Shown here piece after piece: positions 1-32,000 of a DNA stretch of 32,000 nt. The position numbers and the translations under genes are program-made. The DNA comes from Planctomycetales bacterium (GTDB taxonomy: Bacteria > 4484-113 > JAFGCY01), in NCBI GenBank assembly GCA_022646745.1, contig CP060262.1, positions 2,910,001-2,942,000 on the forward strand, given 5' to 3'. Every line of letters starts with the position of its first letter. Positions within the stretch are counted from its first letter, which is position 1. The notes below the pieces were generated by a model. That model was not told the DNA's origin. It did not search any database and was given only the letters and a program-made list of their open reading frames with translations.

Positions 1-819
1 CAGCTCATCGTCGCCCGGTGTCCGCTTCGTGGCCTTGTTGACAACCTCCGCGAAGCCGCGGATCAGGTAGTCCATGCAATCCGTCCGGTAGACCGTACGC
101 ACATCCTGCTTGACCATGCTGAAGCGCTCCAGCCCGCCGCCGTAGTCCACGTTCTTGCTCGGCAGCTCACTGTCTGAGCCGCCTTCAGCGCGCTGGAACT
201 GCATGAACACGTCGTTGCCGATCTCTACAATCCGGCCGGAGTTGCTCAGTTCAATGAAGCGCTCGCGGTCCACCGGCTGGCCGTCAGGTGCGAAGTCCCA
301 GAAATACTCCGTGTCGTAGCCCCAGGGCCCGGTGTCACCGGCTGCCCAGCGGTTGTCAGCATCTCCGAGCCCGAACAGGCGTTCCGCCGGCCAGCCCATC
401 TCATCTAGCCACAGCCTGCGCGTTTCCTCATCCTTCTCGTGGTGCGTGATGTACAGCCGCGAAGTGTCGAGGTTCAGCCAGTCCCTGCTGGTCATCCATT
501 CGATTGTGTAGCGCATCGCATCGGCCTTGAAGTAGGCACCGAAGCTGAACTTACCGAGCATCTCAAAGAAGGTGTTATGGCGGTTGGTCTTGCCCACCTG
601 CTCGATGTCGATGGTGCGGATGCACTTCTGCGCATTGGTCGCCGTACTGGCGGGCGGCTTCTCCTGGCCCATGAAGTAGCGCTTCAGCGGAGCCATGCCT
701 GCGTTGATCAGCAGCAGCGTGGGGTCGGCCACGGGCACGACGGAGGCACTGGGCAGTTCCGTGTGGCCCTTCTGGCGGTAGAACTCAAGGAAGCTTTCGC
801 GTATCTCGTTGGACAGCAT
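1..819 (-). CDS. alaS: alanine--tRNA ligase, N-terminal part (gene continues beyond window start)
   Basis: Absent from the ORF track because it runs off the window edge. My translation of the reverse strand from ATG (complement of 817-819) gives MLSNEIRESFLEFYRQKGHTELPSASVVPVADPTLLLINAGMAPLKRYFMGQEKPP...NAQKCIRTIDIEQVGKTNRHNTFFEMLGKFSFGAYFK, the canonical AlaRS N-terminal catalytic-core motifs. The frame stays open to position 1. Confidence 0.9.
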   Translation of the reverse strand, partial: MLSNEIRESFLEFYRQKGHTELPSASVVPVADPTLLLINAGMAPLKRYFMGQEKPPASTATNAQKCIRTIDIEQVGKTNRHNTFFEMLGKFSFGAYFKADAMRYTIEWMTSRDWLNLDTSRLYITHHEKDEETRRLWLDEMGWPAERLFGLGDADNRWAAGDTGPWGYDTEYFWDFAPDGQPVDRERFIELSNSGRIVEIGNDVFMQFQRAEGGSDSELPSKNVDYGGGLERFSMVKQDVRTVYRTDCMDYLIRGFAEVVNKATKRTPGDDEL

Positions 820-907
820 AAGGCCGATATTATACGGTGCACAGGCTCAGGCTGCAGCGGCCGGGCAGGCTGGCAGCACCCGGCGGCTGGCCCATGCGGC
901 TCTGCCA

Positions 908-913
908 TATAAT
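908..913 (+). promoter_or_regulatory. -10 hexamer TATAAT, 6 nt upstream of the proposed lpxB GTG start (possible leaderless transcript)
   Basis: Perfect TATAAT at 908-913, then cgctgc, then GTG at 920. No Shine-Dalgarno motif in between. Confidence 0.35.
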
Positions 914-919
914 CGCTGC

Positions 920-2170
920 GTGCCGGATCCCACTTCCAGCAGCCAGCCGCGCATCTTCTTCTCCACCGGAGAACTGTCCGGGGAGATGCATGCCGCGCAC
1001 CTGCTGCTGCATATCCAGCAGGTCCGGCAGGCAGCGGGCCTGCCCCCGGTGATTGCGGAGGCTAACGGGTCCGCAAAACTGCGGGCGGCAGGGGCATCGA
1101 TCGTGAACGATGTAGCCACCTGGAGCGAACTCGGCATCATCCGCAATCTGTTCAAGGCGGCTTTCTTCTCGCAGGTGGTGCAGCGCACCTTGCAGCACAT
1201 CCTGGCCGGCGGTTTCGACATGGTTGTGCTGGTTGACAACCGCTTCCTGAACCTGAACCTAGCCAGGCTGCTACGGCAGCGTGGCTTCAGCGGGAAGATC
1301 GTTTATTACGTATCACCGGTGCGCTGGGAAAGCTGCTATGACCCGGCGGAGCTGCAGCGCAGCCTGCAGAACCCGCGCTTCGCGATGATCCGGCAGTACT
1401 GCGACCTGGCGATCCCGATCTACCCAGTCAGCCTCGATGCCTACCTGCAACTCGGCATCCCGCATGTCTATCCCGGCCATCCGATCTGCCAGCTGGCCCG
1501 CCCGGTGCTGGACGATGCATCCTTCCAGCAGCTGATCGGGGAAGACACTGAGAGCCTGGCCAATTCCCTGATCGTCGGGGTGATGCCCGGCAGCCGCCGC
1601 GGGGAGATTGCCGACATTGCACCGGAGGTATTCCGAGCGGTGGCCCTGCTGCAGGAGGCCTGCCGTGAGGCCCCGGACCTGCCACGCATCATCGCGCTGG
1701 CTCCCGTGGCCCATCCCGAGCTGCGCCAGGCGATGCTTGATGCCGCGCGCAAGGGCGGGCTGGAGGAGCTGACGCTCGTTGACAGCGAGTACCGCTACGA
1801 CATGATGACCCGCAGCGCGCTGATGATCGTCAAGAGCGGCACCGGGCTGCATGAATGCATGATCCTCGGTATCCCGGCAGTGATGTGCTACCGCGTGCAT
1901 CCTGCACTGGCCTGGATCGGACGCCACCTGATGAAGTTCTCGATGCCGTTCTACGGCTTCCCGAACCTGCTTGCCAACCGGGCTGTCGTGCCTGAGCTGA
2001 TCCAGGAGGACTGCAACCACAGGAAGATCGTGGAGCTTGCCAGCAGCCTGCTGTTCGAGCCGGGCGAGCGCGAAACGATGCTCAGGGAGTTTGATGCGCT
2101 GCGGGAACTGGTCTGCAAGCCTGACCCGTTGGGCACGGCCGCAAGGGCAGTCAACGATCTGCTGGGTTGA
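920..2170 (+). CDS. lpxB: lipid-A-disaccharide synthase
   Basis: Track ORF 809-2170. RIFFSTGELSGEMHAAHLL matches the LpxB N-terminal G-E-x-S-G-D/E motif. MPGSRRGEI, KSGTGLHECMILGIPAVMCYRV and FPNLLANRAVVPELIQEDC match conserved LpxB blocks. The TTG at 809 would overlap the divergent alaS start, so an in-frame GTG at 920 is proposed (416 aa, typical length). The start remains uncertain. Confidence 0.85.
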   Translation: MPDPTSSSQPRIFFSTGELSGEMHAAHLLLHIQQVRQAAGLPPVIAEANGSAKLRAAGASIVNDVATWSELGIIRNLFKAAFFSQVVQRTLQHILAGGFDMVVLVDNRFLNLNLARLLRQRGFSGKIVYYVSPVRWESCYDPAELQRSLQNPRFAMIRQYCDLAIPIYPVSLDAYLQLGIPHVYPGHPICQLARPVLDDASFQQLIGEDTESLANSLIVGVMPGSRRGEIADIAPEVFRAVALLQEACREAPDLPRIIALAPVAHPELRQAMLDAARKGGLEELTLVDSEYRYDMMTRSALMIVKSGTGLHECMILGIPAVMCYRVHPALAWIGRHLMKFSMPFYGFPNLLANRAVVPELIQEDCNHRKIVELASSLLFEPGERETMLREFDALRELVCKPDPLGTAARAVNDLLG

Positions 2171-2176
2171 TGCAGC

Positions 2177-2800
2177 CTAGATCGGCGGGGCTTCCTTCTT
2201 CTGCTCCGCTACGGATTCACCTAATGCCTTGCCCGTCTGGACAGCGATGGAATTGCAGATGGACACTCCGCTTTCCTCGTCAAGGTTGAAAACTGCCGTG
2301 ATGCGCAGGCGCATGCCATCCAGCGACTGCTCCTCCCAGATCAGGGTGTCAGTCCGCTCCGTATCAGCAGGCCCGAGCTTCTGCACGAAGTCCGACTTGA
2401 GGGAGCCGATGCTGCAGCCGGCCGCCGGTTTCACCATGAAGGGCGGGTCGTAGACCACTTCGTCCTTTGATTCCGGCACCCGGCGGATGCACAGGATGCG
2501 GGTCAGCTTGTCATCGGTGAAGGTCAGGCGCAGCTGGCTGTCGCCCAGTGCGTGGGCGTCAGTCGCCTCGGGGGTCCAGATCAGGTCGGTGGACAGCTTG
2601 TTGCGAGCCGCAATTTCAAAGTTGGCGGTTCCAAGAGTGGCCTCAACGTTTTCCCTGCTGGAATCCAGCACGATGCCAATGCCCCAGTTGCTGGCCATCA
2701 GGTCAAGGTACTCACTGGACTCCTCGGCTTCCTTCTTGCAGGAAGCCAGCAGGAGCAGGAGTGCGATTGCGAAGCTGCTGATTGTCAGGAATCTGCTCAT
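2177..2800 (-). CDS. hypothetical lipoprotein
   Basis: Track ORF 2177-2833. Internal ATG at 2800 gives MSRFLTISSFAIALLLLLASCKKE, a signal peptide plus lipobox L-A-S-C. No recognised family. Confidence 0.6.
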   Translation of the reverse strand: MSRFLTISSFAIALLLLLASCKKEAEESSEYLDLMASNWGIGIVLDSSRENVEATLGTANFEIAARNKLSTDLIWTPEATDAHALGDSQLRLTFTDDKLTRILCIRRVPESKDEVVYDPPFMVKPAAGCSIGSLKSDFVQKLGPADTERTDTLIWEEQSLDGMRLRITAVFNLDEESGVSICNSIAVQTGKALGESVAEQKKEAPPI

Positions 2801-2922
2801 CTCAGGGCGGCCCGCGGGCCTTCCTCCTCGCAAAAAGTATAGCCTAGCAGCCCAGCCACCTGAATCCGCGCGGGACGGTGCTAAGATTTAGTCCCTTCAA
2901 ACATCCGTTAGAGGTGAAAGAA

Positions 2923-3849
2923 ATGAGTCGTGTAGCAATCGTGGGTGGAGCCGGACGCGTGGGCGTGAGCTTTGCCTTTGACCTGCTCAAGGAAGGCATC
3001 TGCCACGAACTTGTCCTGATCGATATCCTCGAGGATCCGGTCCAGGGCGAACGGCTTGACCTGATGCATTCCACATCATGCCTGAGCAACACCCGCATCA
3101 TCGCGGGCACAGACCCCAAGCTGCTTGCCGGCGCGGACATCGTGGTGATTCCGGCCGGTGCGCGCCGCAAGGCAGACCAGTCCCGCCTGGACCTGGTCCG
3201 CACCAACTTCAGCATCGTTGACAAGTGGATGCAGACCCTCAACGAGGTCAATCCCGACGCCATCGTGCTCATCGTCGTCAACCCTGTGGACGTGCTGACC
3301 TACCGCGCCTACCTGATGGGTTCCAAGAACCGCCAGAAGGTGTTCGGCCTCGGCAACGTGATGGACACCGTCCGCTTCCGCAGCATCATCGCTGAGAAGT
3401 ACGGCTGGGACCCGCGCCAGATGAACGCCTACCTGCTCGGCGAGCACGGCGACAGTATGGTGCCGGTCTGGAGCCAGGCCAACTACGCCGGCATGCTGCT
3501 TGACGACATCAACTGCACCGACCGTGAGACCCTCGAAGCCTGCTACGCGGAAACCCGCAAGGCCGGCGCCGAGGTAATCCGCCTGAAGGGCGGCGCGGGC
3601 TGGGCCGTCGGTGTGAGCTGCACCGAAGTGGTGCGCAGCATCATCCTGGACGAGAAGCGCGTGCTCTGCGTGAGCAGCGTGCCCGACGGTTCTTACGGCA
3701 TTGAAGGCAACGTGGCCCTTTCCCTGCCGACCATCATCGGCCGCAACGGCATCGAGGGCTACCTCGATGTGAAGCTGTCCGATGAGGAGCTCGAGGGAGT
3801 GAAGAAGAGCGCGGATGTTCTCCGTGCAACCTACGCGGAAATCGGTTAG
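2923..3849 (+). CDS. mdh: malate dehydrogenase (LDH-like MDH family)
   Basis: MSRVAIVGGAGRVGVSFAF Rossmann motif. AGARRKADQSRLDL has Arg where LDHs carry Gln102, which indicates MDH specificity. LGEHGDS catalytic His block present. GAGGTG RBS lies 6 nt upstream of ATG 2923. Confidence 0.9.
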   Translation: MSRVAIVGGAGRVGVSFAFDLLKEGICHELVLIDILEDPVQGERLDLMHSTSCLSNTRIIAGTDPKLLAGADIVVIPAGARRKADQSRLDLVRTNFSIVDKWMQTLNEVNPDAIVLIVVNPVDVLTYRAYLMGSKNRQKVFGLGNVMDTVRFRSIIAEKYGWDPRQMNAYLLGEHGDSMVPVWSQANYAGMLLDDINCTDRETLEACYAETRKAGAEVIRLKGGAGWAVGVSCTEVVRSIILDEKRVLCVSSVPDGSYGIEGNVALSLPTIIGRNGIEGYLDVKLSDEELEGVKKSADVLRATYAEIG

Positions 3850-3892
3850 GCGAATTGCCTGTCCTTTTTATGGACACGACTGCAGATTGCAG

Positions 3893-3927
3893 GACCGGGC
3901 TGCCCACGGGTGGCCCGGTTTTTTTTC
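3893..3927 (+). terminator. rho-independent terminator of mdh
   Basis: Stem CCGGGC (3895-3900) / GCCCGG (3913-3918), 12-nt loop, followed by T8 (3919-3926). Confidence 0.75.
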
Positions 3928-3928
3928 A

Positions 3929-4050
3929 AGCAATGAGTAATGAAGAGTGAGCAATGATTGTTTCATGGCCGGGAGTTCACTTCGATATCTCATTGGCTCA
4001 TTGCTCATCACTCATTCTTCATTGCTCATTGCTCCCTTACTGATTACTCT
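3929..4050. repeat. long imperfect inverted repeat built from 7-nt periodic units (NAATGAG x4 on the left arm, GCTCATT-like x6-7 on the right arm)
   Basis: Left arm is caatgag|taatgaa|gagtgag|caatgat. Right arm has tcat recurring at spacings 8,7,7,7,7 (ctcattg gctcatt gctcatc actcatt cttcatt gctcatt). The reverse complement of the right arm matches agcaatgag[t/c]aatgaaga[g/a]tgag of the left arm. Confidence 0.6.
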
Positions 4051-4375
4051 AATTCGCACCGCCTGTTTAAACCGCCGATATTGTTTGACCGATGCTTGAC
4101 GCCTGCTTCACTGCATTCGGAGTTTAGACCCCCTCGGCACGGGTATCCTGATGTTGTCAGCGCAGCAGGTTCTGGCAAGCCCGCCCCAGGGCAGGGCCGA
4201 GCCGGTTCCTCCTGCCCTGGCCGGACGACGCACAACTGGCCGTTGCCAATGGCGACGGCAACCCGCTCCCGCAATGGGGGGAGCCCCGACGCTGTCTGTG
4301 ACACTGCGTTGTATCGGTTCGTATCTTGTCTGGGTACGTTCCAGGAATGGAAGGATGGCCCCGGTATCGCCGGGG

Positions 4376-4422
4376 CTGTCTGCTTTCTCAGGGACCAGGT
4401 AGCAGAAAGCAGGTAGCAGGTA
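4376..4422. repeat. heptamer-periodic hairpin element (CTGCTTTCT / AGAAAGCAG stem; cagNNNN x5)
   Basis: gctgtct|gctttct|cagggac|caggtag|cagaaag|caggtag|caggtat. 9-bp stem ctgctttct / agaaagcag. Contains GTCTGCTTTC (4378-4387), shared with the loci at 5720 and 26738. Confidence 0.5.
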
Positions 4423-4708
4423 TGGAGCTGCGAGCGCGCTGCCACGTGCTTGTCGCACAAAATACTGAAAACAAGGCTTGGTTGGAAGTACACACTGAAT
4501 CGGAATTCCAATGCGCGCAAATGTTGAACGAACTTCGCCCAGGCCGTCCCCGTTTTTCCGTTTCGCCTTTCTTCCTCCAGAACCTGGAGTCCTGCTGGGT
4601 TCTCCAGGATGTTGTCAGAATCACTTCTGACGGTCCCTGCCGGTCTACACCGGTTTTCCCGTTTGCCCGGTTCCACCGGGATTGTCATCGGGCAGTAGAA
4701 ACTGCCGG

Positions 4709-4738
4709 CAGTTCCCCCGCGCTTGCGGGGATGTGGCG
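4709..4738 (+). repeat. single type I-E-like CRISPR repeat look-alike (orphan, no array)
   Basis: cAGTTCCCCCGCGCTTGCGGGGATgtggcg resembles the E. coli I-E repeat GAGTTCCCCGCGCCAGCGGGGATAAACCG. Stem CCCCGC (4715-4720) / GCGGGG (4725-4730). Only one clear copy and no cas genes in the window. Confidence 0.3.
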
Positions 4739-5003
4739 CTGGACAGTTTGCCTGTCACATGGGCATGTTTCAGCCCAGTTCGTCCAGAGGCGGGCCAGTC
4801 CGCCACACTACCCTTGGGACACCGTCCCTGAATTGCGAAGTGGTATGTGGGAAAGGTGATCCACTCCGCTGGCATCGATGCAATTGCTTAAGCATTCCTA
4901 TTATCCTTATCAGGCGTAAAGTGTCAAGGAATAGCAATGTTAATTTATAGATCAGACATGCTTGAGGAGGTGAAAATGATAGAATGCCCTCTGGGGAGAA
5001 GCA

Positions 5004-5651
5004 ATGACAGTTAAGAAACTCAAGATTCTCAACATGCTTTGTGTAGCAACATTTGCGTTGCTTATTTTCAGTTTGAATATTGTTTCCTGTAAACAAGATT
5101 CTGACAATACTGGATCCGGTGCAAGAGTTAGCGAAGTTTCCACAGCAAATAGCAATTCCACAACTTCACAGTCAGAATCAGATGAACAATCAGGCAATCA
5201 GAGAATAACATTGCCAGCAAACTGGCCATACCCGAGCATCAAGCCACCTTCGGATGCAAGATTGGTATCTAATGATTATCTTAAGGACTTTGATCCGAAT
5301 AGTAATGGGTCACTGATTGACATTGTCAGTGATAGTGAAGATCCGAATGCTGCCCCATCTGAGAAAGTGCGCATCTGTGCAATATCATTTGCGTCGTCAA
5401 AGTCATTTCTGGAAATTTATGAAGAGGTGAAGCTTGCCACAAGCAGCATGGAAGTTTCCGAAATGACCTATCCCTCCGGAATGAATCCTGGTAAGGACGG
5501 ATTTGAACAGGCAATCTGGCATAGCAATGTTTCCAGAAATCAGATTCACCTTTTCACCGCTGAACAGAACTCAGTCAAGAGCACAATTCTCATGTTGTTC
5601 TTGGAAGAGAAGCCGAATAAAGCTTCGATAGAGAACTCAGACGCAGAGTAG
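5004..5651 (+). CDS. hypothetical lipoprotein encoded in a low-GC islet
   Basis: MTVKKLKILNMLCVATFALLIFSLNIVSCKQDSDN is a signal peptide plus lipobox I-V-S-C. GGAG lies 5 nt upstream of the ATG. A sampled 60-nt line (5041-5100) is ~32% GC, against ~70% in core genes. Confidence 0.65.
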   Translation: MTVKKLKILNMLCVATFALLIFSLNIVSCKQDSDNTGSGARVSEVSTANSNSTTSQSESDEQSGNQRITLPANWPYPSIKPPSDARLVSNDYLKDFDPNSNGSLIDIVSDSEDPNAAPSEKVRICAISFASSKSFLEIYEEVKLATSSMEVSEMTYPSGMNPGKDGFEQAIWHSNVSRNQIHLFTAEQNSVKSTILMLFLEEKPNKASIENSDAE

Positions 5652-5714
5652 CTAATGCTTTCGTTGTGCGACAACCACCCAGTAGCGTGGTCGCATCTTC
5701 GACGGCAAGAGGCC

Positions 5715-5747
5715 GCAGAGTCTGCTTTCAGCACTCTGCCAGCTGCC
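5715..5747. repeat. hairpin element of the GTCTGCTTTC family between convergent genes
   Basis: Stem GCAGAGT (5715-5721) / ACTCTGC (5733-5739). ctgc recurs with 7-nt periodicity (ctgcttt cagcact ctgccag ctgccaa). No T-run, so it is not a canonical intrinsic terminator. Confidence 0.45.
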
Positions 5748-5749
5748 AA

Positions 5750-6463
5750 CTATCCCCGTCGCCAGATTCCCATCGGTGTGCATTCATTGCCCTGGCCCAG
5801 CGGGTTGTCAGTCAGGCAGTTCTCCAGCAGCTTCTCGTCATTGCGGGACAGGGTGCTGCCGATGCACCAGGGGTGGAAGATGTCATTCACGTCCACGATT
5901 GCGCAATCCATACCGGTCTGCTGCTTCAGCTTCTGGCAGGTGCCGCGCGGGTCAGCCGGTCCGGGGATCACGCACTCGTAGAACTCGGGGATGCCCATCG
6001 TGTGCTCGGCGTCCATCATCTTGGCCTGGATGCCGGCAGCGGCATAGAACCAGCCGGTCTTGCCGAACAGCCGGCCGAACACATGCCAGACGCAGCCGGC
6101 GATGATGCGGTGCAGGCCGGACAGCTCGATGGCGTATTGCATCGCGTAGGGGCTTCTCAGTCCGACGCCGTATGGAGACTTGGTGACCAGCGTGGACAGT
6201 TTGCGCGCGATGGGCGTGGGGTGGATCTTGCGGTAGTCCCGGGCCCGGCCCTGCATGATGCTGACCCCGGTCTCGGCAAGGAACACCACATCGCCTGCCT
6301 GCCAGTGTGGTTTTACATACTGGTCAAGGACCGCGGCCGGGTCGTCCTTTTCCGTTAAAATATGTGTACGAATCGGAATGCGCGTGTACTGCTTTCCCTC
6401 GAATTCGAGGCTGAGGCTCTGCGGGCCGGTAACGCCACCCTGATCATTATCAACATGTGTCAT
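5750..6463 (-). CDS. CofE-like protein (F420-0:gamma-glutamyl ligase family domain)
   Basis: Track ORF 5750-6652, trimmed to ATG at 6463 (MTHVDNDQGG...). GDVVFLAETGVSIMQGRA, IPGPADPRGTCQKLKQQTG, CAIVDVNDI and NPLGQGNECTPMGIWRR parallel the CofE blocks GDVLVV..ISKAEGR, LPPLDPDGSA..L, VIITDTNGR and GEGGDGIPAVVVRG, recalled from memory. Confidence 0.55.
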   Translation of the reverse strand: MTHVDNDQGGVTGPQSLSLEFEGKQYTRIPIRTHILTEKDDPAAVLDQYVKPHWQAGDVVFLAETGVSIMQGRARDYRKIHPTPIARKLSTLVTKSPYGVGLRSPYAMQYAIELSGLHRIIAGCVWHVFGRLFGKTGWFYAAAGIQAKMMDAEHTMGIPEFYECVIPGPADPRGTCQKLKQQTGMDCAIVDVNDIFHPWCIGSTLSRNDEKLLENCLTDNPLGQGNECTPMGIWRRG

Positions 6464-6478
6464 CTGGAATCGCCAGTC

Positions 6479-6484
6479 TATAAT
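6479..6484 (+). promoter_or_regulatory. -10 hexamer TATAAT in the 34-nt divergent spacer, 13 nt upstream of the AroE-like ATG
   Basis: gtcTATAATatgcgctcggtcaATG. No SD motif. The complementary strand reads TATTAT and could serve the divergent CofE-like gene. Confidence 0.35.
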
Positions 6485-6497
6485 ATGCGCTCGGTCA

Positions 6498-7493
6498 ATG
6501 ATGAAGCGTAAAGTGTACCTGATCGGCCCCCAGCCCGAGGCGCAAGCCGCTGCGGTTCTGCACCGCAAGGCGCTGGAAGGTTCTGACCTGCCGATCGAGG
6601 TCGAAACGCTGGACATTGATCCGGCCCACTTCCACGAACGAATCTCCAGCATGCTCAGTGAGCCGGAATTCCTTGGCGCGAAGATCCTCGAGCCCTATAA
6701 GCAGCCCAGCCTGGCCTACTGCCAGGAGATCACGCCCTCCGCTCGCGGCCTCGGCGCGGTGAATACGATCGTGCGCCGGCCAAGTGGCCTGGTCTACGGA
6801 GAGAACACGGACGTGCATGCCTTCGTGGACTACCTGCGCAGCCAGGGCATTGACCGCGTGCGTACAGCACTCGTGCTCGGTGCCGGTGGAGCAGCCCGCG
6901 TCGCATTGGCTGGACTGCGCAACATGAACTGCGCACGCTACATGGTCGGCTTCGGCCATCCGCGCCGGCCGGCGGAGATCGCCAGCCAGTTCAAGGACAT
7001 CCGCCGCCAGATCAGCTTCTTCCAGCTCGAGGACATGAAGAACTTCTTCAGCTGGATCAACGAAGTGGACTTCTTCACTGACCGCAACCCGCTGCCGCCG
7101 CCCAGCTACAAGAAGGCCAAGCGCCGCGAGAACGGGGGCGGGGACAGTGTGAAGCGCTGGGACCTGCTGGTCAATGCCACCCCGGTCGGTGATAACGGCA
7201 CCACCGGCGAGAGCCTGATCACGGTCACGAACTTCCTGCGCTGCTTCGAGCGTGTGCTGGACCTGGTGCCCAGTGACAACCCGACGGAGCTCGTCAACCT
7301 GGCCCGCAGTGCCGGTGTGCCCGCCACACATGGCGACGTGCTCAACCGCATGCAGGAAGACAATGCCCGCGAGATGTGGATCCGCGAGTACAAGCGCAAT
7401 GTGAATGGCGAGGCGGATGAGCCGCGTGCTGCGCGCAAACAGGGTAGTTCGAGCAGCCGGCGCAAGCCGATGCTCAAGAAGCGCAACGGCTGA
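6498..7493 (+). CDS. shikimate dehydrogenase family protein (AroE-like, divergent)
   Basis: LEPYKQ (catalytic Lys block), GAVNTIV, GENTDVHAF and LGAGGAARVA (NADP Rossmann) are present. The N-terminal HSxSP motif is not conserved. There is an internal insertion and a basic C-terminal tail. Confidence 0.7.
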   Translation: MMKRKVYLIGPQPEAQAAAVLHRKALEGSDLPIEVETLDIDPAHFHERISSMLSEPEFLGAKILEPYKQPSLAYCQEITPSARGLGAVNTIVRRPSGLVYGENTDVHAFVDYLRSQGIDRVRTALVLGAGGAARVALAGLRNMNCARYMVGFGHPRRPAEIASQFKDIRRQISFFQLEDMKNFFSWINEVDFFTDRNPLPPPSYKKAKRRENGGGDSVKRWDLLVNATPVGDNGTTGESLITVTNFLRCFERVLDLVPSDNPTELVNLARSAGVPATHGDVLNRMQEDNAREMWIREYKRNVNGEADEPRAARKQGSSSSRRKPMLKKRNG

Positions 7494-8516
7494 TCAGATC
7501 CAGTTGCGGCTGCGGAAGAAGGCAATCAGCGAGATCGTCACCATCATCATCACTGCCACCACCATGTAGATGCCATTTGGCGTATGGTTCCACCACAGGT
7601 TGTCGAAGTTCATCCCCCAGAACCCGGTGATCAGCGTCAGTGGCAGCATCAGCGTGGACATGATCGTTAGGATGTACAGCTTCTCGTTCGTTTGGTAGCC
7701 GGTCACCAGGCTGTGCACTTCCATCACGTGGTTGAGCGAGCGGTCCTCACTCTCGATGATCTCCAGGTAGTTGAGTACGTGGTCACGGATGTCCGAGAAG
7801 TAGATCGCGATCTCCTCGGCGGACTCCGGCGCTCCGTCGTAGTTGTACTCACGGATGATCTGGTTCAGAAGCGAGCTTTCACTGCTTAGTGTGCGGCGCA
7901 TCATCACCAGTGACTGGCGGCTGCGCAGGATGAACTTCATGTCGGCGGTGCTGTCGCGGCGGCGGCTGAAGGGGTTGGCCCGCAGGCGCGGCCGCTTGGC
8001 GTCAAACACCTCGAACTCCAGCTCATCGGTGTAGTTCTGGATCTGGCGCAGGGTGGCCGTGAAGCTGTCCGTCACCATGTCGATGATGTGGTGCAGGAAC
8101 AGGATCGCCCGTTCGCGGTACTCCACGATGTGGCGCGGCGGTTTGCGGAACAGCTTGGAGAAGTCCTCGATGTCGTGGGTGTGAACCGTGATCACGTAGG
8201 TACGCGAAAAGTAGATGTTCAGCTCGCGCACGATCAGGTTCTCACGGGGGTTGCCCTCGAAGTAGAGGAATGAGATGAACTTGTACTCCTGCTCCTCGTC
8301 CATCTTTGCCTGGAGGTGGGTGGTCGGCTCAAGGCAGTCCTCGACGGTCTTCGGGTGGAAGTCCAGGTCCTCGATCATCAGCTGCTTGAATGGCTCGGCA
8401 TCCGTCTTGCTGATGCTTATGTCAATCCAGGTGAACACCTCGGAATTGACCAGCTGTGCCACCTCGGCCACCTGAAGCTGGGAAAGCAGGACCTGATCCT
8501 CGCCCTCCAGTTTCAT
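7494..8516 (-). CDS. corA: magnesium/cobalt transporter CorA
   Basis: Track ORF 7494-8954, trimmed to ATG at 8516 (MKLEGEDQ..., 340 aa). The C-terminal MLPLTLITGFWGMNF carries the GMN signature followed by a final TM helix. The discarded N-terminal 146 aa are Ser-rich and antisense to the neighbouring gene. Confidence 0.85.
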   Translation of the reverse strand: MKLEGEDQVLLSQLQVAEVAQLVNSEVFTWIDISISKTDAEPFKQLMIEDLDFHPKTVEDCLEPTTHLQAKMDEEQEYKFISFLYFEGNPRENLIVRELNIYFSRTYVITVHTHDIEDFSKLFRKPPRHIVEYRERAILFLHHIIDMVTDSFTATLRQIQNYTDELEFEVFDAKRPRLRANPFSRRRDSTADMKFILRSRQSLVMMRRTLSSESSLLNQIIREYNYDGAPESAEEIAIYFSDIRDHVLNYLEIIESEDRSLNHVMEVHSLVTGYQTNEKLYILTIMSTLMLPLTLITGFWGMNFDNLWWNHTPNGIYMVVAVMMMVTISLIAFFRSRNWI

Positions 8517-8568
8517 GGCCTCAATTCGCACGGGTGCAATACTATCACAGCTGCCTGTGCACAAAGTG

Positions 8569-9198
8569 ATGAGACGAGGAATAGTCAATTCGTACCGCCT
8601 TCTCTGGGTCGCCCTGATCCTGGGCTTCGGCCTGCTGATCTGGTGGTTCACGATGCGTTCTACCGGGGCGCGCAGGCTGGCGGAGGAATTTGACCCGGCA
8701 CAGATCAAGCGACTGCCCACCGAAGAGGAACAGCAGCAGGAGCCGGAACTGCCCAAGCCGGATAACTTCGCGGATGCAGCCCCGAAGGAGATCGTGGTTG
8801 ATGATGCCGACTTCGCGATCACCGGGCCGGACGGACTGACCGTGATGAAACTCTGGGTGCGCAAGGGCACGCGTGACGGCAGTGAGTTCAAGCTGGAGAA
8901 GGGGACACTCGAGCTGGAGATGAAGAACAAGAGCACGCTGCTCCTGAACGTCACCGATGGCCTGTTCGCCAGTGAGGAAGGCAGCGTGCGGGTCGAGGGC
9001 TCAATAACGGGGCAGATCTACGGCACGGACCAGTTCTTTGAGGCCCGCAGGCTGGTGTGGATGCAGGACAGCAATTCAGTCCGCACGGAGACGGTGCGCT
9101 ACATCGGACCCTTCGTGGATGTGACGGCGGACCGGATGGACTTCGACGTCGCCACGGGGGAGATCACCTTCGACGGTCCGGTCACCGCCGGGATCTGA
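8569..9198 (+). CDS. membrane-anchored OstA-fold protein, LptC-like
   Basis: Track ORF 8515-9198. The start at 8569 gives MRRGIVNSYRLLWVALILGFGLLIWWF (single TM anchor), an acidic linker and a ~140-aa beta-rich domain ending DRMDFDVATGEITFDGPVTAGI. Size and architecture fit LptC. The assignment is tentative. Confidence 0.4.
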   Translation: MRRGIVNSYRLLWVALILGFGLLIWWFTMRSTGARRLAEEFDPAQIKRLPTEEEQQQEPELPKPDNFADAAPKEIVVDDADFAITGPDGLTVMKLWVRKGTRDGSEFKLEKGTLELEMKNKSTLLLNVTDGLFASEEGSVRVEGSITGQIYGTDQFFEARRLVWMQDSNSVRTETVRYIGPFVDVTADRMDFDVATGEITFDGPVTAGI

Positions 9199-9969
9199 TC
9201 ACTTCGGCGGCATGTACCAGCGCATGCTCAATTTGTCCTCAAAGCCGGACTTGCTCGTGAAGTAACGCAGCTTGCCTGAGCGCTGTGTCCAGCAGTTCAT
9301 CAGCATCCGCCCCTGGTCATGTGCCGCCTGGGTCAACTTGTTCACCAGCGCGCGGCCGATGCCCTGGCGCCTGAGGCCGGGATCAACCACGATATAGCAC
9401 AGCCGCTCAGACAGTTCAGTGGCGATCGTACCGGCCACGGCCACCACCTTGCCTTCACGGCTCAGGGTATGGCACTCCAGCAGGCTCGGCCAGCCGGGAT
9501 GCGTTGCCAGCGCCGGTCCGGCGAGCTGCTCCTGCGCATCCGCCGCGTTTGCCATCATCGCCCGCACCTCGGCGTCCTGCCAGTCCGCCTGGCGCAGTTC
9601 CAGGCCTGATGGTGCCGCGTGCTTGCCGGCCGAGAACATCGTCTGCACATTGTCAGGCACGCCCTGCTCGCGGCGCGGCAGGTCCAGCAGGAACATCATC
9701 TCGTCGAGGTCAGCTATCTTCTGGCTCTTGCCTTCCGATGGCTCGTAGGGCAGGATCATGCCGGCCAGCCTGCCATCGGTGTCCGCGGCATAGCCCCGGC
9801 AGGCCTCCACCATTTCCTCAGCGTCACCGACGGCATCAATGTCGCTTATCCCGACCCAGATGTCCGGGCCATGCCCGAGCAGCAGGCCGCTCTCCTCACC
9901 GGCGAGCTGGCCACCGAGCTCCGTCAGCAGCAGCTGGCGGGCCATGAAGCGGAAGTTGGCGTCTGTCAT
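9199..9969 (-). CDS. GNAT family N-acetyltransferase
   Basis: Track ORF 9199-10431, trimmed to ATG at 9969 (MTDANFRF...) because the upstream part is antisense to the thiolase gene. YIVVDPGLRRQGIGRALVNKL is the acetyl-CoA binding motif A (R/Q-x-x-G-x-G/A). Confidence 0.75.
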   Translation of the reverse strand: MTDANFRFMARQLLLTELGGQLAGEESGLLLGHGPDIWVGISDIDAVGDAEEMVEACRGYAADTDGRLAGMILPYEPSEGKSQKIADLDEMMFLLDLPRREQGVPDNVQTMFSAGKHAAPSGLELRQADWQDAEVRAMMANAADAQEQLAGPALATHPGWPSLLECHTLSREGKVVAVAGTIATELSERLCYIVVDPGLRRQGIGRALVNKLTQAAHDQGRMLMNCWTQRSGKLRYFTSKSGFEDKLSMRWYMPPK

Positions 9970-10032
9970 CCCGCTAATGATGCCATATCGCGGGGCGTTT
10001 GCCGCTGGGCAATAAGCCGGCGGAGCGCTAGG

Positions 10033-10068
10033 TATAATCATCGCGACCAAACCCCGCAAACCAAGGAG
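10033..10068 (+). promoter_or_regulatory. promoter -10 (TATAAT 10033-10038) and RBS (AAGGAG 10063-10068) of the thiolase gene
   Basis: ggTATAATcatcgcgaccaaaccccgcaaaccAAGGAGatccgcaATG. The SD lies 7 nt from the ATG at 10076. Confidence 0.5.
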
Positions 10069-10075
10069 ATCCGCA

Positions 10076-11254
10076 ATGGCTTCCGTAATCATCGACGCAA
10101 CCCGCACCGCAATCGGCGCATTCGGCGGCACGCTGAAGGACATCAGCGCCCCGGACCTCGGCGCCCACTGCATCCGTGCGCTCGTGGAGCGCAACGGGAT
10201 CGCGGCGGACGCCTTTGATGACGTGATCATGGGCCATGTGCTGGGCGCAGGCGTCGGCCAGATCCCCAGCCGCCAGGCACTGATCCGTGGCGGACTGGCG
10301 GAAAGCACTCCGAGCATCACCATCAACAAGGTCTGCGCCTCCGGCATGCGCAGTGTGACGCTGTGTGATGCGCTGATCAAGGCCGGGCAGGGCAACCTGT
10401 TCATGGCCGGCGGATTTGAAAGCATGAGCAATGCTCCTTATGCCGACTTCCAGCACCGCTGGGGTGGCCGGATGGGTGATGGGAAGATGGTGGACCTGAT
10501 GATCCATGACGGCCTGTGGTGCGCCTTTGAGGGCGTGCACATGGCGATGCATGGCAACACCATCAGCAAGGAATACGAAATCAGCCGCGAGGCCTGCGAC
10601 GATTTCAGCGCGAAGAGCCAGGCCCTGGCCCAGGACGCGATGGACAGCGGCCGCCTCGCTGAAGAGATCACAGCGGTTGAGATCCCGCAGCGCAAAGGCG
10701 ACCCGGTCGTGTTTGACCGCGATGAGCAGCCGCGTCCCGGCACCACCGCTGAAGTGCTGGCCAAGCTGCGTCCGGTGCTTGGCACTGAGCTGATCACCGC
10801 AGGCAACGCCCCCAGCGTCAACGATGGCGGTGCCGCACTGATCGTTGCCAGCGAGCAGCGTGCGAAGGAAATGGGCAAGAAGCCGCTGGCGCGCATCCTC
10901 GGTGAGGCGCATGTCGCGATGAAGCCCTACCAGTTCCCGGTGGCCCCGGCCTTTGCGGTGCAGAAGCTGCTGGTGGAGCAGGGCCGCAGCCTGAGCGACA
11001 TCAAGCTGATTGAATGCAATGAGGCCTTCGCCGCCGTGGCGCTGGCCTGTGGGCAGATCCTCGAGTGGGATGCCGATAAGGTGAATGTCAACGGTGGTGC
11101 CGTGGCCTTCGGACATCCGATCGGCATGAGCGGCGCCCGCATCATCATGACCCTGGCCTATGAGCTGCGTCGTCGCGGCGGTGGCCTCGGTGTTGCCTGC
11201 ATCTGCTCCGGCAGCGGCCAGGGCGATGCGGTGCTCATTGAAGTAGACGGCTGA
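10076..11254 (+). CDS. acetyl-CoA C-acetyltransferase (thiolase II)
   Basis: NKVCASGMRSV (active-site Cys), NEAFAAV, NVNGGAVAFGHPIGMSGARI and CSGSGQGDAVLIE are classic thiolase signatures. 392 aa. Confidence 0.92.
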   Translation: MASVIIDATRTAIGAFGGTLKDISAPDLGAHCIRALVERNGIAADAFDDVIMGHVLGAGVGQIPSRQALIRGGLAESTPSITINKVCASGMRSVTLCDALIKAGQGNLFMAGGFESMSNAPYADFQHRWGGRMGDGKMVDLMIHDGLWCAFEGVHMAMHGNTISKEYEISREACDDFSAKSQALAQDAMDSGRLAEEITAVEIPQRKGDPVVFDRDEQPRPGTTAEVLAKLRPVLGTELITAGNAPSVNDGGAALIVASEQRAKEMGKKPLARILGEAHVAMKPYQFPVAPAFAVQKLLVEQGRSLSDIKLIECNEAFAAVALACGQILEWDADKVNVNGGAVAFGHPIGMSGARIIMTLAYELRRRGGGLGVACICSGSGQGDAVLIEVDG

Positions 11255-11274
11255 TCGTTTCAGCCGCTTGGTGA

Positions 11275-11601
11275 GTGTACGATTTTTCAGGGACGTATCT
11301 TGATGAAGTTCACAGGCAGTCCAGTTATCACAGGCACCTTGCACAGCGGAGCCTGGTCTGCGGCTGCTTCTATTGCCTGAGGAACTTCTTCCCCCAGCAG
11401 ATCACCAAATGGTGTGACCGTCCTGATGAAGGGGAAGGAGAGGGCGTAACCGCCCTCTGTCCACATTGTGGCATTGACAGCGTGCTGTTCAGTGCAGGCG
11501 GATTGCCGGTGGATGATCCAGACTTCCTTAGGATGATGTACATCCGCTGGTTCGAAACCATTGCAGGACCAGGGAATGGAAATGACAACGAGCCGGACTG
11601 A
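11275..11601 (+). CDS. small 4-Cys (CxxC...CxxC) zinc-ribbon-like protein, function unknown
   Basis: GTG start. CGCFYCLRNFFPQQITKWCD...TALCPHCGIDSVLF, then a low-complexity GPGNGNDNEPD tail. The only plausible frame between the thiolase gene and nhaA. Confidence 0.5.
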   Translation: MYDFSGTYLDEVHRQSSYHRHLAQRSLVCGCFYCLRNFFPQQITKWCDRPDEGEGEGVTALCPHCGIDSVLFSAGGLPVDDPDFLRMMYIRWFETIAGPGNGNDNEPD

Positions 11602-11627
11602 TCGGCACATGCCCGGGGGTAAGCACC

Positions 11628-12983
11628 ATGAACGACCTGGACAGCAGAATCGACAGGCACAAGGGCCAGCTGGAGAAGATCCGCGAGCGGGTCGAGACCC
11701 AGTTCCAGAGCTTTGTGCGCCTCGAGAGCAGCGGCGGCATCGTGCTGCTGGGCTGCGCGATCATCGCGCTGATCTGGGCCAACAGCCCCTGGGGTGACAC
11801 CTACTACCACCTCTGGAAGACCAAGCTGGCCTTCAAGTTCGGCACGTTTGAAATGTCGCATCCGCTCTACCACTGGATCAATGACGGCCTGATGGCACTG
11901 TTCTTCTTCCTCGTCGGCCTCGAAATCAAGCGTGAGGTGCTGGTTGGCGAACTGAACACCGTGCGCAAGGCGATGCTGCCGATCTTCGCGGCCGTCGGCG
12001 GGATGCTGCTGCCGGCGCTGATCTATGCATTTGCCAACCGCGGGACGGAATTCATGGACGGCTGGGGCATCCCGATGGCCACCGACATCGCCTTCGCACT
12101 TGCGATAATGGCAATGCTGGGCAAGCGGGTACCATTGGCACTGAAGGTGTTCCTCACCGCAGTGGCAATTGTGGACGACCTTGGGGCGGTACTGGTGATC
12201 GCCTTCTTCTACAGTGGAAACCTTGCCGTCAACATGCTGCTGGCAGCCGCAGGCGGGCTGGCGCTTGCCTTCATCTTCAATGCGGCCGGAGTCAAGCGCC
12301 CCTTGCCATACGCGATTGTCGGCCTCGTGGTGTGGTACTTCGTGCACGAATCAGGCATCCATGCCACGATTGCCGGTGTGCTGGTGGCGATGGCGATCCC
12401 GGCAGGCAGCAGCATGCGGCTCAATGAGTTCATTGAACGCTGCCGGCGCCTGCTGACGCGCATGGAGCAGGACACACCACATGACTCGCACCACGGCAAT
12501 GACTACGTTGTCAGCATCGAGAATGCCTGCACTGATGTTGAGCCCCCGCTGCTGCGGATGGAGCATGCCCTGCAGCCCTGGATCGCCTACCTGATCATGC
12601 CGCTGTTCGCGCTGGCCAATGCCGGCGTAGTGCTCAGCGGTGATGCACTGTCCTCGCTTGGCCACACGGTTGCCATCGGCATCGGCGGCGGGCTGCTGGT
12701 CGGCAAGCTGATCGGTGTCGCCAGCTTCACCTGGCTGGCTGTCAGGCTCGGCGTGGCGGAACTGCCGCAGAATGTCGGCTGGAAGCAGATCGGCGGAGTG
12801 GCGATGCTGTGCGGTGTCGGCTTCACCATGAGCCTGTTCATTGCCAACCTGGCCTTCAAGGATGAAGCGCTGCTGGCGACCGCCAAGATGGGCATCCTCT
12901 GTGCTTCACTGGTCGCCGGAGTGGCTGGCTACCTGCTGCTGGCACGAACCGGCCAGACGGCTGAGCAGCGGGCTGCTGCCTGA
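11628..12983 (+). CDS. nhaA: Na+/H+ antiporter NhaA
   Basis: ESSGGIVLL, HWINDGLMALFFFLVGLEIKRE, GWGIPMATDIAFAL, AIVDDLGAV and LEHALQPW are conserved NhaA blocks. Confidence 0.92.
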   Translation: MNDLDSRIDRHKGQLEKIRERVETQFQSFVRLESSGGIVLLGCAIIALIWANSPWGDTYYHLWKTKLAFKFGTFEMSHPLYHWINDGLMALFFFLVGLEIKREVLVGELNTVRKAMLPIFAAVGGMLLPALIYAFANRGTEFMDGWGIPMATDIAFALAIMAMLGKRVPLALKVFLTAVAIVDDLGAVLVIAFFYSGNLAVNMLLAAAGGLALAFIFNAAGVKRPLPYAIVGLVVWYFVHESGIHATIAGVLVAMAIPAGSSMRLNEFIERCRRLLTRMEQDTPHDSHHGNDYVVSIENACTDVEPPLLRMEHALQPWIAYLIMPLFALANAGVVLSGDALSSLGHTVAIGIGGGLLVGKLIGVASFTWLAVRLGVAELPQNVGWKQIGGVAMLCGVGFTMSLFIANLAFKDEALLATAKMGILCASLVAGVAGYLLLARTGQTAEQRAAA

Positions 12984-12985
12984 GA

Positions 12986-13537
12986 CTATTCCTCTTCCGA
13001 TTGCGGGGCTGGCTGGCTGACTTCCGCCGGTGTTGACGAGCTGCCGCTGTCCGGCATGATCCAGAGGATCTCAGTGTTGGGCGGCGGGAAGCCCAGCAGG
13101 CGGCACTGAGCAGCAATCTGCCCCTTGTGGTGGGCAATGTGGAACAACATGCGCATGAACATCGTGCCGTGTGGCATCCGTGTCTCTCGGCCGCTGGGCC
13201 AGCTGAAGTTCTCGAAGTGATCCAGTTCCTTCTCGCTCTTGCCCATCAGCCAGCCGCTGGCCCGCCGCTTCCAGGCGTTCCAGGCGCTGCGGAATTCGAG
13301 GATGCCACGCAGTTCTGCGATGTCATGCTGCGGCTCCTCGCGGTCTCCAAGCATGTACATGATGCGACTTCCAGACAGCAGCAGGTGCACCAGGTGGCTG
13401 CGGATGGAAGCGAATGCATGGTCTTCCAGCTCCGTCTCGAAGTGCTCAGTCGGCATGCTTTCGAGGTGGTCCAGCAGGCGGTTGAAGGCGTCGTCTTCCT
13501 GCAGCAGGGTGTAGTAGAGCAGCTTGCTGGTGTACAT
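12986..13537 (-). CDS. DinB family protein
   Basis: HLVHLL...MLFHIAHHKGQIAAQCRLLG is the typical DinB/YfiT His-rich four-helix-bundle pattern. GAGGA RBS 6 nt upstream of the ATG. Lies directly downstream of queF. Confidence 0.75.
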   Translation of the reverse strand: MYTSKLLYYTLLQEDDAFNRLLDHLESMPTEHFETELEDHAFASIRSHLVHLLLSGSRIMYMLGDREEPQHDIAELRGILEFRSAWNAWKRRASGWLMGKSEKELDHFENFSWPSGRETRMPHGTMFMRMLFHIAHHKGQIAAQCRLLGFPPPNTEILWIMPDSGSSSTPAEVSQPAPQSEEE

Positions 13538-13561
13538 GTCTTGCGTCCTCTTCTGGAATGA

Positions 13562-14095
13562 TTACCTTTCGCTTGCTGAGCGTCCACGCCTGACGGTGGT
13601 TGTGATCGAAATGGCTCCGCGTGGGTTCATGTATCCCGTCAGCCTCAACGAATGGGGCTTGAGCAGTGTGAATAGGTCGTCGGCAATCCTGTTGGAGAGT
13701 TCCTCCCAGAAGGCGGCCTCATTGCGGAAGCTGAATAGATACAGCTTCAACGACTTGCTTTCCAGGCAGAGTTCGTCCGGTTCGTACTCGAACTCGAAGC
13801 GGCCATAATCCGGCTGGCCGGTCACCGGGCACATGCTCGTGAATTCCGGGCAGTCAAAGCGGATGCTGTAATCGCTGCCGGGACTGGGATTCGGGAAGCA
13901 TTCGAGGATGGAGATATCCGGCCTGGTCGGGTAGTCCGTATGGCTGCCAAGGGCCTGCAGGTCCTGTGTATATTCCTTCTGGTCCACTTGAGCAGTATAG
14001 TGCCAGTCTGGCTTCAGCGCACATCCGGGGAAAGCGTACCGGAAGTCCAATCTAACTGTATTTTCATTCAGTTCAGGATCGGTAAAATCCAGCAT
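13562..14095 (-). CDS. queF: NADPH-dependent 7-cyano-7-deazaguanine (preQ0) reductase
   Basis: FTSMCPVTGQPDYG (catalytic Cys) and the QueF motif ESKSLKLYLFSFRN. Confidence 0.88.
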   Translation of the reverse strand: MLDFTDPELNENTVRLDFRYAFPGCALKPDWHYTAQVDQKEYTQDLQALGSHTDYPTRPDISILECFPNPSPGSDYSIRFDCPEFTSMCPVTGQPDYGRFEFEYEPDELCLESKSLKLYLFSFRNEAAFWEELSNRIADDLFTLLKPHSLRLTGYMNPRGAISITTTVRRGRSASER

Positions 14096-14115
14096 CTGAC
14101 AATCAGGAGTTTCCG

Positions 14116-14205
14116 ATGAAGTTCCTTACGATCTGTTCCGTCTGTTCCCTGGTCCTGACCCTGGCCGGCATCGTCTATGCAGCGGTTGCCGGAATGACCT
14201 ACTAG
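14116..14205 (+). CDS. candidate 29-aa hydrophobic micro-protein
   Basis: Below the track length cutoff. CAGGAG RBS 6 nt upstream of ATG 14116. Encodes MKFLTICSVCSLVLTLAGIVYAAVAGMTY with TAG at 14203-14205. It fills the queF/trmL divergent spacer. Confidence 0.3.
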   Translation: MKFLTICSVCSLVLTLAGIVYAAVAGMTY

Positions 14206-14216
14206 GCAGGTAATGC

Positions 14217-14222
14217 GATAAT
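14217..14222 (+). promoter_or_regulatory. -10-like hexamer GATAAT, 7 nt upstream of the trmL ATG
   Basis: gcGATAATcggctggATG. No SD motif. Confidence 0.35.
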
Positions 14223-14229
14223 CGGCTGG

Positions 14230-14715
14230 ATGGCCGTTGCACAGCACCACCTCAAGGTGGCCCTTGTCGAACCGGAGATACCGCACAACACAGGCGCTGT
14301 GGGGCGCAGTTGCCTGGCATTGGGGGCACAGTTGCACCTTGTCCATCCGATGGGCTTCAGGCTCAGCGATGAACAGGTGAGGCGCAGCGGCCTGGACTAC
14401 TGGCAACACGTTCAACCCGTCATGCATGATTCGCTGGACGGGTTCATCAGCGCAGTACCAGACCCAGAACGGTTCTGGTTGTTCACCACCAAAGCTGGAC
14501 GCAACCTGTATGAGGTCGACTTTGCTGAATCCGACTGGCTGGTGTTCGGCCCGGAGTCACGTGGCCTGCCCGGCCAGCTGCTGGAAGCCAATCCCGACCG
14601 GTTGCTGCGGATCCCGATGGCTACGACGCATGTGCGTTCACTGAACCTTGCCAACGCAGTCAGCGTGGCACTCTACGAAGCCTGGCGGCAGTTGAATCAT
14701 CCCTCAGCCGAGTAG
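14230..14715 (+). CDS. trmL: tRNA (cytidine/uridine(34)-2'-O)-methyltransferase, SpoU/TrmL type
   Basis: VEPEIPHNTGAVGRSC, LHLVHPMGF, SGLDYW, LVFGPESRGLP and RIPM...RSLNLANAVSVALYEAWRQL match TrmL (YibK) along its whole length. Confidence 0.88.
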   Translation: MAVAQHHLKVALVEPEIPHNTGAVGRSCLALGAQLHLVHPMGFRLSDEQVRRSGLDYWQHVQPVMHDSLDGFISAVPDPERFWLFTTKAGRNLYEVDFAESDWLVFGPESRGLPGQLLEANPDRLLRIPMATTHVRSLNLANAVSVALYEAWRQLNHPSAE

Positions 14716-15561
14716 GGCAATCAGGGCCACGCCGGCAATGATCGCCAGCGCTCCACTCAGCCGGCGCTTGAACTGGCGCTCGCCAAGCAGCAGGTAGCCG
14801 ATCAGCACAGAGAACACAATGCTGCTCTCCCGGCTGGCAACCACGTATGCCGTTGGAGCCAGCCTGAAGGCGAACAGCACAAGCAGGTAGCCGCCGAAGG
14901 TCCCGGCGGCGCAGAACAGCACTGAGCGCAGGTTCTGCTTCAGCTCGGTGCGCACTGAATCCCTGCGGCCAAGCGCCAGCGGCAGCAGTGCCAGGGTCTG
15001 GCTGACCATCATCAGCGAGATCCAGGGCAGGGGATGGATGCCCGTTGCCAGCATGGCCTGCTTGTCAACCAGGTTGTAAGAGGCCACGAACAGCCCCGTC
15101 CCGCTGGCCGCCAGCACCGCTGCCAGTGAAGCCTTCTGCCGACCTACGGTGCTCGACAGGCCGGTGAACAGGATACCGGCGATCACCAGGCCGACACCCG
15201 CCGCTCCTCCAGCACTGAGCTCCTCCTTCAACAGCAGCAGTCCGGCAATCGGCACGAGTGCCACTCCCAGTCCGCGGCTGATCGGATATGCCAGCGAATA
15301 ATCCCCCAGCCGGTAGCTTTCACTGAGCAGGTAGATGTAGCCGCTATGCGCAATCGTAGTTGCCAGCATCCATGGCCAGGCTGACCAGCTGAGCTCGCCG
15401 GTCCAGAAGCAGTAGGCTACGTATGGCAGCTGCCAGAATCCGTTGATCAGGAATGCCAGCCAGATGAAGGAGAACTTGTCGCGCGACTGCTTGGCCAGTG
15501 CATTCCAGCTGCTGTGGATCAGCGCGGAGCAGAGCACGAGCGTCAGGGCGGCAAGCGGCAT
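14704..15561 (-). CDS. EamA/DMT family transporter
   Basis: 285 aa with about 10 predicted TM helices in a two-fold repeat. Its stop overlaps the trmL 3' end by 12 nt. Confidence 0.7.
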   Translation of the reverse strand: MPLAALTLVLCSALIHSSWNALAKQSRDKFSFIWLAFLINGFWQLPYVAYCFWTGELSWSAWPWMLATTIAHSGYIYLLSESYRLGDYSLAYPISRGLGVALVPIAGLLLLKEELSAGGAAGVGLVIAGILFTGLSSTVGRQKASLAAVLAASGTGLFVASYNLVDKQAMLATGIHPLPWISLMMVSQTLALLPLALGRRDSVRTELKQNLRSVLFCAAGTFGGYLLVLFAFRLAPTAYVVASRESSIVFSVLIGYLLLGERQFKRRLSGALAIIAGVALIALLG

Positions 15562-15593
15562 CTGTCAGGTACCTGTCTTCAGGGCAGGATTGA

Positions 15594-16478
15594 TCAGCTG
15601 CCGCTGTTCTGCCCGATCAGCACATGCAGTTCAGGCATGCTGTCCGGGCCGTTGCGCAGGATCTTGACAACGTTGTCAGGCGTTCCGTCCTTGTCGACGT
15701 CATAGCCCGGGGTCTCGCCGGTGCCGAAGCCGAGCAGGTAGTAGCCACGCACGGTGCCGTTCAGCCTGAATGGCACGTAGGCGAAGTTGCCGAAGCGGTC
15801 GGCAGCCTGGATGCCGGAAGGTTTCATCTGGACGTCTGTGAATGGGTTCTGCGGCAGCATCACGGGGCTGTTCTTCGGGTCCAGGCTGCCGGGAAAGATT
15901 TTCCCGCTGCCGTCGCCATGTTCCGAACCCCAGCTGCCGATCTCGGCATTCAGGCTGTCAAGCCTCGTGAACAGGAGCGGCGGGGTGGTGTACTTGCCGG
16001 AAACGACCTCACTCACTGCAGGCAGGCGTCCCTTCTTGGAGGCCAGTACCAGCTGCACCTTGTCGCCGACATCATCGCCCGTCACATCCTCACCGGCGTC
16101 CTCGCCGTATCCATATCCCAGCAGGTAGAAGCCGATCACGGCATCCTTGCCATAGACGGGATAGTAGGTGAAGTTGCCCGATCGGTCATTCGCCTCATAG
16201 TCCACATCACTCATCGGGCTGCGCGTGGCCGGATTGTCCGGGAAGGTCTCGAAGTTGCCGTCCTCGATCAACTGTTCGATGCGGTCGGGGTACATCCCGT
16301 TATGTGCTTCGGCCCACTTTTCAAGCTGGTGCCGCACGAGGTGCACATGCTGGCGGCTGATGTCTGACAGCCGCTGCTGCGCACGCTTGTCGCCGGAGCG
16401 GTCCAACAGGTTGCATGAGCTGCCGGCAAGCAGCAGGGCAAGCATTGCAAGCAGCGCAGCGAGACGGGAAAGGCGCAT
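15594..16478 (-). CDS. lipoprotein with two tandem pseudopilin-like (GspG C-terminal-like) globular domains
   Basis: Track ORF 15594-16508. ATG at 16478 is preceded by GGAG (7 nt) and gives MRLSRLAALLAMLALLLAGSSC (signal peptide plus Cys). Internal duplication: FPDNPATRSPM...SGNFTYYPVYGKDAVIGFYLLGYGYGEDAGEDVTGDDVGDKV versus LPQNPFTDVQM...FGNFAYVPFRLNGTVRGYYLLGFGTGETPGYDVDKDGTPDNVV. Confidence 0.55.
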   Translation of the reverse strand: MRLSRLAALLAMLALLLAGSSCNLLDRSGDKRAQQRLSDISRQHVHLVRHQLEKWAEAHNGMYPDRIEQLIEDGNFETFPDNPATRSPMSDVDYEANDRSGNFTYYPVYGKDAVIGFYLLGYGYGEDAGEDVTGDDVGDKVQLVLASKKGRLPAVSEVVSGKYTTPPLLFTRLDSLNAEIGSWGSEHGDGSGKIFPGSLDPKNSPVMLPQNPFTDVQMKPSGIQAADRFGNFAYVPFRLNGTVRGYYLLGFGTGETPGYDVDKDGTPDNVVKILRNGPDSMPELHVLIGQNSGS

Positions 16479-16589
16479 GTCGCGACTCCAGCTTCGTGAA
16501 TTCATCACGCCATCAGTTTAGTACAAGTATCCAAAACGGCGATGCCATCCGGCAGCGCAGGGAAGGGCGGTGTGCTAACTTGGTCAGGC

Positions 16590-17477
16590 ATGCGCAGGGA
16601 GCAGCGGAGGCAGACAATCAGGCAGCACAGGGTGATTTCCGCCGCCTTGCTGGCACTTGCGGCACTGTGTGTTGTTGCAATGCTCGGCTTCACCGCAGCG
16701 CTGGCTGCCCCGCAGGAGAGTGACGAGGGCCTGCTGGTCGCATTGGATAAAGAGGGACGCCTGCTGCCCTTGGGTGTTACCGAGGGGCCGTTTGATGCAA
16801 TCCTGGCTTATGGCGAGTCCGGCGTTGAATCGATCAAGCAGGCCTGGCAGTACAACATCTACGCCCAGTTCTACTTCCCGGGCGAGGATCCCCAGATTGA
16901 TTACACCTTCCTTGGCAACCGCAAGTACCCGCGGCTGCTGCTCAAGCTCGACCGCAAGGCAGCGCTGATCTGGGTCAGTTCCGCATCAACCAGGGCAGAA
17001 GCCGAGGAGTACTGCCGTGGCCTGCGACGCCAGGGGCTCGAGGGGGCCTTCGTGGCCCGGGCCCGTGGCAGCTATGGCTACAGGCATTCCGCCGGACAGC
17101 AGGCGATGCTCAGTGAACTGGCATCGTCCATGGATACGACCCAGTGCAATGGCAAGGAACCACTTGGCTGGCTCACGGAGCGCGACCTGGCTCGACGCTA
17201 TGCCGTTGCCATGCGGCTGGTCTACATAGACAATGTCAGCGGCGTGAACGACGCGCTGGAGCTTAGGGATGAGATCAAGGCAGCCATCGGCGAATGCGGC
17301 ATGCTGAACCGGCCGGCCGGTGGATACCGCCTGTTCTGTGGAGCGTACGGGGATCGCCAGTCGGCTGTGGAAGCGGTGGAGAAGATCAGCAAGCTCACCG
17401 GACATGTGCCAGAGGTAGTCTGCATCAACGGGGATGGGCTGCAGACGCGCTGGATGGAAGAGGACCTGTCCCGCTAG
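16590..17477 (+). CDS. signal-anchored protein with possible SPOR-like domains
   Basis: Track ORF 16542-17477. MRREQRRQTIRQHRVISAALLALAALCVVAML forms the anchor. ALIWVSSASTRAEAEEYCRGLRRQGLEGAFV and GYRLFCGAYGDRQSAVEAVEKISKLTGHVPEVV resemble SPOR beta-alpha-beta repeats. Tentative. Confidence 0.4.
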   Translation: MRREQRRQTIRQHRVISAALLALAALCVVAMLGFTAALAAPQESDEGLLVALDKEGRLLPLGVTEGPFDAILAYGESGVESIKQAWQYNIYAQFYFPGEDPQIDYTFLGNRKYPRLLLKLDRKAALIWVSSASTRAEAEEYCRGLRRQGLEGAFVARARGSYGYRHSAGQQAMLSELASSMDTTQCNGKEPLGWLTERDLARRYAVAMRLVYIDNVSGVNDALELRDEIKAAIGECGMLNRPAGGYRLFCGAYGDRQSAVEAVEKISKLTGHVPEVVCINGDGLQTRWMEEDLSR

Positions 17478-17487
17478 ACCGGGGTGA

Positions 17488-18348
17488 TCACTCCAGTTCG
17501 CGCCGGTCGAGCTTGTCCAGTTCCCGCTCTAGGTCGTCATACACCGCCAGTTCCTCGCCAAGCGTCTCACTCTGGCGGATGTTCTCCAGCACCTGCTCAA
17601 TGTCGCGGCTGACGCGCTTGGCATCAACCGCGGTCATTGCCTGGTCCACCAGCAGCTTCATGGTGGTCTCAACATTGCGGCACTGCTGGCGCACCAGTTC
17701 CAGCCGGCTCTCCGTGCCGTGGTACTTCTCCAGCCGGTTCTCCAGCAGCTTCAGCTGGCTGGCCCGCGCATCGCGCACCGCGCTGTCCGTGGCCTCGTCC
17801 AGTCGCTGCCTGGCTTCCGCCAGCTCACGCTCCAGGCTGCCGGGATCCACGAGGTTCAGGTAGTTGTCATATTCAGTGAGCACCACCAGCAGCTGAAGGT
17901 AGCTGATCGCAAGGGTGTCGAGCTTCTGCAGGTTGTCCCTGGCAAACGGGTCATGCGAGCCGAACTTGTCCTGCAGGATCTCGCGTGCCTTGTCACGCAG
18001 CCGGGCGATGTCAGCCATGCTGCCCTTCAGTTCCCCGGAGATCCGCCCGCGCAGGGCATCCTGCTGGTAGTCGAAGTCGTTCTCATGGATCTCCGCCAGC
18101 CGCGCATCCGTCACCCGCCGGAAGCGCGGATTGCCCGGCATCACCAGCAGCCAGACCCCGCTCCAGGCAATGCTGGCCAGCGCTGTCCAGCCAGCTAGCT
18201 CCGGGCTGAGTGTGCTGCCCATGGAAGCAACTCCCAGGCCGGCCGTGGACAGCCAGCCGATCACGGCCCCGGTCACATGTGCCGGATGCGCCAGGGCTGC
18301 CCAGTGGTAGCGGGCGGGATTGTGGCTGGATTCAGGGCGCATCGGCAT
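17488..18348 (-). CDS. 2-TM membrane protein with long C-terminal coiled coil, function unknown
   Basis: Track ORF 17488-18399. ATG at 18348 lies 7 nt downstream of a perfect TATAAT (complement of 18356-18361). It has two hydrophobic helices followed by ~190 aa of heptad-like charged helix. Confidence 0.5.
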   Translation of the reverse strand: MPMRPESSHNPARYHWAALAHPAHVTGAVIGWLSTAGLGVASMGSTLSPELAGWTALASIAWSGVWLLVMPGNPRFRRVTDARLAEIHENDFDYQQDALRGRISGELKGSMADIARLRDKAREILQDKFGSHDPFARDNLQKLDTLAISYLQLLVVLTEYDNYLNLVDPGSLERELAEARQRLDEATDSAVRDARASQLKLLENRLEKYHGTESRLELVRQQCRNVETTMKLLVDQAMTAVDAKRVSRDIEQVLENIRQSETLGEELAVYDDLERELDKLDRRELE

Positions 18349-18355
18349 CGCTGGG

Positions 18356-18361
18356 ATTATA
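18356..18361 (-). promoter_or_regulatory. -10 hexamer TATAAT, 7 nt upstream of ATG 18348 (possible leaderless transcript)
   Basis: The reverse strand reads gcgTATAATcccagcgATGccgATG. Confidence 0.4.
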
Positions 18362-18709
18362 CGCCGCGCAGGGCTGAGGCTGGGGAAAACGCCGGTCAAG
18401 GCAGGGCTGGAGCCAAGTGTTGTCCTCCGCTCAATAGAAGCGAGTATTGATATTCGACTGCAAATGTGTTACAAATCATACAGGGAACGGGTTCCCAACG
18501 TCCGGCTGAATTACCTATATCCTGTGCAAAACCGAATGGATGGAAGGTTCCCGTTCCAACTTTTTCACCCACATGTTCCCCACACAGTGTTTAGCGCTGT
18601 TTCGTGCGCGCATGGGACGGATTAGGTGAACGATTACTCCAATACAGGCCTTGCCCCGCGTTAACAACCTGTGAATTGATCCGAATAGGGAGTAAGATAT
18701 CCACGCGCC

Positions 18710-19750
18710 ATGGGCTTCTACGACTGGCTATTCGGCATGTTCGGCCATCTTTCGGCCGATATCGGCATCGACCTCGGTACGGCGAACACCCTCGTGTTCG
18801 TCAAGGGGCGGGGCATTGTGCTGCGCGAACCCAGTGTGGTGGCCATCGATCTCAGTACTGATGAGGTGCTGGCGGTCGGTGAGGAAGCGAAGTCCATGAT
18901 CGGCAAGACCCCCTCGCGCGTGATCGCGATGCGACCGCTGCGCGACGGCGTGATTGCTGACTGGGAGAAGACGGAGCAGATGCTGCGCGCCTTCATCGAG
19001 AAGGCCAAGAGCGACTTCGGCATGGTCCAGCTGCCGCACCGCGTGGTGATCGGCATCCCATCCGGTATCACGGCGGTCGAACGCAAGGCCGTGCGTGACG
19101 CCGCGATCCGCACCGGGGCACGCTGGGAAGGCTTGATCGATGAGCCGATGGCGGCCGCGATCGGCTGCAACATGCCGATTGACGAACCAGGCGGCAACAT
19201 GATCGTGGACATCGGCGGTGGTACCACTGAAGTCGCGGTGATCTCGCTCGGTGGCGTGGTGGTCAGCAACTCGATCCGCACCGCCGGGGACGCGCTCGAC
19301 AAGTCGATCATCGTCTACGCACGCCGCCGTTTCAACATGCAGATCGGTGAGCGCACCGCTGAGCGCATCAAGATCTCGATCGGCGCGGCCCACAGCCAGA
19401 GTGAGAACCTGACAACGGAAATGCGCGGAATGGACCAGGTCACCGGACTTCCTAAGGTGGTGGAGATCACCACCGAGGACATCCGCGAGGCGATGGGCGA
19501 GAAGATTGACGAGATCTTGCGCTGCGTGCGCTACACGCTCGAGGAATGCCCGCCGGAGCTGGCCGCCGACATCATTGACAAGGGCATCGTGCTGGCCGGT
19601 GGTGGCGCGCTCCTGCGCGACCTCGACATCCTGATCAGCCGCGACACGGGCATCGTCACCAAGGTTGCCGACGATCCGCTGAGCGCCGTCGTGCTCGGCA
19701 CGATGAAGGTGCTTGAGGATCTGGACCGCTTCAAGTACATGCTGGGGTAG
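18710..19750 (+). CDS. mreB: rod shape-determining protein MreB
   Basis: DIGIDLGTANTLV, REPSVVA, MRPLRDGVIAD, VIGIPSGITAVERKAV, IDEPMAAAIG, VDIGGGTTEVAVISLGG and GIVLAGGGALLRDLD give full-length MreB identity. Confidence 0.95.
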   Translation: MGFYDWLFGMFGHLSADIGIDLGTANTLVFVKGRGIVLREPSVVAIDLSTDEVLAVGEEAKSMIGKTPSRVIAMRPLRDGVIADWEKTEQMLRAFIEKAKSDFGMVQLPHRVVIGIPSGITAVERKAVRDAAIRTGARWEGLIDEPMAAAIGCNMPIDEPGGNMIVDIGGGTTEVAVISLGGVVVSNSIRTAGDALDKSIIVYARRRFNMQIGERTAERIKISIGAAHSQSENLTTEMRGMDQVTGLPKVVEITTEDIREAMGEKIDEILRCVRYTLEECPPELAADIIDKGIVLAGGGALLRDLDILISRDTGIVTKVADDPLSAVVLGTMKVLEDLDRFKYMLG

Positions 19751-19771
19751 GAGCTACATGCTTCAGCAGTA

Positions 19772-19908
19772 GCGGAGCTGCGGCGCAAGTCGCACAACTG
19801 AAGCGAGACAAGAGTCTGGCAACGGAGCTACGCGATTCAGAGGTGATTCAGCTGAGGCGTGAGTTGCAAACCCGAGTCCAAGCTGAAAGTTTGGCAACGG
19901 AACTGGCG
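19772..19908 (+). repeat. imperfect ~74-75-bp tandem duplication in the mreB-P1 spacer
   Basis: Copy A from 19775 (gagctgcggcgcaagtcgcaca...agtctggcaacggagct). Copy B from 19849 (cagctgaggcgtgagttgcaaa...agtttggcaacggaact). By hand the two best-matching blocks are 17/22 and about 16/19 identical, with about 67% identity overall and one indel. Confidence 0.45.
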
Positions 19909-19911
19909 GCA

Positions 19912-21048
19912 ATGAGCAGGTCATTCAGGAACTTTCTGGTATTTCTAGGGCTGGCAGCACTGGCTCTGGTACTCTGGCTTTACATCAGGGATTACCGAGG
20001 CAGGGTCGTAAGCAATGGCAATCTGACTGATTACGCAGCAGATGAATCCGGCAATCTGTATATCATTGAGAGCGGAAAGCTCTATTGGATGAAAGCTTCG
20101 CAGGCAGGCAGCATCCTCGGCGGAGGTAGGCGGGAACTTGCGATCTCAAATCCTGATCGTTTCATTTCAAGAACAGGTCCCGTCGTTTTGCTGGGCAACA
20201 GCCCAAGAAAGGTATACCTGCTAGATACAAAATACGGGGCAGGCTACAAGGAAATCGGTGAGTTTCCATCCGCAGCGATGTCAGAATCATTCTGCGCTTC
20301 AGAGTCTGATTCACCGATGGTTGCAAGACTGCAGGATTACTACGTTGGCGACGCTTCGACATACTTCAGAAAGGCAAATCTGGAGGTGATCGATTTTTCG
20401 GGGAATATCAGGCAATATGAAATATCTGAACCTTCATCATTTATGAAGAATCAGTATGCGCTGTCTGCTGATGGCCAGCACTTCGTTTTCCTGACAGAGT
20501 CTGAGTACAGGGCTGATACTTCCCGCAGCCTGAATGTACTTGATCTGGATAATAGGCAAACCCGCTCTGTAGAGATCCTTGATGACGGAGGAGATGCATT
20601 TATTACCGTCAATGAAGGCCGAATTGCCGTGACGAAAATGGCAAGGGGAGTGATGGTCTTTGACCTTGAGCTGAACTTGTTGATGGAGTCAAGACTGAAT
20701 TGTTCCTGGTTCCCACCATTCGAGGACCAGGGTGCATTTCTGGTGATTGAAAACGTCAAGGCCATTGTCGGGCTGGACATCAATGGCAATCAAGTGATGA
20801 ATGAACCACTTGCTGGGACGATTGAGGATTACATCATCTCCGGTGGATCGCTCTACATCTGCGTTCGCGGGGACGATTCACGCAGACGGTACTTCAGGGT
20901 GGATGCAGTGAACCGCAGGCTTGTGACTGTCAGCGATCTTCGGCAGGACTATGTCCGGTATCTGTACAGTGGTGCGCTGATATCCGGAGGCCGAATGTTC
21001 ATAAGTGATATCGGAGGTAAACTTCGATCAATCGCAATGAGTGAGTAA
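19912..21048 (+). CDS. P1: membrane-anchored beta-rich protein, paralogue family (unknown function)
   Basis: Track ORF 19843-21048. ATG 19912 gives MSRSFRNFLVFLGLAALALVLWLYI (TM anchor). It aligns by eye with P2 and P3 along its full length. Sampled lines are ~35-45% GC. An alternative GTG start exists at 19843. Confidence 0.65.
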   Translation: MSRSFRNFLVFLGLAALALVLWLYIRDYRGRVVSNGNLTDYAADESGNLYIIESGKLYWMKASQAGSILGGGRRELAISNPDRFISRTGPVVLLGNSPRKVYLLDTKYGAGYKEIGEFPSAAMSESFCASESDSPMVARLQDYYVGDASTYFRKANLEVIDFSGNIRQYEISEPSSFMKNQYALSADGQHFVFLTESEYRADTSRSLNVLDLDNRQTRSVEILDDGGDAFITVNEGRIAVTKMARGVMVFDLELNLLMESRLNCSWFPPFEDQGAFLVIENVKAIVGLDINGNQVMNEPLAGTIEDYIISGGSLYICVRGDDSRRRYFRVDAVNRRLVTVSDLRQDYVRYLYSGALISGGRMFISDIGGKLRSIAMSE

Positions 21049-21094
21049 TTCCAGTTATCTGCATGTTTGTGCTACTCTCCTGTTGGGACAGACC

Positions 21095-22268
21095 ATGAAA
21101 GCACGGATCCTTGCTGCAACCGGGATAACCGTTCTACTGGCCGTAGCGGTACTTCTGTGGCGGATTGACAATCCACCTCAACCTGATTTCGATCCCTATG
21201 CCGTTTGGGATTTTTCATTCAATGACCGGGGCAGCCTGGCTGTTGTCAGCGGAACCGATCGCTGGCTGTACCTTGCCCGGGAAAAGGAAATCAACCTGCC
21301 TCTCCTGCCGAATATTCATCCTCTCGGCATGCGCGATGTGAAACTGATTGGCAATGGTGAGGACATCTACTTCATCCGCCTGGACCATCCTGAGCTTTAC
21401 GTGATAGATGAAGAATCCAAACTCGGTTACAGGCAGCTGTACCGCAATGATGGAGCATTCATCCAGACTGACAGGATCTTCGGTTTCAACACAGTTATCC
21501 GCTTCAGTTCTGACGACAGGCAACTGCCCATGCTGATAAGCAGCCCCATTTACGAGGATGGTGTTCCGGCCGCCAAGCGCGTGCGGGTGATTGACAGCAA
21601 AGGGCAGCTCAGTGTTGATGAGATCCTGCCGGACATGTTTGCCTGCGATGAAGTGCTCGCTGACCTGCAGGCCGGGGCGGCTGTTCTGGCTGGCCCCGGA
21701 CTATTCCGGCAAGGATGCCCTGCACAGCCTGCGCGCTCTGGACCTCGGCACCCGGAAGACTTATGAATTCAAAGATCAACGTGTCAACGCCATGTCCCGG
21801 CTGGGCCTGCTCAGTGGCAGGCTGGTCTGCAATTCAGGTTCAAAGGGTCTGCTGTCACTGGACTACGACCTGAACCTGAAATGGCACAGGGAGCTGGACC
21901 TGCAACTTGGCAAACCGAAACTGATGCAGAAGTGGATCGGATGTATTGACAAGTCAGGCAGATTTCATAAGCTGACGCGTGATGGAGAGAAGGTGCTCCT
22001 GCAGTACCCCATAGCTCAGTTACAGCAAGTGCTTGAAGATGATTACAGCGGGTTTTTACTTGAAAAAACCACAGACAGTAAAGGCCAGACAGTGCTGCAG
22101 CTGGAACGAATCGGCAATGACAACACAATTGTAATTGGCTACCCGATGCAGCTTGCACCGATGTTCGACTGGTATGTCGAGCCAGTCATCCACGATGGCG
22201 TGCTGTACTACATCCAGAGTTCGCGCAGCATCAATGGCATGCACCTTGATGTGGACATGGGATGCTGA
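21095..22268 (+). pseudogene. P2: paralogue of P1/P3 split by a +1 frame change near 21671-21680
   Basis: Track ORFs 21041-21766 and 21591-22268 overlap in frames offset by +1. Joined near the G-run (21674-21677) they give a ~390-aa protein collinear with P3 (..DEVLADLQ | GRLFWLAPDYSGKDALHSLRALDLGTRKTYEF..). TM anchor MKARILAATGITVLLAVAVLLW starts at ATG 21095. Confidence 0.6.
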
Positions 22269-22321
22269 GCAGCTGGCCAAGCTTCCCGTCGTTTTACTCC
22301 ACCTGATATCGTCATCCCACC

Positions 22322-22867
22322 ATGGCCAACTACGTATTCATTGCAACCAGCCTGGATGGATTCATCGCCGACGAACAGGGCGGGGTTGACTGGCTGACGG
22401 CAATTCCCGATCCTGACGACGGCAGCGACTACGGCTGGGCGGAGCACATCGCCCGGATTGACGCCATCCTGATGGGCCGCAAGAGCTTCGAGACCGTGCT
22501 GGGCTTCGGCCAGTGGCATTACCAGAAGCCGGTGGTTGTACTCAGCCGCTCAATGCGGGTGATCCCGGCGGAGTATGCCGACCGGGCCAGCCTTGCCAGT
22601 GGCACTCCGCGGGAGGTCGTCATGGAACTGGCCGGCAGGGGATTCGGAAATCTCTACATCGATGGCGGGGATGTGATCCGCCAGTTTCTCGCAGCCGGCC
22701 TGGTGGATGAAATGACAATCTCCATCGTCCCGGTCCTGCTGGGTCGGGGCATCCCACTCTTCGGTGAAGATGTGCCGGCCGGCAGCCTTGAGCTGAAATC
22801 ATCGACAGCCTACGCCAACGGGATTGTCAGCAACCACTACATCGTCCGGCGTCCATCTGCTTCCTGA
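22322..22867 (+). CDS. dihydrofolate reductase family protein (RibD C-terminal domain)
   Basis: MANYVFIATSLDGFIADEQGGVDWL, ILMGRKSFE, LYIDGGDVIRQFLAAGLVDEMTISIVPVLLGRGIPLF are typical of PF01872-type proteins. Confidence 0.85.
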   Translation: MANYVFIATSLDGFIADEQGGVDWLTAIPDPDDGSDYGWAEHIARIDAILMGRKSFETVLGFGQWHYQKPVVVLSRSMRVIPAEYADRASLASGTPREVVMELAGRGFGNLYIDGGDVIRQFLAAGLVDEMTISIVPVLLGRGIPLFGEDVPAGSLELKSSTAYANGIVSNHYIVRRPSAS

Positions 22868-22944
22868 CGCCAGTCTCGCTGCAATACAGCTGATCCGCTG
22901 CTTCAGTGCTATGCTCAAGCCGGATACTTCCACGGGGACCTGAA

Positions 22945-24096
22945 ATGGCTGGAGTTCGCCGCGCGTATTTTGCCTGCTGCCTGGCTGGCCTGCTTGCCAT
23001 GCCGCTTATGCTTGGCTGCCAGCAGGCCACGGCTGCTGATCCCAACAAGCTGCCGCTGGCTGATTCATACCAATTCGCAATTGCCGCGGATGGTTGCCTT
23101 GCCATTGTGGCTGGCGAGGAGGGTCGCCTGCATACCGGAACCATCGGAGATGGGTCTCTGGACAGCCTTGCCATACAGGACTCAGGCCATAAGGCGCAGG
23201 AATTGATTGCCTCCAGCCAGCGCATCTACTTCCTGGATAAGGACTCAGAAGACCTGTACATGGTGGACCTGCGCGAAGCCAGCGGCGTCCGCCTGTTCCA
23301 CGACTGCGACTGGGACCAGCGCGAATGCCGCTACTTCCTGTCCGCCGATGATCGGGAGCTGCTATGTGCCGCGATTGGCGAGTTCGACATGGCAACCGGC
23401 TACCGCAGCTCACGGGTCAGGCTGGTGGTACTCGATGAAGAGGGGAAGATTGAGATGGACCATCTGTACCCGGTTGCCAATACTGCCTCGTTTGAGGTTG
23501 ACACGGGCCGCGCTGAGGTCGCATACGTTTCCACCTCATTCACGGATGAGGCGGACATTCCCCGTGTCCGGCTGCACGACTATGCCAACGACAGGGAGTA
23601 CGAATACCAGTCGGAGGATGTGTTCCACATAACATTCCTGCGTTTCGCCGGGGAGGACCTGCTCTGCAATTCAGTCACCAAGGGCATCATGGTGTTTGGT
23701 CCGGAGCTGGAACTGAAGTGGCAGGCGATGTATGAGACGGACTGGGGCCGGCCGGTGGCCATCAATGGCCAGGTGATCAGCTTCGGTGAGGACAAGAAAG
23801 TGCATGCCTTTGACATGCAGGGCAATGAGCTGTACACCGCCGGCTACGAGGACACCATCGGCATTGACCGGTTCACCAAGCGTGGCAACAGGCTCTTCAT
23901 GGAGTCCAGCTGGATGGAACCGCGCTACTGCGTACTTGATACTGACAGGCGAGAGACGAGATACTACAAGCTGCCGGTGAGCATTGACCGCGAGTACCAG
24001 TCACTGGAATGGAAGGGATCGTTCTGCCAGTTCGTCGACGAATGGTGTTACTACATCGATGGCGACAGAAAGCTGATCCGCATTGCGCTGCCCTGA
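22945..24096 (+). CDS. P3: lipoprotein paralogue of P1/P2 (beta-rich, unknown function)
   Basis: Track ORF 22906-24096. ATG 22945 gives MAGVRRAYFACCLAGLLAMPLMLGCQQ (lipobox L-M-L-G-C). Blocks shared with P1/P2 include DLLCNSVTKGIMVFGPELELKW. Confidence 0.7.
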   Translation: MAGVRRAYFACCLAGLLAMPLMLGCQQATAADPNKLPLADSYQFAIAADGCLAIVAGEEGRLHTGTIGDGSLDSLAIQDSGHKAQELIASSQRIYFLDKDSEDLYMVDLREASGVRLFHDCDWDQRECRYFLSADDRELLCAAIGEFDMATGYRSSRVRLVVLDEEGKIEMDHLYPVANTASFEVDTGRAEVAYVSTSFTDEADIPRVRLHDYANDREYEYQSEDVFHITFLRFAGEDLLCNSVTKGIMVFGPELELKWQAMYETDWGRPVAINGQVISFGEDKKVHAFDMQGNELYTAGYEDTIGIDRFTKRGNRLFMESSWMEPRYCVLDTDRRETRYYKLPVSIDREYQSLEWKGSFCQFVDEWCYYIDGDRKLIRIALP

Positions 24097-24115
24097 CCCG
24101 CAGAGTTAATCACCT

Positions 24116-24583
24116 CTACCGCCTACTGCTGTTGAAGAACTGGTAACTCTCCCAGCGCTTTTCCAGCTCGGCGATGCACTGCACCTCATGGCTGGGAATG
24201 AGCGATTTCGCTTGTTTGTGAAGTCCGGCGAAATCAAGCTCCTGTACCGAGTAGAAAACGAATTCGTTCATCTGGAAATTGGTGATTGTCATGACGTATA
24301 GGCATGGAATGTTGCCTTCGACATATTCAACCAGACGGTCCTCTATATCAGTGAACTGCTGCCATTCCTCCTCCTCCGGGATCTGGTCATCACGGGGATT
24401 GTTGTAGGGAATCGCGAAAGCCAGCTTGATTGGCAGTTCAGGATGGCGGACCCAGCCCTTAGCCAGCTGCCGGCTGCGGATGAAGACCGGCTGCCCATCA
24501 AACTGCCCCTGGATCACGCTGTAGTAATCCCCCGCACTTTCCCGCTCTTCCAGCGGTGGATGCTTCTTTGCAAATGGCCACAT
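24116..24583 (-). CDS. DUF695-like protein
   Basis: Track ORF 24116-24745. ATG at 24583 (MWPFAKKHPP...) lies 6 nt downstream of a perfect TATAAT (complement of 24590-24595). The pattern FDGQPVFIRSR...PIKLAFAIPYNNPRDDQIPEEEEWQQFTDIEDRLVEYV...MTITNFQMNEFVFY resembles DUF695. Confidence 0.5.
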   Translation of the reverse strand: MWPFAKKHPPLEERESAGDYYSVIQGQFDGQPVFIRSRQLAKGWVRHPELPIKLAFAIPYNNPRDDQIPEEEEWQQFTDIEDRLVEYVEGNIPCLYVMTITNFQMNEFVFYSVQELDFAGLHKQAKSLIPSHEVQCIAELEKRWESYQFFNSSRR

Positions 24584-24589
24584 GGATTG

Positions 24590-24595
24590 ATTATA
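24590..24595 (-). promoter_or_regulatory. -10 hexamer TATAAT, 6 nt upstream of ATG 24583 (possible leaderless transcript)
   Basis: The reverse strand reads cccTATAATcaatccATGtggcca. Confidence 0.4.
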
Positions 24596-24799
24596 GGGAG
24601 TTACCTGCTCAGGGAAACTTCCTGTGCCAAACGTAGTCATACTCCTGCGGTATAACTGAAGCAACAGGCAGCCGTATCGTCCATGGGACGGAGCGACGAT
24701 GTAAGTCGCCGAACTTGCCAGACTGACATCTGGCCTCTGCCCCATTCGTCAACCCCGGTCCCGCAGGGTGCCGGTGCGTCTTTACCGTGATCGAAGGAA

Positions 24800-25888
<1,089 letters not shown>

Positions 25889-25899
25889 GGGGACTGTCA

Positions 25900-26679
25900 A
25901 TGACAACGAAGATTACAGCCGAAATGCTGACCGACAGGTTGCGCGCGGCATTCGAGCAGCTGGAGCAGGTTGATGCGATGTGGCTTGGGGGCAGCAAGGC
26001 CTTTGGCCGCGATGACGAACTGAGTGACCTCGACGTGCAGTTCGAGGTTGAGGCTGACTGGATCGAGCAGGGTTTTGCGCTTGTGGAGCAGGTGCTCTCC
26101 GAAGTGTCGCCAATCAGCGCACGCAACCGGATGGCGGAACCGGCCTGGCATGGCATGAGCCAGTGTTTCTACCAGCTGGCGGATGCCCCGGAGCACCTGA
26201 TGATTGACCTCTGCTTCCGCAGGCGTGGCAACCGGGAAGGGCCACAATTCAATGAAATCGAGATCCATGGAAACCCTGTGATCCTGTTTGACAAGACCGG
26301 TTGTGTCAACCCGGTCCATATCAACATGGATGAACAGGTCGCAAAGGCCCGGGCCCGCGTGCCATATGTTGCGGAGCATTTCCGCCTGTACCGCCACCTG
26401 CCGGATAAGGAGCTGCAGCGCGGCAACCCGATAGATGCGCTGAATTTCTACAACCAGATGGTGCTGGCAACGCTGATGCGCCTGCTGCGCATCCGTTACG
26501 ACCCGGCGCGCTATGACTGGGGCTCGCGCTACCTGCACCACCACCTGCCGGCGGATGTGCATGCCAGACTAGAACCGCTGTACTTCGTGGCGGATTCAGC
26601 TGATCTGGAACGGAAGTACATGCTGTGCAGGAAGTGGATCGAAGCGGAATTGAGATGGTGGGAGAATCAGCAGAGCTGA
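25900..26679 (+). CDS. nucleotidyltransferase domain protein (Pol-beta superfamily, ANT-like architecture)
   Basis: WLGGSKAFGRDDELSDLDVQFEV matches the G-S-x(n)-D-x-D NTase motif. It is followed by a helical C-terminal domain as in aminoglycoside/lincosamide nucleotidyltransferases. Starts 12 nt after the peptidase stop. Confidence 0.55.
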   Translation: MTTKITAEMLTDRLRAAFEQLEQVDAMWLGGSKAFGRDDELSDLDVQFEVEADWIEQGFALVEQVLSEVSPISARNRMAEPAWHGMSQCFYQLADAPEHLMIDLCFRRRGNREGPQFNEIEIHGNPVILFDKTGCVNPVHINMDEQVAKARARVPYVAEHFRLYRHLPDKELQRGNPIDALNFYNQMVLATLMRLLRIRYDPARYDWGSRYLHHHLPADVHARLEPLYFVADSADLERKYMLCRKWIEAELRWWENQQS

Positions 26680-26687
26680 TTCCTGGC

Positions 26688-26770
26688 GAGCAGAAAGCTG
26701 ATAGCAGTAAGCAGACTAAATAGATTGCAAGGGAGTGGTCTGCTTTCCGCTCTCTGCTTTCTGCTTTCTC
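26688..26770. repeat. heptamer-periodic inverted repeat (GCAGNAA x4 / CTGCTTT x4)
   Basis: Left arm gcagaaa|gctgata|gcagtaa|gcagact. Right arm ctgcttt|ccgctct|ctgcttt|ctgcttt. The arms are imperfectly complementary. Contains GTCTGCTTTC at 26738-26747. Confidence 0.55.
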
Positions 26771-26785
26771 ACGCTAACATAGCGC

Positions 26786-27676
26786 GTGTCCTTCTCCATC
26801 ATTGCCCTCGTGCTGCGCATCATCGGCCTCGGCTTCGAGCGGCCGCTGGTCAAGGCGCTCGGGCAGGGACGCTCCAGCATTGCTGCCACCACGCTCTACT
26901 TCGGCATCGGCATCCTGCTGCTGCTGCCTGTCATCATCTGGCAGGCCAGCACCAATCCGTTGTACTTCGCTGACATCCATATCTGGATCCTGCCCTGCGT
27001 CGCCAGCGGCCTGATCTACGCGCTGTCCTTCCACACCTACGTCTATGCCATGAGCGTCGGCGAGGTCAGCTATTTGACACCGCTCTACGCCACGGCCTTC
27101 CTGTTTCTCTACCTGCTGGACATCGTGTTCGGCACCGCCACCTTCGGTCTTGTCCCACTTGGCGGCATCCTTGTGGTGATGCTCGGGGTGGTGCTGCTCA
27201 ACCTGAAGCCGGGAGCGGACTGGCACAAATCACTCAACCCGCTGCTGGTCGTGCGCCAGCCCGGTGCCTGGGGCATGCTGGTCTACGCCTTCGGCCTCGC
27301 AACCGGGCGCCTGATCGACAAGAGTGTGGCCAACATCGCACCGCCCGTGGCCTATGCCTTCCTTGACAACCTGCCGGCTGTGCTGATCGGTGCTGCGATC
27401 CTGCTGTTCCGCGGCCGCCTGTCAGATGTGATGAGCCTGCACCGCGAACGCACCAAGATCGCCTGGGTCGGTGCCGTCTCCGGCATGGGTGCCTATGTGA
27501 TGCTGTTATTGGCCCTGCGCGACCTGAAGCCCAGTGTGGTGGAACCGGTTACCCAGCTCAGCGTGTTCATCGCAGTTGGCATGGGCGGGCTGTGGTTCGG
27601 TGAGCAGACCCGTACACGCTGGCTGCCGAGCCTGTTGCTGGTGATCGGGGCAGCATTACTGCTCTGGAAGGGTTAG
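26786..27676 (+). CDS. DMT/EamA-like integral membrane transporter
   Basis: GTG start. 296 aa with about 10 hydrophobic helices and a Gly/Leu/Ala-rich composition typical of the drug/metabolite transporter superfamily. Confidence 0.6.
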   Translation: MSFSIIALVLRIIGLGFERPLVKALGQGRSSIAATTLYFGIGILLLLPVIIWQASTNPLYFADIHIWILPCVASGLIYALSFHTYVYAMSVGEVSYLTPLYATAFLFLYLLDIVFGTATFGLVPLGGILVVMLGVVLLNLKPGADWHKSLNPLLVVRQPGAWGMLVYAFGLATGRLIDKSVANIAPPVAYAFLDNLPAVLIGAAILLFRGRLSDVMSLHRERTKIAWVGAVSGMGAYVMLLLALRDLKPSVVEPVTQLSVFIAVGMGGLWFGEQTRTRWLPSLLLVIGAALLLWKG

Positions 27677-27691
27677 GTTGCCTGGCGGGGA

Positions 27692-28702
27692 TCAGGCCTG
27701 CTTCGGTGTTTCCTCGCTGACCGTATCAGCTGCCTTTCCGCTGCCATTGCCATTTCCGTTGCCATCAGCCTGGTGCCGGTACCAGTCGAGCGTGGCCCGG
27801 ATTCCCTCCAGCAGAGGAGTCGGCTCAAGCTGGAACTTCTCGCGGAAGCGGCTGTCGTCAACCAGGAAGTCGTGGTCAAACTGGTACATCATTTCCCGCA
27901 CCGACTTGAGCAGCGGGTTGAAGTTGGCCATGATGTTCAGCATCAGGCGCGGCATCGTCTGGATACGCAGTTCCGTGCCGGCCTCGCGATAGACCAGCGC
28001 CAGCACTTCCTCGGTTGACAGTGCTGGGGCGCTCGGGCAGTTCCAGATCTTCCCGAATGCGCTGCGTTCGCTGGAGACCGTTGCCAGTGCCCGCGCGAAA
28101 TCCGGGGCATAGGTGTAGGTATGGCGCTTGCTGATGTCACCGAGCATCTGGGCGGGCTTGCCGGCCAGCGCATTGGGGAACACGCGCTCGCCGAGCATCG
28201 CATTGCGAACACCCGGGCCATAGAAGTCTGATGCCTTGACGATCACGGTCGGGCAGCGGCCGCTTTCATGGGCCCTGAGCAGGTTGCGGACAAGCTTGGC
28301 GCGCAGGGCCGGTTTCTCACCATAGGAAGTGAGGGGTAGGTCTTCCTGCATCGGCTCCGTGACCGGGCCGTAGCTGTACAGGTTGTCCGCGAACACCAGC
28401 CTGCTGCCGGCATTACTGACACCCTCTATCAGGCCGCTGACGATCCCCGGCCAGCTGTCACTCCACTTCGTGTAGTCGATGCCGACACAACAGTACACAA
28501 CCTCGCTGCCCATGCAGAGCCGGTATGTGTCTTCCGTGCGGGATGCATCGCCGACGACTGCCTTGGCCCCGGCCGGCACCTTGAAGCCACCGCGCCGAGA
28601 GGCGGCGACAACGTTATGGCCCTTTTCCGCGAGGATGCGCACGAGCTCCGAACCGACTGGCCCGTTCGCTCCGAACACCACATGCTTTCCGCCCTCAGCC
28701 AT
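27692..28702 (-). CDS. NAD-dependent epimerase/dehydratase family protein (atypical SDR)
   Basis: HVVFGANGPVGSELVRILAEKGHNVVAASRR is a Rossmann GxxGxxG motif. 336 aa with a low-complexity GNGNGNGSGK C-terminal tail. Confidence 0.8.
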   Translation of the reverse strand: MAEGGKHVVFGANGPVGSELVRILAEKGHNVVAASRRGGFKVPAGAKAVVGDASRTEDTYRLCMGSEVVYCCVGIDYTKWSDSWPGIVSGLIEGVSNAGSRLVFADNLYSYGPVTEPMQEDLPLTSYGEKPALRAKLVRNLLRAHESGRCPTVIVKASDFYGPGVRNAMLGERVFPNALAGKPAQMLGDISKRHTYTYAPDFARALATVSSERSAFGKIWNCPSAPALSTEEVLALVYREAGTELRIQTMPRLMLNIMANFNPLLKSVREMMYQFDHDFLVDDSRFREKFQLEPTPLLEGIRATLDWYRHQADGNGNGNGSGKAADTVSEETPKQA

Positions 28703-28765
28703 GCTTAACTATTGTCGCAAAGGGAAGCCCTGTGGATAAGTTGTGGATGGAAGAAATCGGTGGAA

Positions 28766-29665
28766 TCAGTGTCCGAGGAAGAACAGGCACCAGAAATAGG
28801 AAACCACAGACAGGATAAGGAAAAGAAATGCGCCTTTTCCCATTGCCGTTCCAGCGCTTTTCCGCAATGCGGCAAAATTCACGCTCATGCCGATCGCGGT
28901 CATTGCAATCACGAGCATCGTTGATGACAGCCAGCTGAGCATGAACAGACCGGTTTCCGGTACGAGCCCCAGTGAGCGGATGATGCCCGCCACGAGGAAC
29001 AGCACGATGAACAGCGGCATGCTGACCTTCCTGGCCTTTTCACTCGCTGCTCCAGCTGCCCGGCTGGCCAGCATGCTGATCACGATGCTGACCGGGACAA
29101 GCATTGCCACGCGTGCCATCTTCACCAGGGTGCCGGTTTCGAGCGCTTCCGCCCCGCGTGCGCCTGCAGCGGCGATCGCCGTTGGCACGGCCTGCATGGA
29201 CAGGCCGCTCCAGACGCCATAGGCCGTGTCACCAAGCGGCACGATGTAGCTCAGCCAGGTGAACACGAGCACTCCGATCGCACTGAGGATGTTGATGGCG
29301 GAGATACTGACCGCACTTTCCTCTCGGCTGGCCTTGATGACAGGGCTGACGGCTGCGATCGCACTGCTGCCGCAGATCGCGGTGCCAACGCCAAGCAGCA
29401 GGGGCAGGTTGTTCTTCAGGCCGAAGATCCTCCCGAGCATGATGGCCAGCATCAGGGTGCCCGGGACGGTCAGCAGCACCGCCAGCAGCACCGGCAGGCC
29501 GATCCCGGCAAGGTCCATGAAGTTCATGCGAAAGCCGACAATCACCACTGCGGCCTCGAGGAACTGCTTGCCGCCGAAGGCCACGCCCGGTTTCAGCAGA
29601 TCGTGCACGCCCGCTGTGTTGCCAATGATGATGCCGAGCATGATCCCGATCACCATTGCCTCCAC
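28766..29665 (-). CDS. YeiH/UPF0324 family membrane protein (annotated from GTG; N-terminus probably longer)
   Basis: AMVIGIMLGIIIGNTAG..., GKQFLEAAVVIVGF and multiple TM helices match the YeiH family. The frame stays open upstream to 29779 and encodes a further TM helix without any ATG/GTG/TTG (see findings). Confidence 0.7.
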   Translation of the reverse strand: MEAMVIGIMLGIIIGNTAGVHDLLKPGVAFGGKQFLEAAVVIVGFRMNFMDLAGIGLPVLLAVLLTVPGTLMLAIMLGRIFGLKNNLPLLLGVGTAICGSSAIAAVSPVIKASREESAVSISAINILSAIGVLVFTWLSYIVPLGDTAYGVWSGLSMQAVPTAIAAAGARGAEALETGTLVKMARVAMLVPVSIVISMLASRAAGAASEKARKVSMPLFIVLFLVAGIIRSLGLVPETGLFMLSWLSSTMLVIAMTAIGMSVNFAALRKSAGTAMGKGAFLFLILSVVSYFWCLFFLGH

Positions 29666-29856
29666 CAGCAGGCCGGTGGACTGCTCGAGCAGGCGGCTCG
29701 CAATGATGGCCAGCCAGCCGATCAGGCCGGCGGCAGCCAGTCCGGGAAGTTTTTCGGTGATCGAACGCAGGCCCAGAGTTTAGCTGATGCGGGTCCGGCT
29801 TGACTGGGATAACATATGCTTGGTCTGGCAGACGCGGGCCCTGCCTGGAAAAGCAC

Positions 29857-30615
29857 ATGCCATTTACTGATGACCTAGTCAGGGACTTGATGATCGAGCT
29901 GATCGCCGAAGCTCAGCAGCTTGCCAATGCCGGAGATTTCGGGGCTGCTCTGTCCTCCGTTGATGATGCTCTGGTCCGGCTGGAAGCAATGGAGATTGAT
30001 CCCGCCAGGCGCGAGGTGGTCCGATACCAGCTGTTGTTCTCCCGCGGCACCTTCCAGTTCTCTGATCTCGAATATTCCGGTGAGAGGTATCTACCGCATC
30101 ACATGCACTTCATCGGTCTCCTGCGGCAACCTGCGGAAACTGCCCTGGGTGAAGCCGAGCGCGAATCCATGTTGCTGCGCAGCCTGACGATTGCTGAGGG
30201 GCTGGGCGGAGAAGCGGTCAGCGAAAGCGAGTTCTTCGAAATGTATGGACAGGTGCCACATGATGCACGTACGATTCGCTTCTGGCATGACATCAGTGTC
30301 TGGGCCTTCTGCAATGCTTACCGACAACCCCTATCCATGGCACTCGAGTTTGCGCTGCAGAATCCAACCGATAAGTACACCGAAGCAATCTGGCAACGAA
30401 TCAACCTGATGCATCGCTCGGTCAGCGGTGAACTGCAGGAGCATGAGATCCTGCATTACCTCAGTCTCCTCACGCTGCTGGGCCAGCTCGTGGAATTCAT
30501 CAATGTCTTCCAGCCGAGGCTAGAGGATCGCGGTAGCTGGACACCGGCAATCGAGCGCAGGCTGGCGGAAGTGCGGACCAGGATCGAACAGGCTAGTGAT
30601 CGGCAGACAGGCTAA
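29857..30615 (+). CDS. hypothetical helical protein
   Basis: Track ORF 29800-30615. ATG 29857 (MPFTDDLVRDLMIELIAEAQQLANAGDF...). Leu/Glu/Ala-rich, probably all-alpha. No recognised family. Confidence 0.45.
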   Translation: MPFTDDLVRDLMIELIAEAQQLANAGDFGAALSSVDDALVRLEAMEIDPARREVVRYQLLFSRGTFQFSDLEYSGERYLPHHMHFIGLLRQPAETALGEAERESMLLRSLTIAEGLGGEAVSESEFFEMYGQVPHDARTIRFWHDISVWAFCNAYRQPLSMALEFALQNPTDKYTEAIWQRINLMHRSVSGELQEHEILHYLSLLTLLGQLVEFINVFQPRLEDRGSWTPAIERRLAEVRTRIEQASDRQTG

Positions 30616-32000
30616 ACGGTGCTGATCGAACGAACTTCCCCGCTGCGAAGATCCACATACACAATGTGCCAGCGGCCATCTGTGCCAACCACGATCTCCG
30701 GAGACATCACCCATGCTCCATGTGATGAGCTGAGTTGTGCCGGCAGCGGCAGTTCCGTGAATGAGCCGAAGTCGCTCCAGAACAGCTTGTTGTCATAACC
30801 CAGTAGCCCGCAGTCCAGCGCAAGGGCGGTCCGCCCCTTCGCCTCCGACATATTGACGGAGCGCAGGCGGATGCCGGTCTGGATCAGGGCCTCGAAGGGA
30901 TCGGCAATCGGCACCACATTTGGGGACAGCCCGTTGCCCAGTGGCGGGGGAGCCATCCGTATGCTGTCCATCAGTCCGGAGGCATTCGTCAGCCAGGCAC
31001 ACTGCCGCTCACCGTCGGAACTGTCAAACAGGCAGCTGTCAATCGTGCGGCCATAGACCTTGAACTGGCTGTTGCTGTTCTGGTGGATACTAAGCTCAGT
31101 TGGCGTCATGATGTTGTAGTCGTAGAAGGCCAGGTCTGAATTGACAAGGCTGGTACCAACGAGGCAGATCCAGCGCGGTTTGATTCCAACGAAGCTGAAG
31201 CCTCCGTCTATCACGGTGCCCATGTAGGTGTTCTCGGACGGGTTGAATGAGACGAAGGTGAACGGGTTGGACTGGTTGCCCTCCACGAAGCGCAATGCGT
31301 TGGCGGGCTGCAGGTGCACATACCAGTACATCAGTTCGTTTGTGGGCTGGCTCATCAGGCTGGGACGGTAACCGGCAATGCCGGGGTAGTTCTTCTGCAG
31401 CACCCAGGCCGTTCCATTCCAGTAGGCAAGTTCCGTGCTGTTGACATCAATGTATGACAGGTAGACCTCGCCGCCTGAGGTGCTGGCGAGGTCGATGTCG
31501 GTGACTTTCCCGATACCGGGTACGCTGTCCGCCCAGTCATTGCCATCTGGGCTGCCGTAGTGTTCCAGTTCGTCGTAGGCTTCATTCAGCCAGACGACCT
31601 GCAGGCCATCCACACCGCTGGCCGCATGCATCTCGCCGCGGAAACCATCTGCGGACTTGCCTACCACGTAGTCGACAACAGGACTGCCGCTCGCCGGGAA
31701 TTCCATCACAGTGCAGGTGCCGTCCTTCAGTGGCAGTGCGGCAATGCTGTTTCCACCGGAAGTGGGCAGCAGGCTAAGCTCACTTTCCACTGAAGTGGAT
31801 ATCATCTCCTCACTCAGCACGGGCCAGTTGCCATCATCACGCCTGTAATATCTGCGGTAGTCATCCACGCCGTCCTTCAGCTGCAGCAGCACGTAAACGT
31901 CATCCCCGGTCACCGCCAGGTCGCCGTCCGGCGTGGCCTTCAGCCCCTCATCCGGCTTCTCGGGCAGTGACCAGAAGCCGCTTTCGTTCTGGTACAGGTA
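30612..32000 (-). CDS. large beta-rich repeat protein, C-terminal part (continues beyond window end)
   Basis: Track ORF 30612-31913 begins at an internal GTG. My translation shows the frame stays open with no stop to position 32000 (...YLYQNESGFWSLPEKPDEGLKATPDGDLAVTGDDVYVLLQ...). Recurrent strand-turn motifs (EVYLSYIDVNSTELAYWNGTAW, WHIVYVDLRSGEV) suggest a propeller or BNR-like fold. Confidence 0.6.
   Translation of the reverse strand, partial: YLYQNESGFWSLPEKPDEGLKATPDGDLAVTGDDVYVLLQLKDGVDDYRRYYRRDDGNWPVLSEEMISTSVESELSLLPTSGGNSIAALPLKDGTCTVMEFPASGSPVVDYVVGKSADGFRGEMHAASGVDGLQVVWLNEAYDELEHYGSPDGNDWADSVPGIGKVTDIDLASTSGGEVYLSYIDVNSTELAYWNGTAWVLQKNYPGIAGYRPSLMSQPTNELMYWYVHLQPANALRFVEGNQSNPFTFVSFNPSENTYMGTVIDGGFSFVGIKPRWICLVGTSLVNSDLAFYDYNIMTPTELSIHQNSNSQFKVYGRTIDSCLFDSSDGERQCAWLTNASGLMDSIRMAPPPLGNGLSPNVVPIADPFEALIQTGIRLRSVNMSEAKGRTALALDCGLLGYDNKLFWSDFGSFTELPLPAQLSSSHGAWVMSPEIVVGTDGRWHIVYVDLRSGEVRSISTV

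Follow-up and report, generated by a model that had tools for sequence, protein, structure and literature searches.

Imperfect palindromes built from opposed heptanucleotide arrays in an uncultured UBP7 bacterium coincide with structural differences between strains

An excess of heptanucleotides in bacterial intergenic DNA has been recognized since 1990, when the STRR were reported, and again since the genome surveys of 2007, and it is still without an accepted function. STRR are short tandemly repeated repetitive heptanucleotides of cyanobacteria (Mazel et al., 1990, as cited). Xanthomonas campestris carries 186 arrays of the heptamer GGGAATC, 89% of them intergenic and arranged in 70 cases as convergent pairs; their mean distance to the upstream ORF is 28 nt, their length varies between species, and no function was found for them (Rehm et al., 2015, PMC4692102). 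A third group, the TAACTGA repeats, occurs in Beggiatoaceae (MacGregor, 2015, PMC4679880).

We analyzed a window of 32,000 nucleotides, which is the whole stretch of DNA considered here, from a metagenome-assembled genome (MAG) of an uncultured UBP7 ('Planctomycetales') bacterium of activated sludge. The species has two haplotypes that differ at about 3–5% of their DNA: haplotype A is the window type, and L008, L017, and L157 stand for haplotype B. Our results give good support for three imperfect palindromes in the window, in each of which both arms are short tandem arrays of degenerate 7-nt units. Their assignment to the class of intergenic heptanucleotide simple-sequence repeats, which includes the STRR and the Xanthomonas GGGAATC pairs, is likewise well supported. 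The original prediction, made from the letters of the window, had counted four loci of one architecture. We keep its numbering, but loci 2 and 3 proved to be the two arms of a single hairpin that is split by 1295 bp in the window and is intact in L008 and L017, so that there are three elements and not four.

Locus 1 lies downstream of mdh, the true start of which is at position 2923. The features of this region are the following:

3891 to 3927, plus strand: canonical intrinsic terminator of mdh, a GC-rich stem followed by T8 (context, outside the repeat)
3929 to 3957, unstranded: purine-rich arm of locus 1, four heptads (AGCAATG AGTAATG AAGAGTG AGCAATG A)
3958 to 3988, unstranded: loop of locus 1, which differs in the sister species
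3989 to 4052, unstranded: pyrimidine-rich arm of locus 1, about 6.4 heptads of the GCTCATT type (3989–4034), then degenerate CTTACTG/ATTACTC units

Tandem Repeats Finder described positions 3989–4034 as a period-7 array of 6.4 copies of CTCATTG, and in the purine-rich arm the best lag in an analysis of self-similarity was also 7 (score 0.68). An inverted-repeat search of the window paired 3929–3957 with 4005–4033 over 29 nt with 86% complementarity; locus 1 and locus 4 are the two longest of the 29 inverted repeats that it contains. The predicted fold of locus 1 has an energy of −50.1 kcal/mol, with a z score of −6.7 against dinucleotide shuffles (−5.8 on the minus strand). Its unit type, AATGAGN/GCTCATT, is unlike that of loci 2–4. 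The mdh terminator folds at −24.8 kcal/mol (z −4.3) and stands between locus 1 and the mdh stop codon, which is 80 nt away. Because this canonical terminator precedes it, locus 1 is dispensable for ending the mdh transcript.

In the sister species L145, whose mdh is 95% identical, locus 1 is kept in place and in unit type, while its loop is unrelated and the number of units and the register of the arms differ; L145 has four CTGAC-type units at the same element position where the window has two. A terminator of another sequence occupies the site of the mdh terminator in L145, and the arms of locus 1 are better conserved between the two species than the adjoining terminator and the loop. A comparison of the window with L145 revealed no compensatory changes in locus 1, whose arms show plain conservation, and the only pair that changed on both sides sits in the non-conserved loop. 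In both species locus 1 is an empty hairpin. In haplotype B an IS481-like insertion sequence lies within the pyrimidine-rich arm at GGCTC (3995–3999), with GGCTC duplicated; four contigs other than that of the window have it. This insertion accounts for the many metagenome contigs that end 110–290 nt after mdh. We considered whether the inverted repeat could itself be an end of the insertion sequence and rejected this, since the insertion sequence of L008 is bounded by ends of its own, GTACAGGTTCA.../...TGAACCGTAC, and lies inside the arm.

The second element is the split one, and its parts were defined by comparison of the two haplotypes:

4359 to 4390, plus strand: GC hairpin, GGCCCCGG-tatcg-CCGGGGC followed by TGTCTGCTTTCTC, which holds the first copy of a 10-mer discussed below
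4389 to 4424, unstranded: locus 2, purine-rich arm of the split element, CAGGTAG/CAGAAAG heptads
4420 to 5714, unstranded: strain-specific insert of 1295 bp in the loop of the split element, from the comparison with L008
5720 to 5747, unstranded: locus 3, pyrimidine-rich arm of the split element (GTCTGCT TTCAGCA CTCTGCC AGCTGCC)
12820 to 12890 of L008, also present in L017: intact locus 2/3, from the strain comparison

Homology between the window and L008 breaks at 4419 and restarts at 5715. The intact element of haplotype B reads GCTGTCTGCTTTCTCAGGG-AGCAGTAAGCTGAAAGCAGAGAGCAGAC-ttggatattggtttgcaga-GTCTGCTTTCAGCTCTCTGC and forms a hairpin of the locus 4 type with a z score of about −3. Folded alone, loci 2 and 3 were no better than their shuffles (z −0.65 to −1.5). 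Tandem Repeats Finder found a period-7 array of 3.9 copies of CAGGTAG at 4396–4422, and locus 3 had no heptamer array of its own. The purine-rich arm of the split element has drifted to CAGGTAG, with nine differences in 31 nt against a background of 3–5%. Locus 3 ends 2 nt from the stop codon (5750) of a minus-strand F420-ligase-like gene. The insert has its own imperfect inverted repeat of 35 nt (4426–4460/5664–5698) and carries a low-GC ORF (5004–5651, 215 aa) that matches no Pfam or NCBIfam family; this cargo ORF was dismissed as a mobile gene, as it always occurs in the same context. The sister species lacks locus 2/3 and has an unrelated 12-bp palindrome at that place. The GC hairpin at 4359–4390 aligns with a canonical terminator of the sister species (stem plus GTTTTTTATCC), and the first copy of the 10-mer, at 4378, aligns with the T-tract of that terminator.

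Locus 4 lies between a gene for a nucleotidyltransferase-like protein of 259 aa and an EamA gene:

26689 to 26716, unstranded: purine-rich arm of locus 4 (AGCAGAA AGCTGAT AGCAGTA AGCAGAC)
26717 to 26737, unstranded: loop of locus 4, 21 nt
26738 to 26770, unstranded: pyrimidine-rich arm of locus 4 (GTCTGCT TTCCGCT CTCTGCT TTCTGCT TTCTC)

It begins about 9–10 nt past the stop codon of the former gene and ends 15 nt ahead of the start of the latter (26786). Its arms pair over 28 nt (26689–26716 with 26738–26765, 86% complementary), and 26739–26769 is a period-7 array of 4.4 copies of TCTGCTT according to Tandem Repeats Finder. The predicted folds have energies of −38.0 and −39.7 kcal/mol on the plus and minus strands, with z scores of −2.8 and −4.6 against dinucleotide shuffles. 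Locus 4 is confined to haplotype A, where it is identical in seven contigs. In haplotype B and in two sister species, this site is taken by a minus-strand GxxExxY/PDDEXK_3 gene with a flanking inverted repeat of its own. The difference between the haplotypes is a replacement, 100 nt against 588 nt, that includes the 3' end of the upstream gene; the comparison revealed no target-site duplication, and the arms of locus 4 showed no homology to those of haplotype B. Since the hairpin is absent from haplotype B and the two sister species, it is dispensable there.

These results modify several of the earlier claims. The spacing of tcat in locus 1 (8, 7, 7, 7, 7) was read correctly. That opposed heptamer arrays can fold into a long hairpin, and do so better than shuffled controls, holds for loci 1 and 4 (z −6.7 and −2.8/−4.6), and the hairpin also for loci 2 and 3 taken as one, but not for either of these alone. 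All loci had been placed just downstream of stop codons, which is right for locus 4, at a distance of 9 nt, and for locus 3, at 2 nt; locus 2 does not lie there, and locus 1 is 80 nt away and behind a terminator. The lack of a T-tract was confirmed to the extent that no element has a run of at least five T, and none is followed by one; a scan for intrinsic terminators listed none of the elements. The claim overlooked, however, the terminator at 3891–3927 ahead of locus 1. Rfam 15 gave no match at the gathering score in the whole window, and an E-value search of 3850–5010 returned only chance hits to miRNA precursors on locus 1 (E > 0.5).

The signal at a lag of 7 nt is specific. In 43.7 kb of this genome, self-similarity at lag 7 picked out exactly loci 1, 2, and 4, and nothing was found at lags 4, 5, 8, 10, 11, and 13 at the same threshold; the best lag was 7 in all five arms tested. 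Five arrays were counted in the 43.7 kb, and another five in 8 kb of L060. Three copies of the 10-mer GTCTGCTTTC were located, at 4378, 5720, and 26738 as predicted, with 0.07 copies expected, and none of 100 shuffles reached three. Locus 4 and the split element share the units AGCAGAA/TTCTGCT, and the deviant unit AGCTGA is common to locus 4 and the intact locus 2/3. The heptamer TCTGCTT is found 17 times in 52 kb of this species, against 7.7 expected, an excess that stems from the arrays themselves.

The common architecture and the 10-mer had been read as signs of one family, possibly a mobile one resembling REP sequences. The unit type is indeed shared by loci 2–4. Locus 1, however, has another unit, and although the arms of locus 4 are 86% identical to those of the intact locus 2/3, arrays of other phyla reach comparable values (Dehalococcoidia, 86%; Pirellulales, 82%). 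The loops of the two elements are no more similar than shuffles. Because the loops are unrelated and the arm identity equals that to unrelated phyla, we rejected the idea that locus 4 arose by transposition from the intact locus 2/3, and the same facts indicate that the common 10-mer reflects the shared heptamer TCTGCTT and not mobile copies. We also searched one genome per species in 185,579 species with an 18-nt core, GTCTGCTTTCNGCNCTCTGC. The representative genome UBP7 HKST-UBA01 had two sites, which correspond to the intact locus 2/3 and to a solo array in L060. With the core at two sites, unrelated loops, and no transposase of any kind in the annotation of 44 kb in and around the window, the mobile family found no support.

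The elements share with the heptanucleotide class degenerate tandem units of 7 nt, an intergenic position near the end of the upstream ORF, an arrangement as convergent stem-loop pairs, and a position that is kept while length and sequence vary, as seen for locus 1 between the window and L145 and for the arm at locus 2 between the window and L008. The likeness to the Xanthomonas GGGAATC arrays extends to about four units per array, a location that is about 90% intergenic near ORF ends and rarely between divergent genes, purine-first convergent stem-loops, and a position that is kept among related species while length and sequence are not. The elements described here differ in that they lack G-tracts and hence quadruplex potential, in that several units coexist (GCTCATT, TCTGCTT, CTGCCTA, and CCACTGA), and in their host, a UBP7/Planctomycetota-like MAG. 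STRR and TAACTGA repeats are similar in that they are tandem heptanucleotides of intergenic DNA, come in several unit families within a genome, and have a patchy distribution across phyla. Most of them, however, are direct arrays (in the BOGUAY genome a single TAACTGA repeat is indirect), and the TAACTGA repeats sit just upstream of start codons, whereas the elements here are paired hairpins at 3' ends.

The REP and BIME sequences of enterobacteria and the REPINs of Pseudomonas are also extragenic imperfect palindromes at gene ends. They reportedly stabilize the upstream mRNA and are preferred targets of insertion sequences (Newbury, 1987; Tobes and Pareja, 2006), for which the insertion within locus 1 in other strains is a parallel. 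REPs have no internal period of 7 nt, number in the hundreds of nearly identical copies, and are associated with RAYT transposases. Here, in contrast, the core has only two matches in the representative genome, far from the tens to hundreds of near-identical copies of such families, the annotation of the 44 kb shows no RAYT gene, and the period of 7 nt runs within the arms. The elements also show neither the terminal inverted repeats with target-site duplication nor the precise borders of MITEs, and the view that they resemble neither REP/BIME sequences nor typical MITEs was a fair one. Bidirectional intrinsic terminators have a purine-rich 5' and a pyrimidine-rich 3' side on both strands and lie after stop codons and between convergent genes, as our elements do. 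They differ from the elements, which have no uninterrupted U-tract and a long, A-U rich, imperfect stem in place of the GC-rich stem and U run of a canonical terminator. This lineage has canonical terminators as well.

Comparison of the haplotypes showed that three of their four structural differences in 27.7 kb coincide with the three elements: an IS insertion at locus 1, the 1.3-kb insert at locus 2/3, and the replacement involving the GxxExxY cassette at locus 4. The elements mark spots of insertion or replacement between strains.

The core search led to loci with AGCAGAA/TTCTGCT arrays, often in opposed pairs, in Chloroflexota, Elusimicrobiota, Acidobacteriota, Gemmatimonadaceae, Pirellulales, Thermoguttaceae, Dehalococcoidia, and cyanobacteria. 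In Gemmatimonadaceae there are many arrays per 8 kb, within a longer repeat of many copies. At these cross-phylum loci we counted 62 segments with a lag of 7, against 0–4 at lags 4, 5, 8, 10, 11, and 13, which were chosen as neighbors that are not multiples of 3. Adjacent opposed arrays were ordered purine-then-pyrimidine in 11 cases and the reverse in one, and this single reverse pair is spurious, since it joins locus 1 to locus 2. Most of the cross-phylum pairs begin about 10 nt or less from a stop codon, and many of them lie where two genes converge. Other unit types in this lineage are CTGCCTA, CCACTGA, and CCTACAA, and solo arrays that lack a partner arm occur in L062 (8713–8786) and L060. 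A literature search on AGCAGAA/TTCTGCT arrays found nothing relevant.

How might such elements arise, and what could they do? Units would be gained and lost by slippage, with unit number and register differing between species, and the two arms are probably kept alike through intrastrand pairing. Transcription from either side would then give a long hairpin in which the 5' arm is purine-rich and the 3' arm is rich in U and C. A purine-first order places the U-rich arm at the 3' side whichever direction is transcribed, and it is the only polarity that does so. Such a hairpin could block read-through, 3' exonucleases, or both, with the pyrimidine heptads taking the place of the U-tract. We lean, with modest confidence, towards this explanation as a whole, that is, membership of the heptanucleotide class, an origin by slippage, a hairpin at 3' ends, and the marking of strain differences.

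For its functional part, an orientation-independent RNA hairpin at the 3' end is the role we consider most likely, and we propose it tentatively, from the polarity rule, the adjacency to stop codons, and the fact that the first 10-mer aligns with the T-tract of a canonical terminator in the sister species. The unrelated 12-bp palindrome that the sister species has in place of locus 2/3 also speaks for it. The strict purine-first polarity and the stop-codon adjacency across unrelated phyla point to a role at transcript ends, and the 3'-end role that had been suggested at the outset is plausible, given that the elements lie close to stop codons in this genome as well as in other phyla and that the polarity of the arms is consistent. 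Against it, mdh already ends at a canonical terminator before locus 1, and the better-folding strand is not consistently the sense strand. We had considered strand asymmetry in folding as a sign of selection at the RNA level, and it was discarded as inconsistent, the plus strand being the better one for locus 1 and the minus strand for locus 4. The lack of a run of five or more T in the elements, the best-studied relatives in Xanthomonas and Nostoc with no function demonstrated, the absence of locus 4 from haplotype B and two sister species, and the lack of covariation in locus 1 also speak against this role.

The last two observations equally favor a neutral origin, in which slippage-prone 7-nt units, with inverted pairs made by template switching, would be tolerated at gene ends as a by-product without function. 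Heptamer simple-sequence repeats are over-represented in many bacteria, and slippage has been proposed for them (Mrazek, 2007, as cited); the relatives in Xanthomonas and Nostoc are without demonstrated function, and the solo arrays of L062 and L060 fit the same picture. Neither slippage nor template switching alone, however, predicts the 11:1 excess of purine-first pairs or their placement within about 10 nt of stop codons. Moreover, the arms of locus 1 outlast the neighboring terminator and the loop between species, and the arrays are identical in at least seven window-type strains. This identity shows that the arrays are not highly unstable, and it also excludes hypermutability of the kind known from contingency loci. 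We regard a purely neutral origin as possible but doubtful.

Much less probable is a REP/REPIN- or MITE-like non-autonomous family, copied to new sites by a transposase, RAYT/IS200-like or of another kind, whose gene would lie at a different place in the genome. The presence or absence of locus 4 within one species, the palindromic and extragenic nature of the elements, the shared deviant unit AGCTGA, and the longer many-copy repeat of Gemmatimonadaceae would all agree with it. The copy number of the core, the loops, the arm identities, and the lack of an annotated transposase in the 44 kb count against it, as reported above, and locus 4 has no target-site duplication and replaces the haplotype B sequence.

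The GxxExxY genes (TIGR04256/PDDEXK_3) suggest another explanation, in which the arms are boundaries of gene cassettes that flank small cargo genes, and an empty hairpin is one that lost its cargo or never gained it. Like our elements, the repeats that flank these genes are intergenic and have purine-then-pyrimidine arms of short period; at the locus 4 site of haplotype B and two sister species such repeats enclose the GxxExxY gene, and the loop of locus 2/3 holds a cargo of 1.3 kb. Flanking repeats were found at 54 of 71 metagenomic GxxExxY genes, against 22% in controls with mismatched flanks. Their arms, however, have a period of 8–9 and never of 7, with a CAC(A/G)GAG motif and an outer TTCACC (TTCACC(A/G)C(A/G)GAG), and on this difference in period we rejected the heptamer arms as members of the GxxExxY-flanking family. 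They enclose a gene, whereas the loops of loci 1 and 4 are geneless, locus 1 being empty in two species. The lack of homology between the arms of locus 4 and of haplotype B argues in the same direction, and the inner 35-nt repeat (4426/5698) suggests that the cargo insert carries its own ends. We hold a cassette boundary to be very improbable.

Heptads are also known as protein-binding sites, the omega operators of pSM19035 being direct and inverted 7-bp heptads, and the DNA-uptake signals (DUS) of Neisseria are often inverted pairs at gene ends. An array of either kind, omega repressor operator-like or DUS-like, would agree with the over-represented 10-mer in the window and the excess of TCTGCTT in 52 kb, but we give it hardly any credence, because the sites are at 3' ends and not at promoters, the units are degenerate and differ among loci, the excess is due to the arrays, the AGCAGAA/TTCTGCT unit occurs in many unrelated phyla, and about one 10-mer per 13 kb is far below the density of uptake sequences, on which ground an uptake sequence was rejected.

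The preferred reading, of slippage-derived heptad hairpins that may act at 3' ends, could be extended beyond this species. Heptad hairpins would then form a cross-phylum class of convergently used, orientation-independent 3'-end elements that lack a U-tract, in UBP7, Gemmatimonadota, Planctomycetota, Acidobacteriota, Chloroflexota, and Elusimicrobiota, and would serve in addition as landing or exchange sites for IS481-like elements, GxxExxY genes, and orphan ORFs. We think this wider proposal unlikely as it stands. If true, it would give a function to bacterial heptamer repeats that have long been unexplained.

For annotation, our results mean that metagenome assemblies break at sites of this kind and that spurious ORFs are called there, one of them at 4326–4859. 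They add an example of heptamer repeats from a barely studied candidate phylum, and they provide direct evidence, within one species, that heptamer hairpins coincide with events of insertion and replacement.

A non-coding stretch of approximately 340 nt was kept across haplotype A (the window type), haplotype B of the same species and one sister species, and the lengths of its indels were not multiples of three. A terminator hairpin forms its end, and in a three-sequence alignment nine predicted pairs were altered on both sides. The stretch had no match in Rfam and is possibly a small RNA not described before. The ORFs that some pipelines called across it (4044-4688, minus strand, and 4326-4859, plus strand) are probably spurious.

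Non-coding stretch, insertions and repeats, by window or contig coordinates
Window 4052-4392, plus strand: conserved non-coding stretch, from the haplotype and sister-species comparison
Window 4420-5714: strain-specific 1.3-kb segment
L008 11079-12424: IS481-like insertion sequence, inserted at window site 3995-3999
L060 (same species as the window) 4403-4829: 430-nt intergenic region dense in short-period pyrimidine repeats

The split hairpin, the element whose arms are loci 2 and 3, has the strain-specific segment in its loop. This segment has an imperfect terminal inverted repeat of 35 nt and contains a low-GC ORF (5004-5651) with a lipoprotein-like N-terminus, for which no family match was found. 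Haplotype B and three further contigs carry the IS481-like element, which encodes an rve transposase of 386 aa, in the pyrimidine arm of locus 1, the heptamer hairpin after mdh, with a GGCTC duplication; because of this insertion, contigs break right after mdh. The L060 region includes a TCTGCTT-type array, GACCACT heptamers, about 100 nt of TTCTCA/TTCTGC units with a period of 6 nt, and two copies of a direct repeat of roughly 60 nt.

Compared with a sister species (L062), the window has additional genes at two places.

Window 19843-22268 and 22906-24745: segments with genes extra relative to L062

The extra block between MreB and RibD_C matched nothing in Pfam, and its GC content was lower (0.49-0.53). 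The other additional genes, a 383-aa ORF and DUF695, lie between RibD_C and the M24 peptidase; in L062 this spacer is occupied instead by solo heptamer arrays (8713-8786). Ahead of the M24 peptidase gene, the spacer measures 41 nt in the window (24699-24739) and 124 nt in haplotype B (L157 1718-1841), a small fourth structural difference between the haplotypes that is unrelated to the heptamer repeats.

AGCAGAA/TTCTGCT arrays occur many times per 8 kb in Gemmatimonadaceae genomes.

L032 100-3760; L025 3290-4860; L022 1960-2305; L059; L050: Gemmatimonadaceae arrays

Their inner end is conserved (GTTCACTGCT/AGCAGTGAAC), and 'CGCGGGGATGAC' hairpins and G-rich/C-rich heptamer blocks adjoin them; together these appear to form a high-copy composite repeat.

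A separate inverted repeat, whose units recur every 8-9 nt (TTCACC(A/G)C(A/G)GAG...CTC(C/T)G(T/C)GGTGAA), brackets GxxExxY (TIGR04256/PDDEXK_3) genes.

GxxExxY genes with bracketing repeats
L062 10784-11288
L063 10800-11345
L157 3790-4335
L158 1045-1590
L065-L144: further loci

It flanked 54 of the 71 metagenomic GxxExxY loci, against 22% in mismatched-flank controls, and the purine arm came first in 42 of these 54. No description of such an arrangement was found in the searchable literature. The gene and its bracketing repeat look like a widespread small gene cassette.

Follow-up and report, generated by a model that had tools for sequence, protein, structure and literature searches.

The 32,000-nt stretch of DNA analyzed here (the window) comes from a genome of the uncultured candidate phylum UBP7 recovered from saline activated sludge; three UBP7 metagenome-assembled genomes (MAGs) derive from a studied saline activated-sludge plant (PMC8495973). 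A gene for the rod-shape actin homolog MreB is followed on the same strand by three genes, termed P1, P2, and P3, that encode membrane-tethered proteins with a predicted β-propeller domain. The features of the locus are as follows.

18710-19750, plus strand: mreB, stand-alone rod-shape actin homolog; conserved anchor gene, outside the propeller family.
19750-19911, plus strand: mreB-P1 intergenic spacer; structured, without a T-tract terminator.
19912-21048, plus strand: P1, 378 aa, N-terminal signal-anchor helix and predicted eight-bladed β-propeller; intact; lowest GC of the three.
21095-22268, plus strand: P2 as a whole; frameshifted, split over two frames.
21095-21676, plus strand: N-terminal part of P2, 194 codons; signal-anchor helix and predicted first blades; stops at the frameshift.
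21674-21677, plus strand: P2 frameshift site, a GGGG run with a +1 G insertion.
21678-22268, plus strand: C-terminal part of P2, 196 codons and a stop, read in the +1 frame.
22322-22867, plus strand: RibD_C/dihydrofolate reductase (DHFR)-like reductase gene between P2 and P3 (PF01872, E 5.7e-19); unrelated to the family.
22945-24096, plus strand: P3, 383-aa lipoprotein paralog with a predicted β-propeller domain; intact; lipobox LMLGC, Cys25.
24116-24745, minus strand: DUF695 gene, convergent with P3 (PF05117, E 6.9e-13); likewise GC-poor (53%).

The genes usually found downstream of mreB are mreC and mreD. In agreement with the first-pass annotation of this DNA, the mreB gene is genuine and is not followed by either of them. 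Its product matched PF06723 in a Pfam scan (E 8.6e-134), scored 477 bits on NF010539 against a cut-off of 293, and also exceeded the cut-off of TIGR00904, and none of the window ORFs scanned carried an MreC, MreD, RodA, or PBP2 domain. Between mreB and P1 lie a GCAA-tetraloop hairpin (stem 19780-19784/19789-19793) and two direct copies of a 17-nt sequence (19813-19829 and 19888-19904). The spacer of the window has an RNA fold z score of -2.5; for that of the sister species L008 the score is -4.8, and there the spacer carries three GTCCGGWGCAAWCCGGAC hairpins found nowhere else. No Rfam family matched the spacer, and no terminator-like site was found from the end of mreB to the start of P1. Since the genes share a strand and are separated by a structured spacer without a terminator, read-through transcription from mreB into the propeller genes appears possible.

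The coordinates and hydrophobic N-terminal anchors of P1 and P2 were as earlier described; neither helix carries a lipobox cysteine. The P1 protein is identical to NCBI KDL30_03365. The lipobox reported for P3 is present and is kept, as LLVGC, in L001, a strain of the same species that is 96-97% identical to the window. Comparison with this strain also bore out the frameshift proposed for P2 and traced it to one extra G, the GGGG run being GGG in L001; L007, an independent Logan assembly aligned with both sequences, has GGGG like the window. The P2 ortholog of L001 (L001:11159-12331) is intact and encodes 390 aa, and the family HMM matched the two halves of the broken gene at 1e-74 and 1e-76. 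The NCBI annotation of P2 comprises only a 241-aa fragment (P0004).

Alignment by eye had suggested that the three genes are paralogous, and BLASTP upheld this. After repair of the frameshift, P2 aligned with P3 over 306 aa at 23% identity (E 4e-17), continuously through the frameshift junction; P1 aligned with P3 over 325 aa (E 4e-6) and with P2 at E 1e-4. P1, P2, and P3 are thus, beyond chance, true but distant paralogs, with identities of only about 20% (21-23% in the BLASTP alignments). By comparison, the P1 orthologs of two species (window and L008; the latter P0003, KDL44_09030) are 55% identical, which indicates that the duplications are old.

No Pfam or NCBIfam family was matched by P1, repaired P2, or P3 at E ≤ 0.1, and PADLOC and PHROG models did not match the propeller genes. 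In an exhaustive hmmsearch of 1.84e9 representative proteins, the only full-length matches were P0003, P0001, and P0004, members of the family itself, so that the earlier description of a lineage-specific, periplasm-facing paralog family that belongs to no named family stands. The other 18 matches with E up to 0.001 were each confined to a single blade or a few; eight of these proteins were domain-scanned and carry DUF6923, DUF4394, NHL/SGL, or PQQ_2 repeats. Such blade-level matches to PQQ_2, DUF6923, DUF4394, and NHL proteins ranged from E 1e-26 to 1e-3. So far, the family is confined to one narrow UBP7 clade of saline activated sludge.

The resemblance to BamB/PQQ-type propellers noted in the first-pass annotation holds at the level of fold. 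An AlphaFold2 model of P1, built on an alignment of five rows only (pLDDT 79.6, pTM 0.75), has a helix at residues 3-28 followed by 32 strands that form eight four-stranded blades. The best 19 Foldseek matches of this model in the PDB were all BamB, aligned full length with E 5e-10 to 9e-9; the match is moderate (TM 0.51-0.58, rmsd 8-9 Å, 12-14% identity), and designed eight-bladed propellers (Tako8, Ika8) come next in the list. The P3 model is also all-β but weaker (pLDDT 61), and its matches were eight-bladed propellers and several BamB structures. In a sequence-profile search of the PDB, the first 18 of 21 matches were BamB, all of them sub-threshold (E 0.014-0.09, ~55 residues). With hhalign, the family paired with the PQQ_2 protein P0014 (probability 67%, E 5e-5, 123 columns), its central block KGIMVFGPELELKW lying opposite the PQQ_2 block NGIHALDLDGELLW. 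The most conserved block of the family, KGxMVFDxELNLKW, aligns with the PQQ-like repeat motif G-x-hydrophobic-x-A-hydrophobic-D...L-W. PQQ-like propellers (Pfam PQQ_2/PQQ_3 and Beta-prop_ACSF4) share this blade-level similarity; they include propellers on the outer side of membrane-associated kinases (PDB 7dxn), which are likewise membrane-tethered and extracytoplasmic. Every match to the PQQ-like families, however, fell under the family thresholds; the repeats inside each P protein, unlike those of PQQ-like families, are too diverged for Pfam detection, and the kinase or other attached domain of the kinase-type proteins is absent.

We compared the locus with those of relatives. The window has an intact P1, a frameshifted P2, and an intact P3; L001 lacks P1 (window segment 19797-21068 is missing) and has intact P2 and P3; L008, a UBP7 HKST-UBA03 MAG, has an intact P1 and lacks P2 and P3, its gene order being mreB, the P1 ortholog, RibD_C, and the M24 peptidase gene, without DUF695. 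In each of the three family-bearing genomes, exactly one helix-anchored copy is therefore intact, and it directly follows mreB, a pattern which, in this set of three genomes, suggests that P1 and P2 are redundant. Independent metagenome assemblies break within P1 and at the P2 frameshift. The ~20-kb neighborhood is fully colinear among these close genomes, and synteny there is therefore neutral with respect to a link with mreB. Four more distant relatives (L009, L010, L011, and L014), whose MreB is 88-92% identical, have unrelated genes downstream of mreB, either a Type ISP restriction enzyme gene in convergent orientation or Peptidase_C1-like and HEAT-repeat genes. None of these four mreB loci holds a member of the propeller family. 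Nor was mreC or mreD found near mreB in the relatives (up to 8 kb on each side, less at contig ends). The unrelated genes of the distant relatives and the lack of nearby mreC/mreD indicate that a stand-alone mreB is the norm in this lineage and that the slot downstream of it is variable. If the distant relatives have lost propeller genes, an ancestral mreB-propeller pairing might conceivably be hidden.

GC content rises in the order P1 (49.1%; GC3 53%), P2 (53.4%; GC3 61-66%), P3 (58.4%; GC3 74%), and mreB (63.4%; GC3 85%), with 59.5% for the whole window. The order of the gradient is that of the first-pass annotation; its size was overstated there, at 35-45% for P1 and ~70% for mreB. The P1 ortholog of L008 is also GC-poor (51.8% versus 62.4% for its locus). 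The dN/dS ratios were 0.16 for P1, 0.14-0.49 for P2, and 0.24 for P3; neighboring envelope genes gave 0.2-0.3, and MreB was near 0. Judged by these ratios, all three copies are held under purifying selection.

Together, these data make it probable that P1-P3 are new envelope-anchored PQQ/BamB-like propellers of a UBP7 clade, old duplicates in a plastic slot whose adjacency to mreB is incidental. Each protein would consist of a short N-terminal membrane tether, either an uncleaved signal-anchor helix (P1 and P2) or a lipobox cysteine (P3), and one eight-bladed PQQ/BamB-like propeller of ~350 aa. This topology would place the propeller in the periplasm, where, given its fold, it may serve as a noncatalytic binding or scaffolding platform of the cell envelope, like BamB and other PQQ-like propellers. 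The stretch from mreB to the M24 peptidase gene is plastic, with copies gained, lost, or inactivated among strains, and our verdict is that the family shows birth-and-death turnover under purifying selection. Most likely, the adjacency to mreB reflects the variable slot rather than a common function. Of the two alternatives first offered for these genes, simple insertion at this junction is thus the better fit; that they occupy the place of mreC/mreD or work with MreB is not supported by the relatives, which carry unrelated genes there and no mreC/mreD nearby.

BamB is a lipoprotein propeller that docks on the POTRA domains of BamA, contacting POTRA3 through conserved loop residues, and aids outer-membrane protein assembly. 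P3, and perhaps the whole family, might be the highly diverged BamB of this phylum, a reading we consider unlikely. BamB (YfgL), the outer-membrane lipoprotein of the BAM complex, shares with the family its ~380-aa size, single eight-bladed propeller, and N-terminal tether, and with P3 a lipobox, which is conserved in two strains. The organism is diderm, as LpxB is encoded within the window, and BamB gave the best structural match; no other family came up when the PDB was searched with the sequence profile. Eight-bladed PQQ-like propellers generally score alike, however, as the designed proteins do, and neither the BamB equivalog model (TIGR03300) nor PF13360 matched any copy at E ≤ 0.1. Unlike lipidated BamB, P1 and P2 are helix-anchored, and as signal-anchored proteins they are expected in the inner membrane. 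Propeller copy number differs among strains, P3 is wholly missing from L008, which would be odd for a core BAM subunit, and neither BAM genes nor der lie nearby.

Equally unlikely, in our view, is a place in the MreB-directed elongasome, with the propellers as periplasmic partners peculiar to this lineage, cotranscribed with mreB and acting in an MreC/MreD or Lpo-type role. Like mreC and mreD, the propeller genes directly follow mreB on the same strand, P1 at a distance of 162 nt, and across the terminator-free spacer GNRA hairpins are kept in two species despite sequence change. The single intact helix-anchored copy after mreB in each family-bearing genome and the lack of nearby mreC/mreD fit this proposal, as does the MreC-like, bitopic topology of P1 and P2 (a tiny cytoplasmic tail, one transmembrane helix, and a large periplasmic β domain). 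That tail of ~8 residues is nevertheless too short for direct contact with MreB. MreC consists of a coiled coil and two β-barrels, whereas the family has a single N-terminal helix and a predicted propeller; PF04085 (MreC) and PF04093 (MreD) were unmatched at E ≤ 0.1, and no polytopic MreD-like protein is present. The slot is filled by unrelated genes where MreB is 88-92% identical, the exhaustive search found the family nowhere else, and the rate of change of the family is very high: its P1 orthologs are 55% identical between species, whereas MreB is 99.7% identical between the window and L008 and 100% identical between the window and L001. The deeply conserved neighbor of mreB is not a propeller gene but the divergent upstream gene for a coiled-coil membrane protein (17488-18399).

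That the propeller genes are recently acquired foreign DNA, locally amplified and now decaying, is quite improbable. Their GC and GC3 are under the genome norm, P2 is frameshifted, P1 is an indel between strains, and assemblies break within both genes, all in line with this reading. Against it stand the purifying selection, the ~20% identity among paralogs, and the equally GC-poor P1 ortholog at the same place in another species; on the last two counts, the earlier suggestion of possible acquisition and local amplification, taken as a recent event, is not supported. No donor lineage appeared among the 1.84e9 representative proteins, and no phage or defense signatures, flanking repeats, or mobile-element genes were found. 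Least likely of all is that, in this clade, the helix-anchored periplasmic propeller, always single as either P1 or P2 right behind the stand-alone mreB, is an obligatory cotranscribed elongasome component that replaces MreC-type coupling of MreB filaments to the periplasmic wall synthases.

The DUF695 gene, which has no ortholog in L008, shares the presence and absence of P3; the RibD_C gene is kept in all three close genomes and is 84% identical in L008.

The genes from mreB to P3 all lie on one strand.

Genes of the mreB-P3 stretch, from the ORF table
18710-19750, plus strand: mreB
19912-21048, plus strand: P1, 378 aa counted from the ATG
21095-22268, plus strand: P2, covered by a pair of ORFs, 21041-21766 and 21591-22268, that overlap in different frames
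22322-22867, plus strand: RibD_C gene
22945-24096, plus strand: P3, 383 aa counted from the ATG

The gene mreB encodes a genuine MreB (PF06723, E 8.6e-134; NF010539 and TIGR00904 exceed their cut-offs). P1, P2, and P3 had been read by eye as three diverged paralogues in the first-pass annotation, and pairwise BLASTP together with a family HMM search confirms this. Repaired P2 aligns with P3 at E 4e-17 (23% identity over 306 aa), the alignment crossing the frameshift unbroken; P1 aligns with P3 at E 4e-6 (21% identity over 325 aa) and with P2 at E 1e-4. P2 and P3 form the closest pair, in whose central block a 26-nt stretch is 81% identical in DNA, and P1 is the most divergent copy. With the HMM, neither the window nor any of the fetched loci yielded a further copy. 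The N-termini are as originally described, with a hydrophobic helix lacking cysteine in P1 and P2 and a lipobox in P3 (LMLGC in the window, LLVGC in the same-species strain L001).

One surplus G interrupts the P2 frame: the run at 21674-21677 reads GGGG. The L001 genome, 96-97% identical, has GGG at this site and an uninterrupted 390-aa gene. Because an independent Logan assembly (L007) has GGGG as in the window, the frameshift is probably a real feature of the window strain rather than an assembly error. Phase variation at this run was considered and dropped, four Gs being too short for slipped-strand switching.

No copy matched any entry in Pfam, NCBIfam, PADLOC, or PHROGs, in agreement with the initial failure to recognize a named family. 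When 5.8 billion proteins were searched by word index with P3, P1, and intact P2 as queries, the only matches were self-matches, under the NCBI locus tags KDL30_03365 and KDL30_03370, and one 55% identical protein, P0003 (KDL44_09030). An exhaustive family-profile search across 1.84 billion cluster representatives gave full-length matches only to P0003, P0001, and P0004 (the annotated P2 fragment), that is, the family itself. The remaining 18 matches (E 2.5e-26 to 9e-4) cover one or a few blades each; a Pfam scan of eight of them identified DUF6923, DUF4394, NHL/SGL, PQQ_2, or Beta-prop_ACSF4 repeats. A viral-structure search gave nothing specific. In a scan of the genome collection, the single locus obtained was L008, whose title is 'MAG: bacterium isolate UBP7 HKST-UBA03'; three UBP7 MAGs are reported from a saline activated-sludge plant that was studied for 9 years (PMC8495973). 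Judged from these searches, the family is real, has no entry in the curated libraries, and has an extremely restricted distribution, which bears out the earlier suggestion that it is lineage-specific. If this reading is right, the already very large class of envelope-tethered beta-propellers gains another lineage-restricted sequence family, which is not surprising; the finding would be useful for annotating UBP7 genomes, in which these genes are currently labeled 'hypothetical protein'.

The AlphaFold2 model of P1 (pLDDT 79.6, pTM 0.75) consists of a helix at residues 3-28 followed by 32 short strands, forming eight four-stranded blades. The P3 model, from an alignment of five rows, is mediocre but all-beta (pLDDT 61, pTM 0.56); in the alignments, P2 was represented by two trimmed window fragments. 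Foldseek of P1 against the PDB placed BamB at positions 1-19 (E 5.5e-10 to 8.8e-9, TM 0.51-0.58; 12-14% identity over about 365-385 columns), above designed eight-bladed propellers and WD40 proteins, and the P3 model gave the same match classes. BamB also accounted for the top 18 of 21 subthreshold matches in a PDB sequence-profile search (E 0.014-0.22). Comparison of the family with a PQQ_2 protein by hhalign (probability 67%, E 5e-5) paired its best-conserved block, KGIMVFGPELELKW, with a typical PQQ-like repeat, NGIHALDLDGELLW. These results suggest, with moderate confidence, that P1-P3 are predicted eight-bladed PQQ/BamB-like propellers, a resemblance that had been noticed from the sequence alone. 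The likeness to BamB lies in the propeller fold of the P1 and P3 models; no copy matches the model of the BamB family proper, and two features that define this family do not hold. The minority reading, in which the propeller stands in for BamB outside Proteobacteria, would matter more if true.

We compared the window with stretches of related contigs of up to about 21 kb. L001 (96-97% nucleotide identity, MreB 100% identical) has the order mreB, intact P2, RibD_C, P3, DUF695, M24, with 44 nt in place of window positions 19797-21068, which contain all of P1. The sister-species locus L008, in which MreB is 99.7% and other proteins are 42-97% identical to those of the window, has the order mreB, P1 orthologue (55% identical), RibD_C, M24; locus comparison and the family HMM found no P2, P3, or DUF695 there. 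In four more distant relatives (L009, L010, L011, and L014; MreB 88-92% identical), mreB is followed by a convergent Type ISP restriction-modification gene or by Peptidase_C1-like and HEAT-repeat genes, and no propeller family member is present. Several strain-level indels occur in the region, that of P1 not being the only one. L001 has two extra segments: 6043-6882, with a 240-aa gene between the EamA gene and orf15594, is absent at window 15561-15591, and 16810-17399, with an 81-aa PDDEXK_3 gene at the junction of a nucleotidyltransferase-like gene and a second EamA gene, is absent at window 26666-26767. Independent assemblies 100% identical to the window end inside P1, three of them at 20131-20137 and two more at 20781, and a matching metagenome contig starts at 21657, just 5′ of the P2 frameshift; these breaks suggest co-existing strain variants in those samples. 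The WANG18-1 sample series is the source of both P1-present and P1-absent alleles.

Relative to L001, dN/dS is 0.24 for P3, 0.14 for the C-terminal half of P2, and 0.49 for its N-terminal half (only 13 changes); relative to L008, it is 0.16 for P1, with dS saturated. Corresponding values are about 0 for MreB, 0.03-0.1 for housekeeping neighbors, and 0.2-0.3 for other nearby envelope proteins. By this measure, the genes are functional yet fast-evolving; diversifying selection was rejected, dN/dS being well under 1. Because the paralogues share about 20% identity, far less than the 55% between P1 orthologues, the duplications are most likely older than the split of the window species from L008. 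Differential loss would then have removed P1 from L001 and P2 and P3 from L008, and inactivated P2 in the window. Separate gains are the alternative. A putative DUF695 remnant in L008 was dropped as evidence of deletion: this 15-aa match precedes the called start of DUF695 and more likely belongs to the conserved region upstream of M24, and so favors neither insertion nor deletion. In each of the three genomes, and three only, one intact helix-anchored copy and no more directly follows mreB. If the present reading of the family is right, the locus exemplifies birth-and-death turnover that is rapid and includes a switch between helix and lipid anchors, in a barely studied candidate phylum.

Base composition was also examined for signs of recent arrival.

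Base composition (GC; third codon position, GC3)
Window: GC 59.5%
mreB: GC 63.4%, GC3 85%
P1: GC 49.1%, GC3 53%
P2: GC 53.4%, GC3 61-66%
P3: GC 58.4%, GC3 74%
DUF695 gene: GC 53%

The stepwise GC drop noted in the first-pass annotation is real in its order; its measured amplitude is about half that of the hand counts. The P1 orthologue in L008 is likewise low in GC (51.8% vs 62.4% for its locus), so low GC is a stable property of P1 and no mark of recent acquisition. Elsewhere in the window, a 215-aa ORF at 5004-5651 (plus strand; GC and GC3 both 42%, against about 60% GC for the genome) overlaps the lowest-GC stretch of the region (5001-5500), has no match in Pfam or PHROG, and may be a small foreign island.

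The analysis shows that the family has an N-terminal tether and an architecture of all-beta repeats, is under purifying selection, and turns over in copy number; the tether agrees with its earlier description as anchored and periplasm-facing. The propellers would reside in the periplasm and, by analogy with BamB and other PQQ-like propellers, may act in the envelope as a platform that binds proteins or ligands; P1 and P2 may be partly redundant, and lipidated P3 may have another membrane destination. Their position was first described as that expected of mreC/mreD, which is uninformative here: mreB stands alone in this lineage within the stretches read, and its downstream genes differ among relatives. 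In the four distant relatives, no mreC, mreD, rodA, or pbp2 was found among the larger ORFs within 8 kb on either side (less at contig ends). Of the two possibilities originally raised, simple insertion of the genes at the mreB junction is favored, and partnership with the MreB elongasome loses ground since the slot is variable in relatives. That the propeller is an obligatory MreB-coupled component replacing MreC is very improbable, and coupling to MreB would matter more if true.

The mreB-P1 spacer (19750-19911; 161 nt) is significantly structured in the window (z = -2.5), as is that of L008 (9852-10000; z = -4.8), where three GTCCGGWGCAAWCCGGAC hairpins, each closed by a GNRA tetraloop, are exclusive to the spacer. 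The window spacer has one GCGGC-GCAA-GUCGC hairpin and a 17-nt direct repeat whose copies lie 75 nt from each other; stems vary in sequence between the two, and the GCAA loop is kept. The spacer has no Rfam match and no terminator-like site in a promoter/terminator scan, whose sites were no commoner than in shuffled sequence. Co-transcription of P1 with mreB is therefore possible, given the shared strand; the hairpins could equally mark a 3′ end at which mreB mRNA is processed or stabilized. The TGGCAACGGA repeats were rejected as a sigma-54 promoter: their spacing to a GC element misses the expected value by one, and 8 nt separate the second copy from the P1 start codon.

Transcribed divergently from mreB at 17488-18399 (minus strand) is a gene for a protein of 284-303 aa with two predicted transmembrane segments, a long coiled-coil tail, and no family in Pfam or NCBIfam. 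It is the only neighbor still beside mreB in L009, L010, and L011 (54-55% identity; MreB 88-90% identical), and this deep conservation makes it a better candidate MreB partner than the propellers. The stand-alone mreB of this lineage, with a divergent upstream coiled-coil membrane protein as candidate partner, is a useful by-product of the comparison. Two genes upstream of mreB, a bitopic protein (16542-17477, plus strand) with a weak C-terminal SPOR-domain match (E 0.0023, under the cut-off) is fast-evolving (59% identity to L008, dN/dS 0.24-0.31). The fastest-evolving neighbor is a 304-aa ORF without a family match (15594-16508, minus strand), 99% identical in L001 and 42% identical in L008, with a dN/dS of 0.42.
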